From positions 1 to 57,563 of the IMG/VR virus record IMGVR_UViG_3300027736_000054: DNA of 57,563 nucleotides; one strand, given 5' to 3'. A program made the translations under genes and the position numbers. Source of the DNA: a virus (taxonomy: Duplodnaviria; Caudoviricetes). Positions 1 through 57,563 of the stretch are shown one piece after another; the stretch's first letter is position 1, and every line of letters begins with the position of its first letter. A model generated the notes under the pieces. The model was not told the DNA's origin. It saw nothing but the letters and a program-made list of their open reading frames with translations, and did not search any database.

Positions 1-85
1 ATATTTTCGGGTAGCAATGGAGACGCAATCCGAGATATTTTTAAGCAATACATACAAGCCGAAATGGCACACAGAGAGGAAGCAC

Positions 86-283
86 ATGAAGTGGACACCC
101 CCTAAAGGGACAAAGGTAGTTAAACCTACCTTAAAGTTGACTGATGACAAGTTTAAATACACACGAGGGTCTGATGTTCAAGCCACATGGCGTAAGTATG
201 GGTGGAAGCCTGTAACCGCCTATCAGCCCGACCCCATTGTTGCCGAGCAACTCCCGCCACTAAAGATATACCGAGCCAAATGA
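86..283 (+). CDS. hypothetical phage protein
   Basis: ORF 17..283. The more likely start is ATG at 86 (MKWTPP), after GAGGA. Its stop overlaps the next ATG (ATGA at 280-283). Confidence 0.6.
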   Translation: MKWTPPKGTKVVKPTLKLTDDKFKYTRGSDVQATWRKYGWKPVTAYQPDPIVAEQLPPLKIYRAK

Positions 284-501
284 GAAAAAAACCAATACAA
301 CGACCCGCCACTTCAGTTTTTTCCCTGTTCCTCATGGAAGACAAGGATGGTAATGTTACCATCCGCTCAGACTATGTTGGACAGGGAGAGAACTCCTTTG
401 ATATCGGCATGGATATCCTTCATGGATTGAAAATCTTAGAGTCCATGAATCGTAGTGCAGTCCGAGTCGAAGAATGTTTCCTATCCTCTTACCATCAGTA
501 G
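280..501 (+). CDS. hypothetical phage protein
   Basis: 3' part of ORF 202..501; the ATG at 280 overlaps the upstream stop. Confidence 0.55.
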   Translation: MRKKPIQRPATSVFSLFLMEDKDGNVTIRSDYVGQGENSFDIGMDILHGLKILESMNRSAVRVEECFLSSYHQ

Positions 502-1311
502 TTTGTTTATGGTTTGGGTGAATTTAAATAGCCCAACCCTTTGATGGAAATCGTTAGCATCCTCACCGACTTTTTCGCTTATCCAATAAGTCATGCCAAT
601 TTGCTTCGCAATTCTCTCGCCAGTACCGCTATCGTCATTGTCTGCAATCACATACCCCTTGCCAACCCTTTGAGCAACCTTCAATAAGTTACCTGCCGAG
701 AAACATACATGGATGACATACTGCCTCTTCAAACTTTTAAGCGCATATCTAAGTGACAAAGCAGTAGCGTACCCCTCGCAAAAGAAGTTAACCCCCTTAT
801 TGTCAAATACAAATGTAGCATCCGATGTTCTCTGACCAAACAGAAATTTCTTGCTACCATCCTCATCAATAGTCTGCAATCCAACAACCTCGCCATCCAC
901 ACGCATAGGAATTAGCAAGGTCTTTTTTCCATCCTTGGCTATCACATTACCTATCTCATCAGGAAATCCTTTGCTCAAAAAATACTGGTGGTGAGCAAGG
1001 ACTGATTCTTTAATCATCCGAATGGCTTTTTCTTTGGCCTCAATTTGCCGTTTCTTTTTCTCATCATCCGCCTTAGATGCCATCCGAGCAATCTTGGACA
1101 GGTCTATATCGGTTACTTTGTCTGACTTCCATACGGATACTTCGGTTTCGGTGGCGTGGTTCTGCACAAAAGCATGAGTCCCCATGAACTTGACCGCACC
1201 ATTCCTTTTGTTTAAGTGGTCGGTAGTGTGGTAACGTTTCCATTGTCCGATGGGTGGCGGGTGGTCAATCAGGATTCCGTGAGCCTGACAAAAAAGTAAA
1301 AACTCCATCAA
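481..1311 (-). CDS. Toprim-domain DNA primase-like protein
   Basis: Toprim motifs CEGYATA, IADNDDSG and DANDF; coupled to the helicase gene. Confidence 0.85.
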   Translation of the reverse strand: MMEFLLFCQAHGILIDHPPPIGQWKRYHTTDHLNKRNGAVKFMGTHAFVQNHATETEVSVWKSDKVTDIDLSKIARMASKADDEKKKRQIEAKEKAIRMIKESVLAHHQYFLSKGFPDEIGNVIAKDGKKTLLIPMRVDGEVVGLQTIDEDGSKKFLFGQRTSDATFVFDNKGVNFFCEGYATALSLRYALKSLKRQYVIHVCFSAGNLLKVAQRVGKGYVIADNDDSGTGERIAKQIGMTYWISEKVGEDANDFHQRVGLFKFTQTINKLLMVRG

Positions 1312-2783
1312 CGACCCCGTTTAATCTTTCTGATATAGGCTTTAATCCGAGCATCAATAAACTTCATTAACTCTGGACTGGGCGTTTCAATATGGTTACT
1401 CAAACCTCTTGGCCATACTCCAAACTTTTCTTTGTAGGTGTGTGCTGCCCGACCACTCGCCCATCCGTTGTGCGCTACATACCATTGCAACTGCGACCAC
1501 CAAGCCTGCTTATTTTCTCTCGCCATCGTGCCAGTTAACTCTTCTAAACTGCCCGCCTCAACAACCACCTTGTTCTTTCTTTCCCGTACATGACCACAGT
1601 TAGCACAAGTATCGGAACTGGGAGGCCACAAATGCTCACAAACTGGACACTTTGCCTCCTCTTTTTCTTTGTCGGTGGGTTCTTTCTTGGCCTTCTCTTT
1701 GCCATCATCCAATTCTTTTACGCCATTCTCATATACATCTTCCCAATCCGCTCGAAATCTGAGGTAGTTACCCGAATGGTCTAACCATAACGCATATTCT
1801 TTGCCGTCTGCTTTACGCATCACCCGCCCCATCTGTTGGATGTGACTAGATAAAGACTTGCTAAATGGTCTGGCAGACACACCAATCATCACATCAGGAA
1901 CGTCAAAACCCTTAGTTAGTATGTCCGTGGCTATCAGCCCATGAATCTCGGTGTCAGGCTTTGCAAAATCCTCAATAACATCTCGCTTGAACTCGTCATC
2001 ATCCTTATAACTGACCGATATAAAGTTAAATCCTTGCTCTGCAAACTTGCGAGACAAGTCTGACCCATGCTCAACACCCGAACAAAATATGATTGTCTTT
2101 CGTGGTCGTCCAAACACTTCGTGCGTCTTCTTAATCCACTCGGTAACGATGTCGCCAGTTATCTTCATGCCCCGCTTGGTGGTTTCAAGTTGATTCCACT
2201 CACCCGCAACCTTCTTAACCCCGCTCATGTCAATCTCTTTAGAGATAAACACCCGCAATGGGACTAGGAAATTGCCATCAACCAAATCTTTGGTGGTCAC
2301 AGTAGAGATTACGTTGCTATAAGTCTTCGCCAATCCCTTGGTAAATGGTGTGGCGGTCAACCCGATTACCCTGATGTCAGGATTGTTCTTAATAAAGTCC
2401 ATTGTCTGCCGTCTGGTCTGATGGGCTTCGTCCACAATCAACAGGTTCAGACCCGGAAATTCCCCTCGTTTCTCTAACGTCTGAGCAGAGCAAACTTGGA
2501 TGTGTTCATAGGGTCTGTACCGCCAATGCCCCGACTGAAGAACGCCGTGGTCTATGTCGTAGTTATTCAACCGTTGACTGGTTTGGTCGCACAAAACAAT
2601 CCTGTCAAGAATCATGGCTGCTTTATTGCCCTTCTTCCTGACGGCATCCAACAAAGCAATAGCCATCTCAGTCTTGCCTGCACCAGTAGGTGCGTACAAT
2701 ATTTGAGAACGATTGCCCATAGCAAATCCATTTCGGAGCGCTTCTAGCGTATCCGATTGGTACTGTCTCAGTTCCAACCCCAT
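1308..2783 (-). CDS. superfamily 2 DNA helicase (RadD/YejH-like) with C-terminal Zn ribbon
   Basis: Walker A APTGAGKT, DEAH box, TAT motif III, QQMGRVMR motif VI, CPVC..CANC. Confidence 0.92.
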   Translation of the reverse strand: MGLELRQYQSDTLEALRNGFAMGNRSQILYAPTGAGKTEMAIALLDAVRKKGNKAAMILDRIVLCDQTSQRLNNYDIDHGVLQSGHWRYRPYEHIQVCSAQTLEKRGEFPGLNLLIVDEAHQTRRQTMDFIKNNPDIRVIGLTATPFTKGLAKTYSNVISTVTTKDLVDGNFLVPLRVFISKEIDMSGVKKVAGEWNQLETTKRGMKITGDIVTEWIKKTHEVFGRPRKTIIFCSGVEHGSDLSRKFAEQGFNFISVSYKDDDEFKRDVIEDFAKPDTEIHGLIATDILTKGFDVPDVMIGVSARPFSKSLSSHIQQMGRVMRKADGKEYALWLDHSGNYLRFRADWEDVYENGVKELDDGKEKAKKEPTDKEKEEAKCPVCEHLWPPSSDTCANCGHVRERKNKVVVEAGSLEELTGTMARENKQAWWSQLQWYVAHNGWASGRAAHTYKEKFGVWPRGLSNHIETPSPELMKFIDARIKAYIRKIKRGR

Positions 2784-2795
2784 AAAACTCTCCAG

Positions 2796-3611
2796 TTATT
2801 CGTACTTCTTCAGCTTCTTCTGCAACATGGCAACTTGTCGTTTAAGTTGGGCGTTTTCTGACTGGAATGTGTCTCGACTTCTGGTAACTGCTACCAATTC
2901 TATTTTTGTCAACCGCATCTCTTCCTTCAATTCGGTTATCAAATCTTTGGCCATGTCTTTATCTTCTGTCGTTCCATCAATAGAAGCAATAGCTAACTGT
3001 TCTTTCAGTTTGTCGTTCTCTGCCAACAAAGTATCAACCATTACATCGGCCTCGCTTACCTCGTCCCCTTTTATTTCTGGTGGTAACGTTTCCATTGGTG
3101 TGCGCTTGTTGACTGTACGCTCCCTGACGCTTCCTTTGTTGTCCTGATATTTGCGTGTTTCTTCGTGCGGGCTCTCTAAAGACGCTCTAAGTTTGCCAAC
3201 AAACGGATGGCTGACACCGCAATGCCGTGCTATCTCTCGGTCACTCCACTTCGACCACTCCGAATCTTGGAGCATATCTAAAACTATCTTTCGCTTATCC
3301 TCTGCCGTAGGTCGCAACCCGTGGGCCATGTTTGCTTTGTAACTGTAGAGTTTGGCATCTCGCAAAGTGCCAGCAATAACATCTGCCAATATACCTGCCT
3401 TGTCTAACTTTAGGTGAGCAAAGTAGCGGTGGAAACCATCCGCCAAATAGTGGTGGATGCCATCATTAAAAACTATGACTGGAGGAAACTTTGCCCCCTC
3501 TTCCATCTGTCTTGCGTAATCATCTACTGTCTCTTGGTTAATCTCCGCTCTTGGCTGTGTGCCTGCGTTTATTGTGATTATTTTTATGTTTAACATTTGA
3601 TTCTCTTTCAT
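2796..3611 (-). CDS. ParB-like protein (ParB/Srx N-domain, HTH, coiled coil)
   Basis: LADGFHR ParB box; HTH-like WSDREIARHCGVSHPFV; C-terminal coiled coil. Confidence 0.8.
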   Translation of the reverse strand: MKENQMLNIKIITINAGTQPRAEINQETVDDYARQMEEGAKFPPVIVFNDGIHHYLADGFHRYFAHLKLDKAGILADVIAGTLRDAKLYSYKANMAHGLRPTAEDKRKIVLDMLQDSEWSKWSDREIARHCGVSHPFVGKLRASLESPHEETRKYQDNKGSVRERTVNKRTPMETLPPEIKGDEVSEADVMVDTLLAENDKLKEQLAIASIDGTTEDKDMAKDLITELKEEMRLTKIELVAVTRSRDTFQSENAQLKRQVAMLQKKLKKYE

Positions 3612-3760
3612 AGTTGATTTTCTCCCATTAACCAGCCTGCTCTAAAAGCAACCCACTGGTTTTGGATTCTTGGTTTGTCGTATCGCCTTCCGTTCCATCC
3701 CAATTCTGTATAGCCCTTAGAAGCCATCCACAATTCAAATTTCTCTTTTACTTTTTCCAC
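3608..3760 (-). CDS. small hypothetical protein (50 aa, not in ORF track)
   Basis: GTG start, MEKVKEKFELWMASKGY...QWVAFRAGW; the stop overlaps the ParB-like ATG. Confidence 0.6.
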   Translation of the reverse strand: MEKVKEKFELWMASKGYTELGWNGRRYDKPRIQNQWVAFRAGWLMGENQL

Positions 3761-3910
3761 GGTTGTTCCTTTTTATATACGTCATCATAAGCCGCCCAAT
3801 GTAGCAACCAACCCCACGATAGGGTCATGCAATGTTGTCTAGCTTTTGGAGTCATCTTATGCCGATGAGGCAAATAGTAGGTCATCTTTGCCCTCTTTAA
3901 ACATTCTGAT

Positions 3911-4111
3911 TTAATCATTTTTTTCCAACTTTTTGTTTCTCATAATGTTTGTTCGCTCAATCCTTTCATCCTGCATTTTGTATGGAGACACAATTACCTC
4001 TTCCGTTGTAAAGTAGTGTCCGTTTTTACACTCTCTGCGCCTGCGATACCGAACTTCAGTTTCCCTCGCCTCTTTCACAATGGATTTAGCACCGCATATT
4101 TGGCATTTCAT
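3911..4111 (-). CDS. NrdR N-terminal-like zinc-ribbon protein
   Basis: MKCQICG...RRRRECKNGHYFTTEE matches the NrdR Zn-ribbon pattern (CxxC...RRRECxxCxxRFTTxE); no ATP cone. Confidence 0.75.
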   Translation of the reverse strand: MKCQICGAKSIVKEARETEVRYRRRRECKNGHYFTTEEVIVSPYKMQDERIERTNIMRNKKLEKND

Positions 4112-4163
4112 TTCTTATCCTTTGGGTCAGGCGGAGTTAATATTCTTATTGGAAAAGGCCATG

Positions 4164-4448
4164 TCATGTGTTCTTCTCCTTGAGTTTGGCTTCAATGGCA
4201 TCTGCAAACCTCACCCAAAACGGCTTGCTGTCAACAATCTGTTTGACTTGGTCATAAATAAAAGATTGCTCATCATCCGTCAGCCCTACCCATTTAAGTT
4301 TCACGCCAGAGAGTTTCATGTCTGTTCGCATCAGGTCGTTTAGCAACTGCTCGTCACAGTCAGCCCAGTTTTCGGGGTAAGTCTGCTTAAATATGTCAAG
4401 CGCATCCCATGCTCTGCGTAACACTTCGATTACTTGGTCTTGTGTCAT
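4164..4448 (-). CDS. hypothetical phage protein
   Basis: 94-aa ORF in a run of overlapping small minus-strand genes. Confidence 0.7.
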   Translation of the reverse strand: MTQDQVIEVLRRAWDALDIFKQTYPENWADCDEQLLNDLMRTDMKLSGVKLKWVGLTDDEQSFIYDQVKQIVDSKPFWVRFADAIEAKLKEKNT

Positions 4449-4609
4449 TCGTCATCCTCCATGTTTAAACTTTCCGTTATCAGTTGTTGCTTGACCAGCT
4501 CCAACACGCCAATGACGCTACATATGTACAGCGATTCGTCATACTTGTGGATGACTGCAAGCAGTTCATCAACCAATCCGTTTGCCAGTTTGCCTTGGTC
4601 AAGAATCAT
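4445..4609 (-). CDS. small hypothetical protein (54 aa, not in ORF track)
   Basis: MILDQGKLANGLVDELLAVIHKYDES...; ATGA overlaps at both ends. Confidence 0.65.
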   Translation of the reverse strand: MILDQGKLANGLVDELLAVIHKYDESLYICSVIGVLELVKQQLITESLNMEDDE

Positions 4610-4824
4610 TTTTGTTCTCCTGTTCTTGCTCTGATTGCATCAGCAATGATTTCAGAGTAGTTACGCTCAAGCCCGTTAGCGTATTCGTCAGCCACCTTTG
4701 CACACGCCTCACGCTCACGCTCTGCAACCAATTTGGCAAAGGCTATGAAATAGTCACGTTCTTCTTTTTTAATAACTCCACCAAATGATTGGCAAGCCAT
4801 CTCTATGATTTCATCTTGTGTCAT
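4606..4824 (-). CDS. hypothetical phage protein
   Basis: 72-aa ORF with the AEREREACAKVAD...IADAIRAR motif common in small phage genes. Confidence 0.7.
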   Translation of the reverse strand: MTQDEIIEMACQSFGGVIKKEERDYFIAFAKLVAEREREACAKVADEYANGLERNYSEIIADAIRARTGEQK

Positions 4825-5060
4825 GTTTTCATAGCCCTCACAAATATTTGAAAAGATGCAACAGTATCCACACCAAACGAATGAGTGAATGTTTCAAACT
4901 CTCGTGCAACTTCTTCAATCACCTCGTTGCGCATATCGTCATGTAACTTTTTCTCGGCAATAGCTCGCATTTTCATTTCTTCATCAAACGCTTTCTTTAC
5001 TCTGTTCATGCTCTCAATATGCTTGAACGCATCATCTTCATCATCACACATCATGCTCAT
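4821..5060 (-). CDS. hypothetical phage protein
   Basis: 3' part of ORF 4821..5114; likely start MSMMCDDED at 5060. Confidence 0.6.
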   Translation of the reverse strand: MSMMCDDEDDAFKHIESMNRVKKAFDEEMKMRAIAEKKLHDDMRNEVIEEVAREFETFTHSFGVDTVASFQIFVRAMKT

Positions 5061-5193
5061 CTTCATCCTCCTCACACTTCTCACACCCAATATGGTCTGG
5101 GTCACGACAGTCATGCTCCATTCTCCTAAAGGATTGATAGCTTGAGTACCACTCCTCTTGTCTCATCTCCCGTATATCTTCTTCGTAAAGCAT
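5044..5193 (-). CDS. small Cys/His protein (49 aa, not in ORF track)
   Basis: MLYEEDIREM...HDCRDPDHIGCEKCEEDED; GGAG upstream. Confidence 0.55.
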   Translation of the reverse strand: MLYEEDIREMRQEEWYSSYQSFRRMEHDCRDPDHIGCEKCEEDEDEHDV

Positions 5194-5300
5194 CAATCTT
5201 TCTCCTGAAAAACAGCCAAGGCCGCAAACAAAATAACAATGGCAACAATTGCTATTGCCGCCCCCAAAAACAAAACAAACCAGATTACGAATATTTCCAC
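5193..5300 (-). CDS. single-TM microprotein (35 aa)
   Basis: MEIFVIWFVLFLGAAIAIVAIVILFAALAVFQEKD; GTG start after GGGGG; coupled to its neighbours. Confidence 0.5.
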   Translation of the reverse strand: MEIFVIWFVLFLGAAIAIVAIVILFAALAVFQEKD

Positions 5301-5301
5301 T

Positions 5302-5391
5302 TCAGTCCCCCCTAAAGAAGTAAATTACCCCCATCACTATCACCACCGCTATCAAAGTACCTAATACCAACATCAATAATTTCATTACCAT
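5302..5391 (-). CDS. single-TM microprotein (29 aa)
   Basis: MVMKLLMLVLGTLIAVVIVMGVIYFFRGD; AAGGA upstream. Confidence 0.45.
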   Translation of the reverse strand: MVMKLLMLVLGTLIAVVIVMGVIYFFRGD

Positions 5392-5482
5392 TTGTGCATC
5401 CTTTTGCACAATTGTACACTATTTTACATTATATTACCAGTTAGCTAGGGAAAACACCTACCAGTTATGTTAAAATTTAAAT

Positions 5483-5658
5483 TTATTTACGGTAGCTAAT
5501 TGTTTTGTTGCCTTTTCTTTTGTTGCATGGCCCGCATAGAGGCTGTAGATTTTCAATATTAAGCGCCAGTTCAGGATAAAACTTTCTAGGTTTTATGTGG
5601 TCTATGTTTATTGGGTGCTGTCTTGAATTTTCTTTTCCGCAACATAAACTTTACACCC
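5483..5658 (-). pseudogene. frameshifted/truncated HNH endonuclease remnant
   Basis: The minus frame reads LCCGKENSRQHPINIDHIKPRKFYPELALNIENLQPLCGPCNKRKGNK (DH...N...CxxCN). There is no in-frame start; an upstream G-C-K lies 1 nt out of frame. Confidence 0.65.
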
Positions 5659-5659
5659 T

Positions 5660-6141
5660 TGGTGGACGAGAGATGCTTTGTGGCAAGACTCTGCCTACAG
5701 GGGAGCGAATCCCCTTTCGGCATATTTCCACACCCTCGGAGCCACGTTTAGTCTCCATGTGGGGTAACATCAATCTACCTTGTGTTACCTTTAGATGCTT
5801 TCCACTGCGTAGCAATGTCTAGCTCGGCCATCTAACCCTATGCCGCCACCCGCAGACTGAACCACGGACACCATAGGAACTCCCCCGATTGCGCCTTGCA
5901 TCTTCTTTGCGCTCTCGCTTTAGACTAGAACGTTGTAGGGGCGGTGGACTGCGCACTACGCCTTACGGCTTCCTACGCTTCCCTCATGCCACCCCAAAAC
6001 CCGATAGATATCTAAAACATAGATGCGTAGGGGACAATAAAAAAGCCGCTTACTACTGCCCTCGGTAGGAACCCTACGGATTAAACCAAGGGCAAGGGCA
6101 TGAGTAAACGGCTTTAAAACCTGTCGCTTCCTACGGCAACA
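5660..6141 (-). ncRNA. candidate structured non-coding RNA / leader
   Basis: No credible ORF; lies downstream of a consensus promoter; several hairpins (6042-6054 pairs with 6103-6115; AGGGGA-TTCGC-TCCCCT near 5700). Confidence 0.45.
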
Positions 6142-6147
6142 GTTCCG

Positions 6148-6175
6148 ATTATACAGATATTTTAATCGGTGTCAA
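6148..6175 (-). promoter_or_regulatory. sigma70-type promoter (leftward)
   Basis: TTGACA (6175-6170), 16-bp spacer, TATAAT (6153-6148); overlapped by the inverted repeat CCGATTA..TAATCGG (6145-6169). Confidence 0.8.
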
Positions 6176-6196
6176 ATACGACACGATGTCGCTTTT

Positions 6197-6225
6197 AAAA
6201 AAAAAGTGGGGCCACATGACCCCAC
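6197..6225 (-). terminator. intrinsic terminator after the VRR-NUC-like gene
   Basis: GTGGGGTC-ATGT-GGCCCCAC hairpin followed by T9 on the minus strand. Confidence 0.75.
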
Positions 6226-6274
6226 AATCCTATTACTAGGAGAACTATGAAGCGGCAACTGCGCCGCACCTCTA

Positions 6275-6562
6275 TCATACACAGTTTTTTAGCAATGCCA
6301 ATGCCTCATCTACGTTATTAACTACGGCCAACATACCGCCTTCCCAATTATCAAAAAAATTTTTCTCTGCTGGTGTTAGCGTTCTAGCCGATGGCGGTTT
6401 GTTTCCGTCTTTAATTTCAAGCAATAAGGTAAAACCCCTATAGCCCACTAATAAATCAGGTATGCCATCGCCCTGACTAATTATGCGTACATAAGCACCA
6501 CACGCCCGTAACGCATTAACTATTTCATTTTGGTTCTCATCAATCCTGTTGGCTCTTCTCAT
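6275..6562 (-). CDS. VRR-NUC-like / Holliday junction resolvase-like PD-(D/E)XK nuclease
   Basis: MRRANRIDENQ...GIPDLLVG...LLEIKDG...LTPAE. True start is at 6562; the listed N-terminal extension runs into the promoter and array. Confidence 0.8.
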   Translation of the reverse strand: MRRANRIDENQNEIVNALRACGAYVRIISQGDGIPDLLVGYRGFTLLLEIKDGNKPPSARTLTPAEKNFFDNWEGGMLAVVNNVDEALALLKNCV

Positions 6563-6608
6563 GGTAACGTTTCCATCATAAGTATTTGTAGCAGTTATAA
6601 CATACCTA

Positions 6609-6637
6609 TTGACAACACACAATAAACCAGTTATAAT
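6609..6637 (+). promoter_or_regulatory. perfect sigma70 consensus promoter upstream of the GGY-NN array
   Basis: TTGACA 6609-6614, 17-bp spacer, TATAAT 6632-6637; the pentamer tract begins ~16 nt downstream. Confidence 0.9.
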
Positions 6638-6652
6638 CCCATCACTTAGACC

Positions 6653-7761
6653 AGTTATGTATGGTCTGGTGCGGTTAGGCGGGGTAGGTTGAGGCAAGGT
6701 AGGCTGCGGGCTGACAACAGTCGATAGGTGATTAGCAATAGTCATCCTTCGAGTGAGGTGGGGTCAGGTGCGGTTAGGTGTGGTAAGTTTAGGTTTGGTG
6801 AGGCGAGGTAAGGGCTGACAACAGTCGATAGGTGATTAGCAATAGTCATCCTTCGAGTGGGATTTGGTACGGTAGGGTCGAGCGGGGTGAGGTCAGGTTG
6901 GGTGGGGTAAGGTCCGGTGCGGTATGGTAAGGAACTAGCAATAGTCGATGGGTGATTAGAAATAGTCATCTTTCGAGTGGGGTTAGGTTATGCTGGGTAA
7001 GGCAGGGTGCGGCGAGGTATGGACTGACAACAGTCGATAGGCAATTCAATGAGTTGCTCTTCGAGTGTTCGGTAAGGTAAGGTACGGTAAGGCGAGGTCT
7101 GGCGAGGTAGGGTATGGAAAGGTGCGGCTTGGTTTGGACTGATAACAGTCGGTTGAAGATTGGCAACAGTCTTTTTCCGAGTGTTTTGTTGGGGTAGGGT
7201 ACGGTAAGGCTAGGTCAGGTTTGGTCGGGTAGGGCGTGGAACTAGTAATAGTCGATAGGACATTTTCACAAGTGTCTCTTCGAGTATTGAATTCGGTGCG
7301 GTGGGGTGGGGTCGGGTATGGTTGGTTTGGGTTTTGTCGGGTTGGGTAATGTATGGGCTGACAACAGTCGATAGGGCATTAGAAATAGTGTTCCTTCGAG
7401 TGTTAATCAAATGGGGCTTGGTCGGGTTCGGACGGTTTGGTCGGGCGAGGCTGGGTGCGGTGCGGTGAAGTCAGGCACGGTTTGGCAAGGAACTAGCAAT
7501 AGTCGATAGGTGATTAGAAATAGTCATCCTTCGAGTACTGCGGTGAGGTGCGGCAAGGGACGGTTTGGTTAGGTGGGGTCGGGCGAGGTACGGTCGGGCA
7601 AGGCATGGAACTAGCAATAGTCGATAGGGTATTGGAAACAGTACCACTTCGAGTGGGGTTAGGTGCGGTGTGTTACGGCACGGTATGGAGAGGCGAGGTA
7701 TGGCAAGGTCAGGTATGGGCTAATGTAGCGGATAGGGTATTGGTAACAGTACCACTTCCGA
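6653..7761 (+). ncRNA. array of 10 putative guide RNAs: GGY-NN pentamer tracts each closed by a structured two-hairpin repeat (VIPR-like RNA array)
   Basis: Repeats at 6708-6754, 6812-6858, 6931-6978, 7021-7066, 7136-7182, 7238-7285, 7355-7401, 7489-7536, 7607-7654 and 7717-7761. The tracts between them have 5-nt GGY-NN periodicity. Stems covary, with GNRA loops and G-U pairs valid on the + strand. Confidence 0.88.
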
Positions 7762-7788
7762 TGCAACGGTGCATCAATTAACTTTTTT
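7760..7788 (+). terminator. hairpin plus U-tract closing the array (possible weak terminator or processing site)
   Basis: GATGCA-ACGG-TGCATC (7760-7775), then T6 at 7783-7788, just before the RBS AGGA and ATG 7798. Confidence 0.4.
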
Positions 7789-7797
7789 AGGAAAACT

Positions 7798-8364
7798 ATG
7801 AAACAACTTTCAATCAAAATCAACGGCACGGCTCCATTACTTATGCACTCAGATAGGTTTGCAGACCCGCTCAATCCATTAACCAAGGCGCACAAAGAGT
7901 TAACCGGCAAGCGCAAGAAGACAGATGATGATTTAATTGCCATTGCTAAAAGTGAATTTATTGGTAGCTGCTATTGGAATAACTCTGTTGGCTTTCATCT
8001 GCCATCACAAATGTTGGAAAGCTGTTTAATTAATGGCGCAAAACTTCAAAAACTTGGCACTAAATTTAAACAAAGTGTACGGGTGCTTGAAGATGAACTT
8101 CCATTGGTTGGTTACACCAAAACAAATCCCGAAAAACTTTGGGACAACCCTGAGATGCGTGACGCACGAGGCGTAAGAGTTGGAACATCAAAGATTATTC
8201 GTTACCGCCCAATCTTTAGACAATGGAGTTTGTCGGCCACAATCACAATTGACGAGGATGTTGTTAACGTCAACGAGGTTAAGAAAGCCATTGAAGATGC
8301 TGGGAAACTAATTGGCCTTGGGGATTACCGTCCACGTTTTGGTCGTTTTGAGGCAGTAATCTGA
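7798..8364 (+). CDS. RAMP/Cas7-like RNA-binding protein, putative effector of the adjacent array (Vipr-like)
   Basis: N-terminal strand LSIKINGTAPLLMH; FHLPSQMLESCLINGA resembling the RAMP IPgSslKG helix; C-terminal Gly-rich loop GLGDYRPRFGRF. Located immediately after the array. Confidence 0.75.
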   Translation: MKQLSIKINGTAPLLMHSDRFADPLNPLTKAHKELTGKRKKTDDDLIAIAKSEFIGSCYWNNSVGFHLPSQMLESCLINGAKLQKLGTKFKQSVRVLEDELPLVGYTKTNPEKLWDNPEMRDARGVRVGTSKIIRYRPIFRQWSLSATITIDEDVVNVNEVKKAIEDAGKLIGLGDYRPRFGRFEAVI

Positions 8365-8849
8365 TGGATACAACGCTTTACCCTGCATGGAAAGAGGCTG
8401 TTAAGCGGCTTCTTGATGGTGGCATGACCTACGGCAGTACGGTTAAGCGCAGTTATTTAATTGAATTGTGTGGAGTAGCGCCCCCCACTTCAATTGAAGA
8501 TGTGCGTAGATACGATTTGGAAGTGCTGAAGTGCATAACCGACATTAAAGATACGCTACTGACTGCTCACTGTATGTTGTTGGCAACCGACAATGCCGGT
8601 AGTTATGTTGTTATTGCGCCTGAATCTCAGACGCAATACGCCGTAGACAATGGTGTTAAGGCCATTACTAAAGAGATGAAGAAGATGGCAATGAATGTTA
8701 GCTTCACTAAGACGGCCTTACTTTCAGACCCGCAACGAGCAAAGAATGCTGATGCGCAAGCAAAGATTTCTATGTTGGCGGGGATGATGGGCAAGGAGAA
8801 TCGGGAACTTAAACGCTTGGCCGGAACAAGAAATGAAATTAACGAATAA
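8364..8849 (+). CDS. hypothetical protein, translationally coupled to the RAMP-like gene (putative accessory factor)
   Basis: TGATG overlap at 8362-8366; 161 aa, largely helical; no motif recognised. Confidence 0.75.
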   Translation: MDTTLYPAWKEAVKRLLDGGMTYGSTVKRSYLIELCGVAPPTSIEDVRRYDLEVLKCITDIKDTLLTAHCMLLATDNAGSYVVIAPESQTQYAVDNGVKAITKEMKKMAMNVSFTKTALLSDPQRAKNADAQAKISMLAGMMGKENRELKRLAGTRNEINE

Positions 8850-9711
8850 ATTTAATCTGCCACAGACATTTGTTAATGTGATAAATCGACCAACCTATAG
8901 CAAGGGGAAGTCAAACATATCTGCAACCGAACTATTGAACAGTCCTCAGATAGTCCAACTCAAACGCAAGCATTGGGATGAGATTGAAACTGATGCCAGC
9001 GAAATGGTTTGGTCTTTGTTTGGTTCTGCTATCCACAGCATACTGGAGCATGGTAAAGACAACCATCACATTGTTGAGGAAAGAATCTATACAGAGATGG
9101 ACGGATGGAAAGTTAGCGGAGCAATTGATTTACAAGAGGTTGAGGCCGATGGAATTATTGTTTCTGACTATAAAACTACTGGTGCATGGGCGGTGATGAA
9201 TGAAAAACAAGACTGGCACAACCAGTTGAACGTCTATGCGTGGCTAGTTGAAAAGGTGAAGAAGCAACCGGTTAAGAAGTTGCAAATCATTGCTATTGTT
9301 CGTGACTGGGTGGCAAGGGATACGGTTAAAGAGGGGTATCCCTCTTCCCCTATAGCGACAATAGAGATACCACTTTGGCCGTTTGAGCAAAGAGAAGCCT
9401 ATGTCAAAGAACGCATTGCTTTGCATAGTGAGGCATTTTTTGAGGCGGAAACAAATGGTGAGATGGGGCATTGCACATCTGATGAGATGTGGGAAAAGCA
9501 AACTTCATATGCGGTAAAGAAAGAAGGAAACGTCAGGGCCAAGAGTCTTCACAAGACTTTAGAGGAAGCACAACACGCATTGAATCAATTGAAGGGTTAT
9601 TCGTTGGAAGTTAGGCAGGGCGAGAGAACTCGTTGCGAGAAGTATTGTCAGGTAAACACTTTCTGTTCTCAGTATCAGACTTATCTTAAGGAAAAAAATG
9701 ACAGTCTATAA
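8833..9711 (+). CDS. PD-(D/E)XK exonuclease (Cas4/RecB-like)
   Basis: GSAIHSILE, SGAIDL...VSDYKT, QLNVYAWL, C-terminal RCEKYCQVNTFC. Confidence 0.85.
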   Translation: MKLTNKFNLPQTFVNVINRPTYSKGKSNISATELLNSPQIVQLKRKHWDEIETDASEMVWSLFGSAIHSILEHGKDNHHIVEERIYTEMDGWKVSGAIDLQEVEADGIIVSDYKTTGAWAVMNEKQDWHNQLNVYAWLVEKVKKQPVKKLQIIAIVRDWVARDTVKEGYPSSPIATIEIPLWPFEQREAYVKERIALHSEAFFEAETNGEMGHCTSDEMWEKQTSYAVKKEGNVRAKSLHKTLEEAQHALNQLKGYSLEVRQGERTRCEKYCQVNTFCSQYQTYLKEKNDSL

Positions 9712-10378
9712 AAAGTTGCAGACTGCTCGCCATAAATTGGCTGCATCAGGCATCAAACAATCGGGTAAAAATACTTTCCACGGGTGGACGTATTGGCAAC
9801 TTGAAGACTTTATCCCATCAATTCACCGCATCTTTGATGAGGTTGGATTGTGTGGCGTGGTTACATTTGGCGACACCGCTACTTTGACAATTTACGATTC
9901 TGATGGTGGTGAAAGCACGGTGTTTTCTATTCCAATTGTTTCTGCGGAAAGCAATAAGGGTCAATCTATTCAGGTTCTTGGTAGCACAATTTCTTATTTG
10001 CGCCGTTACCTTTGGTTATTGGCCATGGAAATTAGTGAGGACGACACCATTGACAACCAAGAGCAAGAGGTAAAGAAAGAGCCAATCAAAATTGCTATTA
10101 AGAAAAAACCGCCCGCTGTTATTGAGGGGGCTGATGCACCTTGGCATATTAAGGTTACGACAGACGCATCCGCAGGGATGAACGAGTGGCTTAACATTGT
10201 GAACGAGGCATTTAAAACTGCATTGACTGCGGTTAAATCAGAGAGGGATGTGCTAGATATTTTTAAAGTAAACAAGAATATCTTTGACAAGTTAAAAGAA
10301 GAAGCTCCCGATGACTACGACAAATTGATGGCAGATTTTAAAAAGGCAAGACAATCATTTAAGGAAGGAAAAGCATGA
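9698..10378 (+). CDS. ERF-family single-strand annealing protein
   Basis: GKNTFHGWTYWQLEDF and the ERF signature GSTISYLRRY...EDD. Confidence 0.8.
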   Translation: MTVYKKLQTARHKLAASGIKQSGKNTFHGWTYWQLEDFIPSIHRIFDEVGLCGVVTFGDTATLTIYDSDGGESTVFSIPIVSAESNKGQSIQVLGSTISYLRRYLWLLAMEISEDDTIDNQEQEVKKEPIKIAIKKKPPAVIEGADAPWHIKVTTDASAGMNEWLNIVNEAFKTALTAVKSERDVLDIFKVNKNIFDKLKEEAPDDYDKLMADFKKARQSFKEGKA

Positions 10379-10674
10379 GTCAATATCCCAACAGTGGTAA
10401 GTTAAACAAGAACGGCTTCAAGCAAGAGGGTTCTAAACAGCCCGATATGTGGGGAGATATAACAATGGACAGGTCTGCCGTTGAGCAATTGCTTAAAGAG
10501 TCGGGAGACGAAGTTATTATCAAACTCAACGCATGGCGCAGGGAAAGCCAAAACGGAGAGTGGATTAGCTTGGCATGGAACAATTTCAAACCACAGACCC
10601 AGTTTGCTCCGCCCAAAGAAGCACCAAAGCCTCCGCCATTGGTTGAAATAGACGACAAAGATATACCTTTTTAG
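10375..10674 (+). CDS. putative ssDNA-binding protein
   Basis: PDMWG...LNAW core and SSB-type acidic tail DDKDIPF; follows the ERF gene. Confidence 0.65.
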   Translation: MSQYPNSGKLNKNGFKQEGSKQPDMWGDITMDRSAVEQLLKESGDEVIIKLNAWRRESQNGEWISLAWNNFKPQTQFAPPKEAPKPPPLVEIDDKDIPF

Positions 10675-10675
10675 T

Positions 10676-11095
10676 ATGAAAACATCACAGTTTGAAGCGG
10701 TAAAGGTTGCCATCAAACAGGATAAGACTGGGTATGTGCTTACCCTTTCTATCCATCCCGATGAAATCCCTGACGAAATCATGCGTGATTTTGTTGGGGC
10801 TAGGTATCAGGTTGTGATGGTTCGGATAAACGAACAAGAGGCGCCAATGAATCGTGAGCAGGAACTGGCACGAAACATTGTTCAACTTGCAGGAGTATTG
10901 TGTGGAGACGAGAGTTTCCATCATTGGGTGCTTGAACTGGGGTTCATCAACGAGCCATCGGCAAGGGCGGCAACAGAGTGGTTAAGGGCTGAACTGGGTG
11001 TGCAATCAAGAGCAGAACTTAAAACCAACAAAGAAGCGGCACAGAAATTAATTCAAATCAACGAGGAATTCAAAGCATGGAAGCGAAAAAACTAA
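10676..11095 (+). CDS. hypothetical phage protein
   Basis: 139-aa ORF in the operon; LGVQSRAEL motif. Confidence 0.75.
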   Translation: MKTSQFEAVKVAIKQDKTGYVLTLSIHPDEIPDEIMRDFVGARYQVVMVRINEQEAPMNREQELARNIVQLAGVLCGDESFHHWVLELGFINEPSARAATEWLRAELGVQSRAELKTNKEAAQKLIQINEEFKAWKRKN

Positions 11096-11397
11096 TCCCC
11101 TACTCGGTACATCTGAGAGAGGACATTTATCTTAAACTGAAAACGGCTGCGGGTGACCGCAAAGCGGCTGGCATGGTACGAGATGCTATTACCATGTTGA
11201 TTGAGGGTGACGACACCTTTAACGCAGGGTACAACAAGGCAATTAAAGATGTAATTAATATTGTTCAAGAGAACCAAAGCGCAAACGCTATTGCTATAGA
11301 GGGACAAACAATTGCTCAAATATTAAACAGGACTTTTTCTGAAATGATTGTTACTCAATCTGTAAAAGGAAACTCAAATGGCAAGAAAAAAAGCTGA
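11077..11397 (+). CDS. putative ribbon-helix-helix DNA-binding protein
   Basis: PYSVHLREDIYLKLK...AAGMVRDAI fits a beta-alpha-alpha pattern. Confidence 0.55.
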   Translation: MEAKKLIPYSVHLREDIYLKLKTAAGDRKAAGMVRDAITMLIEGDDTFNAGYNKAIKDVINIVQENQSANAIAIEGQTIAQILNRTFSEMIVTQSVKGNSNGKKKS

Positions 11398-11575
11398 AGG
11401 GATAGAGGCGTTGGTTGAAAAATCAGAGCCAATATCTATACAAGAAATAACCATGACGGATTGGTTTGCTGCATTTGCTTTGCTGGGTGTATCCCCTATG
11501 GCCACAGCAGAGACGGCGGCTAAAGACGCATACGAAAGAGCAGAAGCCATGATGGCAGAAAGAAGCAAACGATGA
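11378..11575 (+). CDS. hypothetical phage protein (LRDYFAA-type family)
   Basis: MTDWFAAFAL...AYERAEAMMAER. Confidence 0.7.
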   Translation: MARKKAEGIEALVEKSEPISIQEITMTDWFAAFALLGVSPMATAETAAKDAYERAEAMMAERSKR

Positions 11576-11736
11576 ACAGTCCAACCACATACGCAAAAGA
11601 TATGGAGCTTAGAGATTACTTTGCGGCAAAGGTTATGCAAGCGTTAATCACAGAAACGGGCATGACCATGCCAAACTTTTCAAAAAAAGCATATGAAATA
11701 GCAGACGCCATGATGGCAGAAAGAAACAAAGAATGA
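11572..11736 (+). CDS. small hypothetical protein (54 aa, not in ORF track), paralogue of the upstream gene
   Basis: MELRDYFAAKVMQAL...AYEIADAMMAER; ATGA overlaps at both ends. Confidence 0.7.
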   Translation: MNSPTTYAKDMELRDYFAAKVMQALITETGMTMPNFSKKAYEIADAMMAERNKE

Positions 11737-11918
11737 CATTATCAGAAATGGGATTAGAGATAGCAAGTTATCTTGAATCTTTTAAAACATCCGACCCAGT
11801 AGCTAAATCAGCTTTGCTGTTGGCCGCTAGAGAAATCGAGCGACTAGAAACAGAACGTAGTTTTTGGTACAAGACTGGATACCAAGCAGGGCAAGAAGAC
11901 CACAAGGCGATTTCTTGA
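11733..11918 (+). CDS. hypothetical phage protein
   Basis: 61-aa ORF coupled within the operon. Confidence 0.65.
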   Translation: MTLSEMGLEIASYLESFKTSDPVAKSALLLAAREIERLETERSFWYKTGYQAGQEDHKAIS

Positions 11919-12190
11919 ACAACAAACTTACCGCCAAGGAGCGGGCGTATATAGGGCTGGTTAAAGAATTACCATGTTCTGTATGCAATGCATCAGGTCC
12001 ATCAGACGCACACCACATAGAACAGAAATTACAATTCTGTGTGGTGGCTTTGTGTAAAGATTGCCATCAGGGTTCTATGATGGGATGGCACGGACAAAAG
12101 CGGATGTGGAAGATTAAAAAGATGGACGAACTAGATGCCTTAGACGTTACTATTCAACGAGTGATGGAAACTTTAAAATCACTTCTTTAA
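11915..12190 (+). CDS. Ref/DUF968-like HNH-type Zn-binding nuclease
   Basis: LPCSVC...AHH...VALCKDCHQG; likely TTG start at 11915 overlapping the upstream stop. Confidence 0.65.
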   Translation: MNNKLTAKERAYIGLVKELPCSVCNASGPSDAHHIEQKLQFCVVALCKDCHQGSMMGWHGQKRMWKIKKMDELDALDVTIQRVMETLKSLL

Positions 12191-15100
12191 AGACTTTCTA
12201 AGCGATTCTGTTTGCTCGGCCACCATAGAAATTAATTCTTTCATGCGGTCAATTTCTTTTCTTTTGGCCGCACCATCCATTGTCTTGTCATTTGTAATAA
12301 CGCTAATCTGCTGCCTGATTTGCGCCATAACTTTAGATTGGCGGTCATAGGTTTTAGCCAGTGCTATTTTGTCTCCCTTTTCACGCATGATTTTTATGAC
12401 TTTTTCTGTGTCGCCAATGGCGGCATAATGCCTCATGTCAGCCATTGCTTGACTAATCTCTTTGTTGCTCTCGTAGAAAGCCGTGGCAAATTTAGACTGG
12501 TTAGATGGTAAAGATTTAACAAGACCCACACTAGCCCTGTCTACCCACTTGCTATCGGGATAAGCCCCTTCTTTAAACGGCATAACCGCATAGTGAGAGG
12601 TCTCAGCAATAGCACTTCCAAGCCAACCAAAATAAGCCTTGATTGCGTAATCCATTTGCACCGGTGACATTCCCTCGCCAGTAAACGGCATGACGCTAGA
12701 AAGGCCGCCAAGGGCTATAGCAAGCGGGCTAGTAGTATCGGTTGTGCGCTCCTGTTTAGACAGCCGCTCCAGACCAGCAGACTCAATAGGCGCACCAGTA
12801 AACGAATCTTTGTTGGCGTACAAATCTACCAATGGCTTGGCAATCTGAGGCAAGTTAACAGCAAATGTATCCGTTACCATGCGTTTCAAAGAATCTTCAA
12901 ATTGTTTGCCCTCTGCTTCTTTGTCAAAAACTTGTTCGGCTATACGTTCGGCCAAAGTTCCAAATGCACCAATTTCAAATGGTTTGGGTACACGCAAGGC
13001 GTAATCCATTCCGGGCAGTTTGAACCACCAGAAGTTATCCCTATCCCATTCGTCCCGTTTCTTAAATTCATCATCATCCTTAAACGCAAAGTACAGGGCC
13101 AAAGATGCAAGGCACACTGAGGCGGTAACGATGCTAAAAGAAGCGGCCTTCTGCTGGTCTGTCAGCTTCTGTCTTTCGCCCTTTTCAGTCAACTTTCCTT
13201 GCTCATCCACATCCCAAAGTGATTTGCCGGTTATGGTGTTGTAAGCAACCCTAGTGGTTGGGGTAATACCATCTCTGCCAAGTTTGTATAGTCCTTGTAC
13301 ACGAGCATTCAAGAATGGAATAACTTGGGCAACCTGACGAAACGCAGGCCACGAACCTGACATAGAAAAGTCCAACAAATCACGAGCATTAAACGATGCT
13401 TCAAGGTGGCTCATTCCCTTGTCTCTCATCTGAGTGTACAAAGCCATGCGGTTAGCAGACTCAGATTTATTGCCCCACTCTTGATACTTATCCCATGCTA
13501 TCTTCAAGCCTTCTTTAACTTTGACTGGGCTATCAAGAATGTGTTCTGGTTTAACGCCTTGCGCAACAAGACGCTTAATCATTTTTGCTTGGTCGCCCTC
13601 ATAGGTTGAGCCAAAGTTAAATATAGCGCCACCAGCAAGAGCAGATATATAGGCTGGTCTGTCTTTATTACTCTCAGCCCATCCATTAACAATGTTAGCA
13701 AATGGATTTTTCTTTAAATCACTAACGGCCATAGCAGATATGGAATCACGAATCAAGTTTCTAACTTTAAATGCAGGAGAAATAGTAACCCCGTATTGGA
13801 GCATATTCTTAAAGTCTCTTGCTACATCTAGGAATTTATTTGATGTACCCAAATACCCAATAGATGAAATAGAATCTAAAAGCATGGGGTCAAGAACGTT
13901 GTAATAAGCTGGACTTCCAGCTACCATTATTTTAACATTTATTTTGCCAGACTTGCCGGTTGCAGGAGTAGTCATCCAAGGTTCTATTTGACCATCCTTA
14001 TAAACCTCTGCATCTTCGTATATATTTCCATCCTCATCTTTCTTGCGAACAACAACATTTACTTTGTCATCAATCATTACAAACTGTTGTTTCAGGTTTG
14101 GCTCTGCGCCGCCCATAAGAATGGCTGCATCTATTGTGGCTTTGGCTGCTTGCGCCTTCATGGATGCGGAAAGTATATGACTCCAGTTACGCAAAGTGTT
14201 TTCCATCAAGTCGGCAAATGGACTTTCCCCGCCCTTTAATTCTTTAGAAAAATGTTGATTGGTCAGGCTAGATGCCGTCATCACCGCATCAATATCCCCG
14301 TCTTCCATCTCACGATAGAAAGGAATGTAGTTAATGTCGTTAACAAATCGCTCATATCCTATTGGGTCTTTGCGTAACTCATCAATTTTTTGTTGTAACT
14401 CTTCTATTTGCCTGTCTTTGGCGCCGTTGCTTAAACCTTCTTTGTTTTCTATGTAATCTATTTGCTCTTGGATTCTCTTAATCATATTGGCAGTTGAATC
14501 AATCAACCCCATCTCAAGAGCAACTTTAAGCACAGACTCATTTAATTTTTGCATATCTTTACGAACAGACTCGTAAAGTTCTTTGCGAGACTTACCATTC
14601 AAATCGCCTTTAATAAGCTCTTCTCTTTTGGCCACTAATTCAGGCATGATGTCTTTGCCATTTTTATCTATAAATCTAGACCGTTTATTGGCTGGTAAAT
14701 TAGCCTCCCTAGTCAATGCCTTCCACATATTAAATCGGTCAACCTCAACGCCTAAAGGCTTAAGTATTTCTAACAAACCTTTTGTATTTGGCTTAATGTT
14801 TAATGCTCCACCGTCATTAAATACCTCTCCATACATCATTAAGCCTTCAAGCACACCATCAACAGATTTGGATAAGCGGGCTAACATATATGCAACAGGG
14901 CTGTATTCTTTGATGGTTCTAAACTGGTCAGCCATTCCTTGGGCCACTTTTTTCCAAAAACCGTCTCGCAACCCGTTAATGCGGTCAACAATTGTTTTCT
15001 TTTGTGGAGCAAAAACAGGTTGAGCATTGTTCATAAACTCAGGAGATACGCCATCAAATGATTCAGGCCTCAAAGGCTGTCTCTTTTGTAAAGAGGCATT

Positions 15101-18100
15101 AAACTTTCCTTTTATTTTTTCGCCTATGCCTTCTTCTTCGGCAACTTCTTTTGCGCTCTCAGGAGTTGATTTTGGTTTAACTGGCGCAACCGTTTTGCTT
15201 CCAATTTTGCCTATTGCTTTTTCCGTTACATCTGTGGATGTTTCTAACAAAGAATCGGCAGCCCTAACCACTGCATCCAAGGCGGTTTCATATTGAACAT
15301 CTAAACCAAGGAGTTTTCTAAATATTTCAACCATGCGTGTTAACGCATTGGTATTGCCAACCTTAATCGTGGTTAAATAATCTTGAAAGTTTGGGTCGGT
15401 TAATCCCCAAGCAACCAATTCTTTAACATTTTTAACGGTATTTGTATTGTAATTAGCAATGTATGTAAGAAATGGGTGTTGTTTACCAGCTTTTACATCT
15501 GCATCTATTTGTTTCTTTACTTTGTTAAGCACAACAGATAGGTCGTTAAATTCTTTGCCGTTGGCGCTCAATGCAGGAACGGTGGCGGCGTGTAATAACT
15601 CATGCAAAATAGTAATGTATCGAGTGCCGGTATTGCTATGGGCTTTGCCGTTTTTTAAACCAGCAAACTGAAAGTGTCCATAACTAAAATTAACCGCATA
15701 TCTAAATCTACCACGCCATCTAAGGTCATCTCTATTTAAAACAGCAACTGGTTTATTAAAAAAATTCCTAGCATCTAATTCTTTAATTCGAGCCAAAACT
15801 TTTTCAGCAATGGCTTTTGCTGCACTATTGGGCGCATTATCAACCGTCCATTGAGCAAGTTCTGTAGCTGTCATGCCTTTAATTTCTTTGGCAATCTGCT
15901 CCATAGGCTTTTTAATTTTAAAGTCTTTTGGTTCTGGTAAGTCTATTGGCGAATCGGGTTTAGTAAATAAATCAGGCGAACCTTCGGACTTTAAAGATTT
16001 AAACACATCAGACAAAGAAAGCTTGGGTTTTTCACCAAACATATCTTCGCCCGCCTGTGATTGGTCATAAGCAGCATCAGCCAAATTACCAATCAATTCG
16101 CCCATACGTTTGCCTGAGCGACTATTTTCAGCAAACATTTCCAATATTGCTAGTGTGTTGGGGTCTAATCCTATTTGACCTTGTGCTACAAAATCTGAGA
16201 GCTTCATGCCGCTACGTTTTGCAGTAACAGCCAACTCTGCCGCCTCAACAATGTTGGGACGAATATCGTACTCGCCAGCCCCCTCTAACTTAGAAACGTT
16301 TGAGGCCGACCTAGCTAGAGCTTGTAAAATTAACTTTGCTTCTGGGTCTGCCGCTTGTGCATACAGATTTATTAAACTATCGCTACCATATGCTTTGTAA
16401 AAAATGGCATTGTTTAGCCTATCAATAGCTTTGGTATTGGGTACGCCTTTGCTGTCAAGCAATTCGCCCTGTTCTTCTTTAGGCATACCTTTGACAAACT
16501 GAACCAATGATTGAGTGTTAACGCTGCCATCTTCGCCGTATTGAAGTCCAGACAAATCAAAGCGGTTTAGGTCATTCTTTGCCGCCTCTACTGGGTTAAG
16601 CCTTAACTGTCCAGCCACATTAGAAACATCGCCAATGTCGGACGTAACAAATGACTTAGGCATAATCCTAACCAACACAGGATTATCCATGTCTAATATT
16701 TGACCTTGTTCAATACCGTGCTGATTATCATTGGCCATTGCTGAACGATAGTCGCTTGCGGTATCGCTACCATAGGCGGCCTGTAGTCCTGCTATGCGAC
16801 CATTGCCTGCAACAGCACGAATTGCTTGAGTGGAAACGTTACCATAATCAGAGTTTGTTCTGCCATCTGCTGTGTGTGATGCAAGCAATTGACCGGCATC
16901 TATAACTGCGTATTGAACGGGAATCTTCCTGCCGTCAGAGGCAGTAGCCACATCTATCCTACCCAGTTGATTGTCCGGAATGGTCAAATCACTAATAACT
17001 ACAGGCGCACCAGACCCAAAATCAGGGGATGTTTTAAGTCGGTCGTAGTCAGGTTTAGATGCAATACCTTGCACTTGCTGAATAGATGCAGCCGTAGCAC
17101 GGTCACGGTTTTGCAACTTAGCAAATATATCTGCCGCATCATCAGGCAATCCTTGCGTGTAATTTTTTAACGCATCCAAATCTGGTTGTTTTATTTCTGC
17201 CTTGGCAGCGGGAGGCATTTTGAGAGTAGGTGGTTGAGAAACATCTGTTGATGGCGGAACAATTTCAGCAGGAGGAGCGGTATTTTCAACAGGTGGCGCA
17301 GCGGTTTGGGTATTAGGTTGATTTATTGATGCTTTAATTTCATCAACGGGTGGTTTAATAACTGTTGGTTCTTTTTCAATTGCGGCGGGTCGTTGAGCTA
17401 ATCCTGTAACACCACCCATACCAACACCACCAACCGCAGCCATACCAGCAGTTTGCCCTAAACCCTCAACCAAACTTTGTTCTGGTTTGACTTCACGCAC
17501 AGCAAGGTTTTCAGAAAACTTTCCTCCAACCTCTTCTGCTATTTCACTGGCACCCTCGCCTAAAGCGCCTTTAACTCCGCTTGCAACACGGCCAGTCAAA
17601 CCTCTTGCGGCAACTTTACCAACTTCTTTAGGTACACCAACCAATGCCTTTTCAATTGTTTGTGCGCCGGGTAATTTTTGAGCCAACAAAGAAAGGATTG
17701 CAGCCGATGCACCTGTAGCACGGGCTAGGTTTAACGCACCTTCAGCAGCCTCTTCGTCTGATGCGCCCTTTGATTTTAATTCTTTGTAAATGTTTTCATA
17801 AGCGCCAGCACCCACATCTGCGCCTTGCTGTACCGCTCCTGCGCCAACAGCCGATTTAACAGCCGTTTTTCCAGCAAGTTTTACCGCCTCTTCTGCAACC
17901 AATCCTTTGCCAGCAGAACGAGCTAAAGATATTGCCGCACCCGCCTTACCCGCTCCAAATGGAACTAGTAGTTGAGGCGCTTGCTCTGCCAAAAAGTTAA
18001 GAAGCAACGCAGGGTTTGTAATTGTTTCGCCAAATGCAGTGCCAAATGCAGCAAGCTGTCCCTTTTTTTCTGCCTCTGCTATCTTGGTTGCCCTGTCTTG

Positions 18101-18508
18101 TTCCATTTGTTTAAGTGCGGGAGACTTCATTTCCTCGCCGTACTCTTGCATTCGTTTGCCTACGCTCTTTTGACCTTCTAATATTGCCTGCCCTACGGGG
18201 CCTCCAGCAATAGCCATGCCTGCAATTTGTCTTGCTTTGTCAACATTAGTTTCTGCTGGTTTGCCCATATCGCCAGTAACCAAGCCATACAGTTGCCCCG
18301 GCAATTGAACCAAAGAGCCTGTGCCAGAAACAACACCAGCACCCACATCTTTAATTGCCTCGCCCCACGTTCTTTCTAAAGGTTTTGCTTGGACCTTTGG
18401 TCGTCTTGGTGCTAAGTCTGATGGTAAGTCGTCCTCTGGTACAGCCCTGCTCACTAGCCTTTCGGGAAGGTCGTCAAGAGGTACTGTTGCCATTATGCAT
18501 ACTCCCAC
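12179..18508 (-). CDS. large polyvalent virion/ejection protein (DdrB/ParB-like domain, HExxH zincin-like domain, LPD38-like C-terminus)
   Basis: 2109 aa; LQNRDR...AGNGRIAGLQAAY; ILHELLHAAT; C-terminal RDNFWWF..RVPKPFEIG; last gene of the structural operon. Confidence 0.75.
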   Translation of the reverse strand: MGVCIMATVPLDDLPERLVSRAVPEDDLPSDLAPRRPKVQAKPLERTWGEAIKDVGAGVVSGTGSLVQLPGQLYGLVTGDMGKPAETNVDKARQIAGMAIAGGPVGQAILEGQKSVGKRMQEYGEEMKSPALKQMEQDRATKIAEAEKKGQLAAFGTAFGETITNPALLLNFLAEQAPQLLVPFGAGKAGAAISLARSAGKGLVAEEAVKLAGKTAVKSAVGAGAVQQGADVGAGAYENIYKELKSKGASDEEAAEGALNLARATGASAAILSLLAQKLPGAQTIEKALVGVPKEVGKVAARGLTGRVASGVKGALGEGASEIAEEVGGKFSENLAVREVKPEQSLVEGLGQTAGMAAVGGVGMGGVTGLAQRPAAIEKEPTVIKPPVDEIKASINQPNTQTAAPPVENTAPPAEIVPPSTDVSQPPTLKMPPAAKAEIKQPDLDALKNYTQGLPDDAADIFAKLQNRDRATAASIQQVQGIASKPDYDRLKTSPDFGSGAPVVISDLTIPDNQLGRIDVATASDGRKIPVQYAVIDAGQLLASHTADGRTNSDYGNVSTQAIRAVAGNGRIAGLQAAYGSDTASDYRSAMANDNQHGIEQGQILDMDNPVLVRIMPKSFVTSDIGDVSNVAGQLRLNPVEAAKNDLNRFDLSGLQYGEDGSVNTQSLVQFVKGMPKEEQGELLDSKGVPNTKAIDRLNNAIFYKAYGSDSLINLYAQAADPEAKLILQALARSASNVSKLEGAGEYDIRPNIVEAAELAVTAKRSGMKLSDFVAQGQIGLDPNTLAILEMFAENSRSGKRMGELIGNLADAAYDQSQAGEDMFGEKPKLSLSDVFKSLKSEGSPDLFTKPDSPIDLPEPKDFKIKKPMEQIAKEIKGMTATELAQWTVDNAPNSAAKAIAEKVLARIKELDARNFFNKPVAVLNRDDLRWRGRFRYAVNFSYGHFQFAGLKNGKAHSNTGTRYITILHELLHAATVPALSANGKEFNDLSVVLNKVKKQIDADVKAGKQHPFLTYIANYNTNTVKNVKELVAWGLTDPNFQDYLTTIKVGNTNALTRMVEIFRKLLGLDVQYETALDAVVRAADSLLETSTDVTEKAIGKIGSKTVAPVKPKSTPESAKEVAEEEGIGEKIKGKFNASLQKRQPLRPESFDGVSPEFMNNAQPVFAPQKKTIVDRINGLRDGFWKKVAQGMADQFRTIKEYSPVAYMLARLSKSVDGVLEGLMMYGEVFNDGGALNIKPNTKGLLEILKPLGVEVDRFNMWKALTREANLPANKRSRFIDKNGKDIMPELVAKREELIKGDLNGKSRKELYESVRKDMQKLNESVLKVALEMGLIDSTANMIKRIQEQIDYIENKEGLSNGAKDRQIEELQQKIDELRKDPIGYERFVNDINYIPFYREMEDGDIDAVMTASSLTNQHFSKELKGGESPFADLMENTLRNWSHILSASMKAQAAKATIDAAILMGGAEPNLKQQFVMIDDKVNVVVRKKDEDGNIYEDAEVYKDGQIEPWMTTPATGKSGKINVKIMVAGSPAYYNVLDPMLLDSISSIGYLGTSNKFLDVARDFKNMLQYGVTISPAFKVRNLIRDSISAMAVSDLKKNPFANIVNGWAESNKDRPAYISALAGGAIFNFGSTYEGDQAKMIKRLVAQGVKPEHILDSPVKVKEGLKIAWDKYQEWGNKSESANRMALYTQMRDKGMSHLEASFNARDLLDFSMSGSWPAFRQVAQVIPFLNARVQGLYKLGRDGITPTTRVAYNTITGKSLWDVDEQGKLTEKGERQKLTDQQKAASFSIVTASVCLASLALYFAFKDDDEFKKRDEWDRDNFWWFKLPGMDYALRVPKPFEIGAFGTLAERIAEQVFDKEAEGKQFEDSLKRMVTDTFAVNLPQIAKPLVDLYANKDSFTGAPIESAGLERLSKQERTTDTTSPLAIALGGLSSVMPFTGEGMSPVQMDYAIKAYFGWLGSAIAETSHYAVMPFKEGAYPDSKWVDRASVGLVKSLPSNQSKFATAFYESNKEISQAMADMRHYAAIGDTEKVIKIMREKGDKIALAKTYDRQSKVMAQIRQQISVITNDKTMDGAAKRKEIDRMKELISMVAEQTESLRKSLKK

Positions 18509-20031
18509 TTCCCATTACGATAGATGATTGGTTTACCAGAATTAGAGGTTGCTTTATCCCCCTCTTTGGCTCCGCCCGTTGGCGGCTTTTTCATTTTCTC
18601 TGTAAACTCTAACATACGTTGAGCATAATCTTCGGCATTATTAACGCCTTGTTTTTTCCAATTATCCTTTTCCATAAGGTCCATTTTGTTCCAGTCTTGC
18701 AGATGCCTTTCAACCAATGCATTTCTACTGCTTTCTAAACGACCAGAAGATTTATCAACGTAGAATTGGGCAAATGCTTCGGCCTCTGTTTTTTCTGCAT
18801 TTTTGGGGTCGGCCTTAAACATTCTGTAATAGTCATCAAAGTTTTTCTTTTCTTGAGTAGGCGCACCTTGTCTAAATTCCTCAAGCGCTCTTGCAGAACC
18901 AGCCCTAATGCCTTCAAGTTTAATATCATGCTTGGAACGAATTTCCGCCAACTCTTTCTCATTAGCAAATCTACTCTTAGCAAGTTCAATTTCATTTGCA
19001 TAACGGGCTTTTTCTCTATCAAGTTCATTGCCCGCCCTAAACGATTCAGCCGCAAATGTTCTGCCGGTTGTACCACGCTCTGTTCTCTGCTTCTCAAGAG
19101 AACCAAGACCTGCCGTAGCCATGCCAATAGCCTCTTGTCTACGAGCCGCCTCAATCTCAGCAAGTAATTTGTTTTGTTCTTTGGTATTTGCTTGGTCAGC
19201 ACTTCGTTCTGCACTCATCTGAGCCAAATAAGCAGGACCAGCACCGCCCAAACTGCCTCTAGCCATACCACCAAGAACAGCCATGACACGCTCATAATCT
19301 CTATCGGATATTGCCTTTTGATATTCTTCCTGTTGCTTTTTAATTCCTGCCTCTGCTTGGTCTCCGTACTGACCCTTGACTCCGGCAAGCTCTCTCATTT
19401 TTGTTTGAGCCGCCATAATATCTTCAGGCGTTTGTACCTTTAAAGTCTCTTTAGCGGCAGTTAAAAACTCTGGGTCTAATTGGTTTTGTGCGGTAGGAGC
19501 GGGTTGAGGTATTGTGCTTTGCTGACCTTGCGCCGACCTAATAATTTCTTGCATCTCTCTGCGCCGTGCTTCTTCAGGCGTTTCTGCCACAGGAACATCG
19601 CTTCGTTGTTCTCCAGCAAAAGCAATAATTCCACCGCTTCCATATTGGAAAAACTCTGAACCTATTGGTAACTGTGCCACCCCACCCATAGCCATTTGAG
19701 CCTCTTCTTGTGGTTGTGGTTGTGGAATACCTTCAGGTACGGGCATAGGTTGCTGCTGCCCTTGTTGCATCATCTGTTGCTGTGCTTGTTTTTGTTGTTG
19801 AGCTTGAAGAGCCATTAGCCCAGCCTTCTGTTCTAACTGGTCTTTAAGAGTTGGCGCACCAGCACCTTGTGCGGCTTGGTTTTCTTGCTCTCGTTTATTC
19901 ATTGCTTCTCTGCGATTTAATTCGCCTTGAGCCATCCAAGCAGGAACTTCTGGATTTAATCCATTTTGATATTCAATTAATTTTTGTGGAGCAACTTCTT
20001 TTAAATGCTCATTTATTTGAACGAGATTCAT
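18493..20031 (-). CDS. putative internal virion (ejection) protein
   Basis: 512 aa, Q/A/E-rich helical; GGIIAF motif; position in operon. Confidence 0.6.
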   Translation of the reverse strand: MNLVQINEHLKEVAPQKLIEYQNGLNPEVPAWMAQGELNRREAMNKREQENQAAQGAGAPTLKDQLEQKAGLMALQAQQQKQAQQQMMQQGQQQPMPVPEGIPQPQPQEEAQMAMGGVAQLPIGSEFFQYGSGGIIAFAGEQRSDVPVAETPEEARRREMQEIIRSAQGQQSTIPQPAPTAQNQLDPEFLTAAKETLKVQTPEDIMAAQTKMRELAGVKGQYGDQAEAGIKKQQEEYQKAISDRDYERVMAVLGGMARGSLGGAGPAYLAQMSAERSADQANTKEQNKLLAEIEAARRQEAIGMATAGLGSLEKQRTERGTTGRTFAAESFRAGNELDREKARYANEIELAKSRFANEKELAEIRSKHDIKLEGIRAGSARALEEFRQGAPTQEKKNFDDYYRMFKADPKNAEKTEAEAFAQFYVDKSSGRLESSRNALVERHLQDWNKMDLMEKDNWKKQGVNNAEDYAQRMLEFTEKMKKPPTGGAKEGDKATSNSGKPIIYRNGKWEYA

Positions 20032-20040
20032 TTTTATCCC

Positions 20041-22044
20041 TTAAGTTTTTGCTGGTGTTGTTGCTGGCGTTGTTGCAGCAGGAGCTTGCCCAAGACCAGA
20101 AAGAGTTTTATACAAACCCATTAACCCTTGTATTTGAGCAGAAAGTTCACTGATTTGCGTTTGATTTAAAGAATTGGAAGTTGTAGTAATTGGCAACCCT
20201 TGCAACAAATCTTTTTGGTACTGAACCATTTTTCCGGGGTAATCCCTTTCTTCTTCAAACTGAAGTTTGTCGGCAGTCATGCCTTGTTGGTCAATGTTGC
20301 GTTGAGTTTCTCCGGCCCTGCCAAGCTCTTGCTGAACTTGTAAATCACGGGATTTATCGGTACCAAAGATGCCAGCCGCTTTGTCAAATGCAGTAGAGTA
20401 GCCTTGTGCAAGGGCTTTGTTTTGCTCCATCATTAAATTGCGCTGTGTTTCTGCATCCATGATTGCCTGTCTACTACCGCCATAAGCACCGGCTTGCGAA
20501 AGTTTTCCAGCATTTGTCATTTGAGTAATCTGAGCCTGACGGCGCATCTCATCTAACTGTGGGTTTAATGCGGCCTGAATATATGGATTCATATACTGCT
20601 GTGCGGCAGAAGCATTAAACGTATTGTTGTCGGCCAAATTAGATAATCCTGAAAATTGTTTTTTCTGCAACTCAGATGAGTCGGCAACTAATGGTCCTTT
20701 ATAGCCTTCATACGGAGTGTCAGCTACTGCCGCCCCCTTACTTAAATAATCAGATACATACGGACCAGCCCATTCAGATAAAGAACTTTCTGTAGATGAA
20801 CCCAAACCCGGAGCGGTGGTAGATGCCGCACTTGTTCCTGTTGTACCTGTAGAACCAGTTCCGGTTACCCCTACAGCACTACCATCTGGTCCGGCAAACC
20901 TAGCAATACCACCAGAGGCATAACCAACCCGACCACCGGGCATAAAACTATCAGGATTAATTCGCCTACCTTGTTGGGTTGTGCCTGTTCTAGCCTTGCG
21001 GATACGGGCCATCATGTCATATAACTTCTTGGCACCAGCATCAGAATTGCCGTTACCAAAGTGAGATACAACATCGGCAGGAATAACAAACTCGCCATGA
21101 CTCAAGGCGGCTTTTTGTTGACCGTCAATAGATGATGGAATTTTGTCGGCCATACCATCAGTCATTCCTTGAAGGTATCGGGGCTGGGCAATACCGCCTC
21201 TTGCCATTCCTGTGGCTTGAGGAATAGGCATTAAAGATGATACGCCTGATGCTCCTGATGATGGTAACGTTTCCATTGGTGCTGGTTGAGTGGTTGGTTG
21301 AGGGGCTGGAGTTGGTTTATATGCAGACAAAATTCCTTTTGCCTGCTCAGTAACGCCCGCTCTGGCGGCAGCGGCATTTGCTGGACTAGCATAAGCCATA
21401 TCGGTAAAATAACTTCTACCCATGCTTCCGGGTCTGCGGTTTGGGTCGTTGTAATCTATTCTTCCACGGATTGCTTGCGTATCCATTGGGATAGAACCTT
21501 TCCAGCCGCCAGTTTTAACCTTATCTCCGCCTGTTATAGCTTTAATTCCAGCGGCGGCAGTGGCTAATTTAGCCCAGTCTGTTTTGCCATTAGCATCAGT
21601 AAAATAACTTTTTAAACCGCCTGTAATTTTGTCAATAACAGAGCCGGATGGGGTAACTGGGCTGCCTCGAAGAGAAGCCATTGTGTCTTTTGTAATACCA
21701 GACACATCGCCATGATTTATGGCGGCATCCATAGCTTTATATTGAGCATCAGTTATTTTATAATAATTGCCGTCTGGAGTTTGACCATACTTACTGCCGT
21801 CAGGCAATGTATGAATTACATCCCCCGCAAGATTTTCAGTTTTAACCGCTCTTTCGGCAATTGTTCCATCGCCACTAGATGCCGATTCTCCATACATATC
21901 TGGCTCTGTATTTGCATAAGCAACTGGGTCTTGAACCGAATAGGTAGGCAATATAGATGTGTCCATACCGCCGCCAGAGGCTTCCCCGTCATCCGCCCAA
22001 ATGGGTTGGTCGTTATCGTCCCATCCTGATACATACATTGTCAT
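20041..22044 (-). CDS. putative internal virion (ejection) protein
   Basis: 667 aa; DGMADKIP...LSHGEFVIPADVV motif; YMNPY and GAYGGSRQ motifs typical of podovirus DNA-transfer proteins. Confidence 0.65.
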   Translation of the reverse strand: MTMYVSGWDDNDQPIWADDGEASGGGMDTSILPTYSVQDPVAYANTEPDMYGESASSGDGTIAERAVKTENLAGDVIHTLPDGSKYGQTPDGNYYKITDAQYKAMDAAINHGDVSGITKDTMASLRGSPVTPSGSVIDKITGGLKSYFTDANGKTDWAKLATAAAGIKAITGGDKVKTGGWKGSIPMDTQAIRGRIDYNDPNRRPGSMGRSYFTDMAYASPANAAAARAGVTEQAKGILSAYKPTPAPQPTTQPAPMETLPSSGASGVSSLMPIPQATGMARGGIAQPRYLQGMTDGMADKIPSSIDGQQKAALSHGEFVIPADVVSHFGNGNSDAGAKKLYDMMARIRKARTGTTQQGRRINPDSFMPGGRVGYASGGIARFAGPDGSAVGVTGTGSTGTTGTSAASTTAPGLGSSTESSLSEWAGPYVSDYLSKGAAVADTPYEGYKGPLVADSSELQKKQFSGLSNLADNNTFNASAAQQYMNPYIQAALNPQLDEMRRQAQITQMTNAGKLSQAGAYGGSRQAIMDAETQRNLMMEQNKALAQGYSTAFDKAAGIFGTDKSRDLQVQQELGRAGETQRNIDQQGMTADKLQFEEERDYPGKMVQYQKDLLQGLPITTTSNSLNQTQISELSAQIQGLMGLYKTLSGLGQAPAATTPATTPAKT

Positions 22045-22046
22045 AA

Positions 22047-24791
22047 TTAACCTCTTCTGTGTAGAAGCCCCATTAGACCAATCGGTCCACCTGAAGCGAT
22101 TTTAACCGTGCCATCATCTTTTTGTGTAAGATTTTCTTGGCGGCCTCTTGCCACATCACCAAAATAACCTACATTAAATGGTTGCCCTAAATCAAACGTA
22201 CCTGTTGATTCAACAACCGGTATTGGAGCTGGGGCTTGTTGCTGCATAACCCCCTGAGTAATTCCTTGCGAAGACGTTTCCAATTCAGGCATTTGCGAAG
22301 ACGTTTCCAATTCAGGCATTAAAGCGGCAATACCCGCCGTAAGTTGTTCTTTTGTTTTTGTGGCCGCTCTTACTTTAGCATCAGCCTTGGCTTTGGCATC
22401 AGCCTTGGCTCTGGCTTCATTATCAGCGTTGGCTTTGGCGGCGGCGGCCTTGGCGGCGGCTTTAGTGATTGCTATTTGAGAGCCGGTAGCCCCCCATATA
22501 TTGCCAGTAGTACCTTTAAAAGCCTGAGTTGTTGCCTTCTTTTCGCCAACATAATTGCCATATAAGTCAAATGCATTCCCGCTTGGGTCTGTCCAAACGT
22601 TGTTCTTAAATGACCAACCAGCCATGTTTCCAGTATCGCCAGATTTGCTTAAATTTTCCCATGGCTGAACTTCATACTCTTGTTCTTTGCCGGTAATAAT
22701 GTTTCCGTTGATATCTAAAACATTTCCTTCTGGGCTTACCCAGTTTCCTTCTGGAGTAAGACTCCAACCAGCCGCAGAAGTTTCATCAACCATGCCAAAT
22801 GCGTTAGCAATATTAGCTGTTTTTGTTGGGTCGTAATCTGCTCCAGCCACTATATTTTTTAGCGCCAGCACATCTTTTGCATCTACTTTGCCATCACCGG
22901 TAGCGTCATAATTAAGATTTTGTGATAGCTCGCCTTTGGCAATTTTTTCTACTGTTGCAATATCTTCCGGCTTAACCGCCCTTGATTCATATCCTGCATA
23001 AGTAGTTTTTCCGTCTGGAGTGGTAACGATTCCAGCAAGAACATTGTCTGATACTGGGTTATCAATGCCTACAAATTGTTGCTTCCCGTCTAAGGTTAAA
23101 AACTGCTTACTTTGTGAGTCAATAACTGAACCGTTACTTAAATAAATTAATCCGGGTTTACCCTCTGGGTTATCTACTGGGGTAACATCACCCTTCAATA
23201 TAGCGTCATTCAATATATCTCTTGATACCGATGTAGCAATTTGTGTACTATATTTTGTTTGCAAATCTTCAAATTTTGTAGCGGCGGCATTTGCGGCATC
23301 TGCTGTTTTTTGTATATCTTGTGAAGACTGGTAAAGTTGCCATGCGGGAGAACCTTCTTTATTGGAGGCCGATGGTGCGCCAGTGTTGTAATCAGTTAAA
23401 AGGGCAACCTTTCCATTTAATTCTGTTGCTTTAGCTGTCAATTCTTCATTTTGTTTTGTATATGAATCAAATATGGGCTTATTTGCTGGCAACTGTGTAT
23501 ATTTATCAAAACCTTGTGCATAAGTGTTTGCAAGACGGGCTTGTCCCGATGCTTGGGTAGCAGCCGCATTTCTTGTGTCTATATCTAAAGCAGTATTGTT
23601 ATATATTGCCATTTGCTTATCGTATTCTGCCTTGGCATCGTTATAAGCATTAGTAAATTCATTTTGTTTATTTAAAATAGGCTGCATATTTTTATTCCAA
23701 CCATCCATAAATGTGGTTCTTTGTGCATTAAAAGCATCTATTTCTTTTTGGGTTGCAGTTTGTTGATTCTGCCAATCCTTAAGGTCGGCATCATAAGCTT
23801 CTTGTTTTGGTTTTAAAGCAGAAAAATAATCAGCATATTCTTTGTATGCGCTTTTAGCTTCTGTCGCCAAAGCAGACCCTGCTGTATTGACAACCGCATC
23901 GGCAATAAAATTAGTAATAATTTGCGTTGGGTCTTTGCCTGTAATGGCGCCAGCCAATCCAGTAGATATGGTTTTATTAATTAAATTCATTGTCTTATCA
24001 GACAAACCCCAATCTTTTTGCAACCCTAACTCATTGGTTAAACTAACAGTACCCGCAGAAAGAGAGCCAGATAACGCCCCAGCGGTCATTGCAGCGCCTA
24101 CATCTTTACCAGTTAAGCCCGCCGTAACGCCCATAATGACGGAGTTATTTAAAGCAGAAGATGCCATATTGCCTATTGTTTGGGTGGTGCTTTCACCAAC
24201 AGATAAACCAATTTGTTTTGTAATATCAGTAAAAGTCTGAGGAGCTTGATAGTTTTCTCCAAACTCACTTACAGCATCTGGTCCCAAACCAAGGTCCACA
24301 TTTTGCGCAACATAGCTAACGGCATAAGAAACTGCGGCACTTTTAACCATATCGCTAATATCACCGCCACGAGCAGCAGTAATGGCCGCCGAAGTAACAA
24401 AAGGAGGTATGCCAATTGCCGCACCAGCGTACATTGCAATAAACGGCAACGGGTCTTTTATAATTGCTTTAACAGTGGAACTTACTTTAGAAAGCGTTTT
24501 TTCTATAGCAGTACCAACACCCTGTAATGTTTTGACAACCGCATTTGAAACGGATGATACGGCAGATACAACTTTACTAACAATATTTTGCGGGCTAAAA
24601 CTTTTCAAACTTAATCTATATTCAGGCAATCCAGTATGCGGATTAGTTGTTCCAGAACCGCCCAATGCTTTTAATATTTCAGCCTCATAAGGGTTGATGT
24701 GAGCAAGCATAGTGTCGCCATCACGACCCTTTTTAACAAGCTCTTGAGCTAAAGATTTTAAGCCTGACATATTAGGGTCTTTGCTTTCCAA
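22047..24791 (-). CDS. putative internal virion protein
   Basis: 914 aa; N-terminal GRDGDTMLAHI..EAEILKALGGSGTTNPHTGLPEY motif; EF-hand-like DATGDGKVDAKD. Confidence 0.65.
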   Translation of the reverse strand: MESKDPNMSGLKSLAQELVKKGRDGDTMLAHINPYEAEILKALGGSGTTNPHTGLPEYRLSLKSFSPQNIVSKVVSAVSSVSNAVVKTLQGVGTAIEKTLSKVSSTVKAIIKDPLPFIAMYAGAAIGIPPFVTSAAITAARGGDISDMVKSAAVSYAVSYVAQNVDLGLGPDAVSEFGENYQAPQTFTDITKQIGLSVGESTTQTIGNMASSALNNSVIMGVTAGLTGKDVGAAMTAGALSGSLSAGTVSLTNELGLQKDWGLSDKTMNLINKTISTGLAGAITGKDPTQIITNFIADAVVNTAGSALATEAKSAYKEYADYFSALKPKQEAYDADLKDWQNQQTATQKEIDAFNAQRTTFMDGWNKNMQPILNKQNEFTNAYNDAKAEYDKQMAIYNNTALDIDTRNAAATQASGQARLANTYAQGFDKYTQLPANKPIFDSYTKQNEELTAKATELNGKVALLTDYNTGAPSASNKEGSPAWQLYQSSQDIQKTADAANAAATKFEDLQTKYSTQIATSVSRDILNDAILKGDVTPVDNPEGKPGLIYLSNGSVIDSQSKQFLTLDGKQQFVGIDNPVSDNVLAGIVTTPDGKTTYAGYESRAVKPEDIATVEKIAKGELSQNLNYDATGDGKVDAKDVLALKNIVAGADYDPTKTANIANAFGMVDETSAAGWSLTPEGNWVSPEGNVLDINGNIITGKEQEYEVQPWENLSKSGDTGNMAGWSFKNNVWTDPSGNAFDLYGNYVGEKKATTQAFKGTTGNIWGATGSQIAITKAAAKAAAAKANADNEARAKADAKAKADAKVRAATKTKEQLTAGIAALMPELETSSQMPELETSSQGITQGVMQQQAPAPIPVVESTGTFDLGQPFNVGYFGDVARGRQENLTQKDDGTVKIASGGPIGLMGLLHRRG
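22266..22319. repeat. exact 27-bp tandem duplication (MPELETSSQ x2)
   Basis: TTGCGAAGACGTTTCCAATTCAGGCAT at 22266-22292 and 22293-22319. Confidence 0.95.
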
Positions 24792-25239
24792 GGACGATTA
24801 TTATTCTGTCTCCCTCGCCAGCAATCTCTTTATCTTCATTTTGGTATTTATCAAACGCTTGTTTAAAAGCCATTGCAACATTGGATTCAACTTGATAGAT
24901 AAGAACATCAGCGCCTACCTTGTATGAGGCCTCAAAACACATGGTTAAATTGTTTGGCAAGTTGTTTAACGTATCGCCGTTAAACATACGAACCACACAA
25001 ACTCTTTCTGGAAGAGGGTGCAATACAAACAAAGTATTATTCTCTTGCATCCTGATTAAAGACTTGTCTTGAATCTCCGCTACATAAGACGCATGAAGTA
25101 TTCTTTCTGCCGAAACACCTTCGGTTTTGTTTTCTTTTTTAATGGTTTCAAGCACAGCCCTGTTTTGATTGGCGGCAACAATAAGAATATCTGCTGGTTG
25201 CAGTTTCTTTTTCTTGCTATCAACTAATGTTACGTTCAT
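24772..25239 (-). CDS. hypothetical protein
   Basis: 155-aa ORF in the structural operon. Confidence 0.7.
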   Translation of the reverse strand: MNVTLVDSKKKKLQPADILIVAANQNRAVLETIKKENKTEGVSAERILHASYVAEIQDKSLIRMQENNTLFVLHPLPERVCVVRMFNGDTLNNLPNNLTMCFEASYKVGADVLIYQVESNVAMAFKQAFDKYQNEDKEIAGEGDRIIIVLGKQRP

Positions 25240-25889
25240 GGTAGTGCTGATACAAAGGACATTGTGGCTACAACAGATTGTGTTGCAGGTTTAGTAGGCG
25301 CAGCAGAGGCGGCGTAATACTGGATGGTTACATTGGCACTAGTAGTTGACCAATATATTTCTATGTATTGCCCTGCCGTCATACTTAAAAAATAATTCCA
25401 ACCAATAATATTGTGAAACGGGTCACCAACACCTTTTCTAGCAGGCATACCCACTTTACCTGCGGAGCCAGCAATATCCACGCCGTTTTGTTTAAGCCAA
25501 ATAAAAGTATCTTGCGATGCGTTATCATTGTTTTCTAACTGCACACTAAACTGAAGGTTGTAGATGCCTGCATTTACCACCGTAATCTTGGAAGAACTAA
25601 TAGACACATCGTTTGAAAAGTCAGTGGTGTTGAGCGTCATCAGCGTTGCTGTATTGGCTGTAGTAGATTGGTCTACCCCGCTTGAAAACGCCCCGTAAGG
25701 AAACCGTATAGTTGAAATGCCAGAATTTGTATTAAGCTGCCCAAGCATTCCTTGAAGGCGGTTAAAGTACAAACGTAATACGCTGTTAAGTTGGTCTTGA
25801 TAAGTTTGTGAATACGCTTCAGTTGCCAACGGTAAAGCGGGGGCGGAAATTTTTACAAGTTCATTAGACGATGTAACAATTAATGTCAT
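25236..25889 (-). CDS. virion structural protein (C-terminal beta-sandwich)
   Basis: LRLYFNRL N-terminal motif; AGIYNLQFSVQL...GQYIEIYW, C1q/BclA-like. Confidence 0.6.
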   Translation of the reverse strand: MTLIVTSSNELVKISAPALPLATEAYSQTYQDQLNSVLRLYFNRLQGMLGQLNTNSGISTIRFPYGAFSSGVDQSTTANTATLMTLNTTDFSNDVSISSSKITVVNAGIYNLQFSVQLENNDNASQDTFIWLKQNGVDIAGSAGKVGMPARKGVGDPFHNIIGWNYFLSMTAGQYIEIYWSTTSANVTIQYYAASAAPTKPATQSVVATMSFVSALP

Positions 25890-28234
25890 CTTTTGCCGTC
25901 CTGCCTAATGTCAATACGAGGAGAGCCAAGCTGCCACGTTACACCTAGAGCAGTAGACCTAACTTCCATAGCCATTTGCCTACCTCTAACCCTTGTATAT
26001 ATTTGACCAGTAAAAGCTTCAATTGGAAGCTCTGCCGTTCTTGTTACCGTAGCATTGTTAGACCCGCCCAAAGATTGCGGGCTATTGTATCCAGAGCCTG
26101 AGTTTTGCATGGGCTTAAGATACATAATTAACTGAGGACTAACGGCGGTTGAGCCACGGAAGGTAACGTCAGGCAGTACACGCCAGACAAACCCAAACTT
26201 ATCCCCGTCATCCAAGTCAAATTCGGCAGAAGTTATATATGCTTCAATAGCCATAGCTGTGCCGGTAGTTTCGTCATCTACGCCAAACTCATGGTTAACA
26301 ATATTGTTACTATATGTAGCGGCCAAAGGATAGTTATTTAATCCGCTATCTAACCAAGCCGTTCTACCCATTGAACCATAGTACCAAATGCCAAGTCCAT
26401 TTTTTCCATTGTTTTCTGCGTAGTTATAAACAACATAACTATCAACAACCGTGCTAGTTCCAGAACAATAGAACCACCAAACCTCATTAAACCCTTCATT
26501 TGTTGTTCCAAATACTTGGTCTAATTGATTTTTGTTTATGTTGTCAAAAACAAACTGTCTTAAGTCGCATATTAATGTTTGCGTTCTACCGTCATATTTG
26601 TAAAACTTATCTACGCCCATCCAATATGCAACTCCGTTTGCATATGCCGTGGCGTTTTGAGACATGATAGAAAGGTTGTCGCCCATTAATTGGGAACCCC
26701 AAACTCCATTTGTTGCCCCCAAATATTGAAGCGAGTACAACGAAGAGTCAGTCCAAACCAATATCTCTTGACGAGATTGCATAGCACAAACAATTTCTGA
26801 ACCGTGTGACAACCTTAAACTTCCAGCTTGATTTGTTCCTGACGGAGACCAATTTATTAAAGATTCTTGGTCACACCACCTAATAAGCATTGGGTCTTGT
26901 ACTGTTGAGCCAATCTCATTGCATCCAAAAGCAAAAAGAAACCGGCTTGCATCAGATATGATTAAAGTATTTTGAACAACTGGCGCACTTGTTGAGCCTC
27001 CCAAACTTGTAATATCTATTCCTCTTGGTGATAAATAATGCGTTCCAGAACCGGCAGCAGTGGTATTAATTGCAGTTCCATTATAAATAGCGGATACATT
27101 ACAAGTGGAAGCTGAAGCGTTAACAACATAATAAATTGTTCCAACAAATAATCCTGTGGGCAAAGAACCAGTGGTTGTAAACTGAATTGCTTCGCCATTG
27201 GTAAAGTTTACCGAGGCAGAAGTAACCACCGCTGGAGAAGCAAATGATATGGTGACGGATGTTTGCTGTATTCCAATAGCGGCATTCCAATAATACATTG
27301 GACCGCCTCTTGGACCAAAAATTAAATCTTGTCCAAAATTGGCCTGACTCCATAACCTCATTGGTAAATTGTTAGAGGTACTACCCGTACCCCAAGTGCC
27401 AGCACCCCACCCACCAGCACCCCATCCAGTAATTGATACAGAAGTCTCTGGACCGGGCTGAATTTGATATGCCGCTCTAACAGTGCCACCCCCTGCTGGG
27501 GCATTAGAAGATGCTTTAGCAGTTACAGTATGTTGACCAGATTGCGTTGAACCAAACGTGCTTATAGCCGCACCACCGGAAGTTAAAGATAAACTAAATG
27601 TATATCCGGATGTTGATACAACATAATACGTTGTGCTTACAACAAAAGGAGATGGTAAAATTCCATTTGTTGATAGCGTAACTTGTACTCCATTAGATAA
27701 TTGAAAATCTGTAGTAAAAACTGCTGGATTAGCAATTGATATAGCTGCGTCAGATTTAGATATTACCAAATACGTTCCCGCTACCGTTCCAGAAATAACT
27801 TGATATTGACCCAACAAAGTAATGCCGCCGTTTGATGTTGAGCCGGTAAAGGTAACAAATTGATTTTCTATATAACCACCCGCCGCATCTGCAACAGTTA
27901 CAGTTATTGAACCGCTAACCATGCTAAATGGGCTACCTAATGTTCTTGTAAAAATTAATGGCGTTACATCGTAATAAGCTCCGCCATTGCCAATGTAAAA
28001 CTTTAAATTGGTGCCGACCCCAAGCAAATTTAAGCCGCCCAAAGTTACCCAGTTCCACAAAGAACGGCAAACCCCTAAAAAAATATTGACGGAAACCCTA
28101 GCCCACCCACCTATTTTTTCAGGTGTGCTTTGACGGAAACGTATTTTGTCGCAGTCATACCAGCCATTCTCGTTGGTATAGCGAGTATTTTCCTTGTTAA
28201 CGCCCGGTATTAATGTCAGTTTCTTGAGTGGCAT
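25886..28234 (-). CDS. tail nozzle / stabilisation protein (P22 gp10 / T7 gp12-like)
   Basis: 782 aa, beta-rich; KIRFR..PEKIGGW, IRWCDQE, RGRQMAM; position in operon. Confidence 0.7.
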   Translation of the reverse strand: MPLKKLTLIPGVNKENTRYTNENGWYDCDKIRFRQSTPEKIGGWARVSVNIFLGVCRSLWNWVTLGGLNLLGVGTNLKFYIGNGGAYYDVTPLIFTRTLGSPFSMVSGSITVTVADAAGGYIENQFVTFTGSTSNGGITLLGQYQVISGTVAGTYLVISKSDAAISIANPAVFTTDFQLSNGVQVTLSTNGILPSPFVVSTTYYVVSTSGYTFSLSLTSGGAAISTFGSTQSGQHTVTAKASSNAPAGGGTVRAAYQIQPGPETSVSITGWGAGGWGAGTWGTGSTSNNLPMRLWSQANFGQDLIFGPRGGPMYYWNAAIGIQQTSVTISFASPAVVTSASVNFTNGEAIQFTTTGSLPTGLFVGTIYYVVNASASTCNVSAIYNGTAINTTAAGSGTHYLSPRGIDITSLGGSTSAPVVQNTLIISDASRFLFAFGCNEIGSTVQDPMLIRWCDQESLINWSPSGTNQAGSLRLSHGSEIVCAMQSRQEILVWTDSSLYSLQYLGATNGVWGSQLMGDNLSIMSQNATAYANGVAYWMGVDKFYKYDGRTQTLICDLRQFVFDNINKNQLDQVFGTTNEGFNEVWWFYCSGTSTVVDSYVVYNYAENNGKNGLGIWYYGSMGRTAWLDSGLNNYPLAATYSNNIVNHEFGVDDETTGTAMAIEAYITSAEFDLDDGDKFGFVWRVLPDVTFRGSTAVSPQLIMYLKPMQNSGSGYNSPQSLGGSNNATVTRTAELPIEAFTGQIYTRVRGRQMAMEVRSTALGVTWQLGSPRIDIRQDGKR

Positions 28235-28237
28235 CGT

Positions 28238-28714
28238 TTATCCTAAAAACAAGGCTCTTTCGTCCATGCGGCGATTTTGCAACCCTTTAAGAATTTTACC
28301 CCCTGCCATGCAATACTTCAAGAGTTCTTCTGCTGCGCCGTCCTTATCCCCACGGTTAAGTTTCTGTCGTAATGTGCTGCGCTGTAACGTTCCCAGACCT
28401 ACATTAAAGGAGAAAGAAACAAGTGCGTCAAACTGCCCTTGAGTAAGAGCAACAGGACAATAAGTAGCCACGCCTTTCTCAAACCGAGCAAGGTCACTTT
28501 TAAGTATTGCATTGACTTCTTCCATTGTAAATGTGCGATTGTCTTCCTCTAGCAAGCACAGCCCCATCCTGTCTTCTATCTTGAGCCTGCCCTGCGCAGG
28601 ATAAAGCACATGCCCTACACCCACCGTCCACAATTTGGCTGGACAGCGGTAAGGTTTTTGACGCACACCTTCATGGTGTTGAATCATCTTTATGGCTTTA
28701 CCTGAGACGTTCAT
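28238..28714 (-). CDS. endolysin, GH24 phage lysozyme
   Basis: HEG...YRCPAKLWTVGVGH, QFDALVSFSFNVG, GLQNRRMDE. Confidence 0.92.
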   Translation of the reverse strand: MNVSGKAIKMIQHHEGVRQKPYRCPAKLWTVGVGHVLYPAQGRLKIEDRMGLCLLEEDNRTFTMEEVNAILKSDLARFEKGVATYCPVALTQGQFDALVSFSFNVGLGTLQRSTLRQKLNRGDKDGAAEELLKYCMAGGKILKGLQNRRMDERALFLG

Positions 28715-29226
28715 TTACCGAATGCCCGACCACCAAAGTGAAATGAAATTATTGCTGCAAACAACGCTTGGGTATCGTTGTCCCACAGTTGGTCTGCCAA
28801 CTCAGTAAAAGGCACGTTGGTCGTAATGCCTTGATAAGCAAGCGCTACATCAATACCCACTAAGAGAAAAAAGAAACCAAAAGTAATAATGGGTCTAACA
28901 CCTGCTCTGAGGTTTTTCATCCATGTAGATGTACCCTCGTTTAAACTCATGTCGTGGGCGTAGAGCGCCTGCATCTCAGCTTTTTGTGCGTCAATAATTG
29001 ACATTTGAGTCTGTGCTTTAGTCTCAATCTCAAGCTGCTCGGTGTGAATATTCTCCACCCGCTCCTGCGCTTCAAAACCTGCTTTACGCAAAGCCAGTTC
29101 ACGCTCGGTTTGCATCTGAGCCAAGGCAAGTTCATGCTTTTTATCTGAGCGGTCTTGGAAGAAGTCAAGCAACTTGGGCAAGCCGCCCATTAAAAAACTA
29201 ATTAGGGTCGATAGTAGTGTCAGCAT
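28711..29226 (-). CDS. putative holin (3TM holin-like)
   Basis: Hydrophobic segments, VRP motif and FHFGGR end; adjacent to the lysozyme gene. Confidence 0.65.
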   Translation of the reverse strand: MLTLLSTLISFLMGGLPKLLDFFQDRSDKKHELALAQMQTERELALRKAGFEAQERVENIHTEQLEIETKAQTQMSIIDAQKAEMQALYAHDMSLNEGTSTWMKNLRAGVRPIITFGFFFLLVGIDVALAYQGITTNVPFTELADQLWDNDTQALFAAIISFHFGGRAFGK

Positions 29227-29555
29227 TATTTTTCCTTAATACGTTGAGCTACGCCAAGTTTTTCTTCCAAAATGGCAATGTGCATACGGTTAACGTGAAT
29301 GTCGTCACGGTTCTTTTGAACTTCTTTCTCCAAGTCTTGGCGTAATTTTTCTCTTGCTAACTCAGCACCCGTGTTGCTTGCTTGCTTATTGTCTGAGGTC
29401 ACCACCAAACTAATCTTGTTATTTAGCACGGTGACTTCGTGAGACAGCGTGGATAAAGAGTTCATAAGGTACACAACGCAGGTAAACAATATTGGCAACA
29501 AAGCAAATGCCGTTTTTTCAATTAATGCGCTTTTAGCTTCCAGTTTCTCGCTCAT
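29226..29555 (-). CDS. membrane-anchored coiled-coil protein
   Basis: N-terminal TM segment then coiled coil; lysis region. Confidence 0.6.
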   Translation of the reverse strand: MSEKLEAKSALIEKTAFALLPILFTCVVYLMNSLSTLSHEVTVLNNKISLVVTSDNKQASNTGAELAREKLRQDLEKEVQKNRDDIHVNRMHIAILEEKLGVAQRIKEK

Positions 29556-29718
29556 TTTCTCGTTCCTTTTCCACCTTGCGGCGTAACTCTTGGAGTTTTT
29601 TAGTCTCCATTTGAACTTCCTTTTTGGTCTGTTGTATATCTAAATACATCAGCCCCATCAATGGCAACATACCGCAGAAGATGACACAGCAGATGATGAG
29701 TGCGGCTAAAAACCCCAT
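29533..29718 (-). CDS. small membrane protein
   Basis: Likely start MGFLAALII at 29718; TM segment plus coiled coil. Confidence 0.55.
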   Translation of the reverse strand: MGFLAALIICCVIFCGMLPLMGLMYLDIQQTKKEVQMETKKLQELRRKVEKERENERETGS

Positions 29719-30266
29719 CGAATCTTCCTTTCCTCGACTATCAGCCAAAACATAAACCCCATGACCAGACAGACAAACAATACAACAAATACATAAATGA
29801 TGTCCTCTTGGATTGTGTCAATCATCTTTTGGCGTTTAGCCTGTGCTATGCGTTCCTTTCGGTCTTGTTCTTGTCTTGCCTGCTCCTGTTCATACTGAAT
29901 CGTCTGCCTCATTTTGTTGAAGCGGGTATACAAATCGCCAAGTTCTGGAGGGCTTTGATAAATTAAGAGTTCTCTTAACTCAACCTCCATCTGATACATA
30001 CGCCCCTCGGCGAGTACCCTATCTAGCGCCTGTTGATTAAGGTTTGCATCAGGGCTGTGAACCTTTGCTGATTTACGCTTCTCTGTCTCGACAACTTGTT
30101 TAAGTTGTTCCTGTGCTTTAAAAAAGCCACCAAGACTTTTACCAATGTCCTGTACAACGTCGTGGACTTCATTCCCTGTAGCTTTGAACTCCCGATATAA
30201 GGCACAGCCCTTTTTAATGGCTGACATGGCTGAAGTAGCCATAGCAAGGAGTGTGATTGGGTCCAC
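29706..30266 (-). CDS. hypothetical membrane protein
   Basis: MDPITLLAMA..., coiled coil, C-terminal TM segment. Confidence 0.7.
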   Translation of the reverse strand: MDPITLLAMATSAMSAIKKGCALYREFKATGNEVHDVVQDIGKSLGGFFKAQEQLKQVVETEKRKSAKVHSPDANLNQQALDRVLAEGRMYQMEVELRELLIYQSPPELGDLYTRFNKMRQTIQYEQEQARQEQDRKERIAQAKRQKMIDTIQEDIIYVFVVLFVCLVMGFMFWLIVEERKIRWGF

Positions 30267-30272
30267 ATTTAA

Positions 30273-32048
30273 TTATCTATTTTTTAATTCGTAAATCTCT
30301 GCCTTCATTGATTCAATTTGTGCAGACAATTCTTTAACCGCATTAATCAAAGGCAAAACAAATGACTCCGTTGAAACGCCTTGTAAACCATCAGACTCAC
30401 GGACATTCCAACCAGCAAAGTGTTCAAAACCATGTTTGTCCATTGCGGCCTTAACTTCCTGCGCCATCAAGCCATACATTGTTGTAATTGTATCTTGAGT
30501 ATTTTCTTTGTTGTATCCAATTATGTTTTCTGGATATTCGTTATTGGGCCTCCAGTTATAAGACTTAACATTAATATCTTTAATAAAATTCAACCCAATT
30601 GCAACATCTTGTATATTCTTTTTAATCCTTATGTCGGAGGCTTTTGTCCAAGTAGCATTAGTATTAAATGCATTGTAAATATAATTTGTTCCTCCACTAC
30701 CAATACTTACGTAATTATTACCCTGACCAACACCATTTGTACCAATAACAATTTGGTTAAATGCGTCTACCACTGATGCGGCAGAATTAGAGCCAAGCAA
30801 AACATTGTTTGTGCCGGTTGTAATAGCAGTACCAGCAGACCACCCAAGCGCCGTATTACTGCTCCCCGTTGCGTACATTAAAGCTTCCAGTCCAACGGCG
30901 GTGCAATTATTGTTTGCACTACCAATACTCAAAGCCCAATCGCCCACGGCAACATTTTCACTGCCCGAATACATTTGCCCCATACTACTGTGTCCTAGGG
31001 CTGTATTACGACTACAGCTGCCTGAAAGCCTAAGGGTATTCCAGCCTATAGCAACATTTCTACTGCCAGTAGTTAAGTTTTTTAGTGTTTCAATGCCTAT
31101 AGCAATATTATAAGTTGCTGTTGTGGCCAACGTCATTGCGGAAGTGCCAAATGCTATATTGTTGTTCCCAGTGCTAATAGCTTGCAGTGAACCAACGCCA
31201 AATCTAAGATTGGTGCTTATATTGTTTTGACCTAAACCTATATTTACACTATTTATTGTTGCATCCGAAGTGGAGCTGTTTTTAATTAATTTACCAGTTG
31301 TGCCGTCAAAAAGAGCAACAGCACCGGTTGTTGCTGAAGCCGGACCAACAACATCACCAACACCAACTACAGCACCCCAAGTTGGAGCGCCGCCTGTATT
31401 TGCTACCAACACTTGACCAGTAATACCGGCAGATGTTGCTGCTGGAGCAACGCCGGGGCCGCCACCATAAAGAACACCGTATTGAGTTAGTGCCGCACTT
31501 GTTGCCCAAGTTGTTGCAGAATTAAAATAAGGTATGCCACCCGATGTTCCGGCAATAGTAAACGCCGGGGTTGTTGTTGCTGTAGCTACAGAAACAATAC
31601 CACCAGTCCATCCAACACTGGTAACTGTTCCGCCCCCACTAGAGCTGCCAACTTTTACAAAATCAGAACCATTCCAAGCAACAATGGCTTTTTCATTTTG
31701 AGCAATAGTTACACCCGTGGTTGGTCCAACACCCCTAAACACAATTGATTGAGCAGCAGTTGCGGCATTAATAACAATATAAACTTTACTTTGCGCTGGT
31801 GCTGTTATGTTTCTTGTAGTTGTGCCGCTTGCAGTTGCCCATTTAATAATGGCTTGTCTAGATTCGTTTGTAGCCAAAGCAGTTGTAGAAAGAACAATAT
31901 CAGCATCTGCTGTAATTGTTGTTGTACCCGCTATAGCAGAATCCAAAAGGGATGTAATGCTGTTATTTACAGTGTCTCCCCATGTTCCAGATAACTCACC
32001 GGTTACTGGAAGTGCTAAACCTAATAGTGACGTTGATGCCGTGGTCAT
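30273..32048 (-). CDS. tail fibre/spike with C-terminal peptidase S74 intramolecular chaperone
   Basis: NxAxG beta-helix repeats, SDIRIKKNI autocleavage motif, GLMAQEV, terminal coiled coil. Confidence 0.85.
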   Translation of the reverse strand: MTTASTSLLGLALPVTGELSGTWGDTVNNSITSLLDSAIAGTTTITADADIVLSTTALATNESRQAIIKWATASGTTTRNITAPAQSKVYIVINAATAAQSIVFRGVGPTTGVTIAQNEKAIVAWNGSDFVKVGSSSGGGTVTSVGWTGGIVSVATATTTPAFTIAGTSGGIPYFNSATTWATSAALTQYGVLYGGGPGVAPAATSAGITGQVLVANTGGAPTWGAVVGVGDVVGPASATTGAVALFDGTTGKLIKNSSTSDATINSVNIGLGQNNISTNLRFGVGSLQAISTGNNNIAFGTSAMTLATTATYNIAIGIETLKNLTTGSRNVAIGWNTLRLSGSCSRNTALGHSSMGQMYSGSENVAVGDWALSIGSANNNCTAVGLEALMYATGSSNTALGWSAGTAITTGTNNVLLGSNSAASVVDAFNQIVIGTNGVGQGNNYVSIGSGGTNYIYNAFNTNATWTKASDIRIKKNIQDVAIGLNFIKDINVKSYNWRPNNEYPENIIGYNKENTQDTITTMYGLMAQEVKAAMDKHGFEHFAGWNVRESDGLQGVSTESFVLPLINAVKELSAQIESMKAEIYELKNR

Positions 32049-32464
32049 TAAATTGAACTCCTAATTAAAGCTGTTGTAACCGTGTTCTCAGGCATCGTAA
32101 TCAAAAATGTTCCTGCTGATGTTTTGTCTGAGCCAAAATCCAAAACAGCAATAGACCGATTTGCTTTGCTTGAGTTGTAAATTAACGCACATCTTGCGGT
32201 AATAGTACCAGTCCAAGAAACATTAAGAAATCCTACATAAGCCGTATAGCCTGATGAATTTACTGTAATGCCAGTTAAGGTAGACCCGCCAGCAGAATAA
32301 CTTCCACCGCTTGCCTCATTAGTTACCGAGTATGCAGTTGTATCCGCATTCAAATTAGCATTAGCTGTAAACAAAGCTATCTTAATAACATCCGTAGTTA
32401 AGTCGTGGATACCTTTATATAACTCCACTTTAAAGCTAGTGGTCTGAGTTTGAACTATGCTCAT
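32048..32464 (-). CDS. virion structural protein
   Basis: TTSFKVEL...KIALFT...VLDFGSDKT. Confidence 0.65.
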   Translation of the reverse strand: MSIVQTQTTSFKVELYKGIHDLTTDVIKIALFTANANLNADTTAYSVTNEASGGSYSAGGSTLTGITVNSSGYTAYVGFLNVSWTGTITARCALIYNSSKANRSIAVLDFGSDKTSAGTFLITMPENTVTTALIRSSI

Positions 32465-33114
32465 TGAACTTGAGTCCTAGTCTGACCATCACGATATGTA
32501 TCCATACGTTGTTTACCATCTCCCAAATTCTTGAGAAGAGCAATAGATTGAAGATACATATCTTGGTAAAACTTAATAAGGTCTGGTTCGCCTTTCATGT
32601 AGCGAATAGCCTCAACCATTGTTCCATTAAGCAAAGCAGAATCAAAATATTCACCAAGCCAAGTTGTATTGGCTGTGACAATAGATTCTGGGTAACCAAA
32701 ATAAGTTAAAAAAACACCAAAAACCGCATTAGGTGTTGGGCCTAAACCAAATCTAAGAGCGTTTACGTTTGTAGCCTGAGTGCCATACAAAGAATAATGT
32801 TTAGGCACACCAGTAACAACCGGATTTGGATATGCTTCTTGCATAAAATTAGCGTCTTTATTTAATAAATAAATATAGTCGCCGCCGCTATTAGGGTAGA
32901 TGGCTAATGAAAAAGTAGATAAAAAATCACTTGGCGCATTTATATACTGGTCGCCATTTACGGTAGCCAATATAGATGTTTTACGCAAGTTTGTAAGCTG
33001 AACAGTATTATAAATACGCTGTTCAGCCTGTTTAATCATTGTGTTCATGTCTGCCGTAAGAAACGTATTCTCACAGTAATCAGAAACAGCAGTGACTAAC
33101 TCTGTGTATGTCAT
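32461..33114 (-). CDS. head-tail adaptor-like protein
   Basis: MTYTELV...IKQAEQRIY...LGPTPN...TTWLG pattern of podovirus adaptor proteins. Confidence 0.6.
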   Translation of the reverse strand: MTYTELVTAVSDYCENTFLTADMNTMIKQAEQRIYNTVQLTNLRKTSILATVNGDQYINAPSDFLSTFSLAIYPNSGGDYIYLLNKDANFMQEAYPNPVVTGVPKHYSLYGTQATNVNALRFGLGPTPNAVFGVFLTYFGYPESIVTANTTWLGEYFDSALLNGTMVEAIRYMKGEPDLIKFYQDMYLQSIALLKNLGDGKQRMDTYRDGQTRTQVQ

Positions 33115-33368
33115 GCCATCGGACCTCTAGACTTAATGCCTTTAGTCGCCGCCCCATAACCACGCATAGTAATGCCGTCAGTTTTAACGTTGCCGTTATT
33201 GCCAATAGCAACACCACCATTTAATGGCGCCCAGTTTTCTCTGCTTGGCATTTTTACAGGCAAACCAACATCATTAATGTTGACAGTTTTACCACTCATT
33301 GTGTGAGGTTTGGCATAAACGCTGGCATCGCCAACTTCTTTGCCCATTATTTTTTTAGAAAAACCCAT
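33111..33368 (-). CDS. small basic protein
   Basis: Ends RGYGAATKGIKSRGPMA. Confidence 0.7.
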   Translation of the reverse strand: MGFSKKIMGKEVGDASVYAKPHTMSGKTVNINDVGLPVKMPSRENWAPLNGGVAIGNNGNVKTDGITMRGYGAATKGIKSRGPMA

Positions 33369-33547
33369 TATTTGCTCCCCTGATTATTGGCACGAGCCAT
33401 ATTTCGACCAACAGATTTCATCTGGTCGGTAGTCACGCCACCTTTGGCAAATTTGGTTGGCTTCATTCCTTTGTGCATTTTTTTCTCATGCTTATTAATC
33501 ATTGAGCCAACCATCTTTTTGTCCTGTTTTAAATCCGCTTTATCCAT
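33368..33547 (-). CDS. small basic protein (59 aa, not in ORF track)
   Basis: MDKADLKQDKKM...FAKGGVTTDQMKSVGRNMARA; GGAG RBS. Confidence 0.7.
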   Translation of the reverse strand: MDKADLKQDKKMVGSMINKHEKKMHKGMKPTKFAKGGVTTDQMKSVGRNMARANNQGSK

Positions 33548-33556
33548 GTTTTACTC

Positions 33557-33946
33557 CTAAGTTACCGTTACCGTTACTGTACCAACAATTGCCGTAGAAA
33601 CCAAGTAATTTGGTGTTAAAGCAGCATCAAATTGACTAGCCCCACCCACCGGACTCCATCCCCACTGAATATCTCTTGAACCACCTGTTGGGTTCCCGCT
33701 TGCATTTGGTCCAGCCGTAACATACGTTGAGTCTGGTCTTGGTTGCAAAACACCTTGCGGGTCATCTACAGGATACATTCCCAATTGAAGTTGAGGTTGG
33801 TCTGGGTCCCAACACTCAGGACAAACCTTTAGTTGATACAGCTTTAATTTAATAACTTCAAACTTCAACTGTTTTAACTTAAAGCGTTGCCCGCACCGGT
33901 CACACTCAGCAATGGAAAATTTACCAGAGGAAAACCGATTACCCAT
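33557..33946 (-). CDS. Zn-finger-like phage protein
   Basis: CDRCG...VCPECWD..QPQL. Confidence 0.7.
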   Translation of the reverse strand: MGNRFSSGKFSIAECDRCGQRFKLKQLKFEVIKLKLYQLKVCPECWDPDQPQLQLGMYPVDDPQGVLQPRPDSTYVTAGPNASGNPTGGSRDIQWGWSPVGGASQFDAALTPNYLVSTAIVGTVTVTVT

Positions 33947-34882
33947 TTAAGGCGTACTCCCCCCAATAAACGATTGCAGGGGCACCAAGCGCAAAGCAGC
34001 TTTTTCGTGGTCTTCCCCTGCCGCCAAGTTAAATTGTTCGTCATACGCCTGTTTAAGCATATCCATGCGTGTCTGTAACTCAGGAACCTTCATGGCTATG
34101 TAGTAAGCCAATCCAGCCGCCAAAGCAGGCAAGAATCTAAAATTCATATCAGAAGTTTGAATGCCGCTTCCAGCATCTTGAACTCTTCTCATGCGGTAAT
34201 AAACAAACTGATAAGTTGTAGAGTTATCTGGAGTGGGCCACAAAGTTACCGCAGGCAATTGCGCTACATATATAGCTGTAGTGCTTGTGTGTGATGCTGC
34301 CGTTGTATCGTTTTGACCCCTAAAACAACCACCAAGATTGTTTCCGTCTACATAACCATAATAAATTACTTCACTATCAATTTTAATAAAACCAGAAGAC
34401 GCCAATCCTACGGTTGTATTTAATGTAATTGTTGTGTCGGTAGCGGTTAATGTTTCGTTTAAAGTCGATGAAGTTGGGTTTGTTTCCCCAGATAACCTCT
34501 GAATCCATACCTGAATAGGCCGAGCCTGAGTCAGCTTGTTAGGTATCGTGGCATAAGTAGAAACACTAATACGAGTAATTGTTAAGTCAGCCTGTGTGCT
34601 GGCGCTATTTGCCCCCGTGCGAATCACATGGTCTAACAAATCAATCGTATCTAATGGCAATGCATATGTGCTTAAGCCGGGCACCAAGTCAATAACCCCC
34701 GCCTCAATTGTCCACATATTTAAACCACGATTAGCCCACTCAATAGTCATCAGGTTCATTGACCTACGAGCAGTTCTTAAATCGTAGCCACTGCGCATTT
34801 CACGACCAGCCCTCTCCCATGCTTCTTCGGCAATCTCCGTGAAGTCCATATTAAAAGAAGTAGAGCCAGTGGTGTATGCCAT
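33947..34882 (-). CDS. tail tubular / head-tail connector protein
   Basis: EEAWERAG..RSGYDLRTARRSMNL..EWANRGLNMWT; LWPTPD. Confidence 0.65.
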   Translation of the reverse strand: MAYTTGSTSFNMDFTEIAEEAWERAGREMRSGYDLRTARRSMNLMTIEWANRGLNMWTIEAGVIDLVPGLSTYALPLDTIDLLDHVIRTGANSASTQADLTITRISVSTYATIPNKLTQARPIQVWIQRLSGETNPTSSTLNETLTATDTTITLNTTVGLASSGFIKIDSEVIYYGYVDGNNLGGCFRGQNDTTAASHTSTTAIYVAQLPAVTLWPTPDNSTTYQFVYYRMRRVQDAGSGIQTSDMNFRFLPALAAGLAYYIAMKVPELQTRMDMLKQAYDEQFNLAAGEDHEKAALRLVPLQSFIGGSTP

Positions 34883-35127
34883 TATTTTGCAGTCTTCATT
34901 GAATTAATAAATGCTTGCTTTGTTGGTGCGCCTTTACTTCCGGGCTTTCTCATCTTCTCACCTGAACCAGCGGCAATCCTTTTTTTCTTTGCATTGATGT
35001 TGTCATACAAACCGGCTTTGCCACCTTCAGAAAAGTTGGTAAAGTCCGTGTTATCACGGCGCTTTGCCTTCTTTCCTTTTGGCATCTTAGAGGGGTTAAT
35101 ATCCCCCATGCCACGGCTTGCTTTCAT
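34882..35127 (-). CDS. small basic protein
   Basis: GLYDNINAKKKRIAAGSGEKMRKPGSKGAPT motif. Confidence 0.7.
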   Translation of the reverse strand: MKASRGMGDINPSKMPKGKKAKRRDNTDFTNFSEGGKAGLYDNINAKKKRIAAGSGEKMRKPGSKGAPTKQAFINSMKTAK

Positions 35128-35699
35128 ACCATTCGGCCTTTAGTCTTGCCACGCTGGGCAATACCATCACCACGTTTAGAAGCAGAAGAACCACTAGAAT
35201 TTTTAGAAGAAGGCACTTTCCCACCGTCTTTCATTTTAAAGCCTGCTCTTAGTCTATTAACAACACCGCTCAATTTTCCGCCAATATTAGAAGCAACTGG
35301 TGCCGCAGGTGCTGGATTTTGAATTGCTTGAGCTGCCATTTGTCCTAGTTTAGAACCCATAGAAGTTGAGGGCGCAGGCATAGAAGTTGATGGCGCAGGT
35401 GCTGCCGCAGGTTCGGCTCTGCTTATAGCACCTCGTATCATTTTAGACAAACCTCCAAAAGCATACTTTTGCTCTGGCCGAACCTTTGAATACTTTTCAA
35501 AATCTTTATCTTCAGCGGCTTGACGCTTTGCTGCATCAGTCATAGGCATAAGGTAGTCTCTAGGATTTGCACCGGCTTTAGGAGGGCGAGCAAGTCCAAG
35601 CTGCTCTTCACTAGGGTCCACCGGAGTTTTAGAAGGTCGAGAAAGTCCAAGCTGTATATCGCTTAAATCTTGCTGTTTTTGTTTTCGCAAATCAGGCAT
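35124..35699 (-). CDS. low-complexity protein with C-terminal RGDGIAQRGKTKG motif
   Basis: 191-aa ORF with GGAG RBS. Confidence 0.7.
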   Translation of the reverse strand: MPDLRKQKQQDLSDIQLGLSRPSKTPVDPSEEQLGLARPPKAGANPRDYLMPMTDAAKRQAAEDKDFEKYSKVRPEQKYAFGGLSKMIRGAISRAEPAAAPAPSTSMPAPSTSMGSKLGQMAAQAIQNPAPAAPVASNIGGKLSGVVNRLRAGFKMKDGGKVPSSKNSSGSSASKRGDGIAQRGKTKGRMV

Positions 35700-35708
35700 G
35701 ATAACTCC

Positions 35709-36086
35709 TTAACAGGCTTTGCCGCCTTTAGCTAACATTTTACCTTTGGTCTTGCCTTTTGTAGCAACCCCATCGGCACGGCTAGAAGCAGAACCGCCTT
35801 TGGCGTAACCACCCATATTCATTTTCTTAGCGACTCCGCCTTTTTTCATAGGCATAGGTGCAGCAGGAGCAGCGCCCATAGAGGCTTTCTTTTTAGCCAT
35901 CATCATTGCCATCATTTTTGGGTCCATCTTTGTAGCCATATCACCACCTCTTTTAAAAGTTTTGCCTTTATCGGCGTTTGAAAAATCTTTACCCACTGAT
36001 TGTGGAACTCCTGCTTTCTTGGCAAACGCTGGATTATGGGCCACCGCCTCCATGAATCTATGTTGTTTTGCTGATGTGCTAGGCAT
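35709..36086 (-). CDS. basic protein with C-terminal RADGVATKGKTKG motif
   Basis: Likely start MPSTSAKQHRFMEAVAH at 36086, just after the upstream stop. Confidence 0.7.
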   Translation of the reverse strand: MPSTSAKQHRFMEAVAHNPAFAKKAGVPQSVGKDFSNADKGKTFKRGGDMATKMDPKMMAMMMAKKKASMGAAPAAPMPMKKGGVAKKMNMGGYAKGGSASSRADGVATKGKTKGKMLAKGGKAC

Positions 36087-36087
36087 C

Positions 36088-36882
36088 TCAGCACATTTTC
36101 CCACGGGTTTTACCCCGTTGAGCAATACCATCTCCACGACTAGATGCGGAAACTTTACCGCCACTTTTAAATCTATCTCTGTATTTAGCGTTTTTAGCTT
36201 CTGCTCTTTCTCTAGACAAACGCTGTCCGGTGGTTTCATAGTTTTTAAAGGAATCTCCTATGCCACTAGCCGCTGAACTAGCCGCTGAACCAATTCCTTT
36301 ACCAATTGTTTCAACGGCACTTGGCCCATCTTCGGTGGTTCTTTGAATCTTACCCTTAAAGTCCCGATAAGTTGAACCCTTTGGCGCAGTAGAAGATTGT
36401 TTTTCTTGAGCGGCGCTTATTTTAGAACCAGCCATATTAACGTCATCTGCGGAAGCTCTTAAATTGGCTGCTCGCTCTTTTTCACGTTGTTTCATAGCAT
36501 CCAAAACCGCTTTACCGCCTTCTTGGTCATAAGCGCCAGTACGTGGCGATTTTACTTTTTTAACCTCTGCCGCAGAAGATTTAGAGGCAGTTGTTGATGC
36601 TGACGAAGATTGAGGAACATAATCACCCATATCTTCTTTTGCTTCTACTGGAGATGGCAGTGGTCGAGGAGTTCCTTCGCTTCTATTGATTGGAACGGGT
36701 GTTGGAGCGGCTTCTGGTTTACTAACAGGCGTAAATTTTTTATCTTCTACCGGGGGTAATGCATCAGGAACAGCCTTGCGCATACGAGCAAGAATAAAAG
36801 GGTCTGTTCGGTCTGCACCACCCAACCATTTTTCTTGTTCTGCGGTAAATCCACCAGTATCAAAACGTTTAGTCTTTTTCAT
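36088..36882 (-). CDS. low-complexity protein with C-terminal RGDGIAQRGKTRG motif
   Basis: 264-aa ORF. Confidence 0.7.
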   Translation of the reverse strand: MKKTKRFDTGGFTAEQEKWLGGADRTDPFILARMRKAVPDALPPVEDKKFTPVSKPEAAPTPVPINRSEGTPRPLPSPVEAKEDMGDYVPQSSSASTTASKSSAAEVKKVKSPRTGAYDQEGGKAVLDAMKQREKERAANLRASADDVNMAGSKISAAQEKQSSTAPKGSTYRDFKGKIQRTTEDGPSAVETIGKGIGSAASSAASGIGDSFKNYETTGQRLSRERAEAKNAKYRDRFKSGGKVSASSRGDGIAQRGKTRGKMC

Positions 36883-36885
36883 TTA

Positions 36886-37128
36886 TCACCCCTTTTGTTG
36901 AATAAGTTGGTCAATTTTTGCTTCAAGTTTGTTAAAGCGTTGGTCAATGTGGTCAGTAATTCTTTGCACTTCTGAGTTAGTAACGTAATCACGGGCAATC
37001 TCCTCACGAGTAATGTTTAAGAGGCGTTCAAGTCTTTTAATATCCTCGAACTTTTCACGAAGAAAAAACCACAATGCGCCCATAAGGAGCGATAGTGCGG
37101 CTGACCATATGGTGTTGATATCCATCAA
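36886..37128 (-). CDS. small TM plus coiled-coil protein
   Basis: N-terminal TM segment; TREEIARDYVT...LEAKID. Confidence 0.7.
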   Translation of the reverse strand: MMDINTIWSAALSLLMGALWFFLREKFEDIKRLERLLNITREEIARDYVTNSEVQRITDHIDQRFNKLEAKIDQLIQQKG

Positions 37129-37439
37129 ACAAACCTACCTTTGGTTTTTCCCTTTGTAACACAACCATCTGCCTGTGTCACATACCCACCACCAGCACAG
37201 TTCCATGCCCGCAAAGATTTGTTAATCCTGCTATCTGGGTCATTGGCCGTTTTTGCTGATGTGAGTTTCTTTTTCATTCCTGACATCCTTGCACAGAACG
37301 AATCTTTGCGTGAACCACCCTCTGGTTGAGGCGCTTTTAAATTCATCCCTTGTTTTTTTGCAGACGCTCTCCCTTTAGCATTTAAGCCACCACTAGGGTT
37401 TTTTCCCTCTTTACGCTGCCATGCTGGAGTCTTTGCCAT
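37125..37439 (-). CDS. conserved basic phage protein (DUF6321-like)
   Basis: WQRKEGKNPSGGLNAKGR...SFCARMSGMK...SRINKSLRAWNC. Confidence 0.7.
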   Translation of the reverse strand: MAKTPAWQRKEGKNPSGGLNAKGRASAKKQGMNLKAPQPEGGSRKDSFCARMSGMKKKLTSAKTANDPDSRINKSLRAWNCAGGGYVTQADGCVTKGKTKGRFV

Positions 37440-37483
37440 AATGTCTTGACTTTACTTTGTTTTTGTGTTTTATGCAATTAATT

Positions 37484-38467
37484 TTACCAACTTGTAATGA
37501 TAACCAAACCATCACCACCATCGCCCCCTTTGCCGCCTGTTGTTCCAGTGAATCCACCACCGCCACCACCTCCGCCACAGCCGTAAGCGGCTTTGCCTCC
37601 TGCGCCGCCTATGTCGGCTACTGTGCCCGTTGCTCCGCAGCCAGCGCCCCCGCCTCCAACGCCCCCAATAAACAACATCATTTTTGGAAACACCTGAAAA
37701 CCGTTTGAGCCGTTATCTCCTGCTCCGCCTCCAGCAGAGCCTCCATTAGCTATGGCGGTTGCAGGCCAACCTGCAATAACAGTAGTCATTCTTCCGCCAT
37801 TGCCACCCGAACCATTTGCAGCCGCATATCCGCCCCCGCCACCCCCGCCACAAGTAATTGACCCTGTTGTTGGATAAGTAATACTATTACCCGGATTGCC
37901 GTTAATTCCTCCGCCAGCACTACCCGCCTGTCCAGCAACACCTACAGATCCTGTAGCTGTAGAGTAAGCAGTTCCCAATGCTGCTAAAGGTTGACTTGCT
38001 ATACCAATACTAGAAGCAGCAGGTCCAGCAGCACCCCCTGCACTAGCAGTTCCTGCTCCTCCCGGATCGCCTGTATTTACGTTAATTAAATAATAATTAG
38101 CTATAGACGAAATGGGACAAATAGATACTACAGAAGGTTGACAAGAGCCTCCAGCAGACCCAACTGCCCCTCCAGCACCTCCATAACCTATAGACACATA
38201 TAACGTATCAGGTAAATCAAAAGCCAAAAAGAAAGAACTAACATGACCACCAGAACCACCACCACCGCCGCCACCTGCTGAACCTGCACCGCCAGCAAAA
38301 CCACCACCTCCGCCACTTCCAGCGGCAATAGCTAAAATATGAATAAATCCAACACCCCTTGGTTTAGTCCATATTCCCCATCTTACACTGGCAGAGGAGT
38401 ATGTATTAGCAGTAAAAATCTGTTGATCTACTTTTTGATTTGTTGGTAAGTTATTTAAATCAAGCAT
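37484..38467 (-). CDS. glycine-rich tail-associated protein (paralogue 3)
   Basis: MLDLNNLPTNQKVD...WTKPRGV...GGDGLVIITSW. Confidence 0.8.
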   Translation of the reverse strand: MLDLNNLPTNQKVDQQIFTANTYSSASVRWGIWTKPRGVGFIHILAIAAGSGGGGGFAGGAGSAGGGGGGGSGGHVSSFFLAFDLPDTLYVSIGYGGAGGAVGSAGGSCQPSVVSICPISSIANYYLINVNTGDPGGAGTASAGGAAGPAASSIGIASQPLAALGTAYSTATGSVGVAGQAGSAGGGINGNPGNSITYPTTGSITCGGGGGGGYAAANGSGGNGGRMTTVIAGWPATAIANGGSAGGGAGDNGSNGFQVFPKMMLFIGGVGGGGAGCGATGTVADIGGAGGKAAYGCGGGGGGGGFTGTTGGKGGDGGDGLVIITSW

Positions 38468-38470
38468 ATA

Positions 38471-39448
38471 TCACCACGCAGTAATTATTACCAAACCATC
38501 ACCACCATCACCACCCCAACTGCCAGTAGAGCCTGTGAATCCTCCTCCACCACCGCCTCCTCCGCAACCATAAGCACCTTTGCCACCAGAACCTCCTGTG
38601 AGTCCTGTGTTACCTGTTGCAGCTTGACCCGCACCACCGCCACCTGCTCCACCATAAAAAAATAGTAAATTTGGTATAGCTTGCACTCCATTTGAACCAT
38701 TTACTCCAGCAGTTCCTGACGATGTTCCTCCAGCAGCAAATGGTTGAGCTGGGAAAACTGGTGCTGAAGCAGGTGATATATTTCCGCCCGGACCTCCAGA
38801 ATTATTTGCTGCGGAGGTATACCCCCCTCCTCCACATCCACCCATAACAATAAGCCCAGAAGTTGGTAAAATTAAACTTGTACCCGTTCCTGCAGCAGCA
38901 ATACCTCCAGCACCACCTCCTTGTCCATTAATGCCTAAATTTGCTGCGGCTGATCTACCGCTTTGCCCTAAAATTGCCACATACGAATTTGCAACTGTAC
39001 CAGATGATGAAACAGATCCGCCAGATCCTCCCGCAAGAGCGGCATTTCCACCTCCTCCGGCATTTGCATAGCAAACTGTATTGTTTGGAACCACACTTTC
39101 ATAAATTGAAATATATGTGTCAACGCCGGTAGCGCCATTAGAAGAAGCTGTACCTCCTGCGCCACCATATCCAACAGCCACATAAAGCACATCAGGTAAT
39201 GCCCATGCAGGAAAAGTAATAATTGTTTGAGATGAAGAAGCTCCCCCACCGCCACCACCAGCTGCACCTGCAACGCCAACAAACCCTCCACCTCCACCTC
39301 CACCTCCAGCAAGGCATAAAATTCTTATAAAATTAACGCCACGAGGTTTTAGCCATGCAATCCAAGTGCCGCCTTGTGATTTAGAGGTGGCATAAAAAAT
39401 TTGCCTGTCAATTTTTTGATTTGTGGGTAAATTATTAAGATCAAGCAT
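38471..39448 (-). CDS. glycine-rich tail-associated protein (paralogue 2)
   Basis: MLDLNNLPTNQKID...WLKPRGV...GGDGLVIITAW. Confidence 0.8.
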   Translation of the reverse strand: MLDLNNLPTNQKIDRQIFYATSKSQGGTWIAWLKPRGVNFIRILCLAGGGGGGGGFVGVAGAAGGGGGGASSSQTIITFPAWALPDVLYVAVGYGGAGGTASSNGATGVDTYISIYESVVPNNTVCYANAGGGGNAALAGGSGGSVSSSGTVANSYVAILGQSGRSAAANLGINGQGGGAGGIAAAGTGTSLILPTSGLIVMGGCGGGGYTSAANNSGGPGGNISPASAPVFPAQPFAAGGTSSGTAGVNGSNGVQAIPNLLFFYGGAGGGGAGQAATGNTGLTGGSGGKGAYGCGGGGGGGGFTGSTGSWGGDGGDGLVIITAW

Positions 39449-39451
39449 AAA

Positions 39452-40411
39452 TCACCATGAAGTAATGATTACAAGACCATCGCCACCATTGCCGCCATAA
39501 CCGCCAGATGATCCGGTAAAACCACCGCCTCCACCACCGCCGCCACAACCATATTGCCCATTACCGCCTGAGCCGCCATTTAAACCTGTATTACCTGTTG
39601 CAGCTTGACCCGCTCCACCGCCCCCAGCGCCGCCTGTGCCAAATGGCAAATTTGGAAACATTTGAACTCCGTTAGAGCCATTACTGCCTACCGTTCCAGC
39701 AGCTGTTCCCGCAGTTCCGCCAGAAAGACCTGTAGGGAAAAAAGTATTTGCAACTCCATTAATATTTCCGCCAGCGTTGCCAGCAGAATTTGCGGCAGTA
39801 GCATAAGAGCCACCTGCTGCACCGCCTGTAGTAAGTGAATTTGTAAGAGTTATTGAATTTCCCGCAGAAACAATACCTCCAGCACCACCTGCTTGTCCAG
39901 CAGCACTTTGACTTCCAGAAACACCTGAATAAAACGTTCCTATAGATGCTAAACAAGCGCTATTAATAATAGTAGCAGGGCCAGCAACACCAGCACCACC
40001 AGCACCAGTACCCCCCGTTCCAGCAAGAACAGCATGAATTACGTTATTGCCTGTAGTAGATGGATATATTGAAATATATGTATTTATACCAGCTGATCCA
40101 GCGCCTGCTGTAATTGATCCAGCGCCACCTTTTCCAACTGATACATAAAGCACATCAGGAAGCATCCAAGCGGGAAATAATGATGAAACATACGCACCAC
40201 CACTGCCACCCCCGCCTCCACTTGCTGATCCAGCAACTGCTCTTGCGCCACCGCCGCCGCCAGATCCTCCGGCTATAGCCAAAATAGAAATAAAATTAAC
40301 GCCTCTGGGTTTAATCCAAGTTACCCATCCTACTCCAGACGTTTGAGAATTAGCGTAGAAAGTCTGCTTATCAACCTTTTGGTTTGTTAAAAGATCGTTT
40401 AAGTCAAGCAT
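39452..40411 (-). CDS. glycine-rich tail-associated protein (paralogue 1)
   Basis: MLDLNDLLTNQKVD...WIKPRGV...GGDGLVIITSW. Confidence 0.8.
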   Translation of the reverse strand: MLDLNDLLTNQKVDKQTFYANSQTSGVGWVTWIKPRGVNFISILAIAGGSGGGGGARAVAGSASGGGGGSGGAYVSSLFPAWMLPDVLYVSVGKGGAGSITAGAGSAGINTYISIYPSTTGNNVIHAVLAGTGGTGAGGAGVAGPATIINSACLASIGTFYSGVSGSQSAAGQAGGAGGIVSAGNSITLTNSLTTGGAAGGSYATAANSAGNAGGNINGVANTFFPTGLSGGTAGTAAGTVGSNGSNGVQMFPNLPFGTGGAGGGGAGQAATGNTGLNGGSGGNGQYGCGGGGGGGGFTGSSGGYGGNGGDGLVIITSW

Positions 40412-40836
40412 TAGTAAGCGCCAGCAATTACCGTTGGGTTCCAGCCTGATGCAAGAGCAGAAGCCGCAGAAATACCAATAACAATTCTGTACCCCGCAGG
40501 TAAAGCAAAGTTTAATGGATAATCAATATCAACCGTACCCGCAGTTGTTGAAGCAGTTGTAGCAGGTAAAGACAATTCACCATAAAACGTGTTGTTTGCC
40601 GCAGTTGCATTAGTTGACCCGTTGTTTATATAAATACGAGCAACAGACACAGCATTTGTGCCTACCGCTTTAAAACGAATACGTTGTACAAATCCACCGT
40701 TAGTCGCATTAGCCGTGAACGCTACTACGTTGTTTGCGCCTGTACCAACGTAATCAGTAACAACCGATGTACCGATAGCTGTTCCTAAACTAATTGCTCC
40801 TGCGTTTGAAAAAATTGGTGCTGTATTTGCCGCCAT
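40411..40836 (-). CDS. virion structural protein
   Basis: 141-aa beta-rich ORF with GGAG RBS. Confidence 0.7.
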   Translation of the reverse strand: MAANTAPIFSNAGAISLGTAIGTSVVTDYVGTGANNVVAFTANATNGGFVQRIRFKAVGTNAVSVARIYINNGSTNATAANNTFYGELSLPATTASTTAGTVDIDYPLNFALPAGYRIVIGISAASALASGWNPTVIAGAY

Positions 40837-40847
40837 AAAAAACTCCT

Positions 40848-41363
40848 TTAAATCATGTTCCAGCCTTGGGCTGTTGTTACTACTGAACCTAACGTGACTC
40901 CGCCTCCGCTTCCAGTTGAATCAATTTGGATTGTCCCTGAACCGTTTGTAACTGTAATTCCTGTTCCTGCTGTTAAGGTAGCGTAAGAAAATCCAGTTCC
41001 GTTACCAATTAACAATTGTCCGTTTGATGGGGTTGAAGCATAACTAATTGCCAATGTACCAGACGCTGTAATTGGAGAGCCTGAAACAGATAAAAAGTTA
41101 GGAACAGTAGCGGCTACGCTTGTTACTGTACCAGTTCCACTAGAAGAAATCCACGATGTATCTGTTCCATTTGTGCTTAAAACTTTTCCGCTATTGCTTG
41201 TCTGAGACGGCAATAAAGCGTTTAAACCAGCGTTTGCTGTTGTTTGTCCTGTACCGCCATTAGTAATAGCCAAAGCCGTTGTGGGTGCGATTGCACCACC
41301 AACATTCAACGTACCTGTTGATGGCGTCAGCGTGTCTGATACTTGGTCGGTATTAATAGCCAT
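40848..41363 (-). CDS. short tail-fibre-like protein
   Basis: NGGTG and GTVTSV fibre repeats. Confidence 0.7.
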   Translation of the reverse strand: MAINTDQVSDTLTPSTGTLNVGGAIAPTTALAITNGGTGQTTANAGLNALLPSQTSNSGKVLSTNGTDTSWISSSGTGTVTSVAATVPNFLSVSGSPITASGTLAISYASTPSNGQLLIGNGTGFSYATLTAGTGITVTNGSGTIQIDSTGSGGGVTLGSVVTTAQGWNMI

Positions 41364-41365
41364 GT

Positions 41366-41638
41366 TTATACATCCTCTGCGCCAGCATACTCAGTAAGCG
41401 TTTTTAAGGATGTGTAGATTGCAGGAATTAAATCACCCTGCAAATCTGCAATACCGATGTAATGGGCGTTTTCTTTGATTGTTTGCAAGTTACTTTGTCT
41501 TGCATCAGCTGATGAATGAATAGCAACTTGTACTTGAATCTGGTCTTTAGTCCCGTAAAAATTGGTAATACGGGCATAAGCCTCGGCACAAGTTTGACCC
41601 GTTGTTGGGTTGATTACGTTTGTTAGTTTTAAAGCCAT
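41366..41638 (-). CDS. putative tail fibre assembly protein
   Basis: Follows the long fibre gene; ends YTSLKTLTEYAGAEDV. Confidence 0.55.
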   Translation of the reverse strand: MALKLTNVINPTTGQTCAEAYARITNFYGTKDQIQVQVAIHSSADARQSNLQTIKENAHYIGIADLQGDLIPAIYTSLKTLTEYAGAEDV

Positions 41639-41647
41639 TGTTTACTC

Positions 41648-44600
41648 CTAGTATGTCATTTCTGTTGTTTCTACTTTGCAAACCCAACGAATTGTTGTAG
41701 CCGCTTGTCCTGTTACTGTAAATGCCAAAGCACCATTAGTTGTGTCAGCCGTTGCAGTTACCGCCCATGTTGATGCCCCTGCATCATAAGCCGTTCTTAC
41801 AGTTGTTACTGTACCAACAATAACAGTAGACGCAGCATTTGCACCACGTTTGATTGAGCCTTCTAATGTCCAAGATGCGGTATTTCCTGCACCCGTTACA
41901 CCAGCAATAACCATTGCTTTAAACGCATACGCAGAGTTATTAGGCAAGGTTACTTGGTTTGACCCTGATGCCGCATTTACGTCTGATGGAATGACTGTGG
42001 CAGTAGCATCTGTAGTCTGTCTACCAAGAACAAGTATTGCAGATTGACTTGCTCCTAATGCTGTTACAACAGGACTTACAGAGCCTGTAAAAACTACATT
42101 TCCATTAATTGCCCTTGATGTTCCTTGTTGACCACCAATGACAGAAGTATACGAACCACTTGCAGTATTAGCATTTCCAGAAGTAATAGCCGCACCAAAA
42201 CCAGTTGCACTATGTCCAGCACCAGCACCAATAAAAGCATATGTACCACTAGCAAGATTTAGTGTTCCAGCTCCAACAAACGAAGAAGTACCGCTTGCTG
42301 TATTTCCTTGTATAACAGAAGTGGCAGATACTAAACCCCCTCCTGCAACAACAGAGCCAATACCTGATGCTACGTTTTTACTTCCACCACCAACAACACT
42401 CCAGTCCCCTGACGCAGTATTTCTATTAGTTGCAGTCCCTGCATCACCACCGCCACCAATAAAGCTAAAACTACCCGTAGCCTGATTGTTACCACCGCCT
42501 ACTACCACGCCATGAGGTGTAAAGAAGTTGAGTGTGTTTGTTGTTGAACCCGATGCCACTTGGGATAGCGTTAGAGATGTTCCTGATATTGCCGCAACAT
42601 ATGTATTATTTGATATTGATGTACCAGTTATAAATTGACCAACTTTAATTGAAGCATTACTGCCTGACAAAGTAACAGCAGTTGTGCCGTTCATTGTTGC
42701 CGACTGTGTAGTTACTGCGGCACTTGCAGTCCCTGAGTTTATGTACCCACCCCCAATTACGCTGTAATAGCCTGCAGCTGTATTGCTAGTACCGCCACCA
42801 ACAAAAGTGTAATTAAGCGTGGCAGTATTAGCAGTACCACCTACAATAACAGCGGCAAACCCTGCTACTGCATTAAATTGACCACCAGCAACAACAGACG
42901 AGCCGCCAGTAACTGTATTAGATTGACCGCCACCAATAGTAGAGCCTGCACCACCACTAGCCACATGGGTTGCCGCAGTTCTTAAGGTCTGCCAATCTAC
43001 TGCATTAGCACCTCGTACATTACCACCAACAGTAGTAGATGTGGGTTTTTGTGCTTGCAAAGCACCCGTACCCAAAGGCTGAAGCACTAAAGGTGTGTTT
43101 GTTCCACCAGCCGCCAACACTTGAGGATAAGACGCATCACCAACAATCTGAATAGACGTTGTTGACCCCGTTGCTAAACTTGCAGTACCCGTTGATTCTA
43201 AAGTTGTGAATTTACCTGTGTTTGCGGTTGTATTGCCAATAGTAGGTGGACTAGATAAATCAAGTGTTCCACCAAGGGTTAAATTTCCACTTGATGTAAC
43301 TGTGCCTGATAATGATATTCCTGATACTGTTCCAGTGCCACCAACACTTGTTACTGTTCCACTACCTTTATTGTTAAACGTAGTCCAATCGGTAGAAGTA
43401 AGGTAACCGCTTACAGAAGTAGTGGCGGCAGGCATAGATATATCTGGAGTTGCACCGCCTGTGGATGCAACAGGGCTTGTCGCAGTTACCGATGTAACAC
43501 CGCCAGTAGAAGCAGACCATGTAGCAGTAGTTCCGTTAGATGTTAAAACATAAGTGCTTGCACCAATAGCAAGCCTAGTTGCATTATTAGTTCCGTTTCC
43601 AATAATCAAATCGCCTGTTGTTGTTATTGGAGACAAAGCGTTAAAAGCCGCACCTGCCGTTGTTTGACCTGTACCGCCATTGGTCAATGCAAGCGTTCCC
43701 GCTACTGTCACTGCGCCTGTAGTTGCCGTTGCTGGAGTCAATCCAGTAGAACCAAAAGTGATTGAACTTACGCCAGAGCCTACACCTGAGAACTGCGTCC
43801 ATGTGATTGCAGTAACGCCAATCGTGCCGCCAGCATCGGATGTGCAGACCCAACCCGTATCAGCAAGGGTAGAGCCAGTTTCAACAAAGACGTAAGCGCC
43901 GGGAACTTCCGCCCAAGTATCCATGTCCGTGGTTCTTGTCCACGCCCCCGCCGCACAAAGGTAAAGACCATTATTTGCTGGCAATGTTTGGTTTTTTACC
44001 AAGACGCGGTCACCTGCGACAAGCACAACACCGTCAATTGTTTGAGTGCCACTCAAAGTAATGTTCACCGTTGTGCCGGCCACCACGCTTGCTTTGGTGT
44101 CTAAACCTTGCGCTACAGTGTCAACATAAGATTTGTTTGCAATGTCTGTGTTTGAACTAGGCGTAGTTGTTATTGTTCCTGTTGTCAAAGCAATAGAAGT
44201 TATATCTGTATTTGCACCACTTTGAGCCGCATTTAAATTAGACCTTGCGGTTGGTGCAGTTGTAGCACCCGTGCCACCATTAACAATTGCTACAGTGCCT
44301 GTTACATTGGTAGCATTTCCACTAATATTTCCAGTAACCTGAGAACCGGGCAAACTTAAAGAACTTAATGTAGTTAATGTGCTATTACTTGTTGCCGTAA
44401 TATTGGATGCGGTTCCTGTTGTATTCTGATTAAGAGTTGGAATATCTGTTGCAACAATAGCTCTAAATGTAGGAACTCCAGCAGCTCCATCTGGGGCGGC
44501 TAAAACATAATTAGCAGTCTTAGATGCGTAAGGATTTAAAGTATCTCCATACCCACCAGCCAAAGAAATTGCGGGTGTTGTGCCGCCACTTGAATTAACG

Positions 44601-45130
44601 GGAGAAGTTCCAGTTACAGAGGTGACCGTTCCGCCTGATGAGGGACTAGTATTGATAATTGTGAAATTAGGATAAGTGCCTGTAACGGAGATTCCCGTTC
44701 CATTATTTAATACAACTGTTTGGTCGGGTGCTGTATTAGTTATATTTAACGTACCACTTGTCGTTATCGGACTACCTGTAATAGAAATACCCGTGCCCGG
44801 AGTTGCGGCTACACTCGTTACTGAGCCACTTCCTTTATTGTTAAAAGTTGTCCAATCAGTAGAAGTCAAATAACCACTTACTGATGTGGTGGCTGCGGGC
44901 ATACTGATTACAGGGCTTGTTCCTCCTGATGAAGCTACGGGTGAAGTTGCGCCAACAGAAATTACACCCCCATCATTATAATAAGCTAAACTATTCCATG
45001 CCGTAGTACCATCACCAATTTTAATTTTGTATGTGTCTGTTTCTAAACCCATTTCTCCTTGTGACAGGGTTGGGTTAGTGGCCGTCCATTGACTTGCTGT
45101 GCCTCGTCTTAGTTGTATCTGAACAGCCAT
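41648..45130 (-). CDS. long tail fibre with Mtd-N-like N-terminal domain
   Basis: IQLRRGTASQW...GEMGLETDT..KIGDGTTAWNSL; T/G/S-rich fibre repeats; GGGxxN beta-helix repeats. Confidence 0.85.
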   Translation of the reverse strand: MAVQIQLRRGTASQWTATNPTLSQGEMGLETDTYKIKIGDGTTAWNSLAYYNDGGVISVGATSPVASSGGTSPVISMPAATTSVSGYLTSTDWTTFNNKGSGSVTSVAATPGTGISITGSPITTSGTLNITNTAPDQTVVLNNGTGISVTGTYPNFTIINTSPSSGGTVTSVTGTSPVNSSGGTTPAISLAGGYGDTLNPYASKTANYVLAAPDGAAGVPTFRAIVATDIPTLNQNTTGTASNITATSNSTLTTLSSLSLPGSQVTGNISGNATNVTGTVAIVNGGTGATTAPTARSNLNAAQSGANTDITSIALTTGTITTTPSSNTDIANKSYVDTVAQGLDTKASVVAGTTVNITLSGTQTIDGVVLVAGDRVLVKNQTLPANNGLYLCAAGAWTRTTDMDTWAEVPGAYVFVETGSTLADTGWVCTSDAGGTIGVTAITWTQFSGVGSGVSSITFGSTGLTPATATTGAVTVAGTLALTNGGTGQTTAGAAFNALSPITTTGDLIIGNGTNNATRLAIGASTYVLTSNGTTATWSASTGGVTSVTATSPVASTGGATPDISMPAATTSVSGYLTSTDWTTFNNKGSGTVTSVGGTGTVSGISLSGTVTSSGNLTLGGTLDLSSPPTIGNTTANTGKFTTLESTGTASLATGSTTSIQIVGDASYPQVLAAGGTNTPLVLQPLGTGALQAQKPTSTTVGGNVRGANAVDWQTLRTAATHVASGGAGSTIGGGQSNTVTGGSSVVAGGQFNAVAGFAAVIVGGTANTATLNYTFVGGGTSNTAAGYYSVIGGGYINSGTASAAVTTQSATMNGTTAVTLSGSNASIKVGQFITGTSISNNTYVAAISGTSLTLSQVASGSTTNTLNFFTPHGVVVGGGNNQATGSFSFIGGGGDAGTATNRNTASGDWSVVGGGSKNVASGIGSVVAGGGLVSATSVIQGNTASGTSSFVGAGTLNLASGTYAFIGAGAGHSATGFGAAITSGNANTASGSYTSVIGGQQGTSRAINGNVVFTGSVSPVVTALGASQSAILVLGRQTTDATATVIPSDVNAASGSNQVTLPNNSAYAFKAMVIAGVTGAGNTASWTLEGSIKRGANAASTVIVGTVTTVRTAYDAGASTWAVTATADTTNGALAFTVTGQAATTIRWVCKVETTEMTY

Positions 45131-45594
45131 TATGGTCCCCCTCCATCTACAGCAGTTGTTCCGCCGTAGTTTGAATTATAAAGACCGCCATCAAGATTAG
45201 GACTACCTGTTGACGGAATAGCCCACGAGCCATCGCCACGCCAAAATGAGGTAGCAGAAGCGGATGTACCGCTATTTAAATTTGTAACAGGTAAATTTCC
45301 AGTAACTTGCGTAACCAAACTTACGTTACTTAACGCCCCACCAAGCGTTAAATTTCCCGCCGTTGTAACTGTGCCTGTTAAAGCAATACCGTTTACTGTT
45401 CCAGTTCCACCAACAGACGTAACGGTTCCTCCGCCCGGTCCACCTCCACCCGGCGCCCAACCTGAAGCCGTTAAAACGTATGCTTGTTGTCCAGCCAAAG
45501 GCTGTGGAACCTCACCTTGTATCCCGTCTGTTGAAACAGTAGGAGCAGTAAAGGTTCCAAAATCTACAATACCCGTATGCGGGGCAATAGACAT
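45130..45594 (-). CDS. short tail-fibre-like protein
   Basis: GTVTSVGG and FWRGDGSW motifs. Confidence 0.65.
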
Positions 45595-46157
45595 TACAAA
45601 CTCTCTATAAGTTTTTGGTGCTTGGCTATGATTGCGTCTTTAACTGATTGTGCTTCAGCAATAGCCGCATCAAGTGTTGCTTGAGAATTTGCAAGAATCT
45701 TACTACGAGCCGTGTAATCCGCAACAATAACATCCGCACTAGCCTTGGATTGCTCGGCATCTTTTAAAGCCTGTTTAACTGCTTTAGCGTCTGCTTTTGC
45801 TTCATCTTTAGCGGCTTTTGCTTCACCAGCAAGTGCAGCCATTTCCTCGTTGGTGCGATTAACTGTAGCCGCTGCCTGCGAATTTGCCGTTGCCAACATT
45901 TCATCGGCTTTGGTTTGCGCATCTTTAATTTTTGCTACTGCCTCGTCCCTAGCGGATTTGGTTTGCTCACGCAAACTCAAAATATCCTTTGCAGGGCCAA
46001 CGGCGTCAATAACTTTTTTATGTTCATTGATTGCGTCTTGCAAAGCTTGTATTTTGGAGTTGTAAGCATCAGGATTTGAAACAATTGCAAACAAATCCAT
46101 AAGCTGATTAGAGCCGCCACCCCCCATTGGAGTTCCGTCTTGGTTATAAGTGTTCAT
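45594..46157 (-). CDS. Ala-rich coiled-coil protein
   Basis: 187-aa ORF coupled within the operon. Confidence 0.7.
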
Positions 46158-46495
46158 GCGTTACCTCCGCCACCGGCTTGGATAATTGTCATTGTTGCAG
46201 AGCCTGTAGTGCCGGTGTCTAAAACTAAACGAAGGCCCGTACAAGGATACGCTACGTTAGTAACAGTATTTGCAGTAGCGGGAGTGCCGCTAGGAGTTGC
46301 GGGATGGTAAAACCATGTTGCTGAAGAAGGAGTAAACCCAGCAGCAAACACATCGCTAAACGTGTACTGAAGATAGGCATTTACAGTTCCAGTAATTACT
46401 AAGGCAATACCCCAGTTTGTTGGTGAAATGTAGTTATCTACAGGAACCACATTGGAATTTGCAACTCCCGTTACAGATATTCGGATTGGGCGCAT
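46154..46495 (-). CDS. virion structural protein
   Basis: 113-aa beta-rich ORF with GGAG RBS. Confidence 0.7.
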   Translation of the reverse strand: MRPIRISVTGVANSNVVPVDNYISPTNWGIALVITGTVNAYLQYTFSDVFAAGFTPSSATWFYHPATPSGTPATANTVTNVAYPCTGLRLVLDTGTTGSATMTIIQAGGGGNA

Positions 46496-46508
46496 TTTAT
46501 GCTCCTAA

Positions 46509-46994
46509 TCAAACTTGTGATGGATTAGCAGAGCCGTCAGAATCTTTTACAACATACGTCATAGTCAATATGCCAGCACCAGATGTGGCAGTGACGTTAG
46601 CCTGTGTAAACGTAATGATTGCATCGCCTGTACCCACGTTGTTACATAGCACAGCGGCGGCGGCATTATTATTGCCTAGCAGTAAGTTAACAATACCTGT
46701 GTTTGTATATACACTGCCGTTTGCGGCTGTATTGATTGCAACAGCATTAACAAAAAGAGCGTATGTAGGCGTTGTTGTTGCGTAAGCAACAGTGGTGTTA
46801 AACGCAGCGGTCAGAATCTGTGAGCCTGCCGGAATCGTAAAAGCAACCGTAGCCGCCGTAATGTCCGTGTACAAAATGGATTTGCTTTGAGTAACCACAG
46901 TAGCACCCATATTACGGATAGTACCAGCAGTAGTTCCAGTTGTGTTTTTAACAGTGCCCAATAACCAAGGGCCAAGGTGTGTTGCGAATCCCAT
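46509..46994 (-). CDS. putative capsid decoration/structural protein
   Basis: MGFATHLGPW..., IPAGSQI; first gene after the major capsid gene. Confidence 0.65.
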   Translation of the reverse strand: MGFATHLGPWLLGTVKNTTGTTAGTIRNMGATVVTQSKSILYTDITAATVAFTIPAGSQILTAAFNTTVAYATTTPTYALFVNAVAINTAANGSVYTNTGIVNLLLGNNNAAAAVLCNNVGTGDAIITFTQANVTATSGAGILTMTYVVKDSDGSANPSQV

Positions 46995-47002
46995 ATGAAT
47001 AT

Positions 47003-47075
47003 CTCCATGCGTTGTGGCGTATCAATCTGCATGAGGTCAGCCGGACCTGTTTGATACACCGAAAAATTCCGGTTT
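47003..47075 (-). ncRNA. candidate pseudoknotted cis-regulatory RNA leader
   Basis: Three interlocked pairings (47068-72 with 47041-45, 47051-60 with 47016-25, 47029-33 with 47006-10) ending at the RBS. Confidence 0.5.
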
Positions 47076-47079
47076 GTTA

Positions 47080-47107
47080 ACTATAACCTATTTAAAAAAA
47101 AAGGCAA
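47080..47107 (-). promoter_or_regulatory. possible sigma70 promoter
   Basis: TTGCCT-N16-TATAGT on the minus strand immediately after the capsid-gene terminator. Confidence 0.4.
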
Positions 47108-47108
47108 G

Positions 47109-47138
47109 AAAAAAGGAGGCTTTTGGCCCCCTTTTTTT
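47109..47138 (-). terminator. intrinsic terminator after the major capsid gene
   Basis: GGGGGC-CAAAA-GCCTCC hairpin flanked by A and T tracts. Confidence 0.8.
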
Positions 47139-47147
47139 ACTTATTCA

Positions 47148-48059
47148 TTAAGTGCTTCCGGGTGAACCGAAAATTCCTAATGGGTCTGATACACCGAAGC
47201 TGTAACGCTCACGGGCTTTGTAGCGCACGTTGCCTGTATCGAAATCACCATCCATGCTGTTAGCAAGGGGTGTACGAACAAAGTGCTTTAAGCCGTTTGG
47301 TACATCAGTAGTCAAGAACCATCCGTTTACGTCTGTCAAATAGTGATTGACAGTGTAACCTTCTGGGATTGAACCATTGTTTTTAATGGCATTGATATCG
47401 TTGTCAGTTGTGCCAACACGGAGGCTGGTTTCTAACAAACGAGTAGCAACGAACATTAATTGTGGTGGAACAATCAACTTCTTAGGCTTGGCTGCAATCA
47501 ATAAACCACGCTCATCAGTCCAACCGGCAATTTGAATAACTGCGTTTTCCAACGAAGTTTCGTTCAAGTCTGCTGCTGTGGATGGGCGATTACTGTTTGT
47601 ACCACCATTCACCAATGGGTGAGCAGTAGAGCAAAGAGAAACGCCGTCACCATAGGTGTAGGAGCCAGAGAATGCGTTGTTAAGAATCGCTGCGGCTTTT
47701 ACCTGTTTGGTATAAGCCATTGCACGAGCCAATGCTTTGGTATAGCGGCTGGACAAGCTGTCATACAGATTGTCTTCCACTGCTTCTTCAGTGATGGAGA
47801 AGCCCATAGCGATGGTTTCGTGGTTGTAGCGAGCAGTCCATGCCTCTTGCGCATTGTCATAAGCGATGGCAGCGCCTTCGTTTTTAACAGGAGCAGCAGA
47901 GAAGCCAGACAGTTTTGTTTCTTCTTCAAAAGAACGCTCAGAGGTTTCAGTGTCATAAATTTCTTTATGTTCTTCACCGTAACGAGCGTACTCCAAGCCA
48001 AACAAAGCGTTTAAGCCGGGGAGAAGTTCTTTAAGTAGTTGTGCACGTGAAATAGCCAT
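47148..48059 (-). CDS. major capsid protein
   Basis: MAISRAQLLKELLPGLNALFG...PKKLIVPPQL...RYKARERYSFG; HK97-fold (Mu gpT-like) pattern; strong codon bias. Confidence 0.9.
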   Translation of the reverse strand: MAISRAQLLKELLPGLNALFGLEYARYGEEHKEIYDTETSERSFEEETKLSGFSAAPVKNEGAAIAYDNAQEAWTARYNHETIAMGFSITEEAVEDNLYDSLSSRYTKALARAMAYTKQVKAAAILNNAFSGSYTYGDGVSLCSTAHPLVNGGTNSNRPSTAADLNETSLENAVIQIAGWTDERGLLIAAKPKKLIVPPQLMFVATRLLETSLRVGTTDNDINAIKNNGSIPEGYTVNHYLTDVNGWFLTTDVPNGLKHFVRTPLANSMDGDFDTGNVRYKARERYSFGVSDPLGIFGSPGST

Positions 48060-48072
48060 TTTATGTTACTCC

Positions 48073-48897
48073 TTATGCAACAGCTGTACCAGCATAGTAT
48101 TTGTGTAAACCAAAATTGATTTTCACGAGTACCTCTGGGTATTGATTAAAGACAATTGTTGAACTTGCAGCAAATGCTACTAGCGGCGCTGTATTAAGCA
48201 CAACCGTTGTAGAGTTTGTTACAGATGCAACATACGAACCGCTGGCAATGTACTGACCATTTGCCGCAATGGAGCCAACATCAGCGCCAACTGCTGGCGT
48301 AAACGAAAGAGCCGAAGCAAGCGTAACGGTAGAGGTAGCGATACTGGAGTAAACGCCCGTACCTTGTGCCACCATAGAGTCAGGAACCAACCCAATAACA
48401 CGAATTGGCAAAGCCGCAGTAAGTGCTAGGGAAGTATCTGCCAAAACAGCGTTAGCTGAATTACCTGTGCTAGTGCTACCTGTATTGTTAACTGCTGCTA
48501 AGTTTTGACCAATCATGGCACGAGCGCCAGAAGTCACCACTGTAGTACCAGAAACCATCACAGCTTGAAACACTGTATCAGGGTCATCACAAACAATAGC
48601 CACCGCATCACCAGCAAGCGTAGACGCAGGCCAGTATTGACTAAATTGCTTTTGTTTGGTTAAAGGGTTGGTGTACGAACATCCGAGGAAAACCCCCATC
48701 AATGTACCAACAACACCTGTTGTAACGCTTATGCGTTCCAAATTCCCACGTACCAATGTTACAAAATCACCATAAAAGATGCTTGTAGCATAGCCGTAGG
48801 TGATAGGTAGTTCACGGGTTGAACCCGCAAATACCTGACCGCCAATCAAGTTGACTGGTCGTAGCCCGTAAGGGGCGTTAACCACTGGATAAGCCAT
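48073..48897 (-). CDS. auxiliary capsid/decoration protein
   Basis: APYGLRPV...IFYGD...DDPD; immediately upstream of the major capsid gene. Confidence 0.6.
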   Translation of the reverse strand: MAYPVVNAPYGLRPVNLIGGQVFAGSTRELPITYGYATSIFYGDFVTLVRGNLERISVTTGVVGTLMGVFLGCSYTNPLTKQKQFSQYWPASTLAGDAVAIVCDDPDTVFQAVMVSGTTVVTSGARAMIGQNLAAVNNTGSTSTGNSANAVLADTSLALTAALPIRVIGLVPDSMVAQGTGVYSSIATSTVTLASALSFTPAVGADVGSIAANGQYIASGSYVASVTNSTTVVLNTAPLVAFAASSTIVFNQYPEVLVKINFGLHKYYAGTAVA

Positions 48898-48918
48898 TTA
48901 AGACTCCTTTGAAAAAAA

Positions 48919-49377
48919 TTAAAGACCTTTGCCAAAAGTTACCTTAGAGCTACGTTCTTTAAACATAGGCATCCGAGGGTCGCTCTCACGCATATAAGTA
49001 TTGTCAACTGATGACATTTGCGCATCAGCTTGTTGCCGATAATGCGCATCACGGTCAGCGACAAATTCGACTGGGGTTTTGCAAGCAATCAATCCACCAA
49101 TCTGTATGCTGTCAGGAAATCGGTTTCCGCCGATATTTAACAATGCAACTTCTGGGTGGTCTGAAGCTTTTACAGGCTCCCAACCTTCTGCAAATTTTGA
49201 GGAAATATTAATGGCATCATCACTACCAAGAATGCTAAGACGAATCCAACGAAACGCATACCCGTCCTCTGGTGCAAGGTCTGGTAGAAGTTGGGGAGGT
49301 CTCCATTTACGGGGACGCTCTGTAGTCTCACGAATGTCAGCATCACGCTTTGTGCGCTTTTGGGTTTCTTCAGTCAT
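48919..49377 (-). CDS. conserved head-module protein
   Basis: GYAFRWIR...EGWEPV...GGLIACK; lies between scaffold and capsid genes. Confidence 0.7.
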   Translation of the reverse strand: MTEETQKRTKRDADIRETTERPRKWRPPQLLPDLAPEDGYAFRWIRLSILGSDDAINISSKFAEGWEPVKASDHPEVALLNIGGNRFPDSIQIGGLIACKTPVEFVADRDAHYRQQADAQMSSVDNTYMRESDPRMPMFKERSSKVTFGKGL

Positions 49378-50354
49378 TAAATTGTCCTCATTTGTTCCGC
49401 AACCTTACGGGCATAAAGTTCCAATGGAACCCCCAACCGCTTGGCGATGTTTACTTGGGTTTGAGTGAGCGTTACCTTCTTAGGGGCAGAGCTTCTCGTT
49501 GCTGGCGCAACCACATTCGATTTTGGCCGCTTGACTTCCCTTTCAGGTTCATCAGCAGGTTCTCCAGACTCGAAGTTTTCTGGAAACACTTGTCGCATAC
49601 GGGCATTTACACGCTCGTAGTAGTGGTCGGAAGTCGGGTCTACTCCATTTTTAACTAGCTTGTTGTGGAGTCCAAGCGCAAAACTAGTCATTTCGTCGTC
49701 CTGTCCGAACCAGTTGTTATTCTCTCTCCACTTCTGTGCTTTTAGGTCAACATAAGCGGGTTGTGAATCAACTTGTTGCGTTTTTACCGCATTTTCTTCC
49801 TCTTGTAAAGGGGTTACCCGTAAATTATTTACTCTTTCTGCTTTTATTTTGACAGAAGTGAGGTTTTCTTGGGCATCTACCAGTGCATCAGAGTCTCCAG
49901 CCTCATACGCTTGCTTGTATTGACGCTTTGCTTCCTCTAATTCATTAGCAATTACCTTCTTTGCCTGCTCATGCAGTACAGTTTGGCCTTGATTTAGTGA
50001 ACCTTTGAGCTTTTTGTTCTCTTCAACCACTAAATGAGCCGCCCGTACAGCCTCTTCACGCTCTTTTGAGGCTTGTTCAGCCCTGCGCCTTTCTTCGTGA
50101 TAGCCTTTTTGCAAATGTTGCAGGCGTTTTCTAACCTTTTCACCATAACCACTTAGTTCGTCCTCATCCAAATCCTTGGGAGGGTCGTTCATTTCCTTGT
50201 AGTTGTCAGGTTTTTCAGGAGTATCGTCAACAATTTCAATATCAGCCTCATCAGCTTCCATCTCAATCTTTATATCCTCCTCCGGTTTAACAACTTTCCC
50301 ACCTTTGCGGGGGTTTTCTTTTTCGTCAGGGAATTCAAATTCAACTTTTTCCAT
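49377..50354 (-). CDS. capsid scaffolding protein (putative)
   Basis: Acidic coiled coil; C-terminal LTQTQVNIAKRLGVPLELYA. Confidence 0.7.
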   Translation of the reverse strand: MEKVEFEFPDEKENPRKGGKVVKPEEDIKIEMEADEADIEIVDDTPEKPDNYKEMNDPPKDLDEDELSGYGEKVRKRLQHLQKGYHEERRRAEQASKEREEAVRAAHLVVEENKKLKGSLNQGQTVLHEQAKKVIANELEEAKRQYKQAYEAGDSDALVDAQENLTSVKIKAERVNNLRVTPLQEEENAVKTQQVDSQPAYVDLKAQKWRENNNWFGQDDEMTSFALGLHNKLVKNGVDPTSDHYYERVNARMRQVFPENFESGEPADEPEREVKRPKSNVVAPATRSSAPKKVTLTQTQVNIAKRLGVPLELYARKVAEQMRTI

Positions 50355-50364
50355 AATCTACTCC

Positions 50365-50775
50365 TTAAACTCTTGTAATACCACGAGGGTCTTGCACAAC
50401 AGCTTCTACAGAGTCATCATTTATTATTCTGAACTCTTGGCCGTGAATTTTGATGCGGGTTCCGCTGTTAGGTCTAACTAAAACAAAATCTCCCTTCTTG
50501 CACGATGGCCCGCTTGGAAAACGTTTTTCGTCTTTATAACAATCAGGTCCCATTTTTGCCACAAACAGCACTGGTGACAGTAACTCCTCGTATTGCATAG
50601 TGGTTCCAGACTTTACAAGCCCGCTGTCATATTCCTCATCAGCTTTTGGAAGAACGCACAAAAGATGATAAGTAACAGGGTCAGGTACTTGTTTGGCTTT
50701 TTCCTCTGCCGAACCCGGCAAAACAGACACCGGACCCTCAGGGTCTAAAGTCTGACCAATCAATAACTCTTCCAT
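50365..50775 (-). CDS. GroES-like co-chaperonin
   Basis: KKGDFVLVRPNSGTRIKIHGQEFRIINDDSVEAVV resembles the GroES C-terminus; SGLV mobile-loop-like segment. Confidence 0.75.
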   Translation of the reverse strand: MEELLIGQTLDPEGPVSVLPGSAEEKAKQVPDPVTYHLLCVLPKADEEYDSGLVKSGTTMQYEELLSPVLFVAKMGPDCYKDEKRFPSGPSCKKGDFVLVRPNSGTRIKIHGQEFRIINDDSVEAVVQDPRGITRV

Positions 50776-50800
50776 AAATTTCCTTGTCGCAAAAGGCTAC

Positions 50801-50838
50801 AAAAAAACGCACTAACACGCCTCCGAAATATTAGTGCG
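50801..50838 (-). terminator. intrinsic terminator
   Basis: CGCACTAA...TTAGTGCG stem followed by T7 on the minus strand. Confidence 0.65.
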
Positions 50839-50847
50839 CCTTGAAAA

Positions 50848-51051
50848 TCATTCTTGGTCTTCAGAGTCCCTCATGTTTTTTCCCAACTCTTTAATTTCCA
50901 TTTGGGCCATCTTTAAACCACGAATTGCTCCACACAAATCTTTATATTGTGCGTAATCATTAGCAGCACCATCGTTTAAAACAGACTGGTACTGCCCTAT
51001 GTAGTCTTCTAATTTAGAAGTAAGAATCTCTAAAATCTTGTGTTCAATCAT
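50848..51051 (-). CDS. small hypothetical protein after portal
   Basis: DYAQYKDLCGAIRGL motif. Confidence 0.7.
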   Translation of the reverse strand: MIEHKILEILTSKLEDYIGQYQSVLNDGAANDYAQYKDLCGAIRGLKMAQMEIKELGKNMRDSEDQE

Positions 51052-53510
51052 TGGTTAGGCTCCGGTTTTTGTTGAGCTTGCATCGCCATTTGTTGCTGGG
51101 CTTGCTGGGCTTGCTGGGCTTGCTGTTGCTGTGCCTGCGCAATCTTTTGCTGATGCACTTCATCCCTTTGAATCATTTCTTGAATGTGTTTTTCAACAAC
51201 AGCAGACGGGTCTTCAGTTGGCTGTGATTTCAAATCCAACTCAGCCTCTTTAATTGCCAATTCAGTTTGTTTAGCTTGAAAATCGTTTTGCATTTTCTGC
51301 TCTTTAATAGCAACCTCTTTGGCTTTAATCTGCAACTCTTGTTGCTGAATTTGGATAAGCGGGTCTTGTGCCGCTTGTTGAGCCTGTTGCTGTTGCTGTT
51401 GCGCCATGTTCTTTTTCAACAATTGAGCAGAGCCTTGAGCAACCAATCTTGACAATTGCACTTCGACATCTTCTGGCAGTTTTTCGTTTGGCGGTGGCAA
51501 TGGAACGCCCATCTCGTCTTCCACTTTCTTTCTATAACTAAATGCCAAATGCTCTGCAATGTGAGCCATGATGGCCGCTTGCATTTGCTGTGCCATTGGG
51601 TTTTGACCAATAGTTGCCGCCATCATTGGGTCTTGCATAAACGATTGATGCGCTCCAATGTGAGCCTCGTGGTCTTGATAAATAAACGCCTTTGTCGGTT
51701 CGCCTCTTAAGAAAGCCATGTTTTCACTAATCGGGTCCCGTGGTGTTTGGTCATCTTTAGTTGGTATTAATTTATCCGCATTCTTAACGCCCAACACTTC
51801 AATCATCTGTCTATGCAATTCAGGCAAATTGTAAATTTGCGGCGCCTGACCAGCCAACTGAATAACAGCTTGATACTGCATAATCCTTTGAGCCATAGTC
51901 GCAGAGTTAGGGTCTGACACTGGAATAACTTCCACCATGTCATAGTCTGATTGCTTGGCTTTTCTATCTCCGCCGTCTGGGTCATATTCATACTCAGTCG
52001 GCGCATAGTCTCTAATAATATTCTTAAGAATCTTAAACTCTTGCTTCATTGAATAATGAACACGAGCTTGCACCGCACTCATTGTCTTCAACTGTCTCTC
52101 AAGAATAGCCAGCGTAGTTCCAACTGGAGAGTTAGCACTCATATCACTAATCTTCATATCAGCAATAGAGCCAAGTCTTCTTCCCTCTTCAGTAATTTTT
52201 TCAAGCAATTGTGCTAAAACTTGGCTAGGTTCTTTATATGGTAAAGCCATAATGTTGTCTTTAATAGACCCACTTGGCACATCCACATCTCGCCATTCTC
52301 CGGGTGCAATCGGTGTATCGTCACCCTTAACACGCAACCCTCTAGACTTCAATCCGCCGGGTAAATTAGACAACGTACCACAATCAATCAATTGACGAAT
52401 CAACGATGTTCCAGCTCTAGCATATCCACCAATCAAATGAATATATCCAAATCCATAAGCTCCAAAGCCGGGTATGTAATCGTACTGAACTAAATGCTGT
52501 CTCTTCAGACGCATCTTGTCTTCTTCATCCCAATTACGATAGATAGATAAAATACTTCCTGTACCCACATCAATAGTCACTATATAAGGTACAGCAATTT
52601 CATCATCATCTTCATAACCGGCAATATCTAAATCAATCTGTACTTCGTAAATTTGATATCGGTCATCATCATTAATACTGTAGCCTTGGTCTCCGGCTTT
52701 CTTCTTCTCTACATCAGTATGCGTAGCAACAGGTTCACCTAAATCTATATCACTATAAAATCCTGCAACTTGTAACTTTCTAATATCATTCTTTGTCTTT
52801 CTCATTACATGAGTAACACGTTCAGCAGTTCTCGCACCACTAGAACCGTAAGGGATTATTACGTCCTCCGCAGGTATATACAAAGCCGTTTGTCTATTCA
52901 ATGCTGGGTCAAAATAAACTTTCTTAAACGCAGAGCCAGCCAATCCTAAATTAAATAACATCCTCTCATGCTCTGTTCTATATTCAGGCATCTCTTCCGT
53001 TAACTGATAATTCATATCAGCACGAACCCTATCCGCAGCTTCTTCTTTTAATTTAGTAACAGCACCAATAATTTCTGTCTTAACAGGACCTTGTGCCGGA
53101 AATGTTTCAATAATAGTTTCCGATTGAAACCGCACAGCCGCCTCAGTTAATATCGTAGAGTAAACACCACAAGCCCCATTCCAAGGTTGCGTTCTTTCCT
53201 CATACTTCATTCCTAAAACTTCTAAGCCCTTAACAAACATTTCCGTCCAGTCTTTTCTGGAAGCAATGTCTGCATCAATTAACTCTATAATTTCAGACCC
53301 TAAACTCTCTAACTCGCCCTCATCCATATAATCGGCCAGATTAGAATCAAACTGCTCACCCTTAGTTTTTTCTTTCTTGGGTTCTAAGTCAATCTCCATC
53401 CCATCCATTCCAATATGGACAGCTTCCGGGTCTTCAATCTCAATCTCAATTCCTTGGCCTAAAGATTCCAAACCCAAAGGAGCCTCGTACAAACTTTTTG
53501 CGATATCCAT
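51048..53510 (-). CDS. portal protein
   Basis: 820 aa after TerL; GSAFKKVYFD, GFGYIHLIGG; Q-rich C-terminal barrel. Confidence 0.85.
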   Translation of the reverse strand: MDIAKSLYEAPLGLESLGQGIEIEIEDPEAVHIGMDGMEIDLEPKKEKTKGEQFDSNLADYMDEGELESLGSEIIELIDADIASRKDWTEMFVKGLEVLGMKYEERTQPWNGACGVYSTILTEAAVRFQSETIIETFPAQGPVKTEIIGAVTKLKEEAADRVRADMNYQLTEEMPEYRTEHERMLFNLGLAGSAFKKVYFDPALNRQTALYIPAEDVIIPYGSSGARTAERVTHVMRKTKNDIRKLQVAGFYSDIDLGEPVATHTDVEKKKAGDQGYSINDDDRYQIYEVQIDLDIAGYEDDDEIAVPYIVTIDVGTGSILSIYRNWDEEDKMRLKRQHLVQYDYIPGFGAYGFGYIHLIGGYARAGTSLIRQLIDCGTLSNLPGGLKSRGLRVKGDDTPIAPGEWRDVDVPSGSIKDNIMALPYKEPSQVLAQLLEKITEEGRRLGSIADMKISDMSANSPVGTTLAILERQLKTMSAVQARVHYSMKQEFKILKNIIRDYAPTEYEYDPDGGDRKAKQSDYDMVEVIPVSDPNSATMAQRIMQYQAVIQLAGQAPQIYNLPELHRQMIEVLGVKNADKLIPTKDDQTPRDPISENMAFLRGEPTKAFIYQDHEAHIGAHQSFMQDPMMAATIGQNPMAQQMQAAIMAHIAEHLAFSYRKKVEDEMGVPLPPPNEKLPEDVEVQLSRLVAQGSAQLLKKNMAQQQQQQAQQAAQDPLIQIQQQELQIKAKEVAIKEQKMQNDFQAKQTELAIKEAELDLKSQPTEDPSAVVEKHIQEMIQRDEVHQQKIAQAQQQQAQQAQQAQQQMAMQAQQKPEPNQ

Positions 53511-53519
53511 TTTTTATCC

Positions 53520-55013
53520 TTAATAATAAATCTGTTTGCGCCTGAAACTTTGAAGCTCTTCTCGCTCATCCGTTGCAAGCCGTAAAAACCCGCCCTTCCT
53601 GAATCTTATCAGCGCTTGGGTACTTGAGTCCACTAAATCATCATTCGGCGCATTAGGAAATGCAGCCATCTCTTCTATCAATTCATCCGCCCATCTCGTC
53701 TCCGGCGCCCACACCTTACCAGACGCAAACAAATCAGCAACAGAATTAATCCTCACAAACTTATCATTCCCCCTGCTCGGCGTATATTCACTCACCACAA
53801 TCCCCATCTGCCGCAATTCAAATATCAAAGGACTTCCAGCAGCCTTCGCCTCAATCACAAAAGCATCCGGCTCCCAATCCATATAGTTCCGATACGCCTT
53901 CTCCTTAAGTTCAGGAAACTCCATCCTCTTCTTAAACGCATCCAACAAAATAATATGAGCATCCTCTTCATTCTCATTTAAATAAAACACACCCCAAGTC
54001 GTACACGCACTATAGTCACTTCTCTCATTCTTCGTAAACGCCGTGTCCCAACTCTGAATAATAAAAGAACAATCCGGTGGGTCATCCTTCAACCACCTCT
54101 TCCACCACTCCCGCTTAACAATAGCACCCTCCTCACCAGTGGGATTTTGCTGATACTGCGCATTCCACTTGGCTGGTGGTAACTCCTCCCTTAGAGCAGC
54201 CAGTTGCTCCAACGGCCAGAACTCAGGCCACAACGGATTACCACTCGGCATAATCGCAGGCAGCTCAATAATCTCCCACTCATCTCCCTTGTCCCTACCT
54301 AGTGCATCCTTAATCACTCTACCAGTTAAGTCCCTATCGCCCCAACGGGTCATCACAATAACAATAGCACCACCCGGCTGTAAACGTTGCCGTGGTCCAG
54401 ATGTATACCACTCATACACCTTATCGTAAATACTTGGGTCGCCAGCAGCCAATGCAGCCTCTTGCTCCGAATGCGGGTCATCAATAATTAAAAGGTCAGC
54501 ACCCTTACCCGTCACCGTTCCCCCAACACCAATAGCAAAATATTCCCCGCCCCCACTAGTGGCCCACCGGCCAGCAGCTTTACTATCCTGTCTCAAATTA
54601 ACATTAGGAAACACCTCAGAATATTGCTCACTACCAACCAAGTTCCTAACCTTACGCCCAAACCCAACAGCCAAGTCAGCCGTGTTAGAACACTGAATCA
54701 CCTTCTTATTAGGAAACCTACCCAAAAACCAACTAGGCAATAAATAACTAGCAAACTCCGACTTCGTATGCCGTGGAGGCATATTAATAATAACCCGCCT
54801 AATCTTCCCATCAGCAATATCCTCAAACTTCTTAGCCATCAAAGCATGATGCCTGCCAGATATAAACCCCGGCCACATAGTCTTCACATACTCCAAAAAC
54901 TTGGTCTGACCCTTCTCCCTCTTCACAGCATTCTGAAAGTTAACAACCTTCTCCATGAACGCCTCATACTCAGCAGGGTCCAACTTCTCAATCAACTCCT
55001 CCAACTTACTCAC
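53520..55013 (-). CDS. terL: terminase large subunit
   Basis: INMPPRHTKSE Walker A, LLIIDDPH Walker B, QSWDTA and DDLVDS nuclease motifs. Confidence 0.95.
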   Translation of the reverse strand: MSKLEELIEKLDPAEYEAFMEKVVNFQNAVKREKGQTKFLEYVKTMWPGFISGRHHALMAKKFEDIADGKIRRVIINMPPRHTKSEFASYLLPSWFLGRFPNKKVIQCSNTADLAVGFGRKVRNLVGSEQYSEVFPNVNLRQDSKAAGRWATSGGGEYFAIGVGGTVTGKGADLLIIDDPHSEQEAALAAGDPSIYDKVYEWYTSGPRQRLQPGGAIVIVMTRWGDRDLTGRVIKDALGRDKGDEWEIIELPAIMPSGNPLWPEFWPLEQLAALREELPPAKWNAQYQQNPTGEEGAIVKREWWKRWLKDDPPDCSFIIQSWDTAFTKNERSDYSACTTWGVFYLNENEEDAHIILLDAFKKRMEFPELKEKAYRNYMDWEPDAFVIEAKAAGSPLIFELRQMGIVVSEYTPSRGNDKFVRINSVADLFASGKVWAPETRWADELIEEMAAFPNAPNDDLVDSSTQALIRFRKGGFLRLATDEREELQSFRRKQIYY

Positions 55014-55282
55014 TCTAAATTCCTAAAGTTAATATACACCGGCCTAATACTCCTCTTCCCCTCTAACTTCTTCACAACACCCAACCCGCACAACCTATCA
55101 ACAATCTTCTTCGTATTAGCAATACTATTTTTCCCACGCTGATTAGTTATATCCCTCAATGTCGGACTAAAGTGGAAACGTTTCCACCACTCATCTATAA
55201 TTAAAAACACCTCATTTTGCGCTGGACTCATCTTTATTTCCAAACATTGTTCGTAAGTTAAATCTTTCTTCTTCTCTACCAT
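55010..55282 (-). CDS. LexA N-terminal-like winged-HTH DNA-binding protein
   Basis: MSPAQNEVFLII...FSPTLRDI...IVDRLCGLGVVKK; no peptidase domain. Start probably at 55282 rather than 55384. Confidence 0.65.
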   Translation of the reverse strand: MVEKKKDLTYEQCLEIKMSPAQNEVFLIIDEWWKRFHFSPTLRDITNQRGKNSIANTKKIVDRLCGLGVVKKLEGKRSIRPVYINFRNLE

Positions 55283-55309
55283 GCTTCTATTTAATACTAA
55301 TGGGGGGGT

Positions 55310-55327
55310 GATGGAAACGTTTCCATC
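55310..55327. promoter_or_regulatory. perfect 18-bp palindrome, member of the TGGWAACGTTWCCA family
   Basis: GATGGAAACGTTTCCATC; other copies at 1229, 3081, 6562, 16831, 21262, 55173 and (one mismatch) 348. Confidence 0.75.
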
Positions 55328-55373
55328 CACATCTAAAAGTTTTAAATTTTTATACCCCCCTACCCCCTTCGTA

Positions 55374-56078
55374 TTACTTTTCATAGTGGGTGGGTTCGCT
55401 GGTAAAAGGGGGTGGGTCTTCCATACTGGAAAAATTGTCAGATTGTTCGAGTGGAATAGTATGTTTAGCGAGAGTCGGAGTCACATTTTGATTTGGGTTG
55501 GTGGTGGGTGAGTGGGTCGCATGGTTTGCCAATTCCGACAGCAGGGAATCAGCGTCTATCGTTTCTATATCTGTTGCCGAGTCTTTCATTAGTAATCTAA
55601 TCTGCTTTAACAATTCGCTCTTCGCTTTATCACTTGAATGATGCACGATTGTTTCTTTCCGCTCTGTAAACAATGCCACCTCGGTTACTGTTCCAAGCAC
55701 TTTAGCAGATGCAACCTTTGTGGCCTGCTTTGCTGTTGGGTCGATTAGCACTTGTACAAGGGATTGAATAATTAAAGCCCGTAAACCTTCAGCCGTTCTA
55801 TGTTTACTTGCCTCTAATGCAAGGGTATAAGCCTGTATTTCCGCAGATATTCGGGAATCTTTTGAGAGTCTAGAACCCGCATCACCCGCAGTCTTCGGTT
55901 TAGCCTTACTAGAATAAACCTTCCTATAACTTCCCGCCTTTGTATTACCCTTTGCCACTTCAATAGCAAATTGTTTCTGTTTATGCGTCAACCCTCTATC
56001 AGTAGACTTGCCGAGTATATCTACAATAGGGACTTGTTCCAATCCTTCTACTATCTCTCTTCTACTTAATTTGTGCAT
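55374..56078 (-). CDS. terminase small subunit (putative)
   Basis: HTH-like LTHKQKQFAIEVAKGNTKAGSYRKVY; upstream of TerL. Confidence 0.7.
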   Translation of the reverse strand: MHKLSRREIVEGLEQVPIVDILGKSTDRGLTHKQKQFAIEVAKGNTKAGSYRKVYSSKAKPKTAGDAGSRLSKDSRISAEIQAYTLALEASKHRTAEGLRALIIQSLVQVLIDPTAKQATKVASAKVLGTVTEVALFTERKETIVHHSSDKAKSELLKQIRLLMKDSATDIETIDADSLLSELANHATHSPTTNPNQNVTPTLAKHTIPLEQSDNFSSMEDPPPFTSEPTHYEK

Positions 56079-56111
56079 AAACTGTCTCGCTTCGCTTTAA
56101 ACAATGCCCGC

Positions 56112-56141
56112 AGTATAGGGTAACAAAAGGGTAATCGTCAA
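56112..56141 (-). promoter_or_regulatory. sigma70-type promoter upstream of the packaging/structural block
   Basis: TTGACG-N18-TATACT on the minus strand upstream of the TerS-like gene. Confidence 0.55.
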
Positions 56142-56186
56142 TAGGTGTTGCCTATCAACCCTTCAAATCAAATAAAAAATATTGTT

Positions 56187-56215
56187 TTGACAAGGTAAAC
56201 CGATTCCTCAATACT
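56187..56215 (+). promoter_or_regulatory. sigma70-type promoter for the rightward small genes
   Basis: TTGACA-N17-AATACT. Confidence 0.6.
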
Positions 56216-56284
56216 AGCGTTATGTAGGTGCTACATGACGCACTTATGTAACAGATAACTATATCAATCAACGAAAGGGAAACT

Positions 56285-56587
56285 ATGATGACAGTAATAA
56301 AAATTGGACATTCAGCATATAAAGGGACTAATGCGCTTCGCTTTTGTTTTAGTAAGGCGCAAGCAGTACGGGTTTTATGTAATCGGGGAATGAAACGCAC
56401 ACAAGCCCGCCTAGCCATCAAAGCCCTAACAGCCAAGCAAATAGGGTGCATAACAATTAACTATGAAATCTGCGAATTGGCAGACATGACCGACATACTA
56501 AACAACCCCGACCTTAGAAAACAATACGGCTTTTATGCGACTACAAAGGAAATCAAAGCCACTTGGAAAAACGCAACCGAACTCTGA
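56285..56587 (+). CDS. hypothetical (early-type) protein
   Basis: AAGGGA RBS; first gene after the promoter. Confidence 0.65.
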   Translation: MMTVIKIGHSAYKGTNALRFCFSKAQAVRVLCNRGMKRTQARLAIKALTAKQIGCITINYEICELADMTDILNNPDLRKQYGFYATTKEIKATWKNATEL

Positions 56588-56597
56588 AAGGTAAACA

Positions 56598-56831
56598 ATG
56601 ATTATTTTCAAACAGTCCTACGGACAATTCAACGAAGAAAAAGACGGGAGGTTATCAGGCCATGTTTTAACCATCACGGGAAAACGCAAAGACAATAAAT
56701 ATATGGTCTGTCACGCTTTTGGGTCAGGCAGTAGACTAAAAAAAATCTACAGCACCGAACAATTGATTGAAGAAATTTTAAAAGTAGACCCGACCGCTTT
56801 TTTGAATTTAAGGAAGGAAGCCACAGCATGA
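56598..56831 (+). CDS. hypothetical (early-type) protein
   Basis: AAGG RBS; coupled to the next gene. Confidence 0.65.
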   Translation: MIIFKQSYGQFNEEKDGRLSGHVLTITGKRKDNKYMVCHAFGSGSRLKKIYSTEQLIEEILKVDPTAFLNLRKEATA

Positions 56832-57013
56832 AAACGATAACAGTACAAGTGAAATCAAACTATGGGCAAACTGTCGCATATCCCGTATGCACCGAGTCAA
56901 AATTATTCGCCAAATTAGCAGGCACAAAGACCCTGACAATTGACGCACTTAAAACAATCAAAGCCCTTGGTTTTGAAGTAATCCAACAAGCCCCACAACT
57001 ATTGAAAGTCTAA
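56828..57013 (+). CDS. hypothetical (early-type) protein
   Basis: YGQTVAYPVC..SKLFAKLAGTKTLT...IKALGF. Confidence 0.7.
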   Translation: MKTITVQVKSNYGQTVAYPVCTESKLFAKLAGTKTLTIDALKTIKALGFEVIQQAPQLLKV

Positions 57014-57015
57014 CC

Positions 57016-57525
57016 ATGTCCAACGAATCAAACGCACTTGCAAGCCTAATCGGGAAAACCCAACACTTGCCCCGCCCCTATTGTCTCAGCGATGGAAGCC
57101 CAAAATTTAGGGCGCAAAGAGCCTTAAACGACAAGACTCACTATGTCACCGACTCATCACTCAAATATCACTATTCTAAAATTTTATCAGCCCTCCCAGT
57201 ATCTAGCGGGTTATTCTTTAAGATTATTGAATCAGTAGCCATCGACCCGTACAACACACAAAGAGGCTTTCGAGCCGTGTTATTTGACATTTTCGGAACT
57301 GTCGTATATCGCCCATCATTGGAAGAAACCCTAAAAAGCACAGTTAAAGCAGATAAAGAATTTTATTCTTGGTTTGAAACATTTAACGAATTGAAGCATT
57401 ATCGAGAGGCAATTCAATTCAAACATGAAAATTTAAAAAGGGAAACCGAAGATATGAAGGAAATATTTACAAAAATACATAAACAACAATGGTTGCATGA
57501 ACGATTGGAAAGAATCGAAGCATGA
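57016..57525 (+). CDS. hypothetical (early-type) protein
   Basis: 169-aa ORF in the same operon. Confidence 0.7.
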   Translation: MSNESNALASLIGKTQHLPRPYCLSDGSPKFRAQRALNDKTHYVTDSSLKYHYSKILSALPVSSGLFFKIIESVAIDPYNTQRGFRAVLFDIFGTVVYRPSLEETLKSTVKADKEFYSWFETFNELKHYREAIQFKHENLKRETEDMKEIFTKIHKQQWLHERLERIEA

Positions 57526-57563
57526 AACCGAATTTTTTATTCTATTTAGAAGCCCAACCCGAA

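Follow-up and report, generated by a model that had tools for sequence, protein, structure and literature searches.

A probable ten-guide VIPR array with covarying two-hairpin vrRNA tails in an uncultured freshwater phage

The region 6609-8849 of the DNA analysed here (the window, a 57.5-kb viral contig with an estimated completeness of 91%) very probably comprises, judging by its sequence, an array of ten vrRNAs followed by a vipr gene and a vap-like gene, all on the + strand (Table 1). The locus is a known kind of system, published in April 2026. According to the accessible parts of the papers concerned, VIPR is a phage-borne, CRISPR-like RNA-guided DNA silencer, first described in 2026 (PMC13142463), in which Vipr, a small RAMP protein, polymerises on a vrRNA consisting of 9-16 YNNGG repeats and then a structured 3' tail (PMC13142463); the NN dinucleotides pair with double-stranded DNA, every third base being skipped, and rival phages and satellites are silenced (PMC13142463; 10.64898/2026.04.26.720927; 10.64898/2026.10.15.759431). 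VIPR arrays have also been recovered, as stated in the available portion of this literature, by a language-model survey. Other marks expected of a VIPR system are vrRNAs of ~100 nt that co-purify with Vipr, and guides whose natural targets, matched with the 1-nt skip, lie mostly in coding DNA with the wobble position skipped. Because the window fits the published description of VIPR, the repeats pointed out in a preliminary description of this DNA are read here as vrRNA tails, and the tracts between them, which had been taken for spacers, as guides composed of YNNGG pentamers. The broader interpretation offered at that time, i.e. a + strand RNA in which the repeats serve as a structural handle or a processing site, is supported, since such a handle matches the published vrRNA tails, which form a structured 3' cap after the pentamer tract.

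Table 1. Features of the predicted VIPR locus (positions in the window; hairpin 1 starts at the first position of each tail).
Feature	Positions	Strand	Description
Sigma-70 promoter	6609..6637	+	TTGACA-17-TATAAT, 12/12 consensus; upstream of the array, vipr and the vap-like gene
vrRNA1	6660..6754	+	guide 6660-6709 (10 YNNGG units, 2 imperfect), tail 6710-6754
vrRNA2	6759..6858	+	guide 6759-6813 (11 units, 1 imperfect), tail 6814-6858
vrRNA3	6863..6978	+	guide 6863-6932 (14 units, 1 imperfect), tail 6934-6978
vrRNA4	6983..7066	+	guide 6983-7022 (8 units, 1 imperfect), tail 7023-7066
vrRNA5	7068..7182	+	guide 7068-7137 (14 units, 1 imperfect), tail 7138-7182 with outer stem CGG/CCG
vrRNA6	7190..7285	+	guide 7190-7239 (10 perfect units), tail 7241-7285
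vrRNA7	7292..7401	+	guide 7292-7356 (13 units, 3 imperfect), tail 7357-7401
vrRNA8	7412..7536	+	guide 7436-7490 (11 units, 1 imperfect), tail 7492-7536
vrRNA9	7539..7654	+	guide 7539-7608 (14 units, 1 imperfect), tail 7610-7654
vrRNA10	7659..7762	+	guide 7659-7718 (12 units, 2 imperfect), tail 7719-7762
Extra hairpin	7760..7775	+	GAUGCA-loop-UGCAUC; after the last tail, before the vipr ribosome-binding site
vipr	7798..8364	+	188 aa, RAMP/Cas7-like guide-binding protein
vap-like accessory gene	8364..8849	+	161 aa, overlaps the vipr stop; phrog_5926

The capsid and terminase genes of the contig resemble those of freshwater and marine phages. The array occupies a divergent gap between primase/helicase/ParB genes and exonuclease/Erf genes: its minus-strand neighbour, a gene for a small PD-(D/E)XK-like nuclease, starts at 6562, and the array is followed on the + strand by five genes, including those for the 188-aa and 161-aa products, a PD-(D/E)XK exonuclease and an Erf annealing protein. 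Rfam searches (the whole window at gathering score, and 6300-8000 at E up to 10) gave no match in the array, the lone weak row (CRISPR-DR47) lying inside vipr on the other strand. A tRNA search found none, and a blastn search of 6000-9800 against cultured phages returned no match.

The + strand of 6646-7797 contains ten copies of a unit of ~45 nt, all of them at the places claimed in the preliminary description, with a start-to-start spacing of 89-135 nt (array 6710-7762), and between these units lie G-rich tracts with a period of 5 nt. The pattern YNNGG fits 104 of the 117 pentamers in the ten tracts (13 are imperfect), with an entropy of 0.90 bit at Y, 1.91 and 1.95 bits at NN, and 0.30 and 0.29 bit at GG. 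The tracts are 8-16 units long (the one of 8 units has 9 by a looser call), and each closes in GG directly before its tail. Within the window, runs of at least four perfect GGYNN units are confined to the + strand of 6663-7716. In vrRNA8 the guide is preceded by four extra units (7412-7431), the register being shifted by a 4-nt unit (a 1-nt slip). The tracts are not to be regarded as C-poor, since those of a related locus (L006) use GGC. The array ends in a distinct terminal variant of the tail, with GCUA-AUG-UAGC as its first hairpin, and the extra hairpin that follows, 22 nt before the vipr start codon, is terminator-like in shape, with a T-run set apart from the stem. Conservation of this terminal module (variant last tail plus extra hairpin) extends to 7 loci, among which the extra hairpin also takes a compensatory GAUACA/UGUAUC form.

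Metagenome contigs from four freshwater or unlabelled runs cover the array in fragments, with the tails kept and different GGYNN tracts beyond them, and one such contig is without exactly 5 nt at 7346, within the vrRNA7 guide. Being of low depth, these contigs at most suggest a turnover of guides between strains, with the tails retained. A search for RNA sequencing runs containing the stretch returned none.

The identity of the downstream gene is supported by several comparisons. Its product matches PDB 36pp ('SUSP1 Vipr protein') with an E value of 4.8e-52 over residues 1-186 of 188, as well as phrog_4652 (E 2.7e-68), while a Pfam scan of this protein assigned no family. The residues of SUSP1 Vipr that contact GGY and the skipped target base are, according to the available sections of 10.64898/2026.04.26.720927, H17, K33, R138, D177, W178 and R179. 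Their counterparts are kept in the window protein as H17, K33, R137 (=R138), D176 (=D177), Y177 (=W178) and R178 (=R179), and E71 of SUSP1 is replaced by Q. The relatives found by tblastn (130 records) include the proteins of the Pseudomonas phages Medea1 (53.8% identity) and LESphi2 (47.3%) and of Felixounaviruses (43.4%). The product of the vap-like gene showed only weak similarity to those of the equally placed genes of Felixounavirus Alf5 (22% identity, E 5e-9) and Medea1 (26%, E 8e-15), and gave no Pfam or PDB match.

Alignment of the ten units revealed the invariant letters CU..AG, CG.U.G, AUU, AGU and U.C amid variable positions. The structure tested on them, ....((((....))))(((...(((((((....)))))))...)))......., consists of a 4-bp hairpin stacked on a second one, in which an internal loop separates an outer stem of 3 bp from an inner stem of 7 bp, the latter with a fixed A-U/U-G/U-A core. 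Every hairpin variant quoted in the preliminary description was found in the sequence, together with a sixth variant of hairpin 1 (ACTG-ACAA-CAGT, unit 4) absent from that list. An outer stem of the form CGG..CCG had been reported for units 5 and 10; it is indeed present in unit 5, whereas unit 10 carries GGA..TCC (GGA/UCC in the RNA), and both changes are compensatory. The 3' ends read GAGT in units 1-9, as previously noted, and CGAT in unit 10.

The tail stems thus differ among the ten units of a single array, with pairing kept. In the ten window units all 140 of the 140 pair cells pair (shuffle mean 83.8%), both sides have changed in 7 of the 14 pairs (a number reached by 1 of 500 shuffles), and the covariation score is 0.559, compared with 0.194 in shuffles (0 of 500 reach it). 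Overall, pairing, the number of cells changed on both sides and the score were reached by none of the 500 shuffles, and the pair-count and pair-type measures by one. When the 3' partners were slid by 1-3 columns, pairing in the same units fell to 26-59% (maximum 58.7%). These values bear out the earlier claim that compensatory change has conserved structure over sequence. A larger alignment was pooled from 16 sources (the window and 15 other viral loci; 47 rows, 46 distinct), leaving out the near-identical L016, L020, L027, L029 and L031 and the duplicate contigs L012 and L013. Here 99.1% of 637 cells pair (77.0% when shuffled), 11 of the 14 pairs change on both sides and no measure was reached by any of 500 shuffles, with the qualification that the pooled alignment favours the structure because it was fitted to the covariance model described below. 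For the 3' strand of hairpin 1 an alternative pairing is preferred by both single-sequence folding and RNAalifold, and the fold energies of whole vrRNAs are near those of shuffles (z -1.4 to -2.2).

The pooled alignment also bears on the strand. G-U or U-G pairs occupy 83 of the 637 cells (13%), and one U-G pair is kept in 44 of the 46 rows; since these cells become A-C mismatches on the minus strand, the fold is available only to the + strand RNA, in agreement with what had been proposed from the window alone. The folding energy of one unit is -25.3 kcal/mol on the + strand, as opposed to -10.0 on the minus strand. The + strand is fixed by the G-U pairs, the full-consensus promoter upstream, the co-oriented vipr gene and the confinement of the GGYNN runs to this strand. 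The promoter is the only + strand promoter-like site in 5000-8500, and promoter-like hexamers are equally placed in L004, L014, L021 and L035, where they were read directly. Because neither an internal promoter-like site nor a terminator with an adjacent T-run was found within the ten-vrRNA leader, we infer that the array is made as a single precursor that would need cutting.

Arrays of the same type were found directly upstream of a vipr homologue in the IMG/VR loci L003-L007. A covariance model built from the ten window units (R1), a step recommended in the preliminary description along with a virome search, identified 27 tails when run on the first ten sources, each on the same strand as vipr. 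Scanning with a 17-letter tail motif yielded 27 stretches, i.e. 2 duplicate contigs and 25 further viral loci; full tails (2-4 each) were located upstream of vipr in 12 of the latter, 4 gave weak partial hits and 9 no hit. In the loci examined the array is always accompanied by vipr, and the ten vrRNAs of the window are the highest number, the others having 2-5. Guides differ between related phages and the tails stay alike. The arrays of L003 and L006 do not lie in a divergent region: each is part of an operon and comes after + strand genes.

The type II VIPR system of Escherichia phage SUSP1, a Felixounavirus (PMC13142463; 10.64898/2026.04.26.720927; PDB 36pp), as presented in the accessible parts of these sources, resembles the window locus in its Vipr (43% identity, conserved contact residues), in GGY/NN pentamer guides of similar length, in a structured 3' tail, in the vap-like gene after vipr and in being phage-borne. 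Differences are seen in the tail and the layout. In Alf5, GUAG/CUAC and GUCUCA/UGAGAC pairings interleave, so that the SUSP1-clade tail read there is an H-type pseudoknot with a T-run after it, whereas the window tails showed no pseudoknot and form two separate, consecutive hairpins with 4-nt loops and no T-run. SUSP1 carries one vrRNA upstream and three downstream of the genes (PMC13142463, in the portion available), whereas all ten of the window lie upstream, in one promoter-driven leader; in addition, W178 of SUSP1 is Y in the window Vipr. The same portion of the discovery paper (PMC13142463) calls the vrRNA tail invariable, whereas the stems vary among the ten window tails with pairing kept.

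The Pseudomonas clade (the P. fulva prophage system, Medea1 and LESphi2) contains the nearest cultured relatives of the window Vipr (54% and 47% identity for Medea1 and LESphi2, respectively), and the G-loop residue is Y, as in P. fulva Vipr according to the accessible text of 10.64898/2026.04.26.720927; in the P. fulva complexes, as described there, the tail was not resolved. The tails of Medea1 and LESphi2 consist of GGGCUG-loop-CAGC and then a second hairpin, as in the window, and R1 matches the Medea1 tail (E 6.6e-4), although the second-hairpin sequences of both phages are unrelated to those of the window. The single vrRNA of Medea1 comes after vap and the three of LESphi2 lie upstream, compared with ten in the window.

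One guide has a candidate target. A core of 7 units is common to vrRNA10 and to guides of L021 and L035, at differing offsets (seen by eye and then scored). In a scan of viral contigs with an 8-unit core, 80 of the 101 matching stretches were extended; among these 80, three outliers scored 14/18 on extension and the rest at most 10. The three outliers are homologous sites in a gene for an 817-aa primase-helicase (PriCT_2 + DUF5906), and no Vipr homologue was found on the two primase-helicase contigs that were checked. On contig G001, vrRNA10 of the window matches 21 of 24 informative positions (maximum of 19 in 200 shuffled guides), the mismatches including both bases of the unit next to the tail; at the same site the L021 guide matches 23 of 26 (shuffled maximum 20) and the L035 guide 21 of 22 (shuffled maximum 18). 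From residue 584 onwards, the NN dinucleotides coincide with codon positions 1-2 and each skipped base with the third, wobble position. In 25 of 25 relatives of the primase-helicase the best vrRNA10 site is the Walker-B motif (..IEEMKQH; 15-21 of 24 positions), in codon phase 0 in 24 of them; a 24/24 site occurs in none of the 25, the tail-proximal unit being mismatched everywhere. According to a rough estimate (uniform composition, guessed collection size), a lone 21/24 match would turn up by chance somewhere in a collection as large as IMG/VR, and for this reason the argument for the target depends on the guides of the related phages, on codon phase and on the homologous site. Walker-B codons of the primase-helicase of rival phages are thereby proposed as a candidate target family for vrRNA10, one of the ten guides.

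Searches with the other guides gave no comparable site. Guides 1-9 have no match on the two contigs targeted by vrRNA10, nor in the 25 helicase loci, and an exact scan of viral contigs with all 10 units of vrRNA6 gave 0 hits. Seeds of 8 units gave 7 hits for vrRNA3 and 2 for vrRNA9, all of which extend at chance level (1-5 of 12). Comparison of the window guides with the window itself and with 234,766 bases of related loci revealed nothing above shuffled guides.

Other explanations of the region were weighed against these data. It is very improbable that the region is only a cis-acting 5' leader (a TRAP-like attenuator or a nut/put-like antiterminator) without trans guides. The array does form the 5' untranslated region of vipr-vap under a shared promoter, with a conserved hairpin shortly before the start codon, and its period-5 triplets and GNRA-like loops bring to mind TRAP sites and boxB, respectively; yet the downstream protein is closely related to a solved guide-binding protein, the near-random NN and fixed GGY fit a code and not a fixed binding site, related phages combine different guides with the same tails, and the match of one guide to a foreign gene keeps the codon register. 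TRAP sites are triplets with 2-nt gaps, about 11 per tract. The window shares such spaced triplets, but these are GGY and not GAG/UAG, the gap bases are informative, a TRAP gene is absent (the 16 neighbouring proteins scanned include no member of a TRAP, N or Q family) and the predicted action is in trans on DNA. That the region acts as DNA, i.e. as a replication origin or recombination hotspot with iterons, hairpin-forming repeats and a G-rich non-template strand prone to R-loops or two-tier G-quadruplexes, is extremely improbable. Pairs possible only in + strand RNA make up 13% of the stem cells, a sequence-specific binder of double-stranded DNA would not tolerate stems that change with pairing kept, and the array is always found with vipr; the location in a divergent gap between replication and recombination modules, which would suit such a role as would the strong promoter upstream and a GC skew of up to +0.52, is not shared by L003 and L006, where the array is inside a + strand operon.

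Mini-arrays and pseudo-antitoxin repeats do occur in phages, and structured direct repeats alternate in the window with variable segments of 44-90 nt. Nevertheless, it is hardly credible that the region is a CRISPR-like or anti-CRISPR array or a type III toxin-antitoxin RNA, with active 45-nt repeats and only filler between them: the variable segments are strictly 5-periodic, unlike spacers, the two Rfam searches found no CRISPR repeat or other family in the array, and no cas or toxin family was detected in the neighbours scanned, the nearest to cas being a weak Cas4-like note on the PD-(D/E)XK exonuclease. Class 1 CRISPR crRNAs are nonetheless similar, on general knowledge and the accessible part of PMC13142463, in the RAMP polymer on the guide, the periodic base flipping, the structured handle and the one-promoter array. 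They differ in that the window guide is non-contiguous, with 2 informative bases per 5, that there are no Cas1/Cas2 or other cas genes, and that the target of VIPR is double-stranded DNA read with a 1-nt skip; repeat hairpins cut by Cas6 belong to CRISPR. Several further candidates were dropped on three grounds (the GGC of L006, the lack of an Rfam match in the array and the Vipr encoded downstream), namely TRAP-like protein sites, CsrA/Hfq sponges, Shine-Dalgarno sponges and Rho avoidance, as well as R-loop/G-quadruplex origins, nut/put antiterminators, self-cleaving ribozymes and type III antitoxin repeats.

Under the VIPR interpretation, by extension from the SUSP1 and P. fulva systems, one Vipr protomer would occupy each pentamer, holding GGY and exposing NN; the NN dinucleotides would pair with double-stranded DNA, skipping every third target base, and the Vipr filament would repress transcription of rival phages or satellites. 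The tail would cap the 3' end and mark the RNA as a Vipr substrate, and the precursor would be cut by an enzyme between each tail and the next guide. The stems may drift with compensatory changes, even within one array, because shape matters and stem sequence does not. The main texts of the VIPR papers, in their accessible parts, contain nothing on processing in this clade. A more specific scheme, which we consider rather unlikely as a whole, would make the entire array both one precursor and the 5' leader of vipr-vap, with the two-hairpin tail directing a cut at the conserved UUCGAGU by a host RNase or a Cas6-like Vipr; pairing of the 3' strand of hairpin 1 with GAGUG would then act as a switch between precursor and mature forms, and stem drift would have been selected against recombination between tails, with the shape preserved. 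If it were true that Vipr cuts, handle-directed guide processing would predate CRISPR.

The known mechanism of VIPR is unchanged by this locus. The ten-guide, single-promoter array from an uncultured freshwater phage provides a well-resolved natural example of a system known for less than a year, as well as a covariation-supported two-hairpin model of the non-pseudoknot tail, of which the published main texts, in their available portions, contain no structure. The drift of the stems is likely to show which nucleotides are read by protein, i.e. CU/AG in hairpin 1, CGAUAG, UUCGAGU and the AUU/AGU core that includes the U-G pair. This pattern can help in the design of vrRNA scaffolds that are minimal or orthogonal to one another. 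The staggered guides of three related phages match one Walker-B site, and this candidate target extends the published picture: it suggests that, outside E. coli and Pseudomonas too, guides may be aimed at conserved codons in genes essential to competitors.

Analysis of the vrRNA tails revealed that the CAGU forming the 3' strand of hairpin 1 is also able to pair with the GAGUG following the tail, which lengthens the outer stem (6722-6760 and equivalent segments of the window; columns 19-22 with 58-61 of the 47-row tail alignment, A3). This alternative was favoured by both RNAalifold and single-sequence folding, and its column pair 19-61 is represented by CG (31 rows), UG (9) and UA (7). In contrast to hairpin 1, in which pairing was observed in 100% of A3, it is broken at column pair 22-58 in 11 of the 47 rows. 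As modelled, the CAGU/GAGUG pairing may reflect a switch between precursor and mature RNA, or an artefact.

In each array the final tail belongs to a conserved variant set apart by GCUA-AUG-UAGC and a longer second hairpin; it is followed, 22 nt ahead of the vipr start codon, by an extra hairpin of 6 bp. Both were detected in the window (7719-7797) and in the related viral loci L014, L015, L017, L021, L032 and L035; the stem of the extra hairpin displays compensatory changes between loci (GAUGCA/UGCAUC to GAUACA/UGUAUC).

The divergent neighbour of the array is a small PD-(D/E)XK/VRR-NUC-like nuclease gene (~95 aa) in the window and in L004 (190-495), L021 and L035; in L014-L017 and L032 this side is occupied by a different gene, whose product starts with MIKIGIDPG and is presumably RuvC-like. 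In the ORF list the window nuclease gene reaches 6745, spanning the promoter and the first tail, and this start is probably wrong. When compared with PHROG families, the 2109-aa ORF listed in the table resembled virion RNA polymerase weakly (phrog_2206, E 3e-22) and a group of large proteins of unknown function strongly (phrog_18222, E 2e-151).

Further features of the window
Feature	Position	Remark
Second perfect 12/12 sigma-70 promoter; strong terminator-like hairpin with T9 run	6148-6175 (-) and 6206-6225 (-) (given jointly)	just past nuclease gene
Small PD-(D/E)XK/VRR-NUC-like nuclease gene, ~95 aa	6275-6562 (-)	divergent neighbour of array
2109-aa ORF	12179-18508 (-)	PHROG similarity

The best match of vrRNA10, the last guide RNA of the array, comprises the Walker-B codons (YALTTIEEMKQH; site 6884-6918) of an 817-aa PriCT_2/DUF5906 primase-helicase, encoded on a 54.8-kb phage contig without VIPR (G001:C1:6214-8667, locus L153). 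The same codons are the best match of offset guides from two related phages. Genes for a VRR-NUC protein and an SNF2 helicase adjoin the primase-helicase gene.

Guide tracts of 17-25 pentamers, compared with the published 9-16, were called in some related arrays (L007, 3157-3421; L008, 3-87), and these may represent two guides without a recognised intervening tail. Low-depth contigs from metagenome runs X1-X4, compared with window positions 6700-7760, break at tails and then run into GGYNN tracts unlike those of the window, and several of their joints jump 138-345 nt between tails; one of the contigs is missing 5 nt at 7346, precisely the length of one pentamer. These sequence differences, although observed in contigs of low depth, suggest turnover of guides and loss or gain of units between strains.

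What the first reader, a model, noticed from the sequence alone, without database searches (positions are those of the whole stretch)
6752..7488. A one-base-skip reading would place the gap on the codon wobble position
If each NN pairs two target bases and skips one, the target period is 3 nt. Read as codon positions 1-2, tract 2 could give EGQAYVKYLEEK, tract 5 KKTKELERIKALL and tract 8 LREWAAEHTLK, choosing among ambiguous residues. AA is the most frequent NN, while CC, TC and CT are rare. Such targeting would be blind to synonymous escape. Caveat: any NN string can be read as some peptide, so this is only suggestive. I saw no matching self-target in this window's proteins by eye.
Basis: inference. 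Interest (0 to 1): 0.7.

Follow-up and report, generated by a model that had tools for sequence, protein, structure and literature searches.

The report
Phage VIPR guides skip codon wobble

Summary
Window 6651-7763 (+) is an array of 10 units. Each unit is a tract of 9-16 NN-GGY pentamers followed by a conserved, covarying ~45-nt hairpin tail. The array sits behind a 12/12 sigma-70 promoter.

The next gene (7798-8364) matches the solved SUSP1 Vipr protein (PDB 36pp, E 4.8e-52). This is therefore a VIPR locus.

The one-base-skip, wobble-blind reading is the rule published in three 2026 bioRxiv preprints. I also confirmed it directly here.
- **Tract 8:** 14 consecutive NN (28/28 bases) match, in frame with the skipped base on codon position 3, the motif GFRSTFRDWAAE(H/Q)T of P4-type tyrosine integrases. 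This holds in 7 viral contigs, and 38 of 66 seed hits fall in that family.
- **Tract 5:** 11 NN match a VapE-like primase-helicase motif. This is tentative.
- **Tracts 2, 3, 6, 9 and 10:** only chance-level hits.
- **Self-targets:** none.

This scan has noted VIPR systems on other DNA before.

The parts
6609..6637 (+). Promoter of the guide array: TTGACA, 17-nt spacer, TATAAT
   Evidence: 12 of 12 consensus matches and the only promoter-like site in 6400-8000. It lies 14 nt upstream of the first pentamer units.
6661..6755 (+). vrRNA 1: tract of about 10 NN-GGY units (AT CT GC TA GG AG GA AA AG GC) plus 3' tail
   Evidence: No target search was run for this tract.
   Evidence: A 9-NN seed gave 0 hits in viral contigs. 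In metagenome contigs it gave 18 hits, best 22/24, with scattered codon phases, which is chance level.
6859..6979 (+). vrRNA 3: 15 units plus tail
   Evidence: The 8-NN seed gave 5 viral hits and none extended (best 21/30).
6979..7067 (+). vrRNA 4: 9 units plus tail (88-nt unit)
   Evidence: A contig in run X7 joins 6968 to 7057, skipping 88 nt, which is the length of one unit. No target search was run.
   Evidence: Eleven consecutive NN (AA AC AA GA CT GA AG AT AA GC TT) match codon positions 1-2 of NTKELESIKAF in ORFs of about 490 aa. This occurs in 18 viral contigs at 23/28, plus 2 variants at 22/28. Three of these ORFs were scanned against Pfam and all are VapE-like_dom, PF05272.
7191..7286 (+). 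vrRNA 6: 10 regular units (preceded by 2 degenerate GTT units from 7181) plus tail
   Evidence: The 8-NN seed gave 4 viral hits and none extended.
7293..7402 (+). vrRNA 7: 13 units plus tail
   Evidence: No target search was run. A 5-nt (one-unit) deletion at 7346 appears in a contig of run X4.
7413..7537 (+). vrRNA 8: 16 NN (GG TT CG TC AC TT CG GA TG GC GC GA CA AC TT AA) plus tail. The unit at 7428-7431 has GG only, with no Y.
   Evidence: NN 1-14 match codon positions 1-2 of GFRSTFRDWAAE(H/Q)T in P4-type tyrosine integrase genes. Seven contigs match 28/28 bases, and 38 of 66 seed hits score at least 26/32. One family ORF, from L242, has the Pfam domains Arm-DNA-bind_3, Phage_int_M and Phage_integrase.
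7540..7655 (+). vrRNA 9: 14 units plus tail
   Evidence: The 8-NN seed gave 8 viral hits and none extended (best 19/28).
7655..7763 (+). vrRNA 10: 13 units plus a divergent tail (GCTA-ATG-TAGC, ending TTCCGATG)
   Evidence: The 8-NN seed gave 14 viral hits and none extended (best 21/26).
7760..7790 (+). Terminator-like hairpin GATGCA-ACGG-TGCATC followed by a T-rich run
   Evidence: This is a consensus match only.
7798..8364 (+). vipr: 188-aa RAMP-type guide-binding protein
   Evidence: phmmer against PDB chain 36pp_D, 'SUSP1 Vipr protein': E 4.8e-52 over residues 1-186. The residues that the structure paper names for GGY and skip-base contacts align as follows: H17, K33, M72, R138 to R137, D177 to D176, W178 to Y177, R179 to R178. 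The protein hits phrog_4652 at E 2.7e-68, and tblastn finds 130 phage records.
8364..8849 (+). vap-like accessory gene (161 aa)
   Evidence: Its start overlaps the vipr stop. It is homologous to the gene directly downstream of vipr in Pseudomonas phage LESphi2 (28% identity, E 2e-24) and in Escherichia phage wV8 (22% identity, E 5e-9). It has no Pfam or PDB match. Its function is inferred only.

Best explanation
Window 6609-8849 is a VIPR (Viral Interference Programmable Repeat) locus of an uncultured freshwater phage. It consists of a strong promoter, an array of ten guide-RNA (vrRNA) genes of about 100 nt each, then vipr and a vap-like gene.

Each vrRNA is a tract of 9-16 pentamers followed by a structured 3' tail. 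By the published mechanism, which is inferred for this locus, one Vipr protomer binds per pentamer. The protomers sequester the GGY bases and present the NN dinucleotides. The NN pair with double-stranded DNA so that every third target base is skipped, and the bound filament represses transcription.

Because the target period is 3, a guide laid on a coding sequence reads codon positions 1-2 and ignores the wobble base. The guide therefore tolerates synonymous changes.

Shown here for this locus:
- The architecture of the array, promoter and two genes.
- Homology of the protein to the solved Vipr structure.
- An in-frame gap-1 match of guide 8 to the conserved active-site region of P4-type tyrosine integrases.
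- A weaker match of guide 5 to a VapE-like primase-helicase motif.

The likely role is to silence integrative elements, satellites or prophages that compete with this phage. That role is inferred by analogy with SUSP1, whose guide 4 targets a satellite's excision recombinase.
For: 1. **Vipr homology.** E 4.8e-52 over the full length against PDB 36pp, with the GGY-contact residues conserved.
2. **vap synteny.** The downstream gene is homologous to the vipr-adjacent gene in LESphi2 and wV8. Both of those phages carry GGY-NN tracts beside vipr.
3. **Guide architecture.** Ten tracts of 9-16 NN-GGY units, each with a tail. RNAalifold predicts 14 pairs in the tail, and 7 of them show compensatory changes. 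An invariant U.G pair makes sense only for RNA read from the + strand. The array has a 12/12 promoter.
4. **Gap-1 and wobble, guide 8.** The 8-NN seed gave 66 viral hits. In 38 of them the 8 NN not forced by the seed match at 10-13 of 16 bases. In the other 28 hits they match at 0-7 of 16, mean 4.3, where chance is 4. Seven contigs match 14 NN perfectly, and in all 38 the site translates in frame as HG[FWLMI]RS[TSA]FRDWAAE (one copy begins Y instead of H). Skipped bases vary (mean major-allele frequency 0.59) while free NN are 90% identical to the guide.
5. **Guide 5.** Eleven contiguous NN match a VapE-like motif in 20 of 64 seed hits.
6. **No self-target**, as the paper reports for its own loci.
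7. **NN composition.** NN usage in this window correlates with codon position 1-2 dinucleotide usage in the sense orientation (Spearman 0.76, p 0.0007). The other five phase/strand models give r of 0.42 or less.
8. **Population variation.** In other freshwater metagenomes the array varies by whole units, and single-base differences in tracts 2, 3 and the 3' end of tract 8 fall on NN or Y positions.
Against: - Five of the seven tracts searched (2, 3, 6, 9, 10) gave only chance-level hits. Tracts 1, 4 and 7 were not searched.
- I could not run equal searches at gaps 0, 2 and 3 in the big collections. The gap comparison in seven proviruses is circular, because those proviruses were chosen through gap-1 seeds.
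- The last two NN of guide 8 match the integrase family only at chance (0.24). No representative bacterial genome holds a 15-NN match or the full 3' 11-NN match. The true natural target and the host are therefore unknown.
- The matching proviruses have 53-65% G+C against 43.8% for this phage, so they are relatives of the target and not the target itself.
- The guide 5 match is no better by total count (7 of 12 free bases) than some unrelated hits. I estimate its contiguity at about p 0.04.
- Guide 8 has a 4-base unit that may impair Vipr binding.
- The compositional signal is weak in 173 tracts from other viral loci (0.01-0.02 bits per NN; Spearman 0.32-0.73 depending on the reference set).
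- Expression, processing and silencing were not observed for this locus.
Confidence: 0.9

Rival explanations
1. The tracts are periodic binding sites for a ring or filament protein, as in TRAP (trp RNA-binding attenuation protein; its sites are (G/U)AG-NN, about 11 copies). On this view the RNA acts as a sponge or regulator and the NN are inert spacers carrying no information.
For: Five of the seven tracts searched have no identifiable target.
Against: The adjacent protein is a Vipr homolog and not TRAP-like. The NN of tract 8 spell 14 consecutive codons of an integrase motif, which inert spacers would not do. Published experiments show that NN dictate the target.
Confidence: 0.03
2. The array is guide-like but uses a different pairing rule in this clade: contiguous NN, or 2-3 skipped bases. 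On this view the integrase match records how the guide arose, not how it pairs.
For: I could not run gap 0, 2 or 3 searches of the large collections. The papers mention alternative repeat formats in other VIPR types, and earlier notes of this scan describe such formats.
Against: The only family-level matches found are at gap 1. This Vipr conserves the SUSP1 residue K33, which contacts the backbone beside the single skipped base, and the thumb arginine R138. In the seven proviruses no tract exceeded shuffled guides at gaps 0, 2 or 3. That last test is weak because the proviruses were selected through gap-1 seeds.
Confidence: 0.03
3. The locus is a decaying or decoy array. Some or most guides, including guide 8 with its 4-base unit and the tracts with several degenerate GTT/TGT/AGT units, no longer work or serve to divert a rival's Vipr.
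For: Several tracts contain degenerate units. Guide 8 has one irregular unit. Array content differs between metagenome populations. The October 2026 preprint describes decoy and solo vrRNAs (abstract).
Against: vipr and vap are intact and lie directly downstream. The promoter is a perfect consensus match. The tails keep their pairing through compensatory changes. GG is conserved where NN varies.
Confidence: 0.05

Closest known systems
Type II VIPR systems of Escherichia phage SUSP1 and a Pseudomonas fulva prophage (bioRxiv 10.64898/2026.04.26.720920, 10.64898/2026.04.26.720927, 10.64898/2026.10.15.759431)
   Same: - A Vipr protein of about 190 aa, homologous along its full length to the solved SUSP1 Vipr.
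- A small downstream accessory gene homologous to the vipr-adjacent gene of a Felixounavirus.
- vrRNAs of 9-16 YNNGG repeats with a structured 3' tail.
- Gap-1 targets in coding sequence with the skipped base on the wobble position.
- A recombinase gene among the targets.
- No self-targets.
   Different: - All ten guides form one array upstream of vipr under a single promoter. SUSP1 has one guide upstream and three downstream.
- The phage is an uncultured freshwater phage whose capsid and terminase resemble those of Planktothrix, Pelagibacter and 'Gammaproteobacteria' phages, not an enterobacterial or Pseudomonas phage.
- Guide 8 covers 14 codons of a superfamily-wide catalytic motif, whereas the reported footprint is 18 bp conserved within one satellite family.
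- The type II assignment is my inference. I did not place this Vipr on the authors' tree.
Class 1 CRISPR-Cas effector complexes (Cas7 backbone, as in Cascade)
   Same: A RAMP-fold protein polymerises along a guide RNA. A thumb flips out bases at a fixed period, so the guide-target duplex is interrupted periodically. This is as stated in the VIPR papers.
   Different: There are no CRISPR repeats and no Rfam CRISPR match. The guide information is interleaved, with 2 of every 5 RNA bases informative, rather than 5 of 6. The target period is 3, not 6. The 29 larger ORFs scanned with PHROGs showed no other CRISPR-associated hit apart from a weak Cas4-like exonuclease match. No acquisition module is known.
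TRAP-RNA recognition in Bacillus (recalled, not tested here)
   Same: A fixed triplet plus a two-base spacer, repeated about 11 times, bound by a protein oligomer with one subunit per repeat.
   Different: In TRAP sites the spacers carry no information and the RNA is the regulated target. Here the spacers are the information and the RNA is a guide. The proteins are unrelated.

Membership tests
VIPR system | A Vipr (stand-alone RAMP-type) gene beside the repeat RNA genes | tested here: met
   Window 7798-8364 against PDB 36pp_D 'SUSP1 Vipr protein': E 4.8e-52 over residues 1-186 of 188. The gene starts 35 nt after the last tail.
VIPR system | Vipr residues that hold GGY and the skipped base (SUSP1 H17, K33, E71/M72, R138, D177, W178, R179) | tested here: met
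   Read from the phmmer alignment against the residues named. H17, K33, M72, R137, D176 and R178 are identical. W178 is replaced by Y177 and E71 by Q71.
VIPR system | vrRNAs made of 9-16 YNNGG (GGY/NN) repeats | tested here: met
   Ten tracts of 9-16 units. GG is nearly invariant, the third base is mostly T or C, and NN is variable.
VIPR system | A conserved, structured 3' tail after each tract | tested here: met
   The alignment of 10 tails gives 14 predicted pairs, 7 with compensatory changes. By eye, a first hairpin also covaries (CTG/CAG against CTA/TAG). Whether a pseudoknot forms as in SUSP1 was not resolved.
VIPR system | Targets follow the 1-nt skip rule | tested here: met
   Guide 8 has 14 NN perfect at gap 1 in 7 viral contigs, and 38 of 66 seed hits lie in one gene family. 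Guide 5 has 11 NN matching. The result is inconclusive for guides 2, 3, 6, 9 and 10, and guides 1, 4 and 7 were not tested. Other gaps were not searched in the collections.
VIPR system | The skipped base lies on the codon wobble position of coding targets | tested here: met
   All 38 integrase-family hits and all 20 VapE-family hits are in the sense frame with the skipped base at codon position 3. Hits that do not extend show mixed phases.
VIPR system | No self-targeting at 80% or more NN match | tested here: met
   The best gap-1 match outside the array is 20/28.
VIPR system | An accessory vap gene | tested here: inconclusive
   A conserved gene follows vipr here, in LESphi2 (E 2e-24) and in wV8 (E 5e-9). 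I could not compare it with the authors' named vap1, and it has no Pfam or PDB match.
VIPR system | vrRNAs are expressed, processed to about 100 nt, and co-purify with Vipr; the complex silences transcription | not testable with these tools
   No RNA run was available for this test. Unit lengths of 88-135 nt fit the expected size.
CRISPR array | Identical direct repeats separating unique, aperiodic spacers, with cas genes nearby | tested here: not met
   The variable parts are themselves 5-nt periodic. There is no Rfam CRISPR family match. Among the 29 larger ORFs scanned with PHROGs, no Cas protein appeared apart from a weak Cas4-like exonuclease hit.

The most novel reading that the evidence does not exclude
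Guide 8 may be a broad-spectrum guide. It spells 14 codons (42 bp) of the conserved active-site motif HGFRSTFRDWAAE(H/Q)T of P4-type tyrosine integrases (I recall this motif as box II). Because it ignores the wobble base, it matches integrase genes of many unrelated proviruses with 54-72% G+C. In 32 distinct sites the free NN are 90% identical to the guide, while the sites are only 72.5% identical to one another.

If such matches suffice for binding, one small RNA would immobilise whole classes of integrative elements and satellites at the level of a protein motif, beyond any single rival lineage. Together with guide 5 on a VapE-like primase-helicase motif, this would mean VIPR arrays evolve towards reverse-translated hallmark motifs of mobile elements.

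A side question is whether the single 4-base unit (GG without Y) inside guide 8 is tolerated by the Vipr filament.
Probability: 0.35. Interest if true: 0.55.

Novelty: new member of a known kind. Interest (0 to 1): 0.35.

Why it matters
That rule is already in three 2026 preprints, so it is not new.

What this window adds is an independent natural example outside the enterobacterial and Pseudomonas clades studied so far. It is a ten-guide array in a freshwater phage. One guide can be read directly as the active-site motif of tyrosine integrases, and another probably as a primase-helicase motif.

This supports the view that these systems are aimed at hallmark genes of competing mobile elements. 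It also suggests a simple way to predict targets: translate the NN string and look for conserved protein motifs.

Tried and rejected
- **First idea, a TRAP-like protein-binding RNA with inert NN.** Dropped once the adjacent gene matched Vipr and guide 8 spelled an integrase motif.
- **Database look-ups on the array itself.** Rfam at gathering thresholds gave 0 matches. tRNA scan gave 0. blastn of the array against 50,697 phage records gave no match.
- **Pseudomonas phage Medea1.** It has the closest Vipr-like protein by tblastn (54% identity), but my pattern found no GGY-NN tract within 4 kb on either side.
- **Gap-1 seed scans that led nowhere:**
  - Tract 2, 9 NN, viral: 0 hits.
  - Tract 2, 9 NN, metagenomes: 18 hits, best 22/24, mixed phases. 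At least 4 of 6 free bases matching is expected about 0.7 times among 18 hits.
  - Tract 9: 8 hits, best 19/28.
  - Tract 10: 14 hits, best 21/26.
  - Tract 3: 5 hits, best 21/30.
  - Tract 6: 4 hits, best 18/24.
- **Guide 8 in one genome per bacterial species.** The 15-NN pattern gave 0 hits and the 3' 11-NN pattern gave 0 hits. No host could be named.
- **Shared-element test.** I tested whether the guide 5 and guide 8 target families sit in the same proviruses. They do not (0 of 5 and, apart from weak 3-mismatch sites, none). No other tract matches seven fully fetched proviruses above shuffled guides.
- **Other T5 seed hits.** Of 24 ORFs scanned with Pfam, 2 were VapE-like. The remaining 22 either had no Pfam match or hit unrelated families.
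- **NN composition against codon usage in 173 tracts from other viral loci.** Only a weak preference for codon positions 1-2 in the sense orientation.
- **Convergent integrase or VapE guides in 183 tracts of other loci.** None found.
- **Expression.** No RNA holder was listed among 24 runs.
Full report
**What is there**

The window is a whole IMG/VR virus record of 57,563 bases, estimated 91% complete. Its genes are phage genes: terminase, portal, capsid, tail proteins, primase, helicase and Erf.

Between a minus-strand nuclease gene (6275-6562) and a plus-strand gene at 7798 lies a 1.1-kb non-coding array. It has ten units. Each unit is a tract of 9-16 five-base steps NN+GGY, followed by a conserved tail of about 45 nt that ends in TTCGAGTG.

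A perfect TTGACA-17-TATAAT promoter sits at 6609-6637, and a terminator-like hairpin sits at 7760-7775. No similar tract occurs elsewhere in the window. The ORFs that a mechanical list shows across the array are by-products of the repeat.

**The tails are RNA structures**

In an alignment of the ten tails, RNAalifold predicts 14 pairs, 7 of which keep pairing through changes on both sides. An invariant U.G pair fits only the + strand. By eye, a first small hairpin also covaries (CTG...CAG against CTA...TAG). It overlaps a second predicted helix between CAGTCGA and TTCGAGTG, so the fold is either alternative or knotted. I did not resolve this.

**Checking the observation**

So is the NN usage: AA 16 of 121, CC 1, TC 2, CT 2. 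No self-target reaches 80% at gap 1; the best is 20/28.

**What it is**

A full-text search for 'pentanucleotide repeats', 'phage' and 'noncoding RNA' found bioRxiv 10.64898/2026.04.26.720920. I read its Results, Discussion and Methods sections 18, 26 and 27, plus passages found by search.

That paper describes VIPR systems: a RAMP-type Vipr protein, an accessory vap gene, and vrRNAs of 9-16 YNNGG repeats with a conserved 3' tail. The NN pair with double-stranded DNA under a '1 nt skip rule'. Skip bases fall 'overwhelmingly' on the wobble position, which the authors say defeats synonymous escape.

Two companion preprints add detail.
- 10.64898/2026.04.26.720927 (abstract and sections 5-6) gives the structure. 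One protomer binds per repeat, GGY is sequestered, one target base is flipped into a pocket, and an R-loop triplex forms.
- 10.64898/2026.10.15.759431 (abstract and sections 6 and 17) shows SUSP1 guide 4 lying on a satellite's excision recombinase with codon periodicity.

A fourth preprint, 10.64898/2026.10.21.760802, I saw only in the search listing.

**Membership**

- The 188-aa product of 7798-8364 matches PDB 36pp 'SUSP1 Vipr protein' at E 4.8e-52 over residues 1-186.
- In that alignment the residues named for GGY and skip-base contacts are kept: H17, K33, M72, R138 to R137, D177 to D176, R179 to R178. W178 becomes Y177 and E71 becomes Q71.
- The next gene (8364-8849) has no Pfam or PDB match. 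It is homologous to the gene directly after vipr in Pseudomonas phage LESphi2 (E 2e-24) and in Felixounavirus wV8 (E 5e-9).
- Both of those phages carry GGY-NN tracts beside vipr: three upstream in LESphi2, and one on each side in wV8.
- I infer type II but did not place the protein on the authors' tree.

**Direct test of the gap-1 wobble rule here**

The collection scans take exact patterns only. I therefore used seeds of 8-9 consecutive NN at gap 1 and then scored the NN not forced by the seed.

Of the seven tracts tried, five gave only chance-level results.

| Tract | Collection | Hits | Best match |
|---|---|---|---|
| 2 | viral | 0 | none |
| 2 | metagenome | 18 | 22/24 |
| 9 | viral | 8 | 19/28 |
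| 10 | viral | 14 | 21/26 |
| 3 | viral | 5 | 21/30 |
| 6 | viral | 4 | 18/24 |

*Tract 8.* The seed gave 66 hits. I then noticed that five more NN lie upstream, across one 4-base unit, and scored all 16 NN. The hits split cleanly into two groups.
- In 38 hits the 16 free bases match at 10-13.
- In the other 28 hits they match at 0-7, mean 4.3, where chance is 4.

All 38 are in frame with the motif HG[FWLMI]RS[TSA]FRDWAAE (one copy begins Y instead of H) in ORFs of about 360 aa, mostly at provirus ends. One of them has the Pfam domains Arm-DNA-bind_3, Phage_int_M and Phage_integrase. Seven contigs match NN 1-14 perfectly, 28 of 28 bases.

Over the 38 sites (32 distinct), the free NN are 90% identical to the guide. 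The skipped bases are variable (mean major-allele frequency 0.59), and only the G of the Trp codon is fixed. NN 15-16 match at chance, 0.24.

*Tract 5.* The seed gave 64 hits. In 20 of them, ORFs of about 490 aa, 11 contiguous NN match NTKELESIKAF. Three of those ORFs were scanned with Pfam and all are VapE-like. Of the 24 ORFs scanned, the 22 that are not VapE-like had no Pfam match or hit unrelated families.

By total count this match (7 of 12 free bases) is no better than some unrelated hits. Only its contiguity stands out, at about p 0.04 by my estimate. I treat it as tentative.

**Codon phase of the skipped base**

Taking the longest open frame of at least 100 aa over each site:
- Tract 5: 44 of 64 hits are sense with the skip at position 3.
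- Tract 8: 43 of 66 are sense at position 3. Some GC-rich integrase sites are misassigned to spurious antisense frames, and by translation all 38 family sites are sense at position 3.
- Tract 9: 5 of 8 at position 3.
- Tract 10: 6 of 14.
- Tract 3: 0 of 5.
- Tract 6: 0 of 4.
- Tract 2, metagenome: 2 of 18.

Hits that do not extend are chance matches. Their phase reflects only that some NN strings have codon-like composition.

**Composition**

In this window NN usage correlates with codon position 1-2 dinucleotide usage in the sense orientation (Spearman 0.76, p 0.0007). It is best by 11 bits over the next of six phase/strand models.

In 173 unique tracts from 58 other viral loci the same model is best or tied, but by only 0.01-0.02 bits per NN. 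This supports the rule only weakly.

**What remains open**

- The proviruses that match have 53-65% G+C against 43.8% here. They carry homologues of the target and are not the target itself.
- The guide 5 and guide 8 families lie in different proviruses. No other guide matches seven fully fetched proviruses above shuffles.
- No representative bacterial genome has a 15-NN match or the full 3' match of guide 8.
- The host is unknown. Capsid and terminase relatives are phages of Planktothrix, Pelagibacter and an unnamed gammaproteobacterium. The DNA occurs in freshwater metagenomes.
- Equal searches at gaps 0, 2 and 3 could not be run in the collections.

**Variation in nature**

Contigs of four other runs laid on 6500-8400 show several kinds of difference.
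- Whole-unit differences: joints skipping 88 nt, the length of unit 4, and 219 nt, the combined length of units 5 and 6.
- A one-pentamer deletion at 7346.
- Other GGY-NN tracts attached to the same tails.
- Single-base differences in tracts 2 and 3 and at the 3' end of tract 8 that fall on NN positions (6766, 6780, 6885, 7482) or on the Y position (6883, 7486).

This is the pattern expected of a scaffold with free information positions. These are assembled contigs from mixed populations, so it is a hint only.

**Spread**

Many are multi-tract arrays with other linker designs. Earlier notes of this scan describe VIPR loci on other genomes.

**Verdict**

The thing is a VIPR locus, a new member of a known kind.

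The most novel reading still open is that guide 8 is a broad, protein-motif-level guide against P4-type integrases.

Noticed in passing
window 7428-7433: Inside guide 8, one unit has only GG between the NN 'TC' and 'AC', so one base of GGY is missing. The NN series nevertheless stays in register with the integrase codons on both sides. The missing base is either tolerated by the filament or is a recent damaging deletion. A contig in run X7 shows regular 5-base units here, but with different NN.
   Followed up: partly
window 6703-7764 (tails): RNAalifold pairs TTCGAGTG with CAGTCGA upstream, with compensatory changes in unit 10. That stretch overlaps the small first hairpin, which also covaries. 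The tail may therefore switch between two folds or form a knot.
   Followed up: partly
window 6500-8400 against runs X2, X3, X4, X7: The array content differs between freshwater populations. There are whole-unit deletions (88 nt and 219 nt), a one-pentamer deletion at 7346, and unknown tracts joined to the same tails.
   Followed up: partly
L039 1471-2650; L027 (minus strand) 1476-1923: Other viral contigs hold long GGT-NN arrays with different designs. L039 has 13 tracts separated by a linker of about 24 nt, and most of its tracts end in AA AA. L027 has tracts joined only by GGCTA-ATG.
   Followed up: no
last NN of each tract, e.g. window 7487-7488, 7605-7606, 7715-7716: The last NN before the tail is AA or AT in 7 of 10 tracts. 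The last two NN of guide 8 do not match its target family. The 3'-most units may belong to the handle and not to the guide.
   Followed up: partly
L326 2592-2906 (Pseudomonas phage LESphi2): Three GGC-NN tracts with CTGC...GCAG tails lie directly upstream of an unannotated vipr-vap pair, next to the cI/cro region of this clinical-strain prophage. The record calls both genes hypothetical.
   Followed up: partly
L002 (Pseudomonas phage Medea1): This phage has the closest Vipr-like protein in the phage collection (54% identity), but my pattern found no GGY-NN tract within 4 kb on either side. It may use another repeat format or guides placed elsewhere.
   Followed up: no
window 12179-18508 (minus strand): A 2109-aa ORF has partial similarity to virion RNA polymerase families (phrog_2206) and to large virion proteins of unknown function.
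   Followed up: no
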